Shown: in pieces, positions 1-64,000 of the stretch
Position numbering within the stretch: the first letter of the stretch is position 1
How the letters are laid out: each line of letters opens with the position of its first letter
Source of the DNA: Octopus sinensis
Taxonomy: Eukaryota
Direction: 5' to 3'
NCBI RefSeq assembly: GCF_006345805.1
Contig: NC_043000.1
Coordinates: 98,394,001-98,458,000 of the forward strand
DNA: 64,000 nt
The notes under the pieces: generated by a model
Databases searched by the model: none
Told to the model about the DNA's origin: nothing
What the model saw: the letters and a program-made list of their open reading frames with translations, nothing else
Made by a program: the position numbers and the translations under genes

Positions 1-118
1 TATAAAGATGATGTGTTCAGAGAAGTAAGACGTACTTGTGGAATAGATGGGATAGATATGTTTATGCTCCGTTCGGCAACAATGGTGTTGCTATAAAACA
101 ATTTGCACGTTATGTTGA
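1..118 (-). CDS. Ig cassette 4, exon B (cut by the window edge)
   Basis: Acceptor AG at 119-120; identical to 3741-3858 apart from one synonymous change. Confidence 0.88.
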
Positions 119-534
119 CTGTAAAATAGAAACATGGAAAGTAATGAGTTATGAATATAAGCTTTGTGTGAAGCATACCATGGTTATGTAAATAATTGTC
201 AAATAATTTGTTTTAGGAATGTTGAATATCGAAGCAAATAAAACTGTAAATAATAGTATGTAAATAGTTGTATAGAAAACCTTGCTAATTGGGGCTAAAT
301 GGACAATGATATTTGAATACATCCAACAAATGTTTCTATCGTACAGCAATTTATTCGTAATTAGTGTATTACGCAATCCAAACCCACCAGCCACTCCAGT
401 ACCTATTCTGAACTACTGATAGCAAAATATCGGCAGACGTCTTTTTTCTACGATAGTATAGAATGGGTGTTGAACTGCTTGTGATTTGGATTTCGTAATA
501 CAACAGTTGCGAATGAGTTACAATGCTTCTGAAC

Positions 535-820
535 ATTTGTAGTATGAATTGTTCTGATGATTTCAGAGTGCTTAGAATGCTTTTTATGCTTTGATACTGG
601 TGATACGTTTCCATCTTCAGTTTCTAGCTCCTTACAAACTTTGACAAAAGATCTGGCAAATTTTAAAAATCGTGATATTTCTAAATCGCAATGTCCAACC
701 TTTATAACTTCAATAACAGCATGCCTATTCATTTCTTGAGTAAGCTTAGGGTCTGCCATTATTATTTTCGGCAGCAATGAATCCGAAAAAGGTATGCCCC
801 CAAATACCTTACGCACCCTG
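535..820 (-). mobile_element. Tc1/mariner-superfamily (maT-like) 5' fragment
   Basis: Minus-strand terminus CAGGGTGCG followed by an HTH-like transposase N-terminus (EMNRHAVIEVIKVGHCDLEISRFLKFARSFV...KHSEIIRT). Confidence 0.65.
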
Positions 821-1227
821 AATATAGCAATTCTCAAATAACCTAAACAATTATGGATAAGGGTATCCTTTGCTGAACAAGTGTAATATGGTTGACATAT
901 GCATATTGTTGTTGCTCGTAGATGGCAACATCAGTAAGTAGGCTATGATTATCCTGATCGCATGCGTAAATAATCAATGACATATTTACTCCTATTACAA
1001 TGAGCATAATGGCATAACGCTCATTCTTGATTTTTATATGGATCGCGTTCTGGTTATCTTCGTAAAGTCATTACCGAAAGAAGAGTTAGGTCTATTGATA
1101 ATGTATGGAAAAGTATAAAGCTAACTAGAAATAATTCTGCTATAATGTAAAAAGAAAGTTTAAGAGCGAATAATGTGTCTCTTGTCACACACACGCACGC
1201 ATATTCACTGAGAAAAATGTATCATAC

Positions 1228-1437
1228 CTCTTGCATTTTGGTTTATGTTTGTTAAAGTAAGATAACCATATATTTTGTTGCCAAGTGTTCTTTTGGAGAT
1301 CCCTGTTGTTATGAGGTTACCGTTCAAATACCATTCATATGTGTTGTTAAGTGATGTCCGATTTGAGAAGCAGGAAAACGTTATGTTGCTGAAACTGTGC
1401 ATTATTACACCCACTCCGTCCAGCAAAGGTGCTTTTA
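1228..1437 (-). CDS. Ig cassette 4, exon A
   Basis: 210 nt, phase 1-1, CAG/GTATGA; [69 protein letters not shown]. Confidence 0.9.
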
Positions 1438-1584
1438 CTGAAAATGTGAGAAAATATAGAAGAATGTTAAATATTGATATTGTGCATGAATAGCAAAGAA
1501 GAATTACAATCATCATTTTAAAAAATTTGTTTCGATATATTCTTTGCTTCTTAAAATATATAAATTTATGTCAAACGTACGAAC

Positions 1585-1683
1585 CTGGGAGTGCATGAAT
1601 CACGTGTTCTTGGATGATTCCACGCTGACCATTATAATTGGCAAAACAGAAAATCTTCGTGTCATTCGAAATTGTGAAACGTC
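1585..1683 (-). CDS. Ig cassette 3, exon C
   Basis: 99 nt, phase 1-1, TAG/GTTCGT; GRFTISNDTKIFCFANYNGQRGIIQEHVIHALP. Confidence 0.88.
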
Positions 1684-1786
1684 CTATGGAATATAATTAA
1701 AGATAGATTTATGTTACAGATGTGTAAACACTAGTTGGAGATGCATGATTAAATTTAATAAACCTGATTGTTAATTGCTATAGTAA

Positions 1787-1906
1787 GTATCTTCTTCTTC
1801 TTCTTCTTCTTCTTCTTCTTCTTCTTCTTCTTCTTCTTCTTCTTCTTTCTTCTTCTTCTTCCCTTCCTCCTGCTACTCCTCCTTTTTATTATTATTATTA
1901 TTATTA

Positions 1907-1949
<43 letters not shown>

Positions 1950-1986
1950 GCTATAGTAAGTTTCTTTTTCTTCTTCTTCTTCTTCG

Positions 1987-2056
<70 letters not shown>

Positions 2057-2073
2057 TATTATTATTGTTATTA
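1787..2073. repeat. Compound (TTC)n/(TTA)n microsatellite
   Basis: Read directly; a paralogous tract lies at 4988-5145. Confidence 0.95.
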
Positions 2074-2190
2074 TCCAACTGCTTGGTAATTTAATTAGCC
2101 GGCAAAAGAATTTGCTCAGTGGTCAGATTGAAATGCCTTATTGCAGGTCACTTTCATAGGCGATACACAAGCGCGCTCGGACGCTGACGA

Positions 2191-2592
2191 ACAAAATACG
2201 ATAGAACTCTATCCGATAGAAGTAAAAGGTCTCATCGAGTAACAGATCATTCATCTCAGTGCTGCTGTTGCTTACACAAATGGCCTGTTCTCTGGTAGCT
2301 ATATCAAGTTAGGTAATGCCATCGCCGATTCAGACATATAGAAGCAGTAGGAGCGGATAAATCTGACAACTTTTGCGATACCTTATTAACAAAATACGAT
2401 AGAACTCTATCCGATAGAAGAAAAAACTCTCATCGAGTAACAGATCATTCATCTCAGTGCTGCTGTAGTTTACACAAGCGGCCTGCTCTGTAGTAGCTAT
2501 ATCAAGTTAGATAATGCCACCGCCGATTCGGACGTAATGAAGCAGGAGGAGCGAATAAGATGTGACAACTTTTGCGATATATTATTAACAAA
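2191..2592. repeat. Tandem duplication of about 198 bp within an intron
   Basis: acaaaatacgatagaactctatccgatagaag starts at 2191 and at 2389; only one copy is present in the paralogous intron (about 7506-7720). Confidence 0.85.
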
Positions 2593-3624
2593 AACTTGTA
2601 GGTTTTATTAGAGACGAGAGGGAAATTTTGATCCCCTCTTCTGCAAAGTTTCGTCACAAGCGCTCAGCAGGGTTTTTTTTTATAGGAATCGGCCATTTTA
2701 CGTTAAAGGAATCTCAATACCTTTAGGGTTTATTGTAAACTGATCATAAAACATGAAAGATAAAATTGAATTTTATTAACAAGGCTCAAGAAAACTTTAG
2801 CTATACTAGATTTAATGGTTAATTAAAAGGTAAGTGAAATCAAATGATTTTCCAATAGTTTATCTATTTAAAAATAGTCAGGGGATTAGTGGGTGATACA
2901 ACTTTATGTTCGATTGAAATTAGCACGTGCTATACTTAAGAGAGGCTGTATTGAATATATCGTTATGTGATGATATTCCCTTGCTAATATTATCTCTTAG
3001 GTTAGATATTCTCTATAGGTCAGAATATCACTATTGGTCAAATATTCTCTTGCTAATAGTTGCCAGCAGAATATTGAAGGCTCTGAGTGAGTAAATGGAA
3101 TTCTTGTTAATGTACACAAGCAGCCTGTTTGATGATCTGTTGGTCGTGTGCACAGCGGTGATTCAGTGGAGTGTAACATTGAAGAAGTTGAAAAAGCATA
3201 TGTTAGTTGATATAATAATTATTTGAAATTATTGAATGTGTGGATTAGTAGTTTCCGAATTTGTAAAGAGCGAGGCCATTGGTAAGCTGTGGTAGGGCTG
3301 ACGCTTCATTTCTATATAAGCCTGCATTTATAATTGTGGTTTTCATAAAACCTAATCTTCGATGCAAAGACGGATAATATCACATATCTCTCATGCGTCG
3401 AACAACCAATATAAATGAAGTGTTTATTTTCAAATACGGATAGTACTTTGTAGAAGAGTTAACTTTTGCTAGCACCACGCAATGATTTCTATATGGCTGC
3501 CAGTAATCATGGCTTCATAAAATTCATATCAGTCTGCCTGCCTGTCAAGCGTCTTGTCTTGACAAATATACAAAGTTTAAAGGAATGATAGGATGAGAGG
3601 GAAATATATTTCAAATAGTCTTAC

Positions 3625-3858
3625 CTGTATACCTTGCTTTTTGAACACTGTATGATATATCCTTAAGATGTAAAGGTACGACAGCTACGTAAACATCTGC
3701 ATTTGCCAGGTTAGAGTCACAGCTGTAATTCACCTCAGAATATAAAGATGATGTGTTCAGAGAAGTAAGACGAACTTGTGGAATAGATGGGATAGATATG
3801 TTTATGCTCCGTTCGGCAACAATGGTGTTGCTATAAAACAATTTGCACGTTATGTTGA
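3625..3858 (-). CDS. Ig cassette 3, exon B
   Basis: 234 nt, phase 1-1, CAG/GTAAGA; NITCKLFYSNTIVAERSINISIPSIPQVRLTSLNTSSLYSEVNYSCDSNLANADVYVAVVPLHLKDISYSVQKARYT. Confidence 0.9.
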
Positions 3859-4428
3859 CTGTAAAATAGAAACATGGAAAGTAATGAGTTATGAATATAA
3901 GCTTTGTGTGAAGTATACCATGGTTATGTAAATAATTGTCAAATAATTTGTTTTAGGAATGTTGAATATCGAAGCAAATAAAACTGTAAACAATAGTATG
4001 TAAATAGTTGCATAGAAAACCTTGCTAATTGGGGCTAAATGGACAATGATACTTGAATACATCCAACAAATGTTTCTATCGTACAGCAATTTATTCGTAA
4101 TTAGTGTATTACGTAATCCAAACCCACCAGCCACTCCAGTACCTATTCTGAACTACTGATAGCAAAATATCGGCAGACGTCTTTTTTCTACGATAGTATA
4201 GAACGGTTGTTGAACTGCTTGTGATTTGGATTTCGTAATACAACAGTTGCGAATGAGCTACAATGCTTTTGGACATATGTAGTATGAATTGTTCTGATGA
4301 TTTCAGAGTGCTTAAAATGCTTTTTATGCTTTGAATTCTGCTATAATGTAAAAAGAAAGTTTAAGAGCGAATAATGTGTCTCTTGTCACACACACGCACG
4401 CATATTCACTGAGAAAAATGTATCATAC

Positions 4429-4638
4429 CTCTTGCAGTTTGGTTTATGTTTGTTAAAGTAAGATAACCATATATTTTGTTGCCAAGTGTTCTTTTGGAGA
4501 TCCCTGTTGTTATGAGGTTACCATTCAAATACCATTCATATGTGTTGTTGAGCGATGTCCGATTTGAGAAGCAGGAAAACGTTATGTTGCTGAAACTGTG
4601 CATTATTACGCCCACTCCGTCCAGCAAAGATGCATTTA
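4429..4638 (-). CDS. Ig cassette 3, exon A
   Basis: 210 nt, phase 1-1, CAG/GTATGA; [69 protein letters not shown]. Confidence 0.9.
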
Positions 4639-4784
4639 CTGAAAATGTGAGAAAATATAGAAGAATGTTAAATATTGATATTGTGCATGAATAGCAAAGA
4701 AGAATTACAATCATCATTTTCAAAATTTGTTTCGATATATTCTTTGCTTCTTAAAATATATAAATTTATGTCAAACGTACGAAC

Positions 4785-4883
4785 CTGGGAGTGCATAAAT
4801 CACGTGTTCTTGGATGATTCCACGCTGATCATTATAAGTGGCAAAGCAGAAAATCTTCGTGTCATTCGAAATTGTGAAACGTC
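4785..4883 (-). CDS. Ig cassette 2, exon C
   Basis: 99 nt, phase 1-1, TAG/GTTCGT; GRFTISNDTKIFCFATYNDQRGIIQEHVIYALP. Confidence 0.88.
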
Positions 4884-5084
4884 CTATGGAATATAATTAA
4901 AGATAGATTTATATTACAGATGTGTAAACACTGGTTGGAGATGCATAGGTAAGTCAAATAAACCTGATTGTTAATTGCTATAGTAAGTTTCTTCTTCTTC
5001 TTCTTCTTCTTCTTCTTCTTCTTCTTCTTCTTCTTCTTCTTCTTCTTCTTCTTCTTCTTTTCTTCTTCTTCTTCTCTTCTTCTT

Positions 5085-5117
<33 letters not shown>

Positions 5118-5149
5118 CTTCTTCTTCTTCTTATTATTATTATTATGCA

Positions 5150-6696
5150 ACTTTATAGTAATTTAGTTAGCAGGTATTTTATCATAAAATCTGTTGACAA
5201 GTCTCTTTGAATCACATAACTCGTTTTTAAGCTACTTACAGGATATAGGATGGTACTTTTCTGTACGTCGACCATGTAAGTTTCAATTTCAGGCTCTTTC
5301 AGTCTCTTAGATAACAGTTTGGGTGTTTTGCAATGTGCACCCATAACTAGAGGAATAATTGTCATATTGGTCTTCCACAGTCTCCTCAGCTCTCTGGCTG
5401 TATCCTGATATTTCTCATTTTTTATAAATTTCTTTGGTATCGACTCTGGTATCGACTTTGGTATCGCAGGGAATTACACAATCTATGATCTTGCAATATT
5501 TATTTTGTCCGCTACGATTATATTTAGTCTTCTTGATTAAATAGCGCGACCAGACTTTATGGGGAAACCTCACAAAACTTTGTAATTCTCATTTTCCATC
5601 ATGGCCTTTGATTCATGTGCATGCCAATTTTCTTTGAGGCTACGCACTCGGTTAACATCCCACTTCATTATTTTCCTTACACACTCATTTCTGTGCCTAT
5701 ACCCCTTTTGTGCTAGTACACTGAACTCATTCAGAAGCTGATTCATACTTTCGTCTCCTTTTCATCACATTTGCTATCTGACTGAGTTTTGTCGATCTTT
5801 GCCTTTATCAGATTTGCTCCAAGGGCTTGATTCTGAGCGGCTATAATTAGCGTTTCTGTTTCTCGTTTCAAGTTGCGCTTTGTCAACCAGAGCCAGCGAT
5901 CTTTACTTCCAGCATTCACGGTTTGTTGTAAGAATTAGCCATGTGATCCGTTTACTTCCATTTGTTCGCTCTGTTTTTCTTCTAGCTATTCCTGGCTGCT
6001 GATAGTATTTTTCTTTACTCTGCACAACATGATTCTTCAGACCCAGTATCACAGTATTAACAGTGTCTCCTGCGTTTAATAATCCTCTTCAATTATTCTT
6101 TCTTGACAGGTAGAGTCTGTTGGTATTGCTTTCAGGTTGAATGCATTGTGCATTGCTAGAAGCTTTCTAGTTCTTCTATCTAAATTCTGTAGCTTGATCT
6201 TCGTCCATTTCAGAAACGGGTAGCGTATTTCAATACTGGCATAGTCCATATATTTATAGCTTTAATGATGTTTCCTCTATTTAATTTTATTTCCAGCATC
6301 TTAATTCTTATCTTGTTCAGTAAGTTTAGTAAGTTTCTCTCTCATTTCTCCTTCCATTATCCTATCTTTGTTGTAGCAATCTCGGATATTTGTACCGTCA
6401 TTATTGTATAGCGAGCTAATGACGTTGTCGTGTGGTAATTGTATGTCATGACACTTTACTTTCCGACCTCTCTCCATAATTAGTCCTGCGCATTTGTTTA
6501 CCCTCAAATTGCATACCAATATCTTAATCGGATATTCTCATTGCTTGGATCTGAGAGTCTAGGACTGCATACAATTTGAGGTCACCTACTAATCTCCTGA
6601 TTTATTTTCACCTTGGTTTTGGTAAACTCAGAGGCAGGCTTGGATTTCCTCAGTACACTTGTCAGAGGGATTACCACCATAAGTAGTATTAGTAGC

Positions 6697-6743
<47 letters not shown>

Positions 6744-7380
6744 AGAGAGAGAGAGAGAGAGAGTGGGTGAGAGTGAAAGAGAGAGTGAGTGAAAGTGAGA
6801 GAAAGAATGAGTCTCTCTGACATATGCTCTTGCATATTTTCACGCTTCCTAGCAATTCATTTGCACATGTCAGTTCTACTTCCTACACTCACTGCTTTCC
6901 CCATATAGCTGTTTATCTTCTCATTCACTCCGAGTGTCCTCAGGTACTCCAAGAATCAGATGTGCTGGATATTATCATAAAACGTTCTGTCATCAATCCC
7001 TCAAACAGCTAAATTCTTCCTCACTCGTGCCCTATTTAATGTTCTATTATCTATATATATCAGATCAGCAGTTTCTCTTGATTTCTTCCTACATCCTTTT
7101 CGTTTCTCTATAAAAATAGGCTTTCCTTTCTCAAAAACTGTATACTTCGTCAGTTTTGAAACCAGTTAATAGTTTCCAGAGAAATGATGAGCAAGTAATG
7201 AGTCTACGATTGCTGATTTCCACCTCCCTTTTCTCTGTAATTCTATACTCTATATTAGGACTGTCCCCGCTTTTGTCATCTATGTTGGCGATCAATTTTC
7301 AATGCAGTCTATAACAAAATGGTCGTATATAGTTGTGTATACTTTGTAGACGCTGGAGCAAAAAGGGCAGCCGGTTGTAG
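5150..7380 (-). mobile_element. Decayed non-LTR retrotransposon, R4/Dong-like (RT plus restriction-like endonuclease)
   Basis: Fragments TIIPLVMGA..., IAAQNQALG, NKCAGLIMERGRKV...; the 3' end abuts a (TTA)n/(TTC)n tract. Boundaries are approximate. Confidence 0.75.
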
Positions 7381-8109
7381 TATCACCTACAGTGCCGGGG
7401 AGGGGGGCTACAGTGAACAAAAGCATTTGCTCAGTGGTCAGATTTAAATGCTTTGCCGCAGGTCACCTTCGTAGATGATACTCAAGTGCGCTCGAACGCT
7501 GACGAACAAAATAAGATTGAACTCTATCCCATAGAAGGAAACACTCTCATAAAGTAACAGATCATTCATCTCAGTACTGGTGTTGCTTACACAAATGGCC
7601 TGCTCTGTGGTAGCTAATTCAAGTTAGGAAATGCCACCGCTAATTCTTGATCGCAGACATAATGCAGCATCAGGAGCAGATAAGATCTGACAACTTTTAC
7701 GATACTTCATTAACAAGAACTTGTGGGTTTTATTAGAGACGAGAGGAAAAAGGAAATCCCCTCTTCTGCAAAGTTTTGTCACAAGCGCTCAGCAGATTTT
7801 GTGTAGGAGTCGGCCATTTTACGTTAAAGGAATTTCAATAACTTTAGAGTTTATTGTAAACTGATCATAAAACATGAAAGATAAAATTGAATTTTATTAA
7901 CAAGGCTCAAGAAACTTTAGCTTTTATCTATTTAAAAAAAGTCAGGGGATTAGTGGGTGATACAATTTTATGTTCGCTTGAACTTAGCATGTGTCATAGT
8001 AAAGAGAGGTTGTATTGAATATATCGTTATGTGATAATATTCTCTTTCTAATATTTTCTCTTAGATTAGATATTCTCTATAGGTCAGAATATCTCTATAC
8101 GTCAGATAT

Positions 8110-8294
8110 TAAAGTTCTATATTTAAGCGATGATGAATTATGTACATTATTTACATTATTTACATTCGACGGATATTTGTCCTCATTTTGTTTGTTGTTA
8201 ACACAACGTTTCGGCTGATATACCGTCCAGCCTTCTTCATGTGTCTTGGGGAAACTTCGAACTTGGATTCTCATTCCTAAGGTATCTTTCGATG

Positions 8295-8337
<43 letters not shown>

Positions 8338-9528
8338 TGTTGTTGTTGTTGTTGTTCAGGTCACTGCTTGGAATCGAACTCGGAATCTTGGGGTTAGTAG
8401 CCCGCGCTCTTAACCACTACGCCATGGGTAATTATGGAGTGAATTTTAGGGCTTATAAATCTATTATTTTAATATCCTTCCTTAATACCAGTTTCCATAT
8501 GCTACTCATATCTGCACTCGGTCTGCTTAAGAGGTTGTTGTGTCCTAGCATATGTACTGCTTCTTTTAGTTTTCGTATTTTCCAATGGTGTTCTCTGTGT
8601 ATTATTTTAACTTCATCCCACAGGGGAAGGTGGTCTCCATTTTTGCATACATGATCAGGTATACCCGATTTATCAATATCTCCTCGTGTTACAGTTTTGC
8701 GATGTTCCTTTAACCTTATTTTGAGGGGGCGGCATGTTTCACCTTTGTATAACCTACCACTGCTGCATAGGATGGAATATACGCAGTCTTTGGTCATATT
8801 CTCTTCTATTGGTGGGTTTAATCGAAGGAGATATTTGCGAAGTGTTGTATTACACTTGAATACTGTCCTGATGCCTTATGGGCCGCATATCTTTTGTATC
8901 TTTTCGGAGAGGCCTTTCACATAGGGTAGACAGACTTTGGACAGTTTATTGGCCTCATCCTCTCTCTTCTTCATAATTGGTGTGGATAGTATACTTTTGG
9001 GGTAGTTGTTGCTTAACAGATCGTTAATGAGCTTGATCATTTCTTCGTGGTGTGTATCAGGATCGCTACTTATATTCTTTGCACGATGTTTAAGGCCCTG
9101 AGCAATCCCTCTCTTTACACTGTATGTATGGTGGGAATTGAAGTTGAGGTATCGTCCAGTAAAAGTCGGCTTGCAGTATACGGATGTCCTAAACCTATAC
9201 TTAGTGCGTGTTATTAATATGTCCAGGAATGCTAGCTGATTGTCTTTTTTCTTTTCCCTTGTGAACAGTATGGATGGCTTTATTGAGTTCACAAGATTTA
9301 ACAGCACTTAGACATCTTCCTGGTGGGCCCAGAGTATAAAGGTGTCATCAACATATCGTAGCCATAGTGTTGGTTTTAGTGGTGTTGATCCTAAAGCCAA
9401 ATTCTCAAAGTATTCCTTGTATATATTGGCTATTACCGGTGATAATGGCGAACTCATAGTTAAACCCTCTTTTTGTCGAGATATATCAGTGTTCATACTG
9501 AAGTAGGTAGTTTCTACATAGAAGGTCA
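8110..9528 (-). mobile_element. 5'-truncated Penelope-like element (RT, GIY-YIG endonuclease, pLTR)
   Basis: GLTMSSPLSPVIANIY, WLRYVDDTF, LAFLDILI, VYCKPTFTGRYLNFNSHH, CVYSILCSSGRLYKGETCRPLKIRLKEH; interrupted by stops and frameshifts. Confidence 0.92.
8200..8245 (-). ncRNA. Degenerate minimal hammerhead ribozyme in the Penelope pLTR
   Basis: Minus strand GACAC-AUGAAGA-aGGCUG...CAGCC-GAAA-CG-UU-GUGUU; C3 is mutated to A. Confidence 0.6.
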
Positions 9529-9594
9529 ACAAATATACGAAGTTTAAAGAAATAATAGAATGAGAGTAAATATATTTCAAACAAATTGTCTTAC

Positions 9595-9828
9595 CTGTAT
9601 AGCTTGCTTTTTGAACACTGTATGATATATCCTTAAGATGTAAAGGTACGACTGCTACGTAAACATCTGCGTTTGGCCGGTTAGAGTCACAGCTGTAATT
9701 CACCTCAGAATATAAAGATGATGTGTTCAGAGAAGTAAGACGAACTTGTGGAATAGATGGGATAGATATGTTTATGCTCCGTTCGGCAACAATGGTGTTG
9801 CTATAAAACAATTTGCACGTTATCTTCA
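9595..9828 (-). CDS. Ig cassette 2, exon B
   Basis: 234 nt, phase 1-1, CAG/GTAAGA; KITCKLFYSNTIVAERSINISIPSIPQVRLTSLNTSSLYSEVNYSCDSNRPNADVYVAVVPLHLKDISYSVQKASYT. Confidence 0.9.
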
Positions 9829-10767
9829 CTGTAGAATAGAAACATGGAAAGTAATGAGTTACGAACATAAGCTTTGTTTAAAGCGTAATATGTTTATGCA
9901 AATAATTGTCAAATAATTTGTTTTAGGAACGTTGAATCTCGAGTAAATAAAACTATAAACAATAGTATGTAAATAGTTCATAGAAAACCTTGCTAATTGG
10001 GGCTAAATGGACAATGATACTTGAATACATCCAACAAATGTTTCTATCGTACAGCAATTTATTCGCAATTAGTGTATTACGCAATCCAAACCCACCAGCC
10101 TCTCCAACAGCTATTCTGAACTACCGATAGCAAAATATCGGCGGACGACTTTTTTCTACGATAGTATAGAATGGCTGTTGAACTGCTTGTGATTTGGATT
10201 TCGTAATACAACAGTTGCGAATGAGTTACAATGCTACTGAACATATGTTGCATGTATTATACTGTCATTTTACACAACTGATATCAATCAAATGTTTGTT
10301 CAACTTAACATGTGTATGTATGTATGTATGTATGTATGTATGTATGTATGTATGTATGTATGTATGTATGTATGCATGTATGTATGTATACACACACATA
10401 TATGTGTATGTGAGAATGTGTGTGTGTGTGGATGGGTGTGGGGTATGTGAGAGTCGTGTTGGTGGGGTGTAGTGTTGGTGCAGGTGGTATCAATGAAGAA
10501 CGGTGGTAGGAGTGAAGAGAGGAAGTAGATATCAGAGGAAGAGAGGGGAGTAGAAGAGAAGTGGGTAGGAGTGAAGAAAGGAAGTAGGCGTCAGATGAAG
10601 AGATAAGGAAGTTGAGCCCATGTGGCGCAAAAGAGCGAAGGGAGAGGATTAATCCCCGTTCACGGCGAAGGCGGGAGTCCGGGGACCCCTGTGTAGAGAC
10701 AATCCGAACACAGACAGGTGTTGTAGGGAATGACTGGTAGAGCGGATATAGCGTGTGACCGGGGTGT

Positions 10768-10818
<51 letters not shown>

Positions 10819-11480
10819 CGTGTGTGTGTGTGTGTGTATGCGTGTGTGCGTGTGTATGTGTGCGTGTATGTATATATGTTTGTTTATAAAATATCGGGTA
10901 ATAGAGATTAATAAAATCAGGCAGATATCTTATAAGCTCGTAGTGGTTAAGCGAATTTGCTTAACTACATTGAATCGAAATAGAATTAACATCCACATTA
11001 ATGTCTCCGGTATGATAAATGAACTAAAGGATCACTTACAAGAAATACATCATATTTTTCCGGTAATTTGATAAATGTAAGTTTTCTAAATACGTTTTAC
11101 TAGTTTATTTTTAGCATATCTAAATAGCCAAGTAACTAAATGTACTGAGATAGCCCTTTTCTCTTCGTATTTTAATACTTTCGTTGACCATTGTTGTCAT
11201 CATAAGTTTAAATATTAAATTGACTTTTCTTAGCCTCTAACACTCAGTTTGTGTGCGTTACCTCCCATGTATTATAACATTTACGTCAGTTCTATATGGA
11301 TTCAAGCTGCTATGCGTTGCATTGAAAACATTGTGAATTTTATAATCGATTCAGTATGGATTGATTAGTATTTTGTGCCTTTTACTATATCTAAAAATGC
11401 TTACGCTTGCTGGATTTGTATGATGTAATCCTTAAATAAAGATGTGATATTCTCTGTTGCTGTCAATGTTATATATGTAC

Positions 11481-11865
11481 AAAATATTATTAAGGTTGAA
11501 AATAGAGAGATTCAATGGATATAAATTAATTTATTAATTATTTGACATTGCTTACGATTGTTTCATTTCGCCTTTAATTTAAATTACAAAACATATATAA
11601 TAATATAAACTTGCATTTTGAGTAGTCTGGCTGCAAGATCTGCATAGGCACTTGGAGTATTTCAGTTGATCAAAATGTAAACTCAATAATGTCCGTTTTA
11701 CTCTGTAGATCTTACACCCAGACTACTCAAAATGCAAACTTATATTATTACTTTTGTTTGGTAATTTAAATTGTGTGTGAAGTGAAACAATTGTAGGCAA
11801 TGTTAAATAATTTATGAATTAATTTGTACCTCTGAATCTCTCCATTTTCAAGCGTAATAATATTT
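11481..11865. repeat. Long imperfect palindrome (fold-back/MITE-like)
   Basis: Arms of about 165 bp, e.g. ttgcattttgagtagtctgg / ccagactactcaaaatgcaa and aatttaaattac / gtaatttaaatt. Confidence 0.85.
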
Positions 11866-12041
11866 GATGTTTTACAATATATTTATTTATTATATCTCTT
11901 TCAATTATAATATATTAAACCAGGGTATCTTGGATAAAACTATCCCTATAAGAGGTTTAAGTATCCTCATAATGTATATATAATATATATATCTATATAC
12001 ATACATATATGTATATGTGTACACATATACATGCATACATG

Positions 12042-12100
<59 letters not shown>

Positions 12101-12115
12101 ACATGCATATATATA

Positions 12116-12213
<98 letters not shown>

Positions 12214-12307
12214 TATGTTTATATATGCGATATACTCCATTCTTATTGATGTTTTTACACACACACAAACACTCACACATATATTCACTGAGAAAAATGT
12301 ATCAAAC

Positions 12308-12517
12308 CTGTCGCATTTTGGTTTAAGTTTGTTGAAGTAAGATAGCCATATACTTTGTTGCCAAGTGTTCTTTCAGAGATCCCTGTTGTTATGGGGTTAC
12401 CATTCAAATACCATTTATATGTGTTGTTGAGCGATGTCCGATTTGTGAAGCAGGAAAACGTTATGTTGCTAAAGCTGTGCATTATTACGCCCACTCCGTC
12501 CAGTAAAGATGCATTTA
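12308..12517 (-). CDS. Ig cassette 2, exon A
   Basis: 210 nt, phase 1-1; CAG acceptor and a weaker donor GTTTGA; [69 protein letters not shown]. Confidence 0.85.
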
Positions 12518-12674
12518 CTGAAAATGTGAGAAAATATAGAAGAATGTTCTAAGAAGAATGGTAAATATTGGTATTGTACATATATAGGAAAGAATTACAA
12601 TTATTATTGTTCCGAATTTGTTTCGATGTGTCTTTTGCTTCTTAAAAAGTGTAAATTTGTGTTAAAGTACTAAC

Positions 12675-12773
12675 CTGGACGTACGAGAACCACTCTTTCT
12701 TGGATGATTCCACGCTGACCATTATAATTGGCAAAACAGAAAATCTTCGTGTCATTCCAAATTATGAAATGTC
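12675..12773 (-). CDS. Ig cassette 1, exon C
   Basis: 99 nt, phase 1-1, TAG/GTTAGT; GHFIIWNDTKIFCFANYNGQRGIIQERVVLVRP. Confidence 0.88.
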
Positions 12774-12984
12774 CTATGGAATGTAATTAAAAATAAATAT
12801 ATATTAAAGAAAGAAACATGAAAAACTAGTTCCAGAGGAATAGTTAAATTAAAATTAAATAAAGCTGATTGTTAATTACTATAGTCGCGGCCGTATTTAT
12901 ATGTATAGGTTGGCACTGAAATAATGGTGCTAAAACTTTAGTATTCTGTCACACATGTAAAATACACTATTATTATTATTTTCT

Positions 12985-14560
12985 CTTTTTCACAGGTTTT
13001 GTTGGAGCTCCTGGGGTTTTGCATGCGTAGCGGGATTACTACCAGCAGCCTACGGCAATATGCTATTCGTTCTGTTTAGCTATCTAATACTTTCCTGATT
13101 ATTCTTCCCGTGTAAAAGAGGCAAACCTTTTGTAACAGTTCTACTCAGCACTCTATTTCAATTTCTTTTCTATTCCTCATGATGCCTTCTGATACTGTTC
13201 CTAAGGACCCAACAATAATTGGCACTATCTTTACATTCTTCATTTTCCATAGCCGGGCTATTTCGTACTCAAGAGGGTTGTATCTTTTCGCCTTCCTTCT
13301 TGACTATTCGTGAGTCAAAGTGGATTGCAAAATCAACTATATAGCATATGTAATCCGGGGCCTTTCAAATTCGGCATTTTTCCTAACCCTTTACCCATTA
13401 ATACACTAGTTAGTCTGAGATCTGGCTGCTTCTCAATGATTGCTTCTTGCCTTATTTTCGTTAACCATACTGCACTGCATCTCCATTATGATTGACTGGC
13501 TTATCCCAAACATTACTCCAGAACTGTCAGTCTCCTTCTGCATTAAAGCTTCTCCTCATCAGTACATTCTTTCCCACTATTTATTTGGTTATAAAATCTA
13601 CTCTGGTCTGTCTCAAATAATCTATTCTGTTGATACAGATATATTTTTTCTGATATCTTGAAAGCATACCTGCTACTGCTATGATACACTGTTTCAACTG
13701 TTCCGTGACTATCCCAAATATTTTCTTTTTGACTAAGTATCTTTTCTGAATAGAAGATTTAATCTTGTTTTTTTTTCTAACTTGTTCAGTTTCCAGGCTC
13801 CTATTCTGCTCAGATCTGATCTTAAAACCTTCACTTCATCTTGTAACCTCCTTTTCTACAGTTGCCCTTTTCTAATCTTTTCTTGAAGAGTAGCTAATCT
13901 CTGGTAACCACTATCCCTCCTGCAAATATAATTAAGTTAGTGTCACCTATATTTTTAGTTTCTATCGTATTGATAGCGAAATCTACTTTCCTAGTCATAT
14001 CTAGCCGCTTCACTCTGATGGTACCTTTTAATGCTTGCGATGTTTTTCTTTCTTCACTGCTTCCGGCAACTCATCTAAAATTTTCTGATCTACTTCACTT
14101 AACTCGTTAAATTGCTGGTGCTAGTTGTCCCTTCTTGAACGGTAGTGCTGTTACTATTTTTCACTTTAGGTTCGTATTTGGTTTGAACTGGTCTATATTT
14201 TCTATTACTCTTGTGATCTGATCTCTTCCATCTCCAATTCTGTCATCCACTTTCTTTTCCTAATAGCATTAGCCTGGCATACTAGAATCTGCTCAGGCAC
14301 TTTAAACGTACACTTTTTTACTCAAAGTGTTAACATCCGTTTTCTATAAGCCTTTATTTTAGGTTTACTTACTAAGCAGTATTGCATCACTATCTTTGTT
14401 GTCCCAGATCCTTTCTCTTTGACTAAATATCTTTTCTCGGGGGAAGAATTCCATCTTGCAGCTTGTTCAATTTCCAGGTTTCTATTCTACTTACATATCT
14501 ATTTTGAAGTCTCCTTTTCCACATTTGCTCTTTTGTAATCTTTCCTCGCGAGCCTAATTT
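12985..14560 (-). mobile_element. Decayed R4/Dong-like LINE fragments
   Basis: Minus-strand motifs IEKQPDL, KKAKRYNPLEYEIARLWKMKNVKIVPIIVGSLG; the 3' end adjoins (TTA)n. Confidence 0.7.
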
Positions 14561-14892
14561 TTATCACATGCTTTCACTGCATTACCGAGCGCAGCTCTGT
14601 GTTCCTTGGATATGTACTCTGGGTTACTGTGATGCTCTTATTTTTACTGTATTGAAAGTGTTTTACGTAAGAAGGGTGCGATGCCTAGTAGTGCTATTTT
14701 CTGTATGTTGTATATACTCGTTAGTCTTGGTGAATATATTATGTATTAATATTATTATTATTATTATGAAAGACTCTCGGATAGTTCATAATTACCGGTT
14801 ATTCTTTACTTGAAAGCAGGCAAGACCAAATCACCAAAGGTTTCAAGTAGTGTCTTCTCCTGTGACTTGCACCCCCCCACAAATGTATATAC

Positions 14893-14973
<81 letters not shown>

Positions 14974-15304
14974 TATATATATATATATATACATATATAC
15001 GCACATATCGGTATAAGTATATATTTACAAGGATGTACCTATCTATCTATCTACGTCTGTCAGTCTGTCCCTCTTCCTCTCTTTCTCTGTGTATATATAT
15101 ATGCATAGCTGTTTGTGTGTGAGTGTGTATTTGTGTGTCATGTTATTAGTATAACGTTTGAAAGGAAGGAAGTATCTTTAACATTTCAGATGTTAGTCCT
15201 TTATCAGAAAAAGGAATGAGAGAAGTAAGGGAAAAAAAATAAATGGTGGTAGAAAGAAGAGAAAGAATGATTTTCAGGATCAGGTAGGAAAGCAGTTCTA
15301 TGAA

Positions 15305-15690
15305 GATGAGTTAAGACAATCATGTTTTCTTTTTACGTGAGCCATATGGTCTATCTTCAACTTGTAATAGGATGAATACCTCCTTCGGTCATGGATTGCA
15401 CCTAGAAAGTTACCCTTCGAAGCACAAGTCCGGAAAAGCTGTTTATGGAAGACCAGCAGTGGCCTATGCATACCAGCCTCCTCTCTCGACGTTACCGATG
15501 TTATCCAAGGAAAAGCAAGGCTAATATAGCTTGGCACCAGTGACGTCATAACTCATTTCTACAGCTGAGTGAACTGGAGCAACGTGAAATAAAGTGTCTT
15601 ACTCAAGAAAACAACACACAGCCTAGTCCGGGAATCAAATTCACTAACTCATGATTGTGAGCCCGACGCTCTAACCGCTGAGCCGAATCC
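15305..15690 (-). mobile_element. tRNA-derived SINE (family also at 38715-39015)
   Basis: Shared body (cacctagaaagttaccc...gtgaactggagcaacgtgaaataaagtg) and a reverse-strand tRNA-like A/B-box head. Confidence 0.8.
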
Positions 15691-16306
15691 TATATTTTTC
15701 TCTATGTTTCATTTTACACATTTATTTAGAGTTGTTGATGAAATAATAGACATAGGAAAAAATATGTTTCAAATATGTTATAGAAACAAAGATTTTCTAA
15801 ATAAATCCTTTTATTATATTTTAGTACAAACGTTTACACATACACACACACATGCACTAGCACACGCATACAGACACACGTACACGCACACACACATACG
15901 CATGCACCCCTCTCTACACACACAGATATACATTCATGCACGCACATTTCATTAAATATACGATTATAATAAAGTTTTATCTTGATTTTCTCATTTTCTT
16001 ATTAGGTTTTCTTTTACAGTTAGTTTCAGTTTGGAACAAGAGGGTTCATATATTCATATTTTATGTTTCCACACTTTCGTATTCTCCTTTTCAAGAAATG
16101 AATATATTTGGCTGTCTATTTTTTCTTATATTATTCTGGGTAAAATCGTATAAGCTTACTTACCAAGGTCTTTTGACCGTTAGTTTCATGCAGAATATAC
16201 ACATGCATGTACGCACACATACATACACACACACACACACATATACACACACATACAAACACATACACACGCACACATACATATACACACAGACAAACAC
16301 ACACTA

Positions 16307-16405
<99 letters not shown>

Positions 16406-16575
16406 TTTATTTAAGCAGCAGAAATATAACAAAAGCTGTTACTCAGAGTTTTACGTTCCCGTTCGTCGGGAGTAACATCTTATATTTCTGCTGCTTTTAA
16501 ATAAAGCATATTACTCTACCTCTGGTATTTGAGTACTCTCTTCTCCACCTTGCTTCACATTTATGTGCTTACTCC

Positions 16576-16727
<152 letters not shown>

Positions 16728-16734
16728 GTATATA

Positions 16735-17010
16735 GTGGAGGCGCAATGCCCGGTGGTTAGGGCAGAGGACTCGCGGTTTCGATTCCCAGACCGGGCGTTG
16801 TGACTGTTTATTGAGCGAAAACACCCAAAGCTCCACGAGGCTCCGCCAGGGGACGGTGGCGAACCATACTGTACACTTTCGCCACAACTTTCTCTCACTC
16901 TTTCTTCTCTTGGCCTGCTCGTTTTGGCTAAAACAATGCGAAGCGCTTTGTGACCAGCGATGTGTAGCAACATCTGATAGCTTGGTCAGTCACGGTGGTC
17001 ACGGTGATAT
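16735..17010 (+). mobile_element. tRNA-derived SINE (family also at 51600-51875, minus strand)
   Basis: Head ggaggcgcaatgcccggtggttagggc...ggtttcgattccc; body gagcgaaaacacccaaagctccacgag shared with 51750-51790. Confidence 0.8.
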
Positions 17011-17154
17011 ATATGTTACATATACATATGCACATATGTTACATATACATATGCACATATATATATATATATATATATATGGAGGGCCTCAGATAACTTA
17101 ATAGACAGATAACATGAGTTATAAAAAGTCAAATTTATTTAAAAACTGCCATAC

Positions 17155-17388
17155 CTTCATAGTTTCCCTTGTTGACACTGTAGGATACATTTTTATAAGA
17201 TAAGGGTACCACAGCGACGTGAACATCAGCATTTTTTACAGTAGAAATACAGCTATACTTCACCACTGAATATAAAGACGATGCGCCAGGAGAACTAAGA
17301 GTAACTTGTGGAATGGTCCATAAGGACGCGCTTATGCTCCGTTGATCAACAAAGGAATGTCTATAATGCCATCTGCAAGTTACCGTAA
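17155..17388 (-). CDS. Ig cassette 1, exon B
   Basis: 234 nt, phase 1-1, CAG/GTATGG; TVTCRWHYRHSFVDQRSISASLWTIPQVTLSSPGASSLYSVVKYSCISTVKNADVHVAVVPLSYKNVSYSVNKGNYE. Not in the ORF track. Confidence 0.9.
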
Positions 17389-19199
17389 CTGTAAAATAAA
17401 AAGTGAAAAAAGTAAATTAAAAAAACATTTGTCTTAGATATAGTAAAGTTACAGTTATATAATCATCTCAGATTAGGGAAATAGTTGTTTATGTGACAAG
17501 GCCGACCCTTTAAAATAGAGTCGCTTCTCATTTTTGCCATTTGAGTGAACTGGAGTAATGTGAAATAAAGTATCTTGCTTAAGGATACAACGCACTGCCG
17601 GGATCGAACTCACGAACTTACTATCGGGAGCCGAATACTTTATCTACTAAGCCACACATACATATATAAATATATGATGATTGCTGCATCTTTACAGATG
17701 ATTGCCGTCTTCTTATGATGCCTCATTATGAATGGCATTCCTGATTTTCTGTCCATGGCTTCTCAGATGACTACCCAGTCCCGTTGCAGATCTGCATGAT
17801 TTAAAGCATAGGTGACCGACTGAAGTTGTAATTTACTGTGCAATTCCAACTGGTTAGGTCCGCATACGTCGCCATTCTTCTATAATAGCAGGACTTTCAG
17901 TAGATGGGATGACAAAGGAGGTCACCATAAAGAGACATCTGTACCTTATTGAATTATAGTAATAAGTTCTTGTACAACACAAGCATCATACTGTGTCTCT
18001 GTGATTAGCAACTAGTGAGAGACAAATGCAAGATGACCTGTAATCTGCAGGTTTTACGTCAAATTCTCCCTTGCCAACAAGGATGCTCTGACAACTGTAG
18101 GGGTTCATTTGGTTTTACTACCCTCCCTGACACCAACCAAAGGTATTTCTACATTCCTGCACCCAGATGGAATGTTATCAAATATGATAGTTAATCATGG
18201 TTGGAACACTGACAGGCGCTACTACTCTGGGTCAGAGTTGACCTGGGAACAATAATGGTAGCTAAGAAGTGGTACCACACTCCGCAAAACTCTGGAACAT
18301 CCGAATCTGAGCCCCACAACCATATGTAGTTTAAAGTCATATCCAGGACATACAAATATATATACATACATACGCACATACGTACATACGCACATACGTA
18401 CAGGTAGGCGTACATATGTTCTGTGGGACAGGGAACAAAAGTTAGGCACTGTTGCAGATGTGAATGTACAATCAAAAGTCCAGAAAAAAGAGAACATTTA
18501 TGGTGAATTATTGCGGAACTTACAGCACCCCCCCCCCCACACACAAACACACGCACGCACACACACACGCGCAGGCAGACAAGCGTGCACGCACGCACAC
18601 ATACACACACACATGCACGCACCTCCCCTTCAAATGTGTATATAAAATCTATATATCATAGAATATTTATCGTAACTGCTTTCTAAACTTTTGCGATCAG
18701 CAATAAGATTTGTTTCTCTTTTAGATATCAGCCACTTTCTTGTAGAAAAAGTTCCAATAATTATTTCTGATTTTGGCACAAGGCAGCAAATTTTAGTACA
18801 GTGGGTAACAGCGATTTCATCGGCCACAGTCCTTGAGTGGCACTTGCTTTGTCCACCTCGAAAGATGAATGGAAAAAAGTTGGGTTCAGCGGAATTTGAA
18901 CTTAGAACGTAGAGAGGCAGAAGTAAAGACGCTAGGCATTTTGATCAACGCATTCTGGCATACGCACGTACATTCAATCACTCACATACATACGCATAAA
19001 CACTCGCACAAGAGAAATGTGGACATATTGTGTCCTAAATTTTCATATCTGGTCAGAAAATTTGTATTCTAGACTGAAACCATGGTAACAGTGAGGTATT
19101 GGACCTTCCAATTCCAATAACGTGCGCGCGCGCACACCACACATACACACACACACATTAGTATAATCAACAGAAAGTCCTTGGTACAGAATTATATAA

Positions 19200-19489
19200 T
19201 TTGAAAATGAATAGAAATGGCTTTTCTGATCATTTTTCCACTTTAATAATAATTAAATGTTTATAAGTTTACAAACGGTGACGCTGACAGATTCTCGTTT
19301 AAAAGCGGCCTTTACACTGATAATTTAGAGTTTATTCAATTCTTAAGTAGTGAATAAATTAAATTATCAGTTTGAAGACCGCTTTTAAACGAGAAACTCC
19401 CATCAGAGACACCTTATTTAAACTTATAAACATCTAGTTATTAAAGTGCAAAAATTATCAGAAGAGCCATTTTTACTCATTTTTTCAAA
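19200..19489. repeat. Long imperfect palindrome (MITE-like)
   Basis: ttctcgtttaaaagcgg / ccgcttttaaacgagaa; atgtttataagttta / taaacttataaacat; centre near 19345. Confidence 0.85.
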
Positions 19490-19612
19490 GACACACACAC
19501 ACACACATATACAGGGTGCGATGGGTAAACTTGACATTTTGTACATTTCCCGGTAACCCAACGAGTCATGTGTAATCTAGTAAGATATATATATATATAT
19601 ACATATATATAT

Positions 19613-20063
19613 AGCCGTATGAAAGATGGCAGAATCCCCAAGGACATACTCTACGGAGAGCTTGCTAGGGGTACTAGGTCTGTGGGTAGACCGTTCTTAC
19701 ATTACAAAGATGTTTGCAAAAGGGACATGAAGGCCTGCAACATCAATATTAGCAGTTGGGAAGCAGTTGCCGGCAACCGTGGAGATTGGCGACGTACCAT
19801 AAAAGAGGGACTACAAAGGAGTGACAGAGAGAGAGAGACAGGAGAAATGGAAAAACAAGAGAAGACGTCAACAAGAAACTATGGCATTACAACCAGCCAG
19901 GAACAGTCTTCGCTACATTTGCGGTACCTGCCAGAGGGAGTGTTTGTCTAGGATAGGACTACACAGCCACAGCAGGAAATGTATCAGGACATGAAATGTA
20001 AAAGCCGGGCTAGACTATTTTATGCGCAACTCCATTGTCTCCCGAGACAAAAAGGATGGCAAC
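19613..20063 (+). mobile_element. RTE-clade LINE 3' fragment
   Basis: RMKDGRIPKDILYGELARGTRSVGRPFLHYKDVCKRDMK; flanked by (TA)n. Confidence 0.88.
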
Positions 20064-20069
20064 AATATA

Positions 20070-20137
<68 letters not shown>

Positions 20138-20155
20138 ATATTATATTATATTATA

Positions 20156-20212
<57 letters not shown>

Positions 20213-20583
20213 TGTGTGCGTACTTCTCACACACACATACACTCTCTCTCTCTTTCTCCAAGTATGATTTAGTTTAGGGACTGAGATAAGGGTGGACGTA
20301 TCTGTGGAATATTCAGCGACTAACATATTGATTTCACGAGTTGCAATTCTGTTTATCAAACATTTGAATACTCCTCGATGAAAGGGACAGTGAATCCACA
20401 ATATGTATATACGTATATGCATGTACGTTTAAATACATTAACCATATATACACACATATACATTCACACACACAAGCGCGTGCACTAACATATATAGAGA
20501 AATTCATAGATAGGTAGAGAGATTGGATGTATGTGTATGTGTGTGTGTGGGTTTATATATGCATGAAGAAAAGGTTATCTTAC

Positions 20584-20793
20584 CGTACGCATCTTTAGAC
20601 AAGTTTGTTAAAGTAAGATACCCAAATGTTTGGTTGCCAGGCATCTCTTTCAGTATTCCTGCTATTGTTTTAGTACCATTCAAATACCAGTGGTACGCAG
20701 TTTCTGCAAATGTACTCTCTGAGAAACAGGTGAACGTTATATTGTTAAAGCTGTGCATTGTTATTCCTACTCCATTCAGTGAAGATGCATTCG
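20584..20793 (-). CDS. Ig cassette 1, exon A
   Basis: 210 nt, phase 1-1, CAG/GTAAGA; NASSLNGVGITMHSFNNITFTCFSESTFAETAYHWYLNGTKTIAGILKEMPGNQTFGYLTLTNLSKDAY. Confidence 0.9.
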
Positions 20794-20949
20794 CTGCAAA
20801 TGAGAGAAAATATTGAATTAGGCTTTAATGAAAATAGTAAAAAATACTATTGTAGGTATTAGAATTTAACACGAGAACTAAATTTTTTTCTGTTTTGTAT
20901 ATAAGATGATAAAAATTTTAAATCAAAATTTTCATTGCAATATTTATAT

Positions 20950-21140
20950 CTTATAAGGCGGCGAGCTGGCAGAAACGTCAGAACGCCGGACGAAATGCTT
21001 AGCACTATTTCGTCTGTCTTTATGTTCTGAGTTCAAATTCCGCTGAGGTCGACTTTGCCTTCCATCCTTTCGAGGTCGATAAATTAAGTACCAGTTGCGT
21101 ACTGGGATCGATCTAATCGACTGCCCCATCTCCTGCCTAG
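20950..21140 (+). mobile_element. SINE (family also at 53670-54070 twice and 56510-56720, minus strand)
   Basis: aaggcggcgagctggcagaa...gagttcaaattcc...gaggtcgactttgcct...gtcgataaattaagtaccag. Confidence 0.8.
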
Positions 21141-21204
21141 AGTAGAAAGGAATATTTGTATCATATACTTTAGATGAATTTCTTTTATTATTATTATTAT
21201 TACT

Positions 21205-22700
21205 TTGTTCCTTATCACAGGTTTTGTTGGAATTCCTGGAGTCTTACTTGCATGCGTAGCGAGTTTGCTACTTGCAACGTACGGCACTATCTCACATTTT
21301 TCATCGCCGGGCTATTTCGTACTTAAGAGGGTTGTATTTAGCTATCCTTTCGCCTTCCTTCTTGACTATTCTTGTGTTAATGGGGCATGCAAAATCAATT
21401 ATATAGCATACGTGGTGCACATTGTCCACCACCACAAGGCCCGCCCTGTTATGCTATAGCACTGACTCCGACTCAGCCACTCTGTGCTGTTTGTCCTCAT
21501 ACCACGTCTTGCCCCTCTGTAACCCATACTTTTCGCACAATTTCCAATGTTGCACTTTCACTACCTGGTCGTGTCACGCAACTTGTAGTGGTTTTGAGCA
21601 AGTCTAGGTATTCGTTCGTGATATGGGCAATGGTTTCATCCTCTCTGTTGCAGATGCAGCACAGCGGAGATACTTGCTCATTACTAAAGTTCACTCTCTA
21701 GTTCGTGGCCAAGGCTTAGTCTTGTGTTACCAGAATAGTGCTCTCGGTCTCTTTTTTTAGAGCTCTTTTCATCAGCCAATCTCACCTATTTTTTCCAGCA
21801 ACTTCTGTTGAGGCTGCATGGAATTGATTGTGTAGTCCCTTCTTGCGTAATTCTTCTTCATGTCCTTTTGATACTTCCTCCTTTGTTTTCCTTTTTTTCT
21901 TTGCTTTCAATACTCCCTCATTCCTAACTGTCACTAGCAAGGTTTCCTTACTTTGTGCCAGGTATCCCATTAAGCTCTCAAGTTAAATATACACGCAGTC
22001 CGCTCAGTATCCAATATCGTGATGTTAATTCAAGATATTTTGTCTATTGGAGTTTGTATTGTCTGTCAAGTCACAGCAAGGACCTCAGAAAGACAGTACT
22101 TTATGCAATATGCGTGCAGTTCCAAGTAATGCCGAGTTTTGCAATACACCTGGATTGTAGGGTATTTCTAAAGTTTCCAGATGTTTTTTCAGGCTGTGTG
22201 GTATTGAACCCAATGCTCCGATGACACTAGGGACAACCATTATATTTGACTCTCGTAGCTGCCACATCTTGGCGATCTCGATTCTCAGGTTTCCATATTT
22301 ATCGATCTTTTCTTTTTCGTTCATGATAATATGTTGATCTTCTAGCACTGCCAAAGATTACTATGCCCGGCCCTCGGTGCTCTAACATCTTGTCTGTCTG
22401 GAAGTTAAAGTCCCAGAGGATTTTTGTATGCCTCTTTTCGTCCTTTACCTTTTCTGGTGTATGTTGGTACCAAGCATCCGTTACCTCATATCCGTACTTC
22501 CGGCAATAGTAGCCAGTGACGTTTCTGCGCTACCTTGACGTGTCTGCGCTTGTACGCTTTTTGCGTAAGACTTTCACAAGCACCAACATTGTAGTCACGA
22601 TTTCGACCCTCTTCCCACGAATTCAGCAGATGTTCGTTGCACTTGTTTGGTATATATCTCTTTTCACTTTTTAAGTTGTTTCTCGTTGGCTATTCGTGAT
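21205..22700 (-). mobile_element. Two adjacent R4/Dong-like LINE 3' fragments
   Basis: SPLCCICNREDETIAHI (zinc-finger region) and EKEKIDKYGNLRIEIAKMW...VVPSVIGALG...SALLGTARIL (restriction-like endonuclease tail). Confidence 0.85.
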
Positions 22701-24342
22701 TGAGATTGATTAGCACTCTTCTTCTTCTTCTTTTTCTTCTTCTTCTTTTTCTTCTTCTTCTTCTTCTTCTTCTTCTTCTTCTTCTTCTTCTTCTTCTTCT
22801 CCTTCTTCTTCTTCTTCTTCTTCTTCTTCTTCTTCTCCTCCTCCTCCTCCTCCTCCTCCCCTCCTCCTCCTCCTCCTTCTTCTTCTTCTTCTTTTTATCT
22901 TACGGGCTTCAGTTATTGAACTACGGCCATGTTTGAATGCCGCCTCCAAATTTTACTCAGTCGATTATTTTATCCCCTTCGGAGAAAGGTTAAGAGCGAA
23001 GTCATCTAGAATGCAGGAGAAGACATTCGAAATTGATAAAATACCAATATTCACATAAAATCTTTTTGCATAGAGCATCAGTTTTTCACTATTTGATGCC
23101 GATAAACACACACGCACTCACACATGTAATATTAAAAAAATATGATAAAATGCAACCTTGAGAGAGATGAGCAAAAATTAAAGCAAGAAGTAATAGCAAA
23201 ACAAAAACAATGTTTTATAATTTTGAATTAAGTTTCCATATTTGTTTTTTTAAAATCCCTTATTAAGAGAAAACGATGGTCGAGCTAGCTTCGTTCTGCC
23301 CAAAGTAGAAATAATGAAGCAGGTAGTTTTCAGGCGCTTATATTTAAGGCAGAAACTGCACCATGCTCAAAGTTTAGTGTTAAATAACTGTTGCTCAAAT
23401 TATGCTTGCTGTTGACTTTTCTAGTTAATATGGATAGCTTCGTTAATCTCCGAGATTCCTATATTTCCCTCTGACTGTAATATATTAATTGCGAGATCTC
23501 TCCAGCTATATATTTACAATCTGCTGCTTCTCTGGTTTCATTCATGAGCTTATAGATGATCCAATGTTGATACTTGTTCAATGTACCACGCAATAAAATT
23601 GAACTCAGAACCACGTGCTATATAAATGTTTTAATCATACAAGCATAGTTATAAAATTTCGATTAATTTTATCATTTATTTTTGATAGATTTCAGTCTGC
23701 CCGGTCTCCTTTCTATAAAATAAAACATCTTCCTTGAAAGAATTCACTTCCTTTCATATTTGTACCAAAAGGATTCACGCAATAAATAAAAATTCGAAAC
23801 ATTCTTGAAGATTATTTCTGTTAACTCATTCCAATTAGTTCTAATGTTGAATACTTCAAATGCTTGTACCACAGGAAGATAAATTTACTGCGAGTACAGT
23901 TGGCAACCACGTTTCAATTTCTGGTAATTGGCATATTCCTTCGGTCATATACTAATAAGAATCCATGTATATCATATTTTATTTCCATTCTTCTATAAAT
24001 CTAGGCTTGTGTCAAGTCGAAATAAGATCAAATAATTGAGATAAAAGATTAGAAGCCCTGATCGCAAACAATAAAAGTGAAGATGAAGAACTATTCGGGA
24101 TAATAGTGACTATGATTTGTTACTTCTTGAGCCTTAACTTGAATTTGCCCTTTTGCAAGAAGTCGGACTAAATCCTCGATTCTCTCCTCAATCACGTTTT
24201 TCATGTAGACAATGAGCTGAAGAGGTTTATGCTAGAATTCACTGTATTAATGTTCCCATTTCATGAATGCTTGCGAAAAGAACCGGTATTATTGCGCTCA
24301 TTTATTTCTAAAAAAATATGAATTCATAACAAAGATACATAC

Positions 24343-24441
24343 CGTTAAAAATATAAACTGTTTGTTCTTTCACAATTCCCGTGTAGTCGCCATATGCACC
24401 AAAACAGGAAATCTTCGTGTCATTTACTATTGTGAAATTTC
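24343..24441 (-). CDS. Ig cassette 0, exon C
   Basis: 99 nt, phase 1-1, TAG/GTATGT; GNFTIVNDTKISCFGAYGDYTGIVKEQTVYIFN (F-strand Cys). Confidence 0.85.
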
Positions 24442-24536
24442 CTAAAAAAGTTCAGTTGTGCATTAGTTTAGTTTTTTTTCTATTCTGTTAGATTCGAATC
24501 ACACACACACACACACACAGACTCACATGCACACGC

Positions 24537-24578
<42 letters not shown>

Positions 24579-24595
24579 GCACGCACGCATGCACA

Positions 24596-24638
<43 letters not shown>

Positions 24639-24896
24639 ACACACAGACAAATATTCCGTAAATGCAATCGTCATGCACGATACATGCAGATTAAAATAAA
24701 ATCTTAAAACTACTTCCGATTATTTATGTTTTATTTAGATTTAGCTTCATTTACTTTAAAATTGAAATAGAAAGATAGAACTATTCCAGACCAAATTACT
24801 TTATTTTTGCTTGTCTTTTCTTTCTTTATGCATGAGAAAAAGATATACAAAATCTTTACTTCTAGAAAATGTAAAATCTAAAAAGTTGTGACTAAC

Positions 24897-25123
24897 CTGT
24901 ATATGATGAACCTGACGCCGCAATATGAAATCCAGTGGCAAAACTGTACAAACGTATTCTGACGAAAGCTTTCGATATATTTGCATTGCAGGAGTATTTT
25001 ACTACAGAATATGATGGTGATCTTTTTGGAGCCTTCAGTGAACATCTGGAAAGCTTTTTAAGTCAAATTGCTGTTTGCCGTTGAACGTGAGTTTATTATG
25101 TTGTATTCGACAAATTACGGATA
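24897..25123 (-). CDS. Ig cassette 0, exon B, with an apparent 1-nt deletion (frameshift)
   Basis: 227 nt, one short of frame-preserving; donor GTTAGT. Reads SVICRIQHNKLTFNGKQQFDLKSFPDV, then shifts frame to LKAPKRSPSYSVVKYSCNANISKAFVRIRLYSFATGFHIAASGSSYT, which aligns with IPQVTLSSPGASSLYSVVKYSC of exon B1. Confidence 0.7.
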
Positions 25124-25499
25124 CTTAATTGCAAAAAGAAAAAAAACAGTAAAAGAAAATCAAATGAATACAAACAGAATCAAAACTTTAATGTATCGAC
25201 ATAGTAAAATATACATGTATACTTTATTCATTTACCGGTTTCATTTCAATCGTCTGTGGGATATTCATAATATATTATATTCACTCCTTCACTATGGTGG
25301 AATCCTTAGAACGTCAGACAAAACATTTTGTATATTCAGCTTAACGCTCTAAACCGCGAAAGTTAAGATATGTTTAGATATAAATTAAGGTTTGGAAAGG
25401 GAAACTAGGGAGGGCAGTAGTGAAATACATTCATATATACAAGACAGCACACCATTTAAATTGAAAGGAATTTTCGAGTTTGCTACCATAAGGATCTTA

Positions 25500-26389
25500 C
25501 ACTATTTATTGATTTTGTCCTCTGTAATCATGTCTGCTCTTCTTGCCTCTGTAGTATGGTCAGTCTTTATGGGGAGGTCCCGGAAAATCTTGAAATTCTT
25601 ATCTGCTGTCACAACCTCTGTTTGGTGTTCATACCGTTTTTCTGTTGTTTTGAAGTCATACACTCTACTAACATCCAAATGGTCTCCTTTGCATACATGC
25701 TCATTTCTGTATTTATACTCCATTTGTGCTAGTATACGGCACTCACTCAAAATGTGATTGAAGCTCTCGTCTCCTTTCCTGCAGATTCTACATTTGCTGT
25801 CTGACTGAGTTTTGTTGATCTTTGCCTTGATTAGATTTGTTCTAAGGGCTTGTTCCTGAGCGACAATAATTAACGCTGCTATTCCTCGTTTCTGTCAACC
25901 AGAACGAGCAATCTTCATTTCCAACATTCTCAGTTTGCTGAGTGAATTGGCCTTGCAGTTCTATTTCTTTCCATTTGTTTATTCTGTTGTTCTTCCTTTT
26001 CTCTTTGAATTCTATTTCTGTTTCTGTCACTTTTTTGTCACTGGCTGCCAATCGTATTCTTTTTCTCCTGTTAGATTCTGTATCGCAGTACCCACAGTGT
26101 CTCTTGCGTTTAGTAATCTTCTACCACTTTCCCTTCTTGGTTAGTAGAGTCGCTCGGTATTTGGATGGAATGCATAAGATAGAATGTATTGTGCATTGTA
26201 AAGAGGTCTCTGGTTCTCCTATCCAAGTTTGCAGCTCGACCTTTGTCCATTTCAAAAAGCGGTAGCATATTTCAATACTGGCATAGCCCCTGTATTTATA
26301 GATTTAATGATGTTCTCTCGATTTAATTCTATTTCCAGCACCTTTCTAATTCTCGTCTTGTACTCTTTAGCGATTTTGCCTCATTTCTA

Positions 26390-26390
<1 letters not shown>
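25500..26390 (-). mobile_element. R4/Dong-like LINE fragment
   Basis: SECRILAQMEYKYRNE, WKEIELQGQF, KIFRDLPIKTDHTTEARRADM. Confidence 0.8.
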
Positions 26391-26432
<42 letters not shown>

Positions 26433-26974
26433 GCGATGGACTGGCGTCCCGTCCAGCTGGGGAACACATACGCCATAGAAACCGGGAAACCGGGCCCATG
26501 AGCCTGGCTAGGCTTTAAATGGACGCATTTATTTTTATTTTATTGACTTATAACGTGTCATGGTAATCCTCGAGTGTGTTAGTGACGTCACATATCACCC
26601 AATGTGATTGCTCTTTTATGACGTGGAACCTTTTATTGTTCGTATCTGTTATTTAGCATTAGTTGGGATGTTGCCGTAAGGTTTAGTGAAAACAAGTCTC
26701 CTTAAATCTCAAAAATGTTCTTATAGAATACAGAATGACACTTTCTTGTAGGTACGTGTCTCATTTCCAGTATCCTTCAGTCACTTAGGTGGTAGTTTGG
26801 GTTTTTTGTGTGAAGCACCCCAATTACCACAAAAAGTCTTGTCGTCTTAGTCTTCCACAATCTCTTCACCTTTCTGGCTAGTTCCTGATTTCTTAGTTAT
26901 CTCAATTTCGTTAATGCCAACTATCTTGTGGTATTGCAATGTTTATTCTCTTATATTGCTGTTACTATTATTAC

Positions 26975-27007
<33 letters not shown>

Positions 27008-28285
27008 TGTTATTTCTCTAAAGTATATTGGTTGAGATATGAATAATTTTCCTTGACTGCAAACGACCATGCTCCATTACCTCCTATACCCACCGATGCT
27101 GTACTCCTCTAACATACAGTGCAATAGGGCATCAGTGACCAGTTGGTGACTTTGCAACTAAATATTTTCCTTGATATATAATAATATGTAATATTAAAAA
27201 TATTAACATATTGTGACTAATGTAACAATTTATATCTTCTAAATAATAGGCTAATAAATAACTTAATGACAAAACCAATTTGAAACTAAGGCAAGCCGAA
27301 TTTAAAAAAAAGGCAGTGCCATCCAAAGCTAATGGTGAGAAGAGAAGCGGAAACCGCAGACGTCGTCTGCTTACAATAGAGTGAACTCAATTAGGGTACT
27401 CAAAGAATAAATGATATTTATCTTCCACGCAACAACGGGTAGATAGGTCACCTTGAAGCAATAGTAAAAGTTATTTGTCGCTCAGAGGGATGGGACCTCA
27501 AAGCATGTAAAGCGAGCTACTGAAACTCACAGATACGTTCGCATCTACTTGATATAATTTAAAGATTTGTATATATATATATATACATCAGAAGATTAGA
27601 AATCCACATCACAAAAGTGAAAGTTCTTCAAGTAATTTTATGTAATCTACAAACTAATTATTGTTTCACATAGGCACTATACTTGAGAAAAGCTGTACAT
27701 AAAACTGACTGAGTGTAATTGCAACATATTCTACACCTTTTTAGACACATCAGTACTGAGTGTTCATCTCGAAAATACCACTCTGACACCGTCTTGTAAT
27801 TGCTGGCAATTTCAGATGTTGCCATTGTTAGCATCTGGTTTTACTCTGATCAAGCAGGTACTGTATTCAAGGACGTTCCAGATGCTAACACAGCACTTTG
27901 AATAACTTTGACTCTCATGTCTGTGTCATATCCTTTCCTTTAAGACGGCAGGGGTGGTCTAAGGTTAAGCAACATGTTCAAAATAGCACTCCGTGCATAA
28001 ATCCTCGTTGGCGTGTTACTACAACCTACTTAAAGAATACAAGACAAAGTCATTAATAGTCATGTGACCGTATCCAAGGTAACAAAAGATAAACTGAGCT
28101 GATAATATGACTGGGCTCGTATGATGGGCCATTTGAGCAAAACTGTGTAGTTTAAGAATTCAACTAGTATCGACTCCAGATATATTTAGTAAAGTGATTC
28201 CAAACTTTGTATCGATTAACTAAGTCTATCATCAAGACATCATTGCATTTACTATATATAGAAATATACAACGGGGGATACGTAC

Positions 28286-28504
28286 ATTGTGTTTGTTTCG
28301 GAATATATTGGTTTAGGTTCAAGACAGTAATAGTTTCCCGTGAACGATTGCTTGCTAATATCTGCTCTGTTTTCATACCAGTCACAGGTTTATTAGAAAT
28401 ATACCATAAATAGGTGATGTTTGGAAAATCATAATTTGTGTAACATGTTAAGGACACGCTATTAGAGGTTAGTAACTCCGCTGCAATTCGTGTCACTCGG
28501 GGCC
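28286..28504 (-). CDS. Ig cassette 0, exon A (strands A-E of an Ig-like domain)
   Basis: Acceptor tattttTCAG, donor GTACGT; 219 nt, phase 1-1; GPRVTRIAAELLTSNSVSLTCYTNYDFPNITYLWYISNKPVTGMKTEQILASNRSRETITVLNLNQYIPKQTQ, with the Ig B-strand Cys (VSLTC) and C-strand Trp (YLWY). Confidence 0.85.
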
Positions 28505-29289
28505 CTGAAAAATAAGATTATAAAATATATAAATAAAGTGCTGATATTCATATAAAGGTTTGACTTTCTCACAATAAACTTACGACTTTGAGAAAATATA
28601 AGTTTAACATACATTCACACAAAGACTTGTTCATATTTTAGAAATGAATTACTATATTTTTAAGAAATGACTCAAGTATCAAGCAAATAATCCACGAAAG
28701 AGGTAAAGTAAGAATCAATATACCTGCTTCTGTGATGAGAAACGTACTAAAGATATTGTGTATAAACATTTAATACAATTAAACAATTTATCGGCACGTC
28801 GTCCGTTACGATGGCGTGTGTTCCAGTTGTATTCAACGGAACAGCTTGCTCGTGAAACTGACATGCAAGCGGCTGAGCACTCTCATGTCACGTGTACCCT
28901 TAATGTAGTTCACAGGGGTACAGTGTCTGTTTCAAGGACAACGCGCTGCCGGGGTTAGAAATCACGATCATGACCGAATACCCTGACCACTAAGTTGCGC
29001 GTCAGCACAATTAAACAATACATAGTAATTAAATACACACATTAATATGTTCTAAATAGAATTGCTGTGGTAATTGTTTCAAATTTCGTAATGAGAGCAA
29101 AATGATGGAAGTATCCAAACCTTGTTTTGGGTATGCCTTGAATCTATGTGTGCGTATGTTTATGTACGTGCAAGTAAAAATGTATATGCATATATAAGTG
29201 TATACATATGTATGTGTACGTTCGTGTAAGAAATCCACTCACAAGGCTATAGTGTCTAAGAATTGTATACGGGATATCCCACACAATTC

Positions 29290-30000
29290 GGTAAATTTCT
29301 GTATTAACACCCTCACGATTTTCACTAAAAAAAAGAAAGAAAAAACTTGGATTGCTTGTGTGGAATCAAGTACCCTGAGCTCCTAATATGCTGCAAAATC
29401 CTTCTTTTGGTTCGGAAAAAAGGGGAGAGGTGATGGGTGAGGACCCGCCTCACATCCCGAAATCATTGGAATTTTTTCTTCTCTGAATGAATTCCTGTGA
29501 CCTAATATGCTACAAAACCCTTTTGGGGGTCCGAAAAACGGGGTGAAAGCCTCGGAAATTTCACCCCACCTCCATTGATCTTTTGATCAGCACGATTTTC
29601 GCTAAGGAAAATAAATTCGGAATTTTTGGGCGTGGAATCAAGTACCCTGATCTCCTAATATGCTGCAAATCCCTTATTGTGGTTCGGAAAAAAGGAGGCG
29701 GTCGGCCCCCGTTTTTCGCGAGGGTGAAAAAATCAATGGGGGTGGGGGTAAAATTTCCTAGGCTTCCACCTCACCGCATCCCGTTATTCGGGCCCCCAAA
29801 AGGGTTTTGTAGCATATTAGGAGGTCACAGGAATTCATTCAACGAAAACAAAAAGAAATTCCAATAAGCCCTCTCCCTCTTTTTTCGAACTAAAATAAAG
29901 GATTTGCAGCATATTAAGAGATCAGAGTACTTGATTCCACGCAAAAGATCCGAGTTTTTATTTTTAGTGAAGATCGTGCGCGTTAATACAGAAATTTACC
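29290..30000. mobile_element. Non-autonomous DNA transposon (MITE) with long TIRs and an 8-bp TSD, Merlin-like ends
   Basis: TIR GGTAAATTTCTGTATTAAC...GTTAATACAGAAATTTACC; CACAATTC duplicated at 29282-29289 and 30001-30008. Confidence 0.85.
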
Positions 30001-30929
30001 CACAATTCTAAGACATCATGCACATATGCACCTTACTTTATCCTAAAGCCAATCCTTAAAATCCCCCCTACCTCACTCTATCTACCTCTCTTTATTTTCT
30101 TTATTTTACTTTTACCAATTAATAGCCAACTCCGCTACCATTCTGTTATTGAACGTTGATATGTTCGTGTCTTTTTCTTGGGATGTCTACTATATCAGGA
30201 CTTTAACTAACATGGATATGAGCAGGATTGCACATAAAGACTTACGCTCATGGATCTATGCAGGATTGCGACTAAGGACTCATGCTCTGTTGTCTATAAC
30301 TTCGAAAAGTTGAACTATGAACTTTTGTACTTCTTTTTCTTCTCTTTTTCCATTTCCTTATTCTGTTACTCCCTTCCTCTATGTTATCATCTTATTAATA
30401 TATACCATACTCATTTTCCATATCCCCTCACCACTATTTATCTCTGATGTCGGAATATCCCATATTCGGGGATATACCAGAAACAGCTGTAAGATTTTGA
30501 ATTTCTTCCTATAATAATACCGTATATGAATTGAAATGTTTACCTTGCCCTAATGTTTGCAGTCTCGTTTAACAATTATATATCCGCTGCATCGGAAATC
30601 TACAATGGCTCCATAACTACGGTCTCGGCAATAACCTTGGAGCCCCAGTAATCTGTGTGTCTTTGGGAAGCGTGTCCGCCCGAAAATTTTTTGGAATTCT
30701 CTATGACTGTGTTTGTGCCCTTTCAAGTGGATGTTTACCATAAAGGATAGGATTGCAGCTGGAGTTGGATGGAATACGATTTGTGCTGCGGAGGACTACC
30801 AGTTTGGATTACCAGTAGCAGAATTGTGTTGTGTTGCCATTTTGGACTATCTCCTTTCACTCTTTCTGCTCCTGTCTGTCTTTCTGATATTTTTTGAGTT
30901 TCTTTATAGACTTTCATTTTAGCCTTTGA

Positions 30930-31450
30930 TTTTTGTTTGTGGATTATTATTTTGTTTAGGCTATCAACATGGCAACTATGAAATCCGCTTTGGAGTGGTA
31001 AATTCTGGCTCCCAAAGAATGGTTAAAAAATATGCGAAGTATGGAACTGTGTGTGTACTTTTTGACACCTCTGCGGAAGCTCGTGATTTTGCGAGCATGC
31101 CGTTGGAGGGGGAGAAAATTGTGTTTCTCCCTACTTATGGTGGTAGAAAGTTGACAAGAGCCTGTGTGTGTGTGGGCTGCCACCCAGTATAGAGGCCGAG
31201 TAGATAGAGGACACTATCCGTCGGGGCCTGGGTGGCGCCCTGCCAGACTCTAAAATATAAAAATGTTGCCTGCAGTTGATTGGGTCGGGTCAAAAGCAAT
31301 TTTGATCCTATGGACCCAATCAGCCGATGATCTGGTTTTACCAGATTTTTCAACAATGGCCGGTTCCAGGTACCCGGTGATGGTTGAGGGACGTCTCCCC
31401 AAGTGCCACCTGTGCTTGGAATCTCCTCCCCCATTACCGAAAGTTGAATA
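30930..31450 (+). mobile_element. Remnant of an L1/Tx1-like ORF1 (gag-like, zinc knuckle)
   Basis: KYGTVCVLFDTSAEARDFA...FLPTYGGRKL and YPVMVEGRLPKCHLC; frameshifted. Confidence 0.55.
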
Positions 31451-31723
31451 GTTATCTCCCTTACCCACAACAATAAAAATAATAACGACCACCAATTACT
31501 TCCCTTTATTTATCTACATGTATTTTATCTACAAGTCATTGACTCGTGAATTTCATCACGCACAACACGGACAAAATTTTTTCTTAAGAAAAAATATATA
31601 TTCAAATAAGTAAAACATAATATCATGAATAGCGATTGCGAAACCGGTCGATATATTAAAAATTATATAAAACTATGTAAGTGTGCGCATTTTCTTTTTT
31701 AATTTCTTATATATATGTACGTG

Positions 31724-31870
<147 letters not shown>

Positions 31871-32553
31871 TGTGTATGTAAGTATATATGTATATGTATA
31901 TTTGCATGTGTAGGTGTGTGTATACCAAATCCAAAGAAGCAAACCACACCCACACCAAGTTTTCGACCATGTTGCCATGAAGGGCCAACCAAATCTAAAG
32001 ACGCGAACCATACCCACACCAAATTCTCGACCATGTTGCCGCGATGTCCAACCATCAAAGAATTCCTCAAACTTTAGACCACTTTTCATTGAAAAGCCAT
32101 TCTGACCTTACCATCTATTCTTTCTATTTTATTTTTTGCAGTATTTAACTACCACTTCCTGAATATATACCAGCAATCCTGCCTCATTAAAGGATTTGCG
32201 AACTGCTATAAATGCGCGCATCATATCAGCCACATTCTGCTACACAGAGTAGCGAAATGTACATAATGTAACGCCGTAACGTATTATGTAACCGGATGAA
32301 GTTTCTTCTGTACTGTGCGATGCATTTAATTCCATTAGATCGTTTCTCACCCACTAGGGGGTAGTGGAGATGTAAGCCAAAATGGTCGTCGTGCTAAATA
32401 AAGCTTACAATACACTGTTTCCCCTATCAAGTATTTAATACACACATACACGCACAGGCATATGTATACATAAAGCGGTTTAACATGGTATATACATACA
32501 TGTATATGGGTGTTATATGTTAATGAAAGAAGCAAAGAAAAAATCCAATATAC

Positions 32554-32619
32554 CTGTTGGAACCGGAGTGGTTGTCTTTGGGCCGAGTGTAGTAATTAAC
32601 GTTGTTTGTGAATCATTCA
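32554..32619 (-). CDS. Thr/Pro-rich mucin-like linker exon 2 (paralogue of 35911-35991)
   Basis: Acceptor cctttTTAG, donor GTATAT; 66 nt, phase 1-1; (V)NDSQTTLITTLGPKTTTPVPT. Flanking intron sequence is homologous to that of linker exon 1. Confidence 0.7.
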
Positions 32620-33131
32620 CTAAAAAGGTATAATAATATCATTATGTATAATATTTCATATTATATACAGTCATTACTATATATATGTTATAGAGTATGA
32701 AGTCATTTCTCAGAAAAACTAACATACACACATACATACATACATACATACATACATACATACATACATACATACATACATACATACATACATACATACA
32801 TACATACATACATACACACACACATACATACATCGAAACCTCCAGTTTCTATACCAAGATTATAAATTCACATTTATACCCTTAAAAATGATGTACTTGC
32901 TTTTGTGAGTAAATGCCTATTTGACACATATGAATAAGCTGGGGTTTTCAGAAAAAAAAATCAACTAGCTAATCCGTACATTCCAAATACAGTCTGTAAG
33001 CAGAACAATAAAAATGCGAGTTTGTTTTTGTTATATATATTCCAGCGATAGAGCTTTCTTTGTACCTTTGTCGAAATACAACTCTTTCCATATTAGGTGA
33101 TTTCAAATAATTAAATAAGACAGAACTACAC

Positions 33132-33172
<41 letters not shown>

Positions 33173-34124
33173 CATACATACATTCATGCATGTAGACATG
33201 CATACATACATTTATGTGGGCGTGTAAGCCTGTATGTATTATTTATACAATAAAATATTGCATTGAAGACTGCAGCATGAAGTAGATATATGATATTCAC
33301 GGTCCTGTTGAATATTCTGTTATCTTATTTTCACTGTGCATAGATGCTGCTGCTTCTTAATTGCTAACATGGGAGCGTGTATATGAAGCTCAACTTGCAA
33401 AAGTGCTGGCCAAAACAGGCCTTGCATCAGACGCATCCAAAAATAAATCTAGATGAGGTGATGACTGTTGCAGTTCTTTGAACATAGGTCAGTCAGTACT
33501 GACACAGTTCTAGCGGCATTTGCAGCTGCAACAACAACAACAACAACAATAACAACACAATGACAACAACGACAAAGGCGACAATGACGACGACATCAAC
33601 AAAGGCAATGACACTAATCTTATCACCTGATGAAAATTTTACAAATGTTTGTAACTCGGAGACAAATTCTAAAATATCAAAATACCACGGCTGCAAACCA
33701 TTTGAATTAAACTTCAGAGTCATTTCCAAGTATTTCACAAGGCTCAATCATGATAGAGTTACATGAGCTTTAGTTGGTTGTAGCTGATTAGCTCTTTATC
33801 AGCTCTGAACGAACACGTATTCGGAAGCCTTTATTAACAATGATACAGTTCTTTATACTTGATTCTTAAGGGAGACTTAGAGCTTTGTAGCGACAGTTGT
33901 GTTCCACAATTGATAGTTGTCAATTGTGGAACACGACTGTCCCAACTACTACATAAACCTGATGATAGCTTTAACACATGGAAGTACTAGTTTTATTAAA
34001 ATAAATATATAATATTCTGTCATTATTATTTTGAAAAATTGTAAAAGTTTTAAATAATAAAACGTGAAATCAGACTACGTTGGAATTTTGCTGATTAATA
34101 TCTTCTTCTAAACAATCATAAAAA

Positions 34125-34191
<67 letters not shown>

Positions 34192-34352
34192 TAATTGTTA
34201 TCGCCATATTAATATGGCATTCTTATAGATATAAGAATAATCGCTGCCGCTGGTCAGCTCCATGAGGCCACCGCCATCAAGATAGCTATTGATACACGAT
34301 CTGTATCCATTATAACCTTCGAACAAGGGAGGTCAGCCGCTTCACACTGCCA

Positions 34353-34412
34353 GTCTGACAGCTACAGACGCGTTTCGGGGTATTGCCCCTTGTCAATGTA
34401 GCGCAGTCAGAC
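34353..34412 (-). ncRNA. Minimal type I hammerhead ribozyme, U3-A8 core variant (copy 1)
   Basis: GUCUGACugc-GCUACA-UUGACAA-GGGG caaua CCCC-GAAA-CGCG-UC/UGUAGC-u-GUCAGAC. Confidence 0.85.
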
Positions 34413-34716
34413 CTGCAGGTGTCGCCACTGACGTCTCTGTTCGAAGGTTTCTATTTACCTAGTTTCAGTGGAATACATCCACTTGTTTTCAATAATAGAA
34501 ATATTAAAATTACTAAGTCTCTATAAAAGAGATTACGGCAGCGTTTACTGGAAATTAATTGTTATCGCCATATTAATATGGCATTCTTATAGATATAAGA
34601 ATAATCGCTGCCGCTGGTCAGCTCCATGAGTCCACCGCCATCAAGATAGCTATTGATACACGATCTGTATCCATTATAACCTTCGAACAAGGGAGGTCAG
34701 CCGCTTCACACTGCCA

Positions 34717-34776
34717 GTCCGACAGCTACAGACGCGTTTCGGGGTATTGCCCCTTATCAATGTAGCGCAGTCAGAC
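34717..34776 (-). ncRNA. Minimal type I hammerhead ribozyme, U3-A8 core variant (copy 2)
   Basis: Same fold as copy 1; core UUGAUAA, differing only at the freely variable position 7. Confidence 0.85.
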
Positions 34777-34890
34777 CTGCAGGTGTCGCCACTGACGTCT
34801 CTGTTCGAAGGTTTCTATTTACATAGTTTCAGTGGAATACATCCACTTGTTTTCAATAATAGAAATATTAAAATTACTAAGTCTCTATAA

Positions 34891-34950
34891 GTCTGACTGC
34901 GCTACATTGACAAGGGGCAGTACCCCGAAACGCGTCTGTAGCTGTCGGAC
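34891..34950 (+). ncRNA. Minimal type I hammerhead ribozyme, U3-A8 core variant (inverted copy 3)
   Basis: gtctgactgc-GCTACA-TTGACAA-GGGG cagta CCCC-GAAA-CGCG-TC/TGTAGC-tgtcggac; predicted cleavage after 34936. Confidence 0.85.
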
Positions 34951-35172
34951 TGGCAGTGTGAAGCGGCTGACCTCCCTCGTTCGAAGGTTATAATGGATAC
35001 AGATCGTGTATCAATAGCTATCTTGATGGCGGTGGCCTCATGGAGCTGACCAGCGGCAGCGATTATTCTTATATCTATAAGAATGCCATATTAATATGGC
35101 GATAACAATTAATTTCCAGTAAACGCTGCCGTAATCTCTTTTATAGAGACTTAGTAATTTTAATATTTCTAT

Positions 35173-35204
<32 letters not shown>

Positions 35205-35209
35205 ATATA

Positions 35210-35277
<68 letters not shown>

Positions 35278-35399
35278 TAAAATAAAAAAGAGTGAAAACA
35301 CTACAGAAGGCTTGTGTTATAAGGTTAAAGAATATATTTAAGTCGTTATGTCAGAAAAATGTTATAAAATTTTGTGTATAGTAACATAGTTTTTGGAGA

Positions 35400-35800
35400 A
35401 ATAACCGGTTTCGTATAGTCTTTTCAAATTTCTCAAATTTCTTTACCTACATCGTGTCATATCTTCGCATGAAGTGAAGAGTTACAGGCAGGAGAAAGTA
35501 ATCAGGGATTTCTTCTAGTATAAGGGAGATAATCGTTTTATATTTTTTTATATTTTTTTCAATGAGATGAGTTTCCTTGTATAAAAATGTTAGAATGGTT
35601 AAGTTTTGGTTTATATTTTTCAATGAAGAATGTTTCCTCATTTAATCTAATTTGTGTAGGTGCTCCAATAGCACATTGATAGAATGGTGGAAAGATTAAA
35701 AATTGTGGTAGTAGTTGCTTTGCGCATTTCTCAATATGTTCACTAAAGGGCATCATTCTGTATTCTGGGAATGCAATCCTTATCTCTCCTTCTGATTTCC
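35400..35800 (-). mobile_element. Penelope-like 3' remnant (GIY-YIG C-terminus)
   Basis: FSEHIEKCAK...FLIFPPFYQC...IRLNEETFFIEKYKPKLN. Confidence 0.65.
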
Positions 35801-35910
35801 TATGTGTGTGTTTAATATCACACACACACACACAAACACACATGCACATTCACATACACGCACACACAAACATATTAATGAAAGAAGCAAAGAGGAAAAA
35901 TCCAATATAC

Positions 35911-35991
35911 CTGTTACTGTGGGGTCTGTTGTAACCGGATTGGTTGACAGTGGGTCGTGTGTAACGATTATCGTCGATTGTGAATCAAACG
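35911..35991 (-). CDS. Thr/Pro-rich mucin-like linker exon 1
   Basis: Acceptor cttttTTAG, donor GTATAT; 81 nt, phase 1-1; (T)FDSQSTIIVTHDPLSTNPVTTDPTVT. Confidence 0.7.
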
Positions 35992-36104
35992 CTAAAAAAG
36001 ATATAATAATATCATTACGTTTAATATTTCACATTATATGCAATTGGTAAAATCGCTCTAGTTTTCTGGGGTTATTTTTTACGTCAAACCTGAACTCTTT
36101 ACCG

Positions 36105-36700
36105 AAATGGTATATATATATATAAAAGAACTAGAGTGCTTTCATCAACAGAAGCTCCGTTTTATTATGAATATCAAATGCAATGACAATGTGACCGATG
36201 ACTCCGTTTTAGAGGGAACGAAAAGCAACAGCACCATCGCGGCCATCATCCTGAAGCATCATCTGAGATGGGCGGGCCTCATAGCAAAAATGAAAGAGAC
36301 CAGACTGCGTCGTCAAATTTTATATAGTGAACTTTCCACTAGAAGAAGACTGCGTGGCCATCCCCTCCGTCGACACAAGCATCAGCTGAAGTAAAGCCTA
36401 AAACTGACTGGAATCGATCCCAAAGCCTGGGACATTAAAATTCAGGATAGGCCCGGCTGGCATCATTCCATCTCCACTGTGATAGTTCATTTTGAAGCTG
36501 AACGACAGAGGAAAGAAGAGAAACAACAAGTAAGAAAATGGAAGCTGCAACAACCAAAGCCCCCACCACGGATACCTTGAAAACTTTGCAATAGACGCTT
36601 CCATGAAAAAAACATCCTCATTAACCATCAGAGGCATAAACACGGACAGACGGGAAGAAGCAGTCAAGAAGAAGCCAAATAAATTATCAGACACACGATA
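36105..36700 (+). mobile_element. RTE-clade LINE fragment
   Basis: LECFHQQKLRFIMNIK, HLRWAGLIAKMKETRLRRQILYSEL...RGHP. Confidence 0.85.
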
Positions 36701-38233
36701 AAACGCCACCGCCGACGATGACGCTATGCAGTCATTACTATGTATATATTATAAAGAATATTACTCTACCTCCGGTATTTGAGTACTATTTTTCCTATCT
36801 TGTTTCAGATTTATGTGCTTACTCTGGTGTATTATAAAGTATGAAGTTATTTCATCCTCGGACGTTCTAAATGGAACTGCAGTGGTGATCATTTCAGATT
36901 TCAGTGTCGTTCAACAAGCAAACAGAAAATTGATAACTTTTTATTGATACAAGTAAGCATATGATGAAAACCTTTCTTGCAATGGCCGTACATTGTTTTC
37001 AGGTTTATTTAGGACGGTTGCCTAATATATTTTTCCTACTAAAGTCAACATACATACATTCGTACATATCCTTTAAATTCGTCTACAGGAAACGATTTTG
37101 ATTATGCATATAAAAGCACCTAATCTATCATGCTGGCTACAACCTAATGATACCAACTGACACAACATCTGGTACTAAAGTTAAATGGTTTGACCTTAGT
37201 TAAACCAACAAACTATACTACCCATCCTAACATCTGCATACTCAAATATCAAAATATATCTAACATTACCACACAAACCACCCTCTCCTTTATGACTACC
37301 ATTCCTTTCTCTATTTCCATCACAATTCACTCCCCAATTATACACAGAACTTCCCACACACCTCAGTCAACCTTTTCAGTATCAGCTGTCCACAGCCAGC
37401 AGACTAAGATGACACTTGTTTACTGGTCATGCTTCAAGAACCCTGCGAAGAATTTTTGCAGTTCCAAGAAATGCTGATTTTTCCACCTTCACATTTGTAC
37501 CAATCTGTCTGAGTTATGTTTGTAGTTGAGTGCTGATACTTCTAAGTGCCCACATTACTATTGGTACCACGTCTACTTTCCTCATTCACCCCAACATTCG
37601 TATTTCCCACATCAAATCGTCATAGTTATTTAGTTTTACTTCTTTCTATTTGATCCTGTTGTCACCGGGACATGCAATGTCGATTATTATGCAAGTTCTT
37701 TCTTTTTATTCACCACAACAATGTCTGATCAGGTGATCGCACTGAAAATTTGTAGCCCACAGGATTTTGCCACTCTCATTCTCAGTGACACCTTCTGGAG
37801 TTTGCTCATACCACGTCTTTGCTCTTTGTAGACCATTATTTCTACAGAGCTCCCAATGGATCATTTTTGTGACATGGACCCTATGTAATACATGTGTAAA
37901 ATTTCATTAAAATCAGTTGGGTGGATCTCAAGTTTTAGCAACTTGACAAACATAGAGACAACATCTTGTGTTTTATATATATATATAGATAGAGATTGGG
38001 GAGTTGTAAATATAGTAACTTTAGTCTTTTACTCTTTTATTCATTTCTGTCATTTGACTGCCTTGAAGGATTTAGTCGATCAAATCAGCTCTAATATTAT
38101 TTTTTTTAAGCCTGGTACTTATTCCATCGGTTTCTTTTGTTGAAATACTCTTGTCGAGCCGCTATGGTTACGGAGTCTTAATCAAACCAAGCGGTATGTG
38201 GACAAACTCAAAGATACGCACGCACGCGCACTA

Positions 38234-38265
<32 letters not shown>

Positions 38266-39518
38266 GTACACACACACACACACACCACACACACACACAC
38301 GTACACACGCATTTAAACATAAAATTTCACACCGTATCCGTCTACCAAATACACCTAGAAGGTACAATGTATTCTTCATTTAAAAACGAAAAGTAGGGTT
38401 TCTTATTTGACTGAAATTTAAAATAACTGCATAGTAGCCGCCTAAAGTTGTTATTGCCTGCGCAAATCTGTTTATATCATGTGTTGGTGCGCGCGTTTGA
38501 GAGAAAAAGAAAAGAAGAACGGCAGGAAAAATACACAAGTAAAAAATTGACTATTTTGTTGAAAATGTGTCATTCTTATCATTTTACAGCTGGGGTTCCA
38601 AACCACCAGACCTCACAGAAAGGTAAACTTTTTAATTTATATTTTATTTTATTGACTATTTTTGAATTATAATGCATCATATACGCAATGATTAAGTTAT
38701 ATTTAAAAAGAAAGGTTAAGACTCCCTTCGGTCATAAATGACAATGGAATTGCACCAAGAAAGTTACCCTCCGAAGCACAGGTCTGGACAAGGGTTTATA
38801 GAAGACCAGGGGTCACCCATGCATACCAGTCTCCTCTTTGACGTTATCCAAGGGAAAGGCAAAGGCCGATATATTAACAACTTGGCCCCAGTGACGTCGC
38901 TACTCATTTCTACATATGAGTGAACTGGAGCAACGTGAAATAAAGTGACTTGCTCAAGAACATAACACATAATCCGGTCCGAGAATCGAACTCACTACCT
39001 TACGACTGTGAGCCTATGTACTTTATTTTGTTTTGTTATGCGCGTGATGTCAAGCGCAAAAGGGCTTGCATGAAACCGGTCTGTAAGCAAAAAAGGTTGA
39101 GGGTAGTTATTTTATTAAAGTATTTCTAATAAAACGAAGTACACTGACACAAAGCGTTAGACAATATACTGTGGTATTCATTACATTTCTTTACGTTCAG
39201 ACTTCAATTTCTACCAAGGCTAGTATACTTTTCATCCTTCTGAAAACAATAAAATAAATTAACAGTCATTAAATTAAGTGCAGAATATCAATATAGATAA
39301 AATATAATATATATTTGAAGACGGTACTACAGTTATTCCGAACATTTAAATCGGATCAATAAGGAAATGAAGCTCTGATTTGGCAGTCCTATGACCAAAA
39401 CACTCTAGTAGTGATCATGCCTGCTTAAGTTTTTTCTTTTATAATCGCAGGCATAGCTTTTGATTTAAGTCTGTTCCACCAAAACGAACCTCCGTTAAAG
39501 AAATTATATGCGTCTTAC

Positions 39519-39653
39519 TTGAAGTAGTGAAATTGAACGACCAAGTCCTTTTACTTAGTGATATCCTTTCATACTGGACACTTAAGTGGATTTCATCAAT
39601 ACCATTAACCTCTTTTATGATATACAACTTCCCATCTCTTAGTTCAAAATGAT
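39519..39653 (-). CDS. Internal exon, cadherin-like segment
   Basis: Acceptor ttttttattgCAG, donor GTAAGA; 135 nt, phase 1-1; (D)HFELRDGKLYIIKEVNGIDEIHLSVQYERISLSKRTWSFNFTTS. F-x-L-x-x-G-x-L followed by L-x-V resembles the second half of a cadherin repeat. Confidence 0.75.
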
Positions 39654-39769
39654 CTGCAATAAAAAAAGTAAATATACAACAATATGTAAGCAAATAGATG
39701 TGTATATAATTTTTTGCACATGTAAACAGATTTTAAGACACGAATAAACTGCTTCTATCCGGCAGAGGT

Positions 39770-40790
39770 GAAGGCGCGTGACTTAGTGGTTAGGGTGTTA
39801 GACTCATGATCGTAAGATTGTGGTTTCGATTCCTGGACCAGGTGATGCGTTGTGTTCTTGAGAAAAACACTCCATTTCACTTTGCTCCAGTCCACTCAGT
39901 TGGAAAAAAATGAGTAATCCTACGACAGACTGGCGTCCTGTTCAGGTGGGGAATACATATAACCCAGCGTCTACTTACTCCCTCCACAACACTAATCTCA
40001 AAAAGTCTTCATGTGAACGGGACCTGGGCGTTATTGTCGACAGCGATTTGCGTTGGACAAAACACATCGCTAAAATTGCCAAGAAGGCTGAGGGTGTCTT
40101 GACATCAATCACCAAGTCTTTGTGAGCTGCTCTCCGGCTATATATCTGCGGCTTTATATAGCTATGGTACGACCTCACCTGGAATTTGCATCACCGGTCT
40201 GGAACCCCTATCTTGCCCAGGATATTAATCGTCTGGAAGCCGTTCAGCGACGTGCAATCAAGAGAATACCCTCCATCAGACATTTGCCATATTTTGAACG
40301 CCTTACTTCCCTGGGTATGTATACATTGAAACTCAGTCGTCTGGTAGCTGACTTGGCAGACACCCATAAAATTATTAACCATCTTACAAACAATAACTCT
40401 GAGCACCTTTTCAAACGCCATCTGTTTAACACCCATGGACATGTTTACAGAGTCAGAAAACAGCACAGCTCCCATGACTTTCGGAAACATGGAACAAACT
40501 GCCGGCATCAGTTGTTAGTTGTCGGAGCACTGCATCCTTCAAAACTTCCATGCTTCCTGAGATTCGCCAACACTACACCTGATTTTCTCCCCTCCATACA
40601 CACGCAAGCATGTATCTGACTCATACACTGTTCACTTTCCAGACATTTGTACATTACTGCGTATGCATTATATACACTTTTGACAAGTTGTGGTGCTCCT
40701 GAGCACTGTATACAATAATTTCATTATTATTATTTTATTATATACGCCAGTGAAACCGCGAAACCGGTCCTCATGAGCCTGGCGTGTCTC
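39770..40790 (+). mobile_element. tRNA-derived SINE split by a CR1-clade LINE 3' fragment (39961-40740)
   Basis: CR1 motifs ERDLGVIVDSDLRW and LYIAMVRPHLEFASPVWNPY. The SINE halves rejoin as gggaatacatat|acgccagtgaaaccg, matching the intact tail at 26436-26520. Confidence 0.88.
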
Positions 40791-41254
40791 TAGAAGAAAA
40801 AAATTTGTTTTTATCCGGCGGTTATAATAGAAACAGAAACCAAATCTCCCTCAAATCACACCCTAATGTTTTAAAGAAAATGTAGTTCTAAAAACAAAGC
40901 AGAAAACAAAAACCCTGACAGTTGCAGTTGGAACGTTTTTGACTATACGCCTGTTGAATCAGCACTGATCTGTAGTTTAATTAACAATGCCGATAATTAA
41001 TCTGTGCGCGTGCACAAACACACATTAATTTCTACAGTCAAGAAACAATTGTTGCCGTTGCGTAATTGTAGTTTCCATAATTATCTGTGGTCACTAATGA
41101 CTTATATATATAAAAACATACATACTTTGTTAGATGAATATACACACGTGTGAATACACTGGCATACACAGAGACATGCGCTCAGTAACACAAATATTGA
41201 AACGTGCATGCACAAACAAATACGCATACATTTCCAAATATATATATATATATA

Positions 41255-42020
41255 TATAGACCAACACATGTTTCAATTGCACCTATTAGTAACCGTAGCA
41301 ATTGTAACTATACTATAAAACCGGTGCAGCTTCTTCAGGGTCTTTACTTTATATACTTCGGTTTGGCCGTTTAACGATTTTCTTTCATCTACTCTGCGCT
41401 GTATAATGTAGAACTGTCCATTAAGTTAGATGCTATCAATTTCCATTTCAAGTTCTTATTGGATAATCATTTTTAATCCATTGTTTCAAAACCGTCTATA
41501 GTTTAAATGATAATTATTCATTTTACTTGGCGAATGTGAATTTCGTCAAGTGCAACCATCTCAATGCTTGTTTCTGTCTAGAATTTATTACTTTAACCTT
41601 GGATGTGAAAATCCGGTAAAATTCTTCTAAATAGTTTCCAGGTCTGCGTTGTTTTGCAGTAGAAATTAATTCCCATTTACTAGTATAGTCTTTGTTACTG
41701 TCCTTTAAAGATCACATTAACTGGCTAAAACTCGTTTGGAACCTATTAATATCGTCTTTAAATGAACTCAAATGATTTGTCAGTCACTTGAAAATTACTG
41801 ATGTCCCTCCGATGTAAAAGAATTCTTTACCCTCAGATATAACTTTACATCTATGTATTACATTTTAAGTCTTACACGCAGAGTAGAAGAAAGAAAATCT
41901 TTGAACGGTCATATCGAAGAATATCAAGTAAAGACCTTGAAAAAACTGCACTGGTTTAACAGTAGGGTTGCAATTGCACCGGTTACTAATCGGTGCAATT
42001 GAAATATGTGTTGATCTATG
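41255..42020 (-). mobile_element. Short Penelope-like element: GIY-YIG remnant between inverted hammerhead-bearing pLTRs
   Basis: Minus-strand VIHRCKVISEGKEFFYIGGTS...NHLSSFK; 41258-41343 and 41932-42017 are inverted homologues. Confidence 0.8.
41258..41343 (-). ncRNA. Type I hammerhead ribozyme with an intact core and long stem II
   Basis: AGACC-CUGAAGA-AGcUGCACC...GGUGCAaUU-GAAA-CAUGUG-UU/GGUCU. Confidence 0.72.
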
Positions 42021-42315
42021 TAAGGAGGTATTAAAGAATTAAAGTAAATGCTATGCAACTTCGTAGTAATCTTTATCATTAATATCTATATGGTTAAGGA
42101 AATCTATATGGTTAAGGAAATACATTCAGAATTATCCAACGGAATATCTCTCTATCTAATTTCTTATAAAAATGTTGTTGGATGTATATGTGAATATATT
42201 TTAAATATCTAACAAAGCAAACTGGTAATCGTTTTGAGGTAATCCCTTACTTTTTACACACACACAGATATATATATATACACATGTATATATATGTATA
42301 TGTATATGTATATAT

Positions 42316-42386
<71 letters not shown>

Positions 42387-42500
42387 CATACACACATCAG
42401 AGTAAGCACATAAATGCGAAACAAGGTGAAAAGAATAGTACTCGAACAGAGGAGGTAGATTAATATGCTTTATTAAAAAGCGACAAAAGTATCACAAAAA

Positions 42501-42538
42501 CTGTTACTCAGAATTTCACGTTCCCGTTCGTCGGACAG
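42501..42538 (-). ncRNA. Hammerhead-like motif with U4C core in a short inverted-repeat element
   Basis: CUGU-CCGACGA-ACG ggaa CGU-GAAA-UUC u GAG-UA/ACAG; degenerate inverted copy at 42551-42592; a relative at 16436-16470. Confidence 0.6.
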
Positions 42539-42649
42539 TCGTAAGCAAAATTGTCCGACGAATGGGAATGTAAAACTCTGAGATATTTTTGAGGCTTTTT
42601 AATAAAGTATGCAAACACACGCACATAAATGTTATATATATGCTTATAT

Positions 42650-42797
42650 AAATAAATAAATGGAGTTAAACTCAGGTGTTATTCAAATCTTTTTACTTCC
42701 AACATATGTTTCGAAGAAACATTTTGAAGGTAGAGTAGACAATCATCACGCTATAGAGATCCATTGATGTCTGGAAATTGGTCAGCCATCTCATAAA

Positions 42798-42868
<71 letters not shown>

Positions 42869-45800
42869 GTCCAAATCAGCGATTTGTGCTGAATCAGAAC
42901 TTCCCATCGTGACATCAAAACTCTTGGACGTATCTTTACGGACCCATAGTTTGTTATCAAATTTAATAATAGATTTTCTGGTGGCTAACACGACATTAAT
43001 TTCACCCCTGGTGAGACCTGCTTTGTTGTGAACGAGCATGAGTGCCTTGTTGAGTACGATTGGGTTGACAGAGAAACAGGAACTAGAAATGTCAAACTGA
43101 ATAAACTTAGTGCACTTCTTGTTAATAGAATTAATCCAGTCGACCAGTTGGAACGAATTAGACCATAAATTAAGCTTTAATTTTTCAAACTAAGGTAGGA
43201 ATATATATATCTAGAATATTTTTGCTAAGTAAATCGATATCAGAGCTAGAAAGACAAATAAGTCATAAGATTGTGTTATTAAAAAATTTGTTTGTGATCT
43301 TTTAAAATAATACGCGGTTGTTTGGAACCAAGGGGTTCTGCCTTCATCTATAAGTCATATTTCTCCATAATTTTCTTAGCCTCAAGGTTGAATTTCCTGA
43401 TTGCACTTTTACCGGTAATCCTATAATTCTTTTGTATTTCTTTTCTAAGCAGTTCTAGGTAATAATCCTTGATAACCCTGTATAGGTTTCATGTTTTATC
43501 CGATTGAACCAGTATTCCATTCATTTATGAATTTTTTTGGTGATATTGTGAAGATACCTGAAGATGTTTATTCCTTAGGGTGAACGGTGGAATTTCACAT
43601 TTCTCACGGTAGACCAGATTTCGTCTTCGAACTGTTTCAAGATCGTTAGAGGGCTGTTTAATGTTTTTATTGTCGAAGAAAAAGGTAAGCCATCTAATAC
43701 TGTTAATAAAGGAGTTTGTCTCACTAATGAGTTGCTTAAGGAAAACCTTCCTTGGGGCAAAGGATATATCCTTAAGAGATGTGTTTATATCAAATAACTC
43801 CATATGTAGTAACTATTTTATTAGTAGGTTATATGGAAACCTGTTTGAAATGTATATAAATGTATGTGAATTTTTTGAATGTTTACAAATAACAGGGAAA
43901 AATTAAATAAATAGTTACCAGGGTAGCGAAAATTCACACAAGTACCAAGGATGTAACAGCCTACTTATAAAGGTAGAAATTCCAGGTTTTGGTGACATGT
44001 TTTTGTATGACATAGATAAATAAATAAATGGAATTAAACGCAGGTGTTACTCAAATCTTTTTCCTTCCGACATATGTTTCGAAGAAAACATTGATATTAT
44101 TCCGGAAGGAATAAAATGATGAAAAATAATGCAATCTTCTCATCAGGGAAAGAAAGAAACCATACACATAAGACATTTTAACAGAATATGAGGACTGCGT
44201 AAACGATGAAGGGAACGCAAGGAAGTTTCTTTAAAAAAACCGTTAATAGCTATAACGTCAAAGGTAGTTTATAGAAAGAGAAGGGTGAGAAAGAAAGTAA
44301 TTAGCAGAAAACTAATAGTGGGGGGATATAGAGAGATAGGTGGATAGGAATAAAGCTTAAAGGCTTGGAAGTAGATATATTTAGTGGAAGTGAAATATAA
44401 GAAGACAGTCAAAGGTCGAATTTTATAGAATGGCAGAAATCACTAATAGGAACTAAAAGTATTTTTGCCAATGTTTACAACGATAAACGTGTTTTATAAA
44501 CGTGTTCACAAGAGGATTCTCTGAGAACAGGATGAAATACTCGTTACAAAGCGGACAAAAAGATTTACCTTTATCATATGGAAATGATATAGATAGAATA
44601 TTCCATTCCAAATCAAATTGTTTATTATGATCCTTTAGATACCAAATTAATTTACTAAGCCCAGTATTGTTACGTTTATTGATATGTCTAAATGTAGAGT
44701 AATGATAAGATATTCTTTTGGACAACTGAGATGAAGAGCTACCTATATAAAAAAGGCGTCAGAACCAGAAGTAATTTTACATAAATAGAGTTTCTAGTCT
44801 TAGAATTACTGCCAAGGTAACGAATGCGATTGGAATCCACATCAGGAACACTAACACCGTTGCTATTATCATTTAAAGAATGGTTATTGTTAACAATATC
44901 AATGTTACTATTTTCATTAAGTGTATTTGGATTTAACAACCTATTATGCGAAGAGATGATTTGTGAACGATTTTTGGTGTTAGAAAACCCTATCCGGATT
45001 CGGAGTGAATTAATAATCGAATAGTATCTTGAATTTCTTGGGAAAGCTTCACGAAACTGGTATGGAGGTTGGATATGATCTGCTTACCATATGGAATTAT
45101 CAACTAAACCTTTTGCTAGAATATACCTTTTTATTAGGGTAATTATCTTTAAAAGTCCTCGATGTACTTTTATAGCGAAAAACGGGTCTTAAATAACGGT
45201 TATCTCTCTCACGCTGCAAAATTACATTACTCGATTTAGTGTTGTTATTCGATCTAAAATTGATATTGTTAATATCATTATGATTTGATTTCATGTCCTG
45301 ATTAATAGAGGTAGAATTAATGTCAATAGGGTTAATATAGGTAATTTCTTCTTTATAGCCTGCTTTAAATAAAGCAGAGTTATAAAATTCTGCTTTATCG
45401 TTGAAGATATCAACATTAGCTGATAATCTAGAAAGTCTAAGTGAAATATTCCTAACTATACTCGTTGTAATAGCCTTAGAGTGATTACTGAAAGAGCTAA
45501 TATATTTTAAATTAGTCGAGGGTTTATGGTATGCGAAACATGAATCATTATGCAAAAGTAAAGTAAGGAAGAATATATGCGAGTGGAGTACTTAAGCTGC
45601 AAGCTGTCATAAATATAGGGCGCACTAACCTATTTATTTCACTTAAAAATAAACTGTGTTCAACAGTTAACAATGTAGATAAAAAAACTAAATATCAAAG
45701 AAAAATTGACAGCAAAAGTTTCGTAATGTATATTTTCTGGAGTTCTAGTATGACCAATAATCTTATTGTAGGGTGTAATTTGAGTGAGATATTACCAATG

Positions 45801-46010
45801 TTTTCTTAGAAACATATGTCGGAAGTATAGAGATTTGAATAACACCTGCGTTTAACTCCATTTATTTATTTATCTATGTTATACAAAACATTTCACAAAA
45901 ACCTGGAATTTCTACCCTTATAAGTAGGCTGTTACATCCTTGTTACTTGTGCAAGTTACCCTGGTAACTATTTATTTATTTTTCCGTATTATTTGTAAAC
46001 ATTGAAAAAC
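42650..46010 (-). mobile_element. Penelope-like element in permuted partial-tandem arrangement with an inverted pLTR
   Basis: RT N-terminal part (FINSIRWLTFFFD; FDVTMGSSDSAQIADL) at 42870-43800; pLTR at about 43850-44400; GIY-YIG (LSKLIWYLKD...EWNIL...CPLCNE) at 44453-44800; RT C-terminus (YHKPSTNLKYISSFSNH) at 45100-45555; inverted pLTR part at 45800-46010. Confidence 0.88.
44065..44150 (-). ncRNA. Type I hammerhead ribozyme with a fully canonical core
   Basis: UUCC-CUGAUGA-GAAGA...UCUUC-GAAA-CAUAUG-UC/GGAA; palindromic stem III and GUC cleavage triplet. Confidence 0.82.
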
Positions 46011-46529
46011 TATATATATCATATCATATATGCATATATATCATATATGCATATGTGTGTACAGGACGTCACTAACAGTAAACATGAAATACGAAAACAA
46101 ATAAAACAAATGAGTTAAATATGCAAATAACAAGAGAAAAAAGGACAAGTAATACAAAGAATGACCCTTCATCTGTTGTCGGGTGTCTATCTACTCCCCA
46201 TTTCGATCAATCAACGACAGACAGTATAGTCTTCGAAGAAAGTTGGTCCCATAAATACCAAAATAAAATTTTGGATTTATGGAGGGTCAGAATTAGGAAC
46301 AAAGACAGAAAAGTGGAGACCTACAAGGAAACCGAACGAAAACAAAAAAACAGAGGGTCAATAGACTTGAACGAGCGCAATATAGTGAACGCCGAGGGAG
46401 ATATTTTCTTTGAAATGAGAAAAGATAGAAGAAAGAGATATAGGAGACGTCCAGTCCTTAGAACGTCCGTGCAGGAAAGAAAAATGGTCACGTGAGGAAA
46501 AGAAAGATGGGCGATAGTCACGTGTGAAC

Positions 46530-46566
<37 letters not shown>

Positions 46567-46679
46567 AAGAGAGAGAGATAGATAGTAAACGATGAAAGGG
46601 CGAAAAGGAAATTAGAGAGGATGGGGAGAAAACACAGACGTAACAGGAATAAATAGACACTCCATAAAACATCGTTCAT

Positions 46680-47581
46680 GTTTAACTTGGAAAGGTTTAT
46701 ATTTTATTAATTGACATTTTTTTGCTTCAGGTTCTATATGTGACTATTTAATCATGCCACATACAAAACAAGCCTTGGGACAACGAATTTCAAAGAGGCC
46801 GTACTGTGGGTTAATCTGAAGGTAGACTTAGCGTAAAATCGCAGAAAACCTTGGAATCCCGCTTACTACAGTTAATAGAGTGTCTGTGCAATTCACCAGA
46901 GATCTAAAGAAGTTCATCTCAGGTCGCCCTGATCGAACAAAGCTCTTTGACAGTACAATTTGCTTTGTTAAGAGAGGTGTGGAGGACAATCCTCGTTGCA
47001 AGGTCTCTAACATAGCAGAACAAGTTGATGTCAGTCCTAGAACAGCTGTCAAGTATTTCCACAAACTTAGCTTTCCACAAACTTACGACTTAGACTGTCG
47101 TAGAGCAGCAAGAAGAGGCTACTTCTTCGACCAGCTAATATCAAACGGAGAACAGATTGAGCCAGTGAGATAGTGGAGAGGCTACCAGCATTTTGAGACA
47201 GTGTCACATTCTCTGATGAGTCCAGATATGTTGTATTTTCTGACAGTAGCTGAGTGTGGGTCTGGAGACTCTTTGATCAAGAATCTGGCTTGAAAAGATT
47301 TCAGCCAACAATGAAACACAACGGCCAATCTGTGGTGGTCTGGGGAGCAATTTAGAGCAATGGTCGATCAGAGCTGGTGGAATATGAGGAAAACATAAAC
47401 TCAGATATGTTTATATTGCAAGAGTTGCTGTGTGGTAAGTAGCTTGCTTACCAACCGCATGGTTCAGGGTTCAGTCCACTGCGTGGCACCTTGGGCAAGT
47501 GTCTTCTACTATAACCTCGGGCCGACCAAAGCCTTGTGAGAGGATTTGGTAGACGGAAACTGAAAAAAAGCCCATCGTATA

Positions 47582-47632
<51 letters not shown>

Positions 47633-48300
47633 GTGTGTGTGTGTGCGTGTGTGTGTGTATGTGTGTATGTATATATACATGTGTACGTGTGTATATGCTT
47701 GCGTGTCTGTGCTGTTCCCCCAACGTCGCTTGACAACCGATGCGGGTGGGTTTACGTCCCCGTAACTTAGCGATTCGGCCTAAGAGTCGGATACAATAAG
47801 TATTAAGCTTACGAAGAATAAGTCCTAGGGTCGATTTGTTCGACTAAAGGGGGGTGCTCCATCATAGCCGCAGTTAAATGACTGAAACAAATAAACGAAT
47901 AAAAGAATTACAGAAAGGACTCCTTCCAATCTTCTCCAGTGGTGAAATGATTAAAGAAGACTGTTTATTTATGGAAGACGGCTAAAAAGACCAAATACTG
48001 GTTGGTATTAAAAAGCTTCCATGGTTAAGCTAATCACCAAATATGATCTTTATTGAACACCTCTGGGGCATAATGGACTGGATACTTCATGAAAAGAACA
48101 AGAAAGTATACTAAAAAAAACCCTTTTCAAGCATGAAGCTTGACAAGAAATTCCTCAGGAGAATATTCGTCATCTGATCAGCAGCCTGTCTAGTAGAGAC
48201 CTTGCATTGAAAAATGCAAAGCGCATGTCTACTAAATATTAGATATTCACATCACAATGATTAATAAATAATTTGAATGTATAATTTCAGATTTAAATAA
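46680..48300 (+). mobile_element. Decayed Tc1-like transposon interrupted by a SINE (47425-47910)
   Basis: RKIAENLGIPLTTVNRV (HTH), [39 protein letters not shown]. The SINE has a tRNA-like head and an internal (TG)n; another copy of that family lies at 58480-58750. Confidence 0.85.
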
Positions 48301-48344
48301 ATTTTAACGATTATAAGGGTTTATATTTATTTCTGTCATGTCTG

Positions 48345-48415
48345 TGTACATACATACATACTTACGTACATACATACATACGTACATACATACATACATA
48401 CATACATGTATATAT

Positions 48416-48475
<60 letters not shown>

Positions 48476-48479
48476 GTGT

Positions 48480-48524
<45 letters not shown>

Positions 48525-49268
48525 CATATATATTTGTACTTTTACTTTTTATGCATTTCAACATAAACGCTGGGGCCATGATGGGAATACCGTTAATATC
48601 ACCACCTTATATTGGTCATTTCTATGTCGTTAGCTTTTTGATATTTGAGTTTGATATTACTGCTCTCGTTTGAGTTTCTTGCCATGTTGTAGGTTCATCA
48701 GCGATTTTGGATGGCTAAAATGTCAAGGTGCTTCATGAAAATATCTACCCCAACTCCATGTAGATCTCTTAGTCTTTTCTTTTTGTTGGCTATACATGAA
48801 ATAACTGTGGATCCTTGAACTTCAGACTATTGCAATACCTGGTTCTTACTCTAAGCGGTATGGTTTGGATCTTTGGAACAGTGTAGTCGTATTAAATTCA
48901 GGGCCTAGTATACCTCTCTATACCGAAGTTTGCCGGTCCCTTTAGGATCTTCTATATGCATATCACTGCATATTTCTCCCATCTTCGTTCCAAGGCATAG
49001 AGTCGTAATTCTTTCAGTCTCTTCCCCCAGTTCAAGTATTTCATGGATACAGTCTTCATGGTGTACGACTTCTCAGCTGCCTCGAATTTCGCTATCAAAT
49101 TGACGCTGTGGGATGACCGTAATCGAGTGCAATAGTCCAGTCGGCGGAGGATATATTCCATAGGACCAACATAGTTTCCTGGTCCCTTGTCCTGATTATT
49201 CACAGAATCCATCCAGTCATTAGCCTGCACAGTGCCACCATACATACATACATGCATACATACATACA

Positions 49269-49300
<32 letters not shown>

Positions 49301-49323
49301 CATACATACATACATGTATATAT

Positions 49324-49411
<88 letters not shown>

Positions 49412-49415
49412 GTGT

Positions 49416-49460
<45 letters not shown>

Positions 49461-50255
49461 CATATATATTTGTACTTTTACTTTTTATGCATTTCAACAT
49501 AAACGCTGGGGCCATGATGGGAATACCGTTAATATCACCACCTTATATTGGTCATTTCTATGTCGTTAGCTTTTTGATATTTGAGTTTGATATTACTGCT
49601 CTCGTTTGAGTTTCTTGCCATGTTGTAGGTTCATCAGCGATTTTGGATGGCTAAAATGTCAAGGTGCTTCATGAAAATATCTACCCCAACTCCATGTAGA
49701 TCTCTTAGTCTTTTCTTTTTGTTGGCTATACATGAAATAACTGTGGATCCTTGAACTTCAGACTATTGCAATACCTGGTTCTTACTCTAAGCGGTATGGT
49801 TTGGATCTTTGGAACAGTGTAGTCGTATTAAATTCAGGGCCTAGTATACCTCTCTATACCGAAGTTTGCCGGTCCCTTTAGGATCTTCTATATGCATATC
49901 ACTGCATATTTCTCCCATCTTCGTTCCAAGGCATAGAGTCGTAATTCTTTCAGTCTCTTCCCCCAGTTCAAGTATTTCATGGATACAGTCTTCATGGTGT
50001 ACGACTTCTCAGCTGCCTCGAATTTCGCTATCAAATTGACGCTGTGGGATGACCGTAATCGAGTGCAATAGTCCAGTCGGCGGAGGATATATTCCATAGG
50101 ACCAACATAGTTTCCTGGTCCCTTGTCCTGATTATTCACAGAATCCATCCAGTCATTAGCCTGCACAGTGCCACCATACATACATACATGCATACATACA
50201 TACATACATACATACATACATACATACATACATACATACATACATACATACATAC
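48345..50255. repeat. 936-bp tandem duplication containing a CR1-like 3' fragment (minus strand)
   Basis: 48520-49240 and 49456-50176 appear identical (LNWGKRLKELRLYALERRWEKY); units are bounded by (TACA)n/(TA)n/(TG)n. Confidence 0.92.
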
Positions 50256-50339
50256 ATTCCTGCTACAATGTTACAAAAAACAAACGACTAGATACTAGGG
50301 TCTACAACAGCTACAGATATTAATGTAACCCATAATTAA

Positions 50340-51545
50340 TTTGTGTTAACAATACAAAAGAAAGTTGGCATAAGAATGGAATTTGACCAGAAGAAATGTT
50401 CTTATTTGATTGTTCAACGAAGAAAATCAATGTCTCAGACACAAAACCAGTGCATCAAAGATCTCATTTTCTCTCTTCTCCCACATGGAGAATGCTACAT
50501 GTACATAGGCATTGATGAAAATATATTATACGAACGTACTTTGAATAAAGATAGATTGACCCAAGAATATTACATCAAATTATGAGAAATATGACAGACT
50601 GCACTCTCCTCTTAGAAGAAAATAACCCAGAATGCATTTGCGATGCCAGTGCTGATTCCAACATTTGGGATACGTAACTGGTCTGGAGAAGAAATCCATT
50701 CCATAGACATTAAAACCCGCAAGATTCTAACATCAACTGGAAATCTTCACAAAAATAATGATATCGACAGACTGTACGTAAAAAGAGATAAAGGTGGTAG
50801 AGGCTTGAGATTAGTGCAGACAGTCAGAAGAATTTCAAGATCTTCAAGATAGTCAGGAGATCTCCAATCTTCAGGAACAGGAGATTGCTACTAAATACCT
50901 AATCAACAAAAGAGACAACGAAGACATTGGAGTTCAAAGATGCAGCCGTAAATTCAGATTTTGTTTTATTTCTGTGGAAGACATCACACATGTGATTAGC
51001 AGCTACTCAAAAATGTCATCAAGGTACTACCTCCCAATGCAACATGACGTTGTTGCAAAAACAATATACAATGCTATTAGGAAAAAAAGACTGTCCCGGG
51101 ATAAAAATGAGAATTCGCCCCTCCCCTATTATGGAATACACTCACAAATACCAGCATAAAGAATACTGGTGGTATATTCCCACCAAAACATCTGTCAAGT
51201 GTAAGCATAAGAGACCATATATTGTTGTTTGGGATAGGCAAGGAAAGGTATGTTCAGCTATCCTTGGTCAGCTATCGTGCTGATGTGAATATCTCTTTCA
51301 AAATCAAAGAGAAAGAAGATAACTATGGATAACTGTTCGAAGCCTCAAGGTTTTATATCCGGATTACAAATTTACATTTATACCAACAATAATTGGAGTA
51401 CTTACTTTTGTAAGTAAATACCTAACCGCCAGTCTGGATAAGCTTGGATTTTCAGGAAAAAAATCAGTCGATTCGCACATTACAGATACAGTCTGTAAGC
51501 GGATCAGTAAAACTATGCAAGACTTTTTTCAGGTTTAAAATGTAA
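50340..51545 (+). mobile_element. R4/Dong-like LINE fragment
   Basis: MEFDQKKCSYL, IDIKTRKILTSTGNLHKNNDIDRLYVKRDKGGRGL, HKRPYIVVWD. Confidence 0.85.
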
Positions 51546-51914
51546 AATTGTTTTCCTTTATCTACACTTCAAAGATGGAACTTGGTATCTTTGTTAGAAA
51601 CCAGTTTAACGTAGATATCGGGAAGATTCAGCGTGATACAGAGTGTGACAAGGCTGGCCCTTTGAAATACAGTTACAAAAGAAACAGGAAGAAAGAGTGA
51701 GAGAAAGTTGTGGTGAAAGAGTACAGCAGGGTTCGCCACCACCCCCTGCCGGAGCTCGTGGAGCTTTGGGTGTTTTCGCTCAATAAACACTCACAACGTC
51801 TGATCTGGGAATCGAAACCGCGATCCTACGACCGCGAGTCTGCTGCCCTAAATACTGGGCCATTGCGCCTCCATGGGTCAGCTAGTACTTCAAGTGTGAA
51901 TGAATGCCAACTCT

Positions 51915-52440
51915 ACAGGGTGTCCCAAAATTAAGGCAACCAACTTTTTTTCAATTTTGTCATGACAGCATGTTATATTTCGGATCAGAGCATTGCAATG
52001 ATATGGTAAAACAAACACAGTTATGGCGCTACCATATTTATTCGATATGACCCACCTCTGTTTTGAACCACAGCCTTAAGTCTGGGTGCGAATACTTCAC
52101 ACGCGGCACGCAACTGTTATTGCAAAATCAAAGCCCATTCATGAAGCAGTTTTGCTCTTGGAACGTTGAGCAAATCACGAGGAGTGTTTTCGTATCTCGT
52201 CTCCAAAATGAGTCAAACAGAAAAGTTCAACGGATTGAGATCGAATCTTCTTGAGGGCCTTATATCCTTACCCATGAACGACATAATGTTTTTCTGAATC
52301 CAGTGTTGTGTCTGTTTGGAGCTGCGGGATGGTGCCGAGTCCTGTTGGAGACTCTAAGGTGCGCCTTGAAAGTGTTCATTCGTCCATGGAAACAGTTCAG
52401 CTTCACAGCCGCCTGACTAGATTTTGACGTCGATTTACGA
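51915..52440 (-). mobile_element. Tc1/mariner (maT/DD37D-like) 3' fragment
   Basis: TA-CAGGGTGTCCCAAAA terminus; minus-strand QQDSAPS..SKQTQHW and a degenerate SPDLNPLDF-type motif. Confidence 0.65.
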
Positions 52441-53402
52441 GTCTAACCTCGAATAAAATATTTCTGAATGAGCAAGCTGAGAATCTGCTGAAACACTCGC
52501 GTCGGAGTTTCCTGTAAGTTTTTACTATTACACCCACCTCACTTTGAAGGGCTACCTAAGGAACAAGTGATTTCAGACAACTTTAATGATCAGAATCGTT
52601 GAAAATAGATCCAAAACCATAGGTGAAACATATTTCGTCTTCAAAGCGAGACAAGTGTAATAGTTAAATTTAACGGTGGGTTCTTGGGAAGATCTGCTAT
52701 GTTAAATTCGCTATCATATGATTTTATTTCCCCTCTCACGCCTTTCTTGAAATCTTTTCTTCTTTTCGATAAACGATATCACCTAAAATGTTCTGTGATT
52801 CTCCTGTTTCCTAACCACGTTCTTTGTGAGAATTTTATCTAGTTATATCCTTACGCTTTCACAGAAAAAATGTGTATATGTATGTGTGTGTGGGTGTGTA
52901 TGTGTCTGTGGTAAGTGCGCGGCCTAGTGGTTACGGTGTTGCACTCACGATCGCTACAACGTGGGTTCGATTCCCGAGCCAGGCGGAGCGTTTTGCTCTT
53001 GAACAAAATACTTCACTTCATGTTGCTTCAGTCTTCACAGCTGTAAATGGGCAACCCTTCAATCTGTAATTATGTAAGTGAGCTTTCGGTACCTGAAATG
53101 AATAATTGCCCAGTCAACAAGAAATTCTCTACGTGGTCTTATGAGCGTCTGAAATTAACCGTCAAATCTTCCTCTAATCAATTCACACCGTTATAAAAAT
53201 GACAAAAGACGAAAGCTCATGGCCAGACTACCATTGATTAAAGGTTCGCTCGATCATTCTCACTTAGCATAAGACAACGCTAGCAACAATTATATATACA
53301 TATATTTTATAGTTTGTGCATTTAATTTCGAATGAATTTCATATTGGTATGTATGTGCGTGTTTGAATTTATTAAAGTAAAAATAGCGTTATAAAAACTT
53401 AC

Positions 53403-53571
53403 CACCAGGAACATTGTAAACCAGTGTTCTGCTGCTGTTGCTGCTACAGTTAAAGAACACGATTACCGTCTCATTGATGATTGCAGATGTCGCATTTTTG
53501 GGTACAATGTCACATTGTATTGGGGGATAGAAATAAATGTCGTAACGTTGGATAATTTTCTGCTGAATATT
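53403..53571 (-). CDS. Internal exon, cadherin-like/beta-sandwich segment
   Basis: Acceptor ttttttttacacttcTAG, donor GTAAGT; 169 nt, phase 0 to 1; NIQQKIIQRYDIYFYPPIQCDIVPKNATSAIINETVIVFFNCSSNSSRTLVYNVPG. Not in the ORF track. Confidence 0.75.
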
Positions 53572-54073
53572 CTAGAAGTGTAAAAAAAAACAGTTATATG
53601 AAAGTTGCTGTTCTCATTTCTGATGGTGCTAACACAATGACAACGATGACAATGATGACAATAATAATCCTTTCTACTATAAGTACAAGGCCTGACATTT
53701 TGGGGTAGGGGTTTAGTCGATTACATCGACCTCAGTGCGTAAATGGTACTTAATACATCGAAAGGATGAAAGCCGACCTCGGCGGAATTTGAACTCAAAA
53801 AGTAAGGACGAACGAAATGCTGCGAAGCATTTTGCCCGGCGTGCTAACAATACTTTCTACTAAAGGCATAACGCTTGAAATTTTAGGGGAGTGGGGTAAG
53901 TTGATTACATCGACCTCAGTGTTTCACTGGTACTTGATTTATCGACTCCGAAAGGATGAAAGGCAAAGCTGACCATGGTAGAATTTGAACTCAGAACATG
54001 AAGACAGACGAGATATTGCTAAGCATTTCGCCCTGCATCGTAATGATTCTGCCAGCTTGCCGCGTTAAAAACA

Positions 54074-54105
<32 letters not shown>

Positions 54106-54111
54106 AATAAT

Positions 54112-55526
54112 AATATCACAGTAGATAAAGCAAATGAAATAATAGAATTAGACCAAAACCAGACATATAAATACTTAGAAATCAATGAACTAGATACGGT
54201 ACATTACACACAAACGAAAAAGAAGATAAGAAAGAAATACTATAGACGAGTTACATTAATACTAAAAACAGACTTCAATGCAAAAAAAAAAAAAGAACAA
54301 GATAATAGGTATCGGTACTCTAGCCGTGCCAGTTACAGCTACAATATTCTTAATTGGACCAGACAGGAAAACAGGAAAAATAATGACAGAATTTAGGATG
54401 CACCACCCAAAATATGACATAGAAACGTTATATATACCACGTGTAGAAGGTGATAGAAACTTTACACAACAAGAAAGCTATTATAAAATAGCCACCATAA
54501 GATTACAGAATTACCTAATTCAGAAGCATAGAATACTTGTACAACTAGCCACCAACAGAACAAAACAGTGTTTTATGTTTTTAAGGAAGCTGAAAAATAC
54601 AAAAAACGAAGTCATAGTACCTAACAACTATGAAAAAAAAAGAAGAAGCAACGAAAGCTGTACAACAACTGAAATCCAGACTGAAACTTGAACAACAACG
54701 TATCATGATAAAACGGGGGCAAGAAAATATCCTTCATGGCAAATACTGGGTCAAATTAAACAGAAAAGAAATAGACAAAGCAAAATTCCAACAATGGCTG
54801 AGAAACTTAGGACTCAAAGCAGAGACTGAAGAATTTTTTAATTGCAACCTTCTTATCAGAAATTACCAAAAACATGTAATGAAAAGAAATACAAGTAACT
54901 GCAGAGTATGTGGAGATGGATAAGAAACTAAATCATATTGTATCTGACTGCCCAGGCCTGGCTAAGAAGAAAGATATTCATAGACATGACAGAGTTGGGA
55001 CCTATATACAGTGAAAGCTATGCCAACACTACGGAATAAGAACAGAAAAAAAGATGGTATAGGCATACACCAGAAAAGGTCACAGGAAATGAGAAAGCAA
55101 CCATACTCTGAGATATGCCAATACACACAGATAGAAAAATTAAGGCCAATAGACCGGATATAGTTGTCAGAGATAAACTCTCCCACCCCAATGCTTTCTA
55201 ATCAATGTATCAATACCAACAGATGACAATTTTTCTCTAAAAAAACCCGGAAAAACCTTCAAAATAGAAAGATTTGAGAATAGAGATAACCCAAATGTGG
55301 AACCTAGAAGCAGAAACAGATTTTAAAAAATCATTCAGACAAATACATAACAAAAATCACCAGGACTCACAAGTATATATAATGTACAGAAAATAATTGC
55401 ATATCCTACGCAAAACACTTTCAATACAGTAAAAATAAGAGCACAATAACAAACCACAGCACATACTCAAGGCATACGGATCTGCTCTCGGTAGTGCAGT
55501 GAAATCATGTGATAAAAATGAGACTA

Positions 55527-55527
<1 letters not shown>
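54112..55527 (+). mobile_element. R4/Dong-like LINE 3' part, ending at (TAA)n
   Basis: TYKYLEINE, MHHPKYDIETLYIPRVEGDR, LKAETE, CRVCG, RHDRV, ANRPDIVV. Confidence 0.9.
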
Positions 55528-55597
<70 letters not shown>

Positions 55598-55841
55598 TAA
55601 TAAACTGCTCATATCCTACGCAAAATACTTTCTATGTAATCTCAAGGTTTAAAACAAACATAATTTTCGGTTTAAACCCCCCTTTTTTTTGGGGGACATT
55701 CATTAGTACAACACCCGCCCCCCCAAATATATGGCACACTAGGCATAACAACAACATGAACTTCCAACCCTGTTGTCTCTTGAGGTCTCTGGGTGAGACT
55801 TGGAGCCAACTTGTACAAATATAAAGCAAAAGTCAAACATA

Positions 55842-55892
<51 letters not shown>

Positions 55893-55914
55893 TATATGCG
55901 CAGCATAATAACAA

Positions 55915-56718
55915 GGACTATGAGAAATGCAGAATTGATAACACTACCGAGACGACAAATGCAGAATGTGTGCTGGGAATACCCGAAATTGGCACAACGC
56001 GATTACAAATGTTGACATGACAATATGGCAAAAGTGATCCATTGGGAGCTCTGTGGTAATCACGGCCTACAAAGAGCAAAGGCGTGGTATGAGTAAACTC
56101 CAGAAGGAATCACCGAGAAGGAAGATAGAAAAACCTGTGGGCTGCAGTAATTCAGTGCGATCACCTGACCAGACATCGGAAACGGGACATTGTTTTGGTG
56201 AGCAAAAAGCAAAGTAGTTGCAAGATAATCAGCATGGTATGTTCCGGTGACAAAAGAATCAAAAGAACGAAGAGAAAAAACTGAACAACTCTAACGATTT
56301 GAAGTGGGAAATACGAATGTTGTGCTTAATGAGGAGAGAAGACGTGATGCCAATAGTAACTGGGGCACCTGCTAGTACGGTAATCAACTACCAACATGGC
56401 TGAAAAAGATTGGTACAAATGTAAAGATGGAACCCTTGTGGACAGCTGATACCTTTCATCATACTCAGCAAAATAAGCTGAGTGTTTTCGTCAAGTAATA
56501 ATAATGGTTTCACATTTTGACACAAATTGCGAAAATTTAGGAGAAGGGGTTAATCGACTACATCAATCTCAGTCCTCAACTGATACTTATTTTATCGACC
56601 TCGAAAGGGTGAACGGAAAAGTCGACCTCGGCGGAATTAGAACTCAGAGCGTGTGGACGGACGAAATATTGCCAAGCTTTTTGGCCGGAGTGCTAACGAT
56701 TCAGCCAGGTCACCGCCT

Positions 56719-56773
<55 letters not shown>

Positions 56774-57159
56774 AGTAATGATGATAATAGTAATGATGAT
56801 GATGATGATGATAATAATAATAATAATATTAATGATAATAGTGGTAATAATAAAAGACAAAAGAAACAACTACAACGATTTAAAGTGGGAAATACGAAGG
56901 TTGTGGTCAGTGAAGAGAGTAGTCGTGATGCCAATAGTAATTAGTGCACTTGGAAGTATCAGTACACAGCTACCAGCAAGGCTGAAAACATCGGTGCAAG
57001 TGTGAAGGCTGAATATCTACAAAAGTCAGCATTGCTTGGAACTGCAAGAATTCTTCGCTGCGTTCTTGAAGTATGACCAGTAAACAAGTGTCACCTTAGT
57101 CTGCTGGCTGTGAGCAGTTGACACTTTCCATCATACTCAGCAAAATAGGCTGAGTTTTC

Positions 57160-57160
<1 letters not shown>
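55915..57160 (+). mobile_element. Two R4/Dong-like 3' fragments separated by a SINE and (GAT)n
   Basis: HDNMAKVIHWELC; YNDLKWEIRRLWSVKRVVVMPIVISALGS; the tail tttccatcatactcagcaaaata is repeated near 56455 and 57125. Confidence 0.8.
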
Positions 57161-57247
<87 letters not shown>

Positions 57248-57266
57248 AATAATAATAATAATAGTA

Positions 57267-57329
<63 letters not shown>

Positions 57330-57989
57330 TGCCCTGATGCAGTACGAGGCAGTGGCTCTCGTGGCTTCTGATCTTAACCGATTGGAAGTGATATCATGTA
57401 CGTTGTTATGTCTTGGTATAAAAGATGGGCTACAACAAATATTCTGCTCAATACCACAGATTTGCTTGTCAGTTGATTGACCTTTGAGCATGTCCCTTAG
57501 TGGCTGACGATATGTACATCTCTGATCACGAGCAGAAGTAGTGGGGGAGCATCATAGCCATGTGTTGAGAGGGATTCATTGGGGCTTGAATAATTCACCT
57601 CTGGAAACATGGGTGTTTCGTTCAACATCCTTAAACAACCCTTATTCAGGGACCTTTTGAGCGGGATGGGTTACTCGACCAGAAGAAAATTCTAACGGCG
57701 CCCCACCTGATCATGTTGGTTGTTGAGTGCTGATACTTCCAAGTGCACCAATTACTATTAATATCACATTTTCTTTCTTAATTAACCACAACCTTCGTAT
57801 TTCTCACATTAAATATTGTCACTGTAGGATGGAAGGAAGGTTGTGTATGAACAGAAAGTGATATCAGGAATTACTAGTGGCAGAATTGTAAAATAATTTA
57901 AACCTTGAAAGGTATTGCATTACCGTTAATACATCTATTTTTAGTATATTACATGTAAAACTACATACTTTGCTATATATATCTATATC

Positions 57990-58060
<71 letters not shown>

Positions 58061-58654
58061 ACAACTCAAGCTAGACCATATAACATCAATCTAAACTTTT
58101 ATTCATTATTCTTATTTGTTAACTCTCTTTACATATTTCTAAAATATCTAGCACAAACATCTTTGACAATCAAAGTCAGTCCTGTTTTCTTCAATATTTG
58201 TACATGAATATTTACATTCTTTTACAATTCTGCCATATGTAATCGCTGAACTGATAGTCTTCTTATAAAACAAAAAAAAACTGTTCCATTCGTTAGTGGT
58301 GACTTTTAACAAAACCAAAATGGATGGTGACAAATTTGAGGTTGAAGATGTTTCCGAGGTTGTACTAATGAAATTGAAGTTGGCATTGTCGAATCTGAGG
58401 TGAGAGACCATATGCGTGCATACATACATACATATATGTACACTCACACACGCACATATATATGTATATATAAGCGCATGCGTAGCTGTTTGGTAAGACG
58501 CTTGCTACCCAGTTATACAGCTCCAGGTTCAGTCCCATTGTATGGCACCTTGGGCAAGTGTCTTCTACTATGGTTTTGAGCGTCACAAAGCTTTGTGAGT
58601 AGATTTGTTAGACGGAAACTGAAAGTAGTCTCTCGTATATATACATATATAAAT

Positions 58655-58687
<33 letters not shown>

Positions 58688-58772
58688 AATGTGTTTGTGT
58701 GTGTGTGTCTTGGTGTTTCTGTCTGTCCTCCACTATCGCTTGACAACTGCTGCATGTATATATATTACTTAC

Positions 58773-58888
58773 TTTAATATAAATGGTAAACGTCATTTCT
58801 GGTAAATCAGTAGGGACAGTCTTTTGAAGGATAGTCATGCCTTGATGCTCAATAATTCGAAGCCAAGTTTCATTATTCGGATTATCCA
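58773..58888 (-). CDS. Internal exon (most 5' found) of a large cell-surface/secreted glycoprotein gene; cadherin-like segment
   Basis: Acceptor ttttcatttTCAG, donor GTAAGT; 116 nt, phase 1 to 0; reads (x)DNPNNETWLRIIEHQGMTILQKTVPTDLPEMTFTIYIK. The phase matches the next exon. The domain call rests on motif resemblance only. Confidence 0.7.
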
Positions 58889-59207
58889 CTGAAAATGAAA
58901 TTAAAAAGAAATAAACTGAGAGAAAACAAAGACATGGTTAGGAAATAACTTTGATTAGAAAGCATGAAAAACTGAAACCAGCTGGAGATTTCTGAGCGGG
59001 CGATAAAAAATCACAGTAAATATACTCTAGTATTAAGATTCAAATATCTTTCCATCAGTATTCATTGTATTTACCCAAATCCTTTTCAGAGGAACATACG
59101 TAGTCGCTTGATTTGCTAAAAATTAGCGTGAAATTTCCATTTAAATCATATGCTACAACTTAAACAAAAGATAATATAATCCTTCTAGCTATCTATTTAT
59201 CTGTCTG

Positions 59208-59369
<162 letters not shown>

Positions 59370-60258
59370 CCCAATTCTCTCTCTCTCTTTATATATATAT
59401 ATAAAATAATATAAATAATATATAACTACATGCATATATACATACATATATGTACATACCTACATCTATATGTACATATACATGCCTATATGGGTACAGG
59501 ACATAAAAGAAACGTTGAACACAATGAGAAACGAAAAAATAAAAACAAAAACATGGAAACGAAATATTTTTCAAACGACGAAAAAAGATACAACATAAGG
59601 AATATTCCCCTTCTTCAGTTGTCCCTGTTTCGTCTACTCTGCATTTCGAAGGTAAGGACAAGACGCGACTTAGTTGAAACAGTCCTTTCCGCAAAGCAAA
59701 TTAAATAAAATTTGGGATTTTTTACAGAGGGGTAAAAGTGGTAACAAGAACAGGACAGTAAGAACAAATCAAGACAATCAAAACAATACAAGTAAAAGCA
59801 GTGAAAGACAGGACAAAGAGAATAACACAGTAAAAACAAATGATGAGGGTTGTTAAGCCAAGACGATGGAAACATTATTTGAACGCATTAAGGAGACAGC
59901 TTATGAGAGGGACAGGATAAGCCGTCTTGTCTCGGTGAAGATAGCAGTGACGAGAAGTGTCAGTGACGAGAGAGTCGAGGAGGAGGAGGAGGAGGAGTAA
60001 AAGAGAGGGAATGGTAAAGGGGAGAGGAGAAGAATAGGGAAGGGTGGAAGAGAAAACCAGAAAGAATGAAGAACAAGAGAGGGAGAGAGATAGAGGAGAA
60101 TTAGTAAAAGTTATTAAGATAAAACTTACTTGGTAAAGGATGCCTGGTGTTTGATCATATAATAATATAAATAATATATAACTGTATGCATATATACATA
60201 CATATATGTACATATCTACATCTATATGTATATATACATGCATATATAGGTACAGAAC

Positions 60259-60290
<32 letters not shown>

Positions 60291-61559
60291 TATATATATA
60301 TAATATATATATATATATATCATTTATTTGCGATGGAAGCAGATCCAACTTAACCTGGATGTTTTGTTAGAAAACCAAATACTGCGTTGTTTGCTTTAAG
60401 AGATCTTGTCATATTTGTGTCTGGTGCATAAAAGAACACACATAGATCGCAGCAGACGATATTAGTCCGTCATCGTCGTTGGGATTCCCATAATATATTA
60501 TTTCAATCAACTGGAAATCATCAGTGGCGAGCGTCCGGTCACCGCATGCTAGTCAAACCTCGATGTTATGAGATATCTCGCAGCAAGATAATTAAACTTT
60601 AATAATTTAACTGCTGCAACTGTGCATCATAAACCAGCTAGAGAAGATGTCCTCTTGGGGTTAAAATACAAAGTAGCTGGGTCAGAAATACAGCCATCAC
60701 AGCCTCAGTTAAGCATCCGTTAATGCTATTTCGTCCGAAGAAATGAATGCATGGACGTGATCTACCCGGCGTCCATTGATACTACGGACTGCACAGTAAT
60801 CCGTTCTAACGGACAACCATGTTAAAGTGGCTACGAATATTACTTGTTAAACATTTAATATTTTTTTCTGTTTCAAAACATTTTGAATTAAAAAAAGTAC
60901 TAACTCTCTTTAACATATAATAGAACATAAAAAGAACACAAAAAACTAAGTAAAATAAACATTACCTTCATATGCTGTATGTTATACCATTATACCAACA
61001 AAAGAAATAAAAGGTCATTTTAAGAAAGTATCATTTATCAACTCAGATAATGAACTTCAACAACTGGATGGCTGTAATGGCTGTATTTCTGACCCAGCTA
61101 ATTTGTATTAACTGAGGAGAAGCCTGCTGTTGATAAGGTCAGACAAAAGAACCATACTACCCATCTCACCATCTGCATACTCAAATAGCAAAATTAAGTC
61201 CAACATCACCACGCTCACAGTTCCACCTCCTTGCAACTACCATTCCTACCTTTCTTTCCATTACCTTTCACTCGCTACTCACCAAAATGCACACAGAAAT
61301 GCCCACATACCCCAATCAAACTTTTCTTTGGTCAAAATTGGTAAACAAACCTCAGTTAATTATCCATTAATGCTATTTCGTCCGAAGAAATGAATGCATG
61401 AACGTGATCTACCCGACGACCATGGATACTACGACTGCACAGTAATCATCCCAGGAATACGGACTATGATCTTAAGAAACATGTGATTTGTAGAAACGCG
61501 CGTAGCGATGCATTAAAACATTTATAAATACCATCTAAGGATTATTATTATTATTACTA

Positions 61560-63980
61560 TATTATCCTGCATTATATAGCAAAGCCCAGTACAACTTTTC
61601 CCATAAAAAGAAACTGGTATCCCCAGTTGGCCTCATTAGGCTGTAGCCGGTAGAATAGAATAAGAGCTTTTAATTGCATATTCGAAACGCTTTCCGTAAA
61701 CGAACTTAGACCATGACATGGTTCTGCGTGATCTGAGATTCTACACCCAAAGATAAAATCCAGTGACATCTCTCCAGTCCATCCATTTGACACTATGGAG
61801 CTTCATAACGCAGACTGGGATGCGATCAATCATGATCTTTCACAAGTTGATTGGGCCTTCACGCACGTACACCCCACTCCAACATAAACACATCATGGCG
61901 GACATTTGTTGATACTGTGACAAATATATGCGCAAAACATACTCCATACAAATCTAAGTGCAGAATCCCAAGAAATATAAGTGCAATTATGAGAAAAATA
62001 AAAGAATTAACAAGAAAATCAACCAACTTAAATACTGCCAGCAGCAACGCACCCATTCGACTGCCATTGCATCACTCGAATCGAAAAAACACGACCTCCA
62101 GAAAAGTTTAATGACCATCATTAACAGTCACAGAGAAGCTGAGGAGAGTAAGGCCATTAAGAAAATAAAACTCAATCCTAAAATGTTCTTTTTATTTGCA
62201 CCCCCCCCAAAAAAAAACATAAAGACGCTGTTTTCACTGTTCGTCCTCTGGTTGACGAGAACAACACTCTACATGACGATGCAAAATCCACGTGCGAGAT
62301 ATTTTAGAGACAATACTGCTCTGTCTTCAGTAACCCTAATGCGGTTGATCTGGCTAGTATCTGTGACGTGAACCCTCAACTAACCATATCTGACATAACT
62401 TTTGATGCTCCTGATATCTTAACAGAAATAGATAGGATCAAGCACAACGCGGCAGTAGGTCCCTATAAGTTCCCGGCCACTGTCCTGAAGATGCGTCGAC
62501 ATCAAATTGTCCCCCCCCCACCCATCTAGCTGAGCTCTGGAGAAACTCACTTGATGCAGGCTACATTCCTGATCATTTTCTTTGCTAGTCTGTCGTTCCA
62601 GTCTTCAAACAGGGAAACAAATCTCTTCCAGTGAACCACCGTCCGATTTCACTCACTTCTCATATCATTAAAGTATTTGAGAGGATGGAGAGATCGCGAA
62701 TATCTCACTTCCTCGAAGACAACAATCTGCTGAACTCCAACCAGCATGGTTTCCGCGAGGGCAGGGATTACTTGTCACAGCTTCTGCACCATTTTGATGA
62801 CATCTTAAAAGCGTTGGGAGAGGGCTCCAACACTGACGCCATATACCTTGATTTCAGCAAGGCATTTGACAGAGTGGATCACAAAATCCTGCTGAAGAAA
62901 CTGTCAAACATTGGAGTCCGTGAAAAGCTGCGGCAGTAGATAAAGTGTTTCCTGATAAACAGAACCCAACATGTGTTTGAGAGTATACGATCCAGCTCAG
63001 CCAAAGTCAGTAGTGGTGTCCCACAAGGTGCTGCGTTGGGCTCACTCCTCTTCATTATTTACATCAACGGCATAGTAGATATCATCAAACATTCTACATT
63101 GAAAATCTTTGCAAACGATTTCAAACTCCAGAGAGACATAAACGGCATGAGAGACCGAGCATGCCTTCAGTCAGATGTGTGTGCTATAGTCCAGTGGGCG
63201 GAAAAAAACTATGCTTGTAAATGAAAATAAGTTTGATTTGATCCACTTTGGGAAAGAGGAAACTCTGAAACTACGATATGCTCTTCCCTCTGGCGACTCC
63301 CTAATGTCATCCAACAACATCAAAGATATTGGAGTAATCGTTGATAACAATCTAAGCTGGAGTTCCCACATAAACAGCAAGGTTGAATGTGCTCCTCGAT
63401 TCCGAGAACTTTCCGGTCTAGAGATGCCTACACCATCATCTTTCTCTACTCTATTTTTCCCACTTCAGTACCCCCATACGAAGCAACTCATTATGAAAGT
63501 AGAAGCACTTTAGAGGTCCATAACAAGAAAGATAGACGGTATGAGAGGCATTGATTATTGGGGTCGACTAAAAAAACTCAATCTGTACTCTCACTAACGC
63601 CACCGGGAGCGCTACATCAATGTTGGCATCAATTTTAAAATCCATCCAAGACTTGGGTCCCGTGCTATCCGCCCACTACAAAAATCGAACTCGGTATACA
63701 TAGCGTTACGTCACAATTACTTTACCTCAACCAGTCCAGCTCCCTTTAATACCATACCAAAATACGACAAAACAGAAACGGATTTCATAAAATTCAAATG
63801 TTCACTGGACAAATTAAAAAAAAAAATCCCGGACCAACCTCCCACACTCGGATATGTCTCCAATAGTAATAACTGTTTGCTAGAGTGGGCTATGGTGCCC
63901 CATATATGACTAAAATACTTCACCAGGTGGTGCTATTGAGTTAGACATGGCGTGGACCTATACTGAACGAAACTTATCAA
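61560..63980 (+). mobile_element. Decayed CR1-clade LINE (RT domain and 3' end)
   Basis: NHRPISLTSHIIKVFER, NQHGFREGR, YLDFSKAFDRVDH, SGVPQGAALGSLLFIIYING, IFAND, KDIGVIVDNNLSWSSHI. Confidence 0.93.
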
Positions 63981-64000
63981 ATTTATATATATATATATAT

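Follow-up and report, generated by a model that had tools for sequence, protein, structure and literature searches.

Penelope-like elements (PLEs) have been proposed as the mobilisers of retrozymes (PMC7229834; bioRxiv 10.64898/2026.07.22.740005); for animal retrozymes, the identity of the mobilising enzyme has hitherto been a proposal from co-occurrence and, recently, from pLTR homology. PLE insertions carry marks of their own, i.e., they are truncated and partially tandem, with an inverted 5' copy and, often at one end only, a tail of 30–40 bp (PMC8557442). In vitro, this tail is the stretch between two internal start sites of the reverse transcriptase (RT), and AT-rich DNA is cut on its two strands, both of which are then extended (PMC11167929). 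Hammerheads with a U3-A8 pair occur naturally, with in vitro activity cited (Perreault 2011, PMC3088659), and about 1,300 such motifs are found in Schistosoma PLEs (PMC4209133); this core variant is already published and is not new. Here, we report that a repeat in Octopus sinensis is one insertion of a mobile, genome-wide, non-coding repeat family, which is a non-LTR retrozyme by all features testable from sequence, cleavage and circles being predicted, and which bears a Penelope-type insertion footprint.

The window, i.e., the whole stretch of 64,000 nucleotides that was analysed (contig NC_043000.1, positions 98,394,001 to 98,458,000, forward strand), contains the following features; unit positions (q) are numbered from window 34551 down to 34188 on the minus strand, and E1 and E2 are two fixed 3' ends of the family.
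32554..32620, minus strand: probable exon of the host gene, with AG/GT at its borders and weak homology, downstream of the insertion
34129..34187, no strand: left (TA)n target tract, preceded by an older remnant of a Neptune-type pLTR (its 3' end)
34188..34551, minus strand: copy A, full 364-bp unit, with its 3' end at 34188, the fixed end E1
34353..34412, minus strand: type I hammerhead A, core UUGACAA, predicted cut at 34367/34366
34552..34890, minus strand: copy B, 5'-truncated unit of 339 bp (unit positions 26–364), head-to-tail with copy A
34717..34776, minus strand: type I hammerhead B, core UUGAUAA, predicted cut at 34731/34730
34891..35175, plus strand: inverted 5'-truncated arm (unit positions 140–364 plus 1–60), head-to-head with copy B, terminating at the fixed end E2
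34891..34950, plus strand: type I hammerhead C, core UUGACAA, predicted cut at 34936/34937, antisense to the host gene
35116..35175, plus strand: 60-nt tail between E1 and E2, whose final three bases blend into the TA tract
35173..35274, no strand: right (TA)n target tract
35912..35992, minus strand: host-gene exon upstream of the insertion (homology to protein model P0002)

The insertion is a head-to-head pair between two (TA)n tracts, consisting of a minus-strand arm of 703 bp (34890–34188; q26–364 followed by q1–364) and a plus-strand arm of 285 bp (34891–35175; q140–364 followed by q1–60), the latter being 99% complementary to the former. The first-pass annotation had described two head-to-tail 364-bp copies plus an inverted partial copy in a (TA)n tract; the arrangement stands, but the second direct copy is incomplete. 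It had also placed three type I hammerheads with the core UUGAYAA, and both the motifs and their predicted cut coordinates were right. The label "minimal" has to be dropped: helix I of the motif is 6 bp long and leads via an internal loop into a distal stem, helix II is 4 bp long, and A9 has no extra base behind it, which by the definitions in PMC4209133 makes its predicted fold a type I hammerhead of canonical size, and the long helix II, short helix I, and extra base after A9 of the minimal PLE hammerhead (min-HHR) are not found in it. Copies A, B, and C differ at six positions, each difference being private to one copy, and three of the six lie inside the ribozymes where about one is expected by length, so the copy differences, previously read as a sign of constraint, are no evidence of selection. 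At the wobble position, G is present in copies B and C and in two other close aligned copies and A in copy A, which reverses the direction of the A-to-G change that had been assumed. The unit has a GC content of 42.6%, under the 50% bound used for non-LTR retrozymes, and its longest stop-free stretches are 46 codons (sense) and 65 codons (antisense); it is predicted to pair strongly with itself (fold z = -8.3 linear and -8.6 circular), and the E2 position is at the loop of a predicted hairpin conserved across all subfamilies. Please note that the insertion occupies the terminal TA tract of an older Neptune-type pLTR, whose 3' end (33922–34114, plus strand) has a broken C3-G8 hammerhead and is 74–85% like the ends of loci L160 and L164; an inverted junction lies at ~33890–33941.

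Genome-wide counts of exact patterns confirm that the hammerheads are not chance likenesses. With the helix III of this insertion, the U3-A8 pattern has 1,992 matches (six for the reversed control) and the C3-G8 version has 15 (control four); allowing either base at both positions 3 and 8 gives 2,036 matches (control 19), leaving 29 mixed ones. By these counts U3-A8 is fixed in the family, and a CUGANGA consensus with random decay, for which the genomic copies were checked, is not what they display. U3-A8 had been put forward as a surprise; the fixation is real, but the surprise is not, since the variant is published and is also found in two Neptune-type families of this genome (loci L153–L169; L170 and L172). 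Twelve of the 15 C3-G8 motifs were inspected and were unrelated to the family. Among these, the scattered C3-G8 hammerhead-like motifs at loci L061, L062, L064/L065, and L067 have the identical helix III palindrome and no kinship to the retrozyme family; L061, L062, and L067 have flanking words in common and possibly form another small family. When the two helix III loop bases are left free, the motif has 2,549 matches genome-wide (control 0), 491 of them AU; this is a count of motifs, not of loci. That a standard CUGANGA search would miss the family holds, and the same is true of Rfam, which gave no hammerhead match at E up to 5 in window positions 32000–37500 and none at the gathering score on four loci.

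The sequence variation within the family supports the predicted fold. The subfamily majorities differ at 83 of 364 positions and at none of the 11 core positions (chance ~0.06); within subfamilies, core positions carry one mutation in 735 vs 1.2–1.7% elsewhere, a comparison biased by the many loci fetched by core patterns. In an alignment of 15 real copies, 98.3% of the cells pair and six pairs have changed on both sides; compensatory pairs are seen in helix I (A-U, G-U, G-C), in the closing pair of helix II (G-C, A-U), and in four other helices. The covariation score exceeds 500 of 500 shuffles, the count of doubly changed pairs does not (117/500), and the aligned rows are kin. More informative is helix III, whose two middle bases are expected to be an unconstrained loop in a monomer and to be paired with the other copy in a dimer. 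Among the first 100 matches listed (one contig, hand-counted), the loop is GC in 63, AU in 27, UA in five, and CG in one, i.e., it is self-complementary in 96 and all four possible palindromes are present; the four non-palindromic loops are single CpG-type changes, and the UA and CG forms are not derivable by CpG decay. The predicted duplex is -4.6 to -8.3 kcal/mol for the palindromes and -2.3 and -3.1 kcal/mol for the non-palindromes. A loop kept self-complementary in four forms supports the double-hammerhead fold, so that the dimer mode of cleavage suggested by the first-pass annotation gains from the wider sample, cleavage itself being predicted. There are published reasons for caution here, as eight of nine predicted frog retrozyme dimers failed to cleave (bioRxiv 10.64898/2026.07.22.740005) and PLE hammerhead motifs are weak (PMC4209133). 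A CRE-like word near the ribozyme was dismissed, as it is not retained between subfamilies.

The retrozyme-like character that had been proposed is borne out by the genome-wide family of non-coding tandem units. A DNA search with the unit gave at least 143 matches (40 scored of 2,167 candidates); the monomers are 354–365 bp long, which falls within the 150–450 bp of non-LTR retrozyme units, and tandem arrays reach ~10 units. Sixty-nine full units fall into groups of 30, 20, 17, and two, 8–14% apart, with the copies 1.1–1.8% from their own majority; by this grouping the family has at least four subfamilies, and older forms, at 76–86%, are also present. Copies are closer within than between array loci in 27 of 32 cases, and some arrays have higher-order periods. 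In the array at L083:1083-4349, units 4 and 8 differ by one position and units 5 and 9 by none, neighbours differing by 3–10, and the long array at L081:1160-3327 has alternating variants; for both, the options are a multimer template, later duplication, or assembly error. One could also argue that the whole family is satellite-like repeat DNA, or a product of misassembly, that resembles hammerheads by chance, and the many small indels in some arrays and the duplication of some loci in the assembly are in its favour. We regard this as hardly credible, and at the family level it is refuted: copies whose ends are fixed and whose flanks are unrelated are spread over most of the large contigs, the control counts are near zero, and in the contigs of four public runs (three organism labels; not on record as RNA), 28 of the 28 bins of the unit are covered, indicating that the family is not an assembly artefact.

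How these copies were inserted can be read from their ends. Briefly, 103 loci with 188 arms were analysed after 18 overlapping or duplicated loci had been dropped; the loci were picked by best BLAST score or core pattern, which biases the sample toward long intact copies. The 3' arm ends fall at E1 (q350–364) in 84 arms, at E2 (q50–67) in 77, and elsewhere in 27, i.e., there are two fixed 3' ends 60 nt apart, and TA repeats follow 140 of the 161 standard ends vs a background of 8–12%. The 5' truncations are variable, with ends scattered across the whole unit. An inverted 5'-truncated head-to-head copy is present at 40 of 64 loci in one set and 28 of 39 in another. Among the head-to-head pairs with two standard ends, 52 of 54 combine one E1 with one E2 (32/32 and 20/22; one of the 32, at locus L086, is based on an internal arm); of the two E1+E1 calls, one is an arm that continues into the following unit and the other a piece of 28 bp. 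The combination E2+E2 does not occur, and 16 further pairs have a non-standard end. The tail is at one end only and its 60 nt exceed the published 30–40, and target-site duplications, which in non-LTR retrozymes exceed 4 bp when present, are not discernible within the TA tracts. Taken together, the two fixed ends, the TA targets, the truncations, and the one-of-each head-to-head arms are, as read from these loci, the Penelope "tail" signature on a retrozyme, and this is the new point. From the one-of-each pairing we infer two priming events per insertion, one per DNA strand.

The arms also say something about the template. The predicted cut site is crossed by 130 of the 161 standard arms, at least twice in 23 of them and up to 10 times, and 5' ends coincide with it in two of 188 arms vs 3.6 expected, i.e., there is no pile-up. 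It follows that the template would be a circle or an uncut multimer and not a cut linear monomer. Our preferred reading, which we consider likely, is a non-LTR retrozyme copied in trans into (TA)n by a Penelope-like RT and endonuclease, from RNA with U3-A8 hammerheads predicted to cleave as dimers. Tandem source loci would be transcribed, adjacent hammerheads would pair their palindromic helix III and then cut, and the monomers would possibly be ligated into circles; a Penelope protein would nick both strands of the TA tract, the cDNA would begin at two internal sites, one per strand, and pass the ribozyme site until drop-off, and the two 5' ends would then be joined. The alternative that Penelope machinery moves uncut linear multimer transcripts, with the hammerhead weak or rarely used and circles playing no part, differs from this reading in the template only. 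We think of it as possible though doubtful: the arms across the cut site and the missing pile-up fit uncut multimers as well as circles, some arrays have higher-order periods, and hammerhead cleavage is dispensable for PAc insertion in vitro (PMC11167929), while the absence of changes in the core, the compensation in the helices, and the retention of a palindromic helix III in four forms speak for selection of an active dimer fold, and mussel retrozymes (350–390 bp) accumulate as circles (PMC7229834). In long arrays the units vary and fall into sub-clusters; a template of one monomer circle leaves this unexplained. Please note that the junction of a circle is the same as the junction in tandem DNA, so divergent-primer RT-PCR cannot show a circle. 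A more specific version is offered only tentatively, namely that a Penelope-type RT-endonuclease dimer would recognise a ~360-nt ribozyme-made RNA circle by nothing but its shape, would prime a single time at each of the two fixed sites, which lie 60 nt apart, with one site for each DNA strand, and would travel round the circle in both arms.

The link to Penelope elements that had been suggested earlier is supported by the insertion footprint, but an autonomous partner was not found among 79 PLE loci. Eighty PLE loci were read (40 taken from a pair of protein searches, plus 20 young loci of Hydra-like type and 20 with GIY-YIG), out of 5,029–8,767 candidates per search; clade labels are from the motifs in PMC8557442 and not from a tree, and the Neptune-type label may cover Nematis. 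Two families are young and intact, with frames ~99% alike: a Hydra-like one (DKT motif, no CCHH, 778-aa frames, tail ~150 nt) and a Neptune-type one (DKG, CxxxxCxxC linker, 781-aa frames, tail ~35 nt, U3-A8 core). Both have (TA)n ends, and the one-of-each end pattern is found in seven of the seven two-armed loci with readable ends. The two Neptune-type families with U3-A8 cores both have tails of ~35 nt, and one of them is the family with intact 781-aa frames. The Hydra-like loci L133–L148 (e.g., L135:2374-2460 and 5237-5320) have the hammerhead core CCGAAGA, with C at position 4, and ~56 nt between the core halves; their tail is far above the published 30–40 nt. The 60-nt tail of the retrozyme fits neither the Neptune-type nor the Hydra-like families, and this mismatch, together with the missing partner, stands against the model of copying in trans. 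When the four subfamily units were compared with the 79 loci, the best E value was 9e-4, in AT-rich sequence, the best of 20 shuffles being 0.003, i.e., there was no match above shuffles. E2 agrees with the short end of the Hydra-like elements at 15 of 17 positions, a likeness that was rejected because it is AT-rich and does not exceed shuffles; the folds at the respective ends did not match. An old Poseidon-type family was dropped as a partner because its ends lack following TA tracts.

These searches also bear on the idea that what survives in the copies is the 3' part (pLTR) of an autonomous Penelope-like element, with the tandems derived from its pLTR and the ribozyme serving that element. 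The end pattern is the PLE pattern, 5'-truncated PLE copies are known to leave solo hammerheads (PMC4209133), the U3-A8 pair is shared with the Neptune-type families, and the loci read are a small part of the candidates. Nevertheless, this origin seems very unlikely to us: in the 103 loci, the 5' side of the arms is only more unit, an inverted arm, or unrelated flank; no frame with RT plus GIY-YIG adjoins any retrozyme arm read; arrays of up to ~10 units have no frame; family motif pairs 1.4–8.5 kb apart have no shared sequence or frame between them, including two pairs spaced 4 kb without a PLE frame; and the canonical-size motif is unlike every PLE motif seen in the genome. Judging from these loci, the retrozyme family is not an autonomous PLE, though it inserts like one.

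As the first-pass annotation had it, the insertion is intronic and its two direct copies are sense to the host gene. Exons homologous to P0002, the model of a relative, follow one another in order along the minus strand, starting at 58.9 kb and passing 39.6, 35.9, 32.6, and 28.5 kb downward, so that, by homology, the insertion is in an intron of a minus-strand gene with copies A and B in the sense orientation. The host protein is 89% identical to an Octopus bimaculoides model. The gene (window 1–58900, minus strand) contains Ig-like exon modules, many of them in tandem, along with short exons rich in Thr/Pro, and decayed Poseidon-type and Hydra-like PLE frames are found in its introns (8453–9877 and 42791–45591, both minus strand). 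The protein model of this genome, P0001, starts at ~20.8 kb and P0002 extends to 58.9 kb, so P0001 is probably cut short. As ~43% of frog retrozyme copies are intronic (bioRxiv 10.64898/2026.07.22.740005), the intronic position is ordinary.

Given this orientation, it had been proposed that the two sense hammerheads cut the host pre-mRNA and free a monomer of 364 nt, which then circularises. In favour of this, both copies A and B are intact and lie in the sense orientation, each unit is predicted to fold strongly alone, and co-transcriptional hairpins could delay a long duplex. We nevertheless find this release quite unlikely at the locus. In the predicted equilibrium fold of the host-sense transcript, the 285-bp antisense arm, which is made first, pairs with hammerhead B, whose helix I/II probability is 0.0 vs 0.93–1.0 without the arm; pairing with A would likewise leave one free motif. 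A single free hammerhead has no dimer partner, which disfavours release, and a 1–2-bp helix III cuts poorly as a monomer (6–22% for axolotl motifs, PMC7229834). The predicted near-perfect 285-bp duplex (34492–35175) is a candidate A-to-I editing substrate, and many other family loci would form one too. The window locus is probably inert; most likely, the copy is a dead passenger in an intron, forming a long hairpin, and not a source of circles.

It is not our intention to claim the U3-A8 pair, the retrozyme class, or intronic copies as findings, since each is already known; what we consider of value is the insertion footprint, together with the covariation in helix III. A retrozyme with the PLE-specific tail and inversion pattern is mechanistic evidence for PLE mobilisation, which becomes testable, since the genome offers both a 364-nt RNA whose two start sites are mapped and, as candidate enzymes, the proteins of two young and intact PLE families. 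Models of PLE integration are constrained by the nearly strict pairing of one end of each kind, the occurrence of helix III in four palindromic forms provides covariation evidence from nature for the double-hammerhead fold, and ~2,500 motifs missed by CUGANGA and Rfam searches indicate that retrozyme surveys undercount. If recognition of a circle by shape were true, the family would document, in nature, the retrotransposition of retrozyme circles by PLE machinery, and would offer that machinery a minimal substrate in trans.

In our literature search no report of a cephalopod hammerhead or retrozyme was found, and the main text of the Octopus vulgaris repeat annotation has no occurrence of "ribozyme" or "retrozyme". 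The closest likeness is to the metazoan non-LTR retrozymes of coral, mussel, and axolotl (Cervera and de la Pena 2020, PMC7229834): non-coding tandems of strongly self-paired units of 354–365 bp with 43% GC, one canonical-size type I hammerhead per unit, and thousands of motifs. The octopus helix III resembles that of a weak axolotl motif working as a dimer, and the unit size that of the mussel repeats (PMC7229834). Unlike these retrozymes, the octopus family has a U3-A8 core, a term not found in that main text, as well as two fixed 3' ends, arms inverted head to head, and TA tracts as targets, and the word "inverted" has no occurrence there; tails or inversions in retrozymes are not mentioned in the main text of PMC7229834 or of bioRxiv 10.64898/2026.07.22.740005, though the supplements may do so. 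With PLEs that carry the endonuclease (EN+), of the Neptune and Hydra clades (PMC8557442, PMC11167929), it shares 5' truncation, partial tandems, the inverted 5' copy, the one-end tail, (TA)n targets, and a hammerhead upstream of the ends; it differs in having no RT or endonuclease frame, a tail of 60 nt instead of 30–40, and a larger ribozyme with a distal helix I. Among the Chlamys elements (PMC8557442), non-autonomous ones such as MRC1 have a 3' end similar to that of their autonomous partner, unlike the octopus family, and most Chlamys elements are without hammerheads. The compensated 3-8 pair is common to the octopus family and the U3-A8 hammerheads described earlier (PMC3088659; Schistosoma Cercyon PLEs, PMC4209133); the schistosome motifs are minimal, heterogeneous, and mostly single, whereas the octopus pair is fixed across a young tandem family. 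Finally, the relation to PLEs proposed for vertebrate retrozymes, i.e., that they are non-autonomous PLE derivatives (bioRxiv 10.64898/2026.07.22.740005), is the same as the one proposed here; that study names no cephalopod in the text available to us and its descriptors are canonical or minimal. The evidence in vertebrates is co-occurrence and pLTR homology, whereas in the octopus, where homology is absent, it is the insertion footprint.
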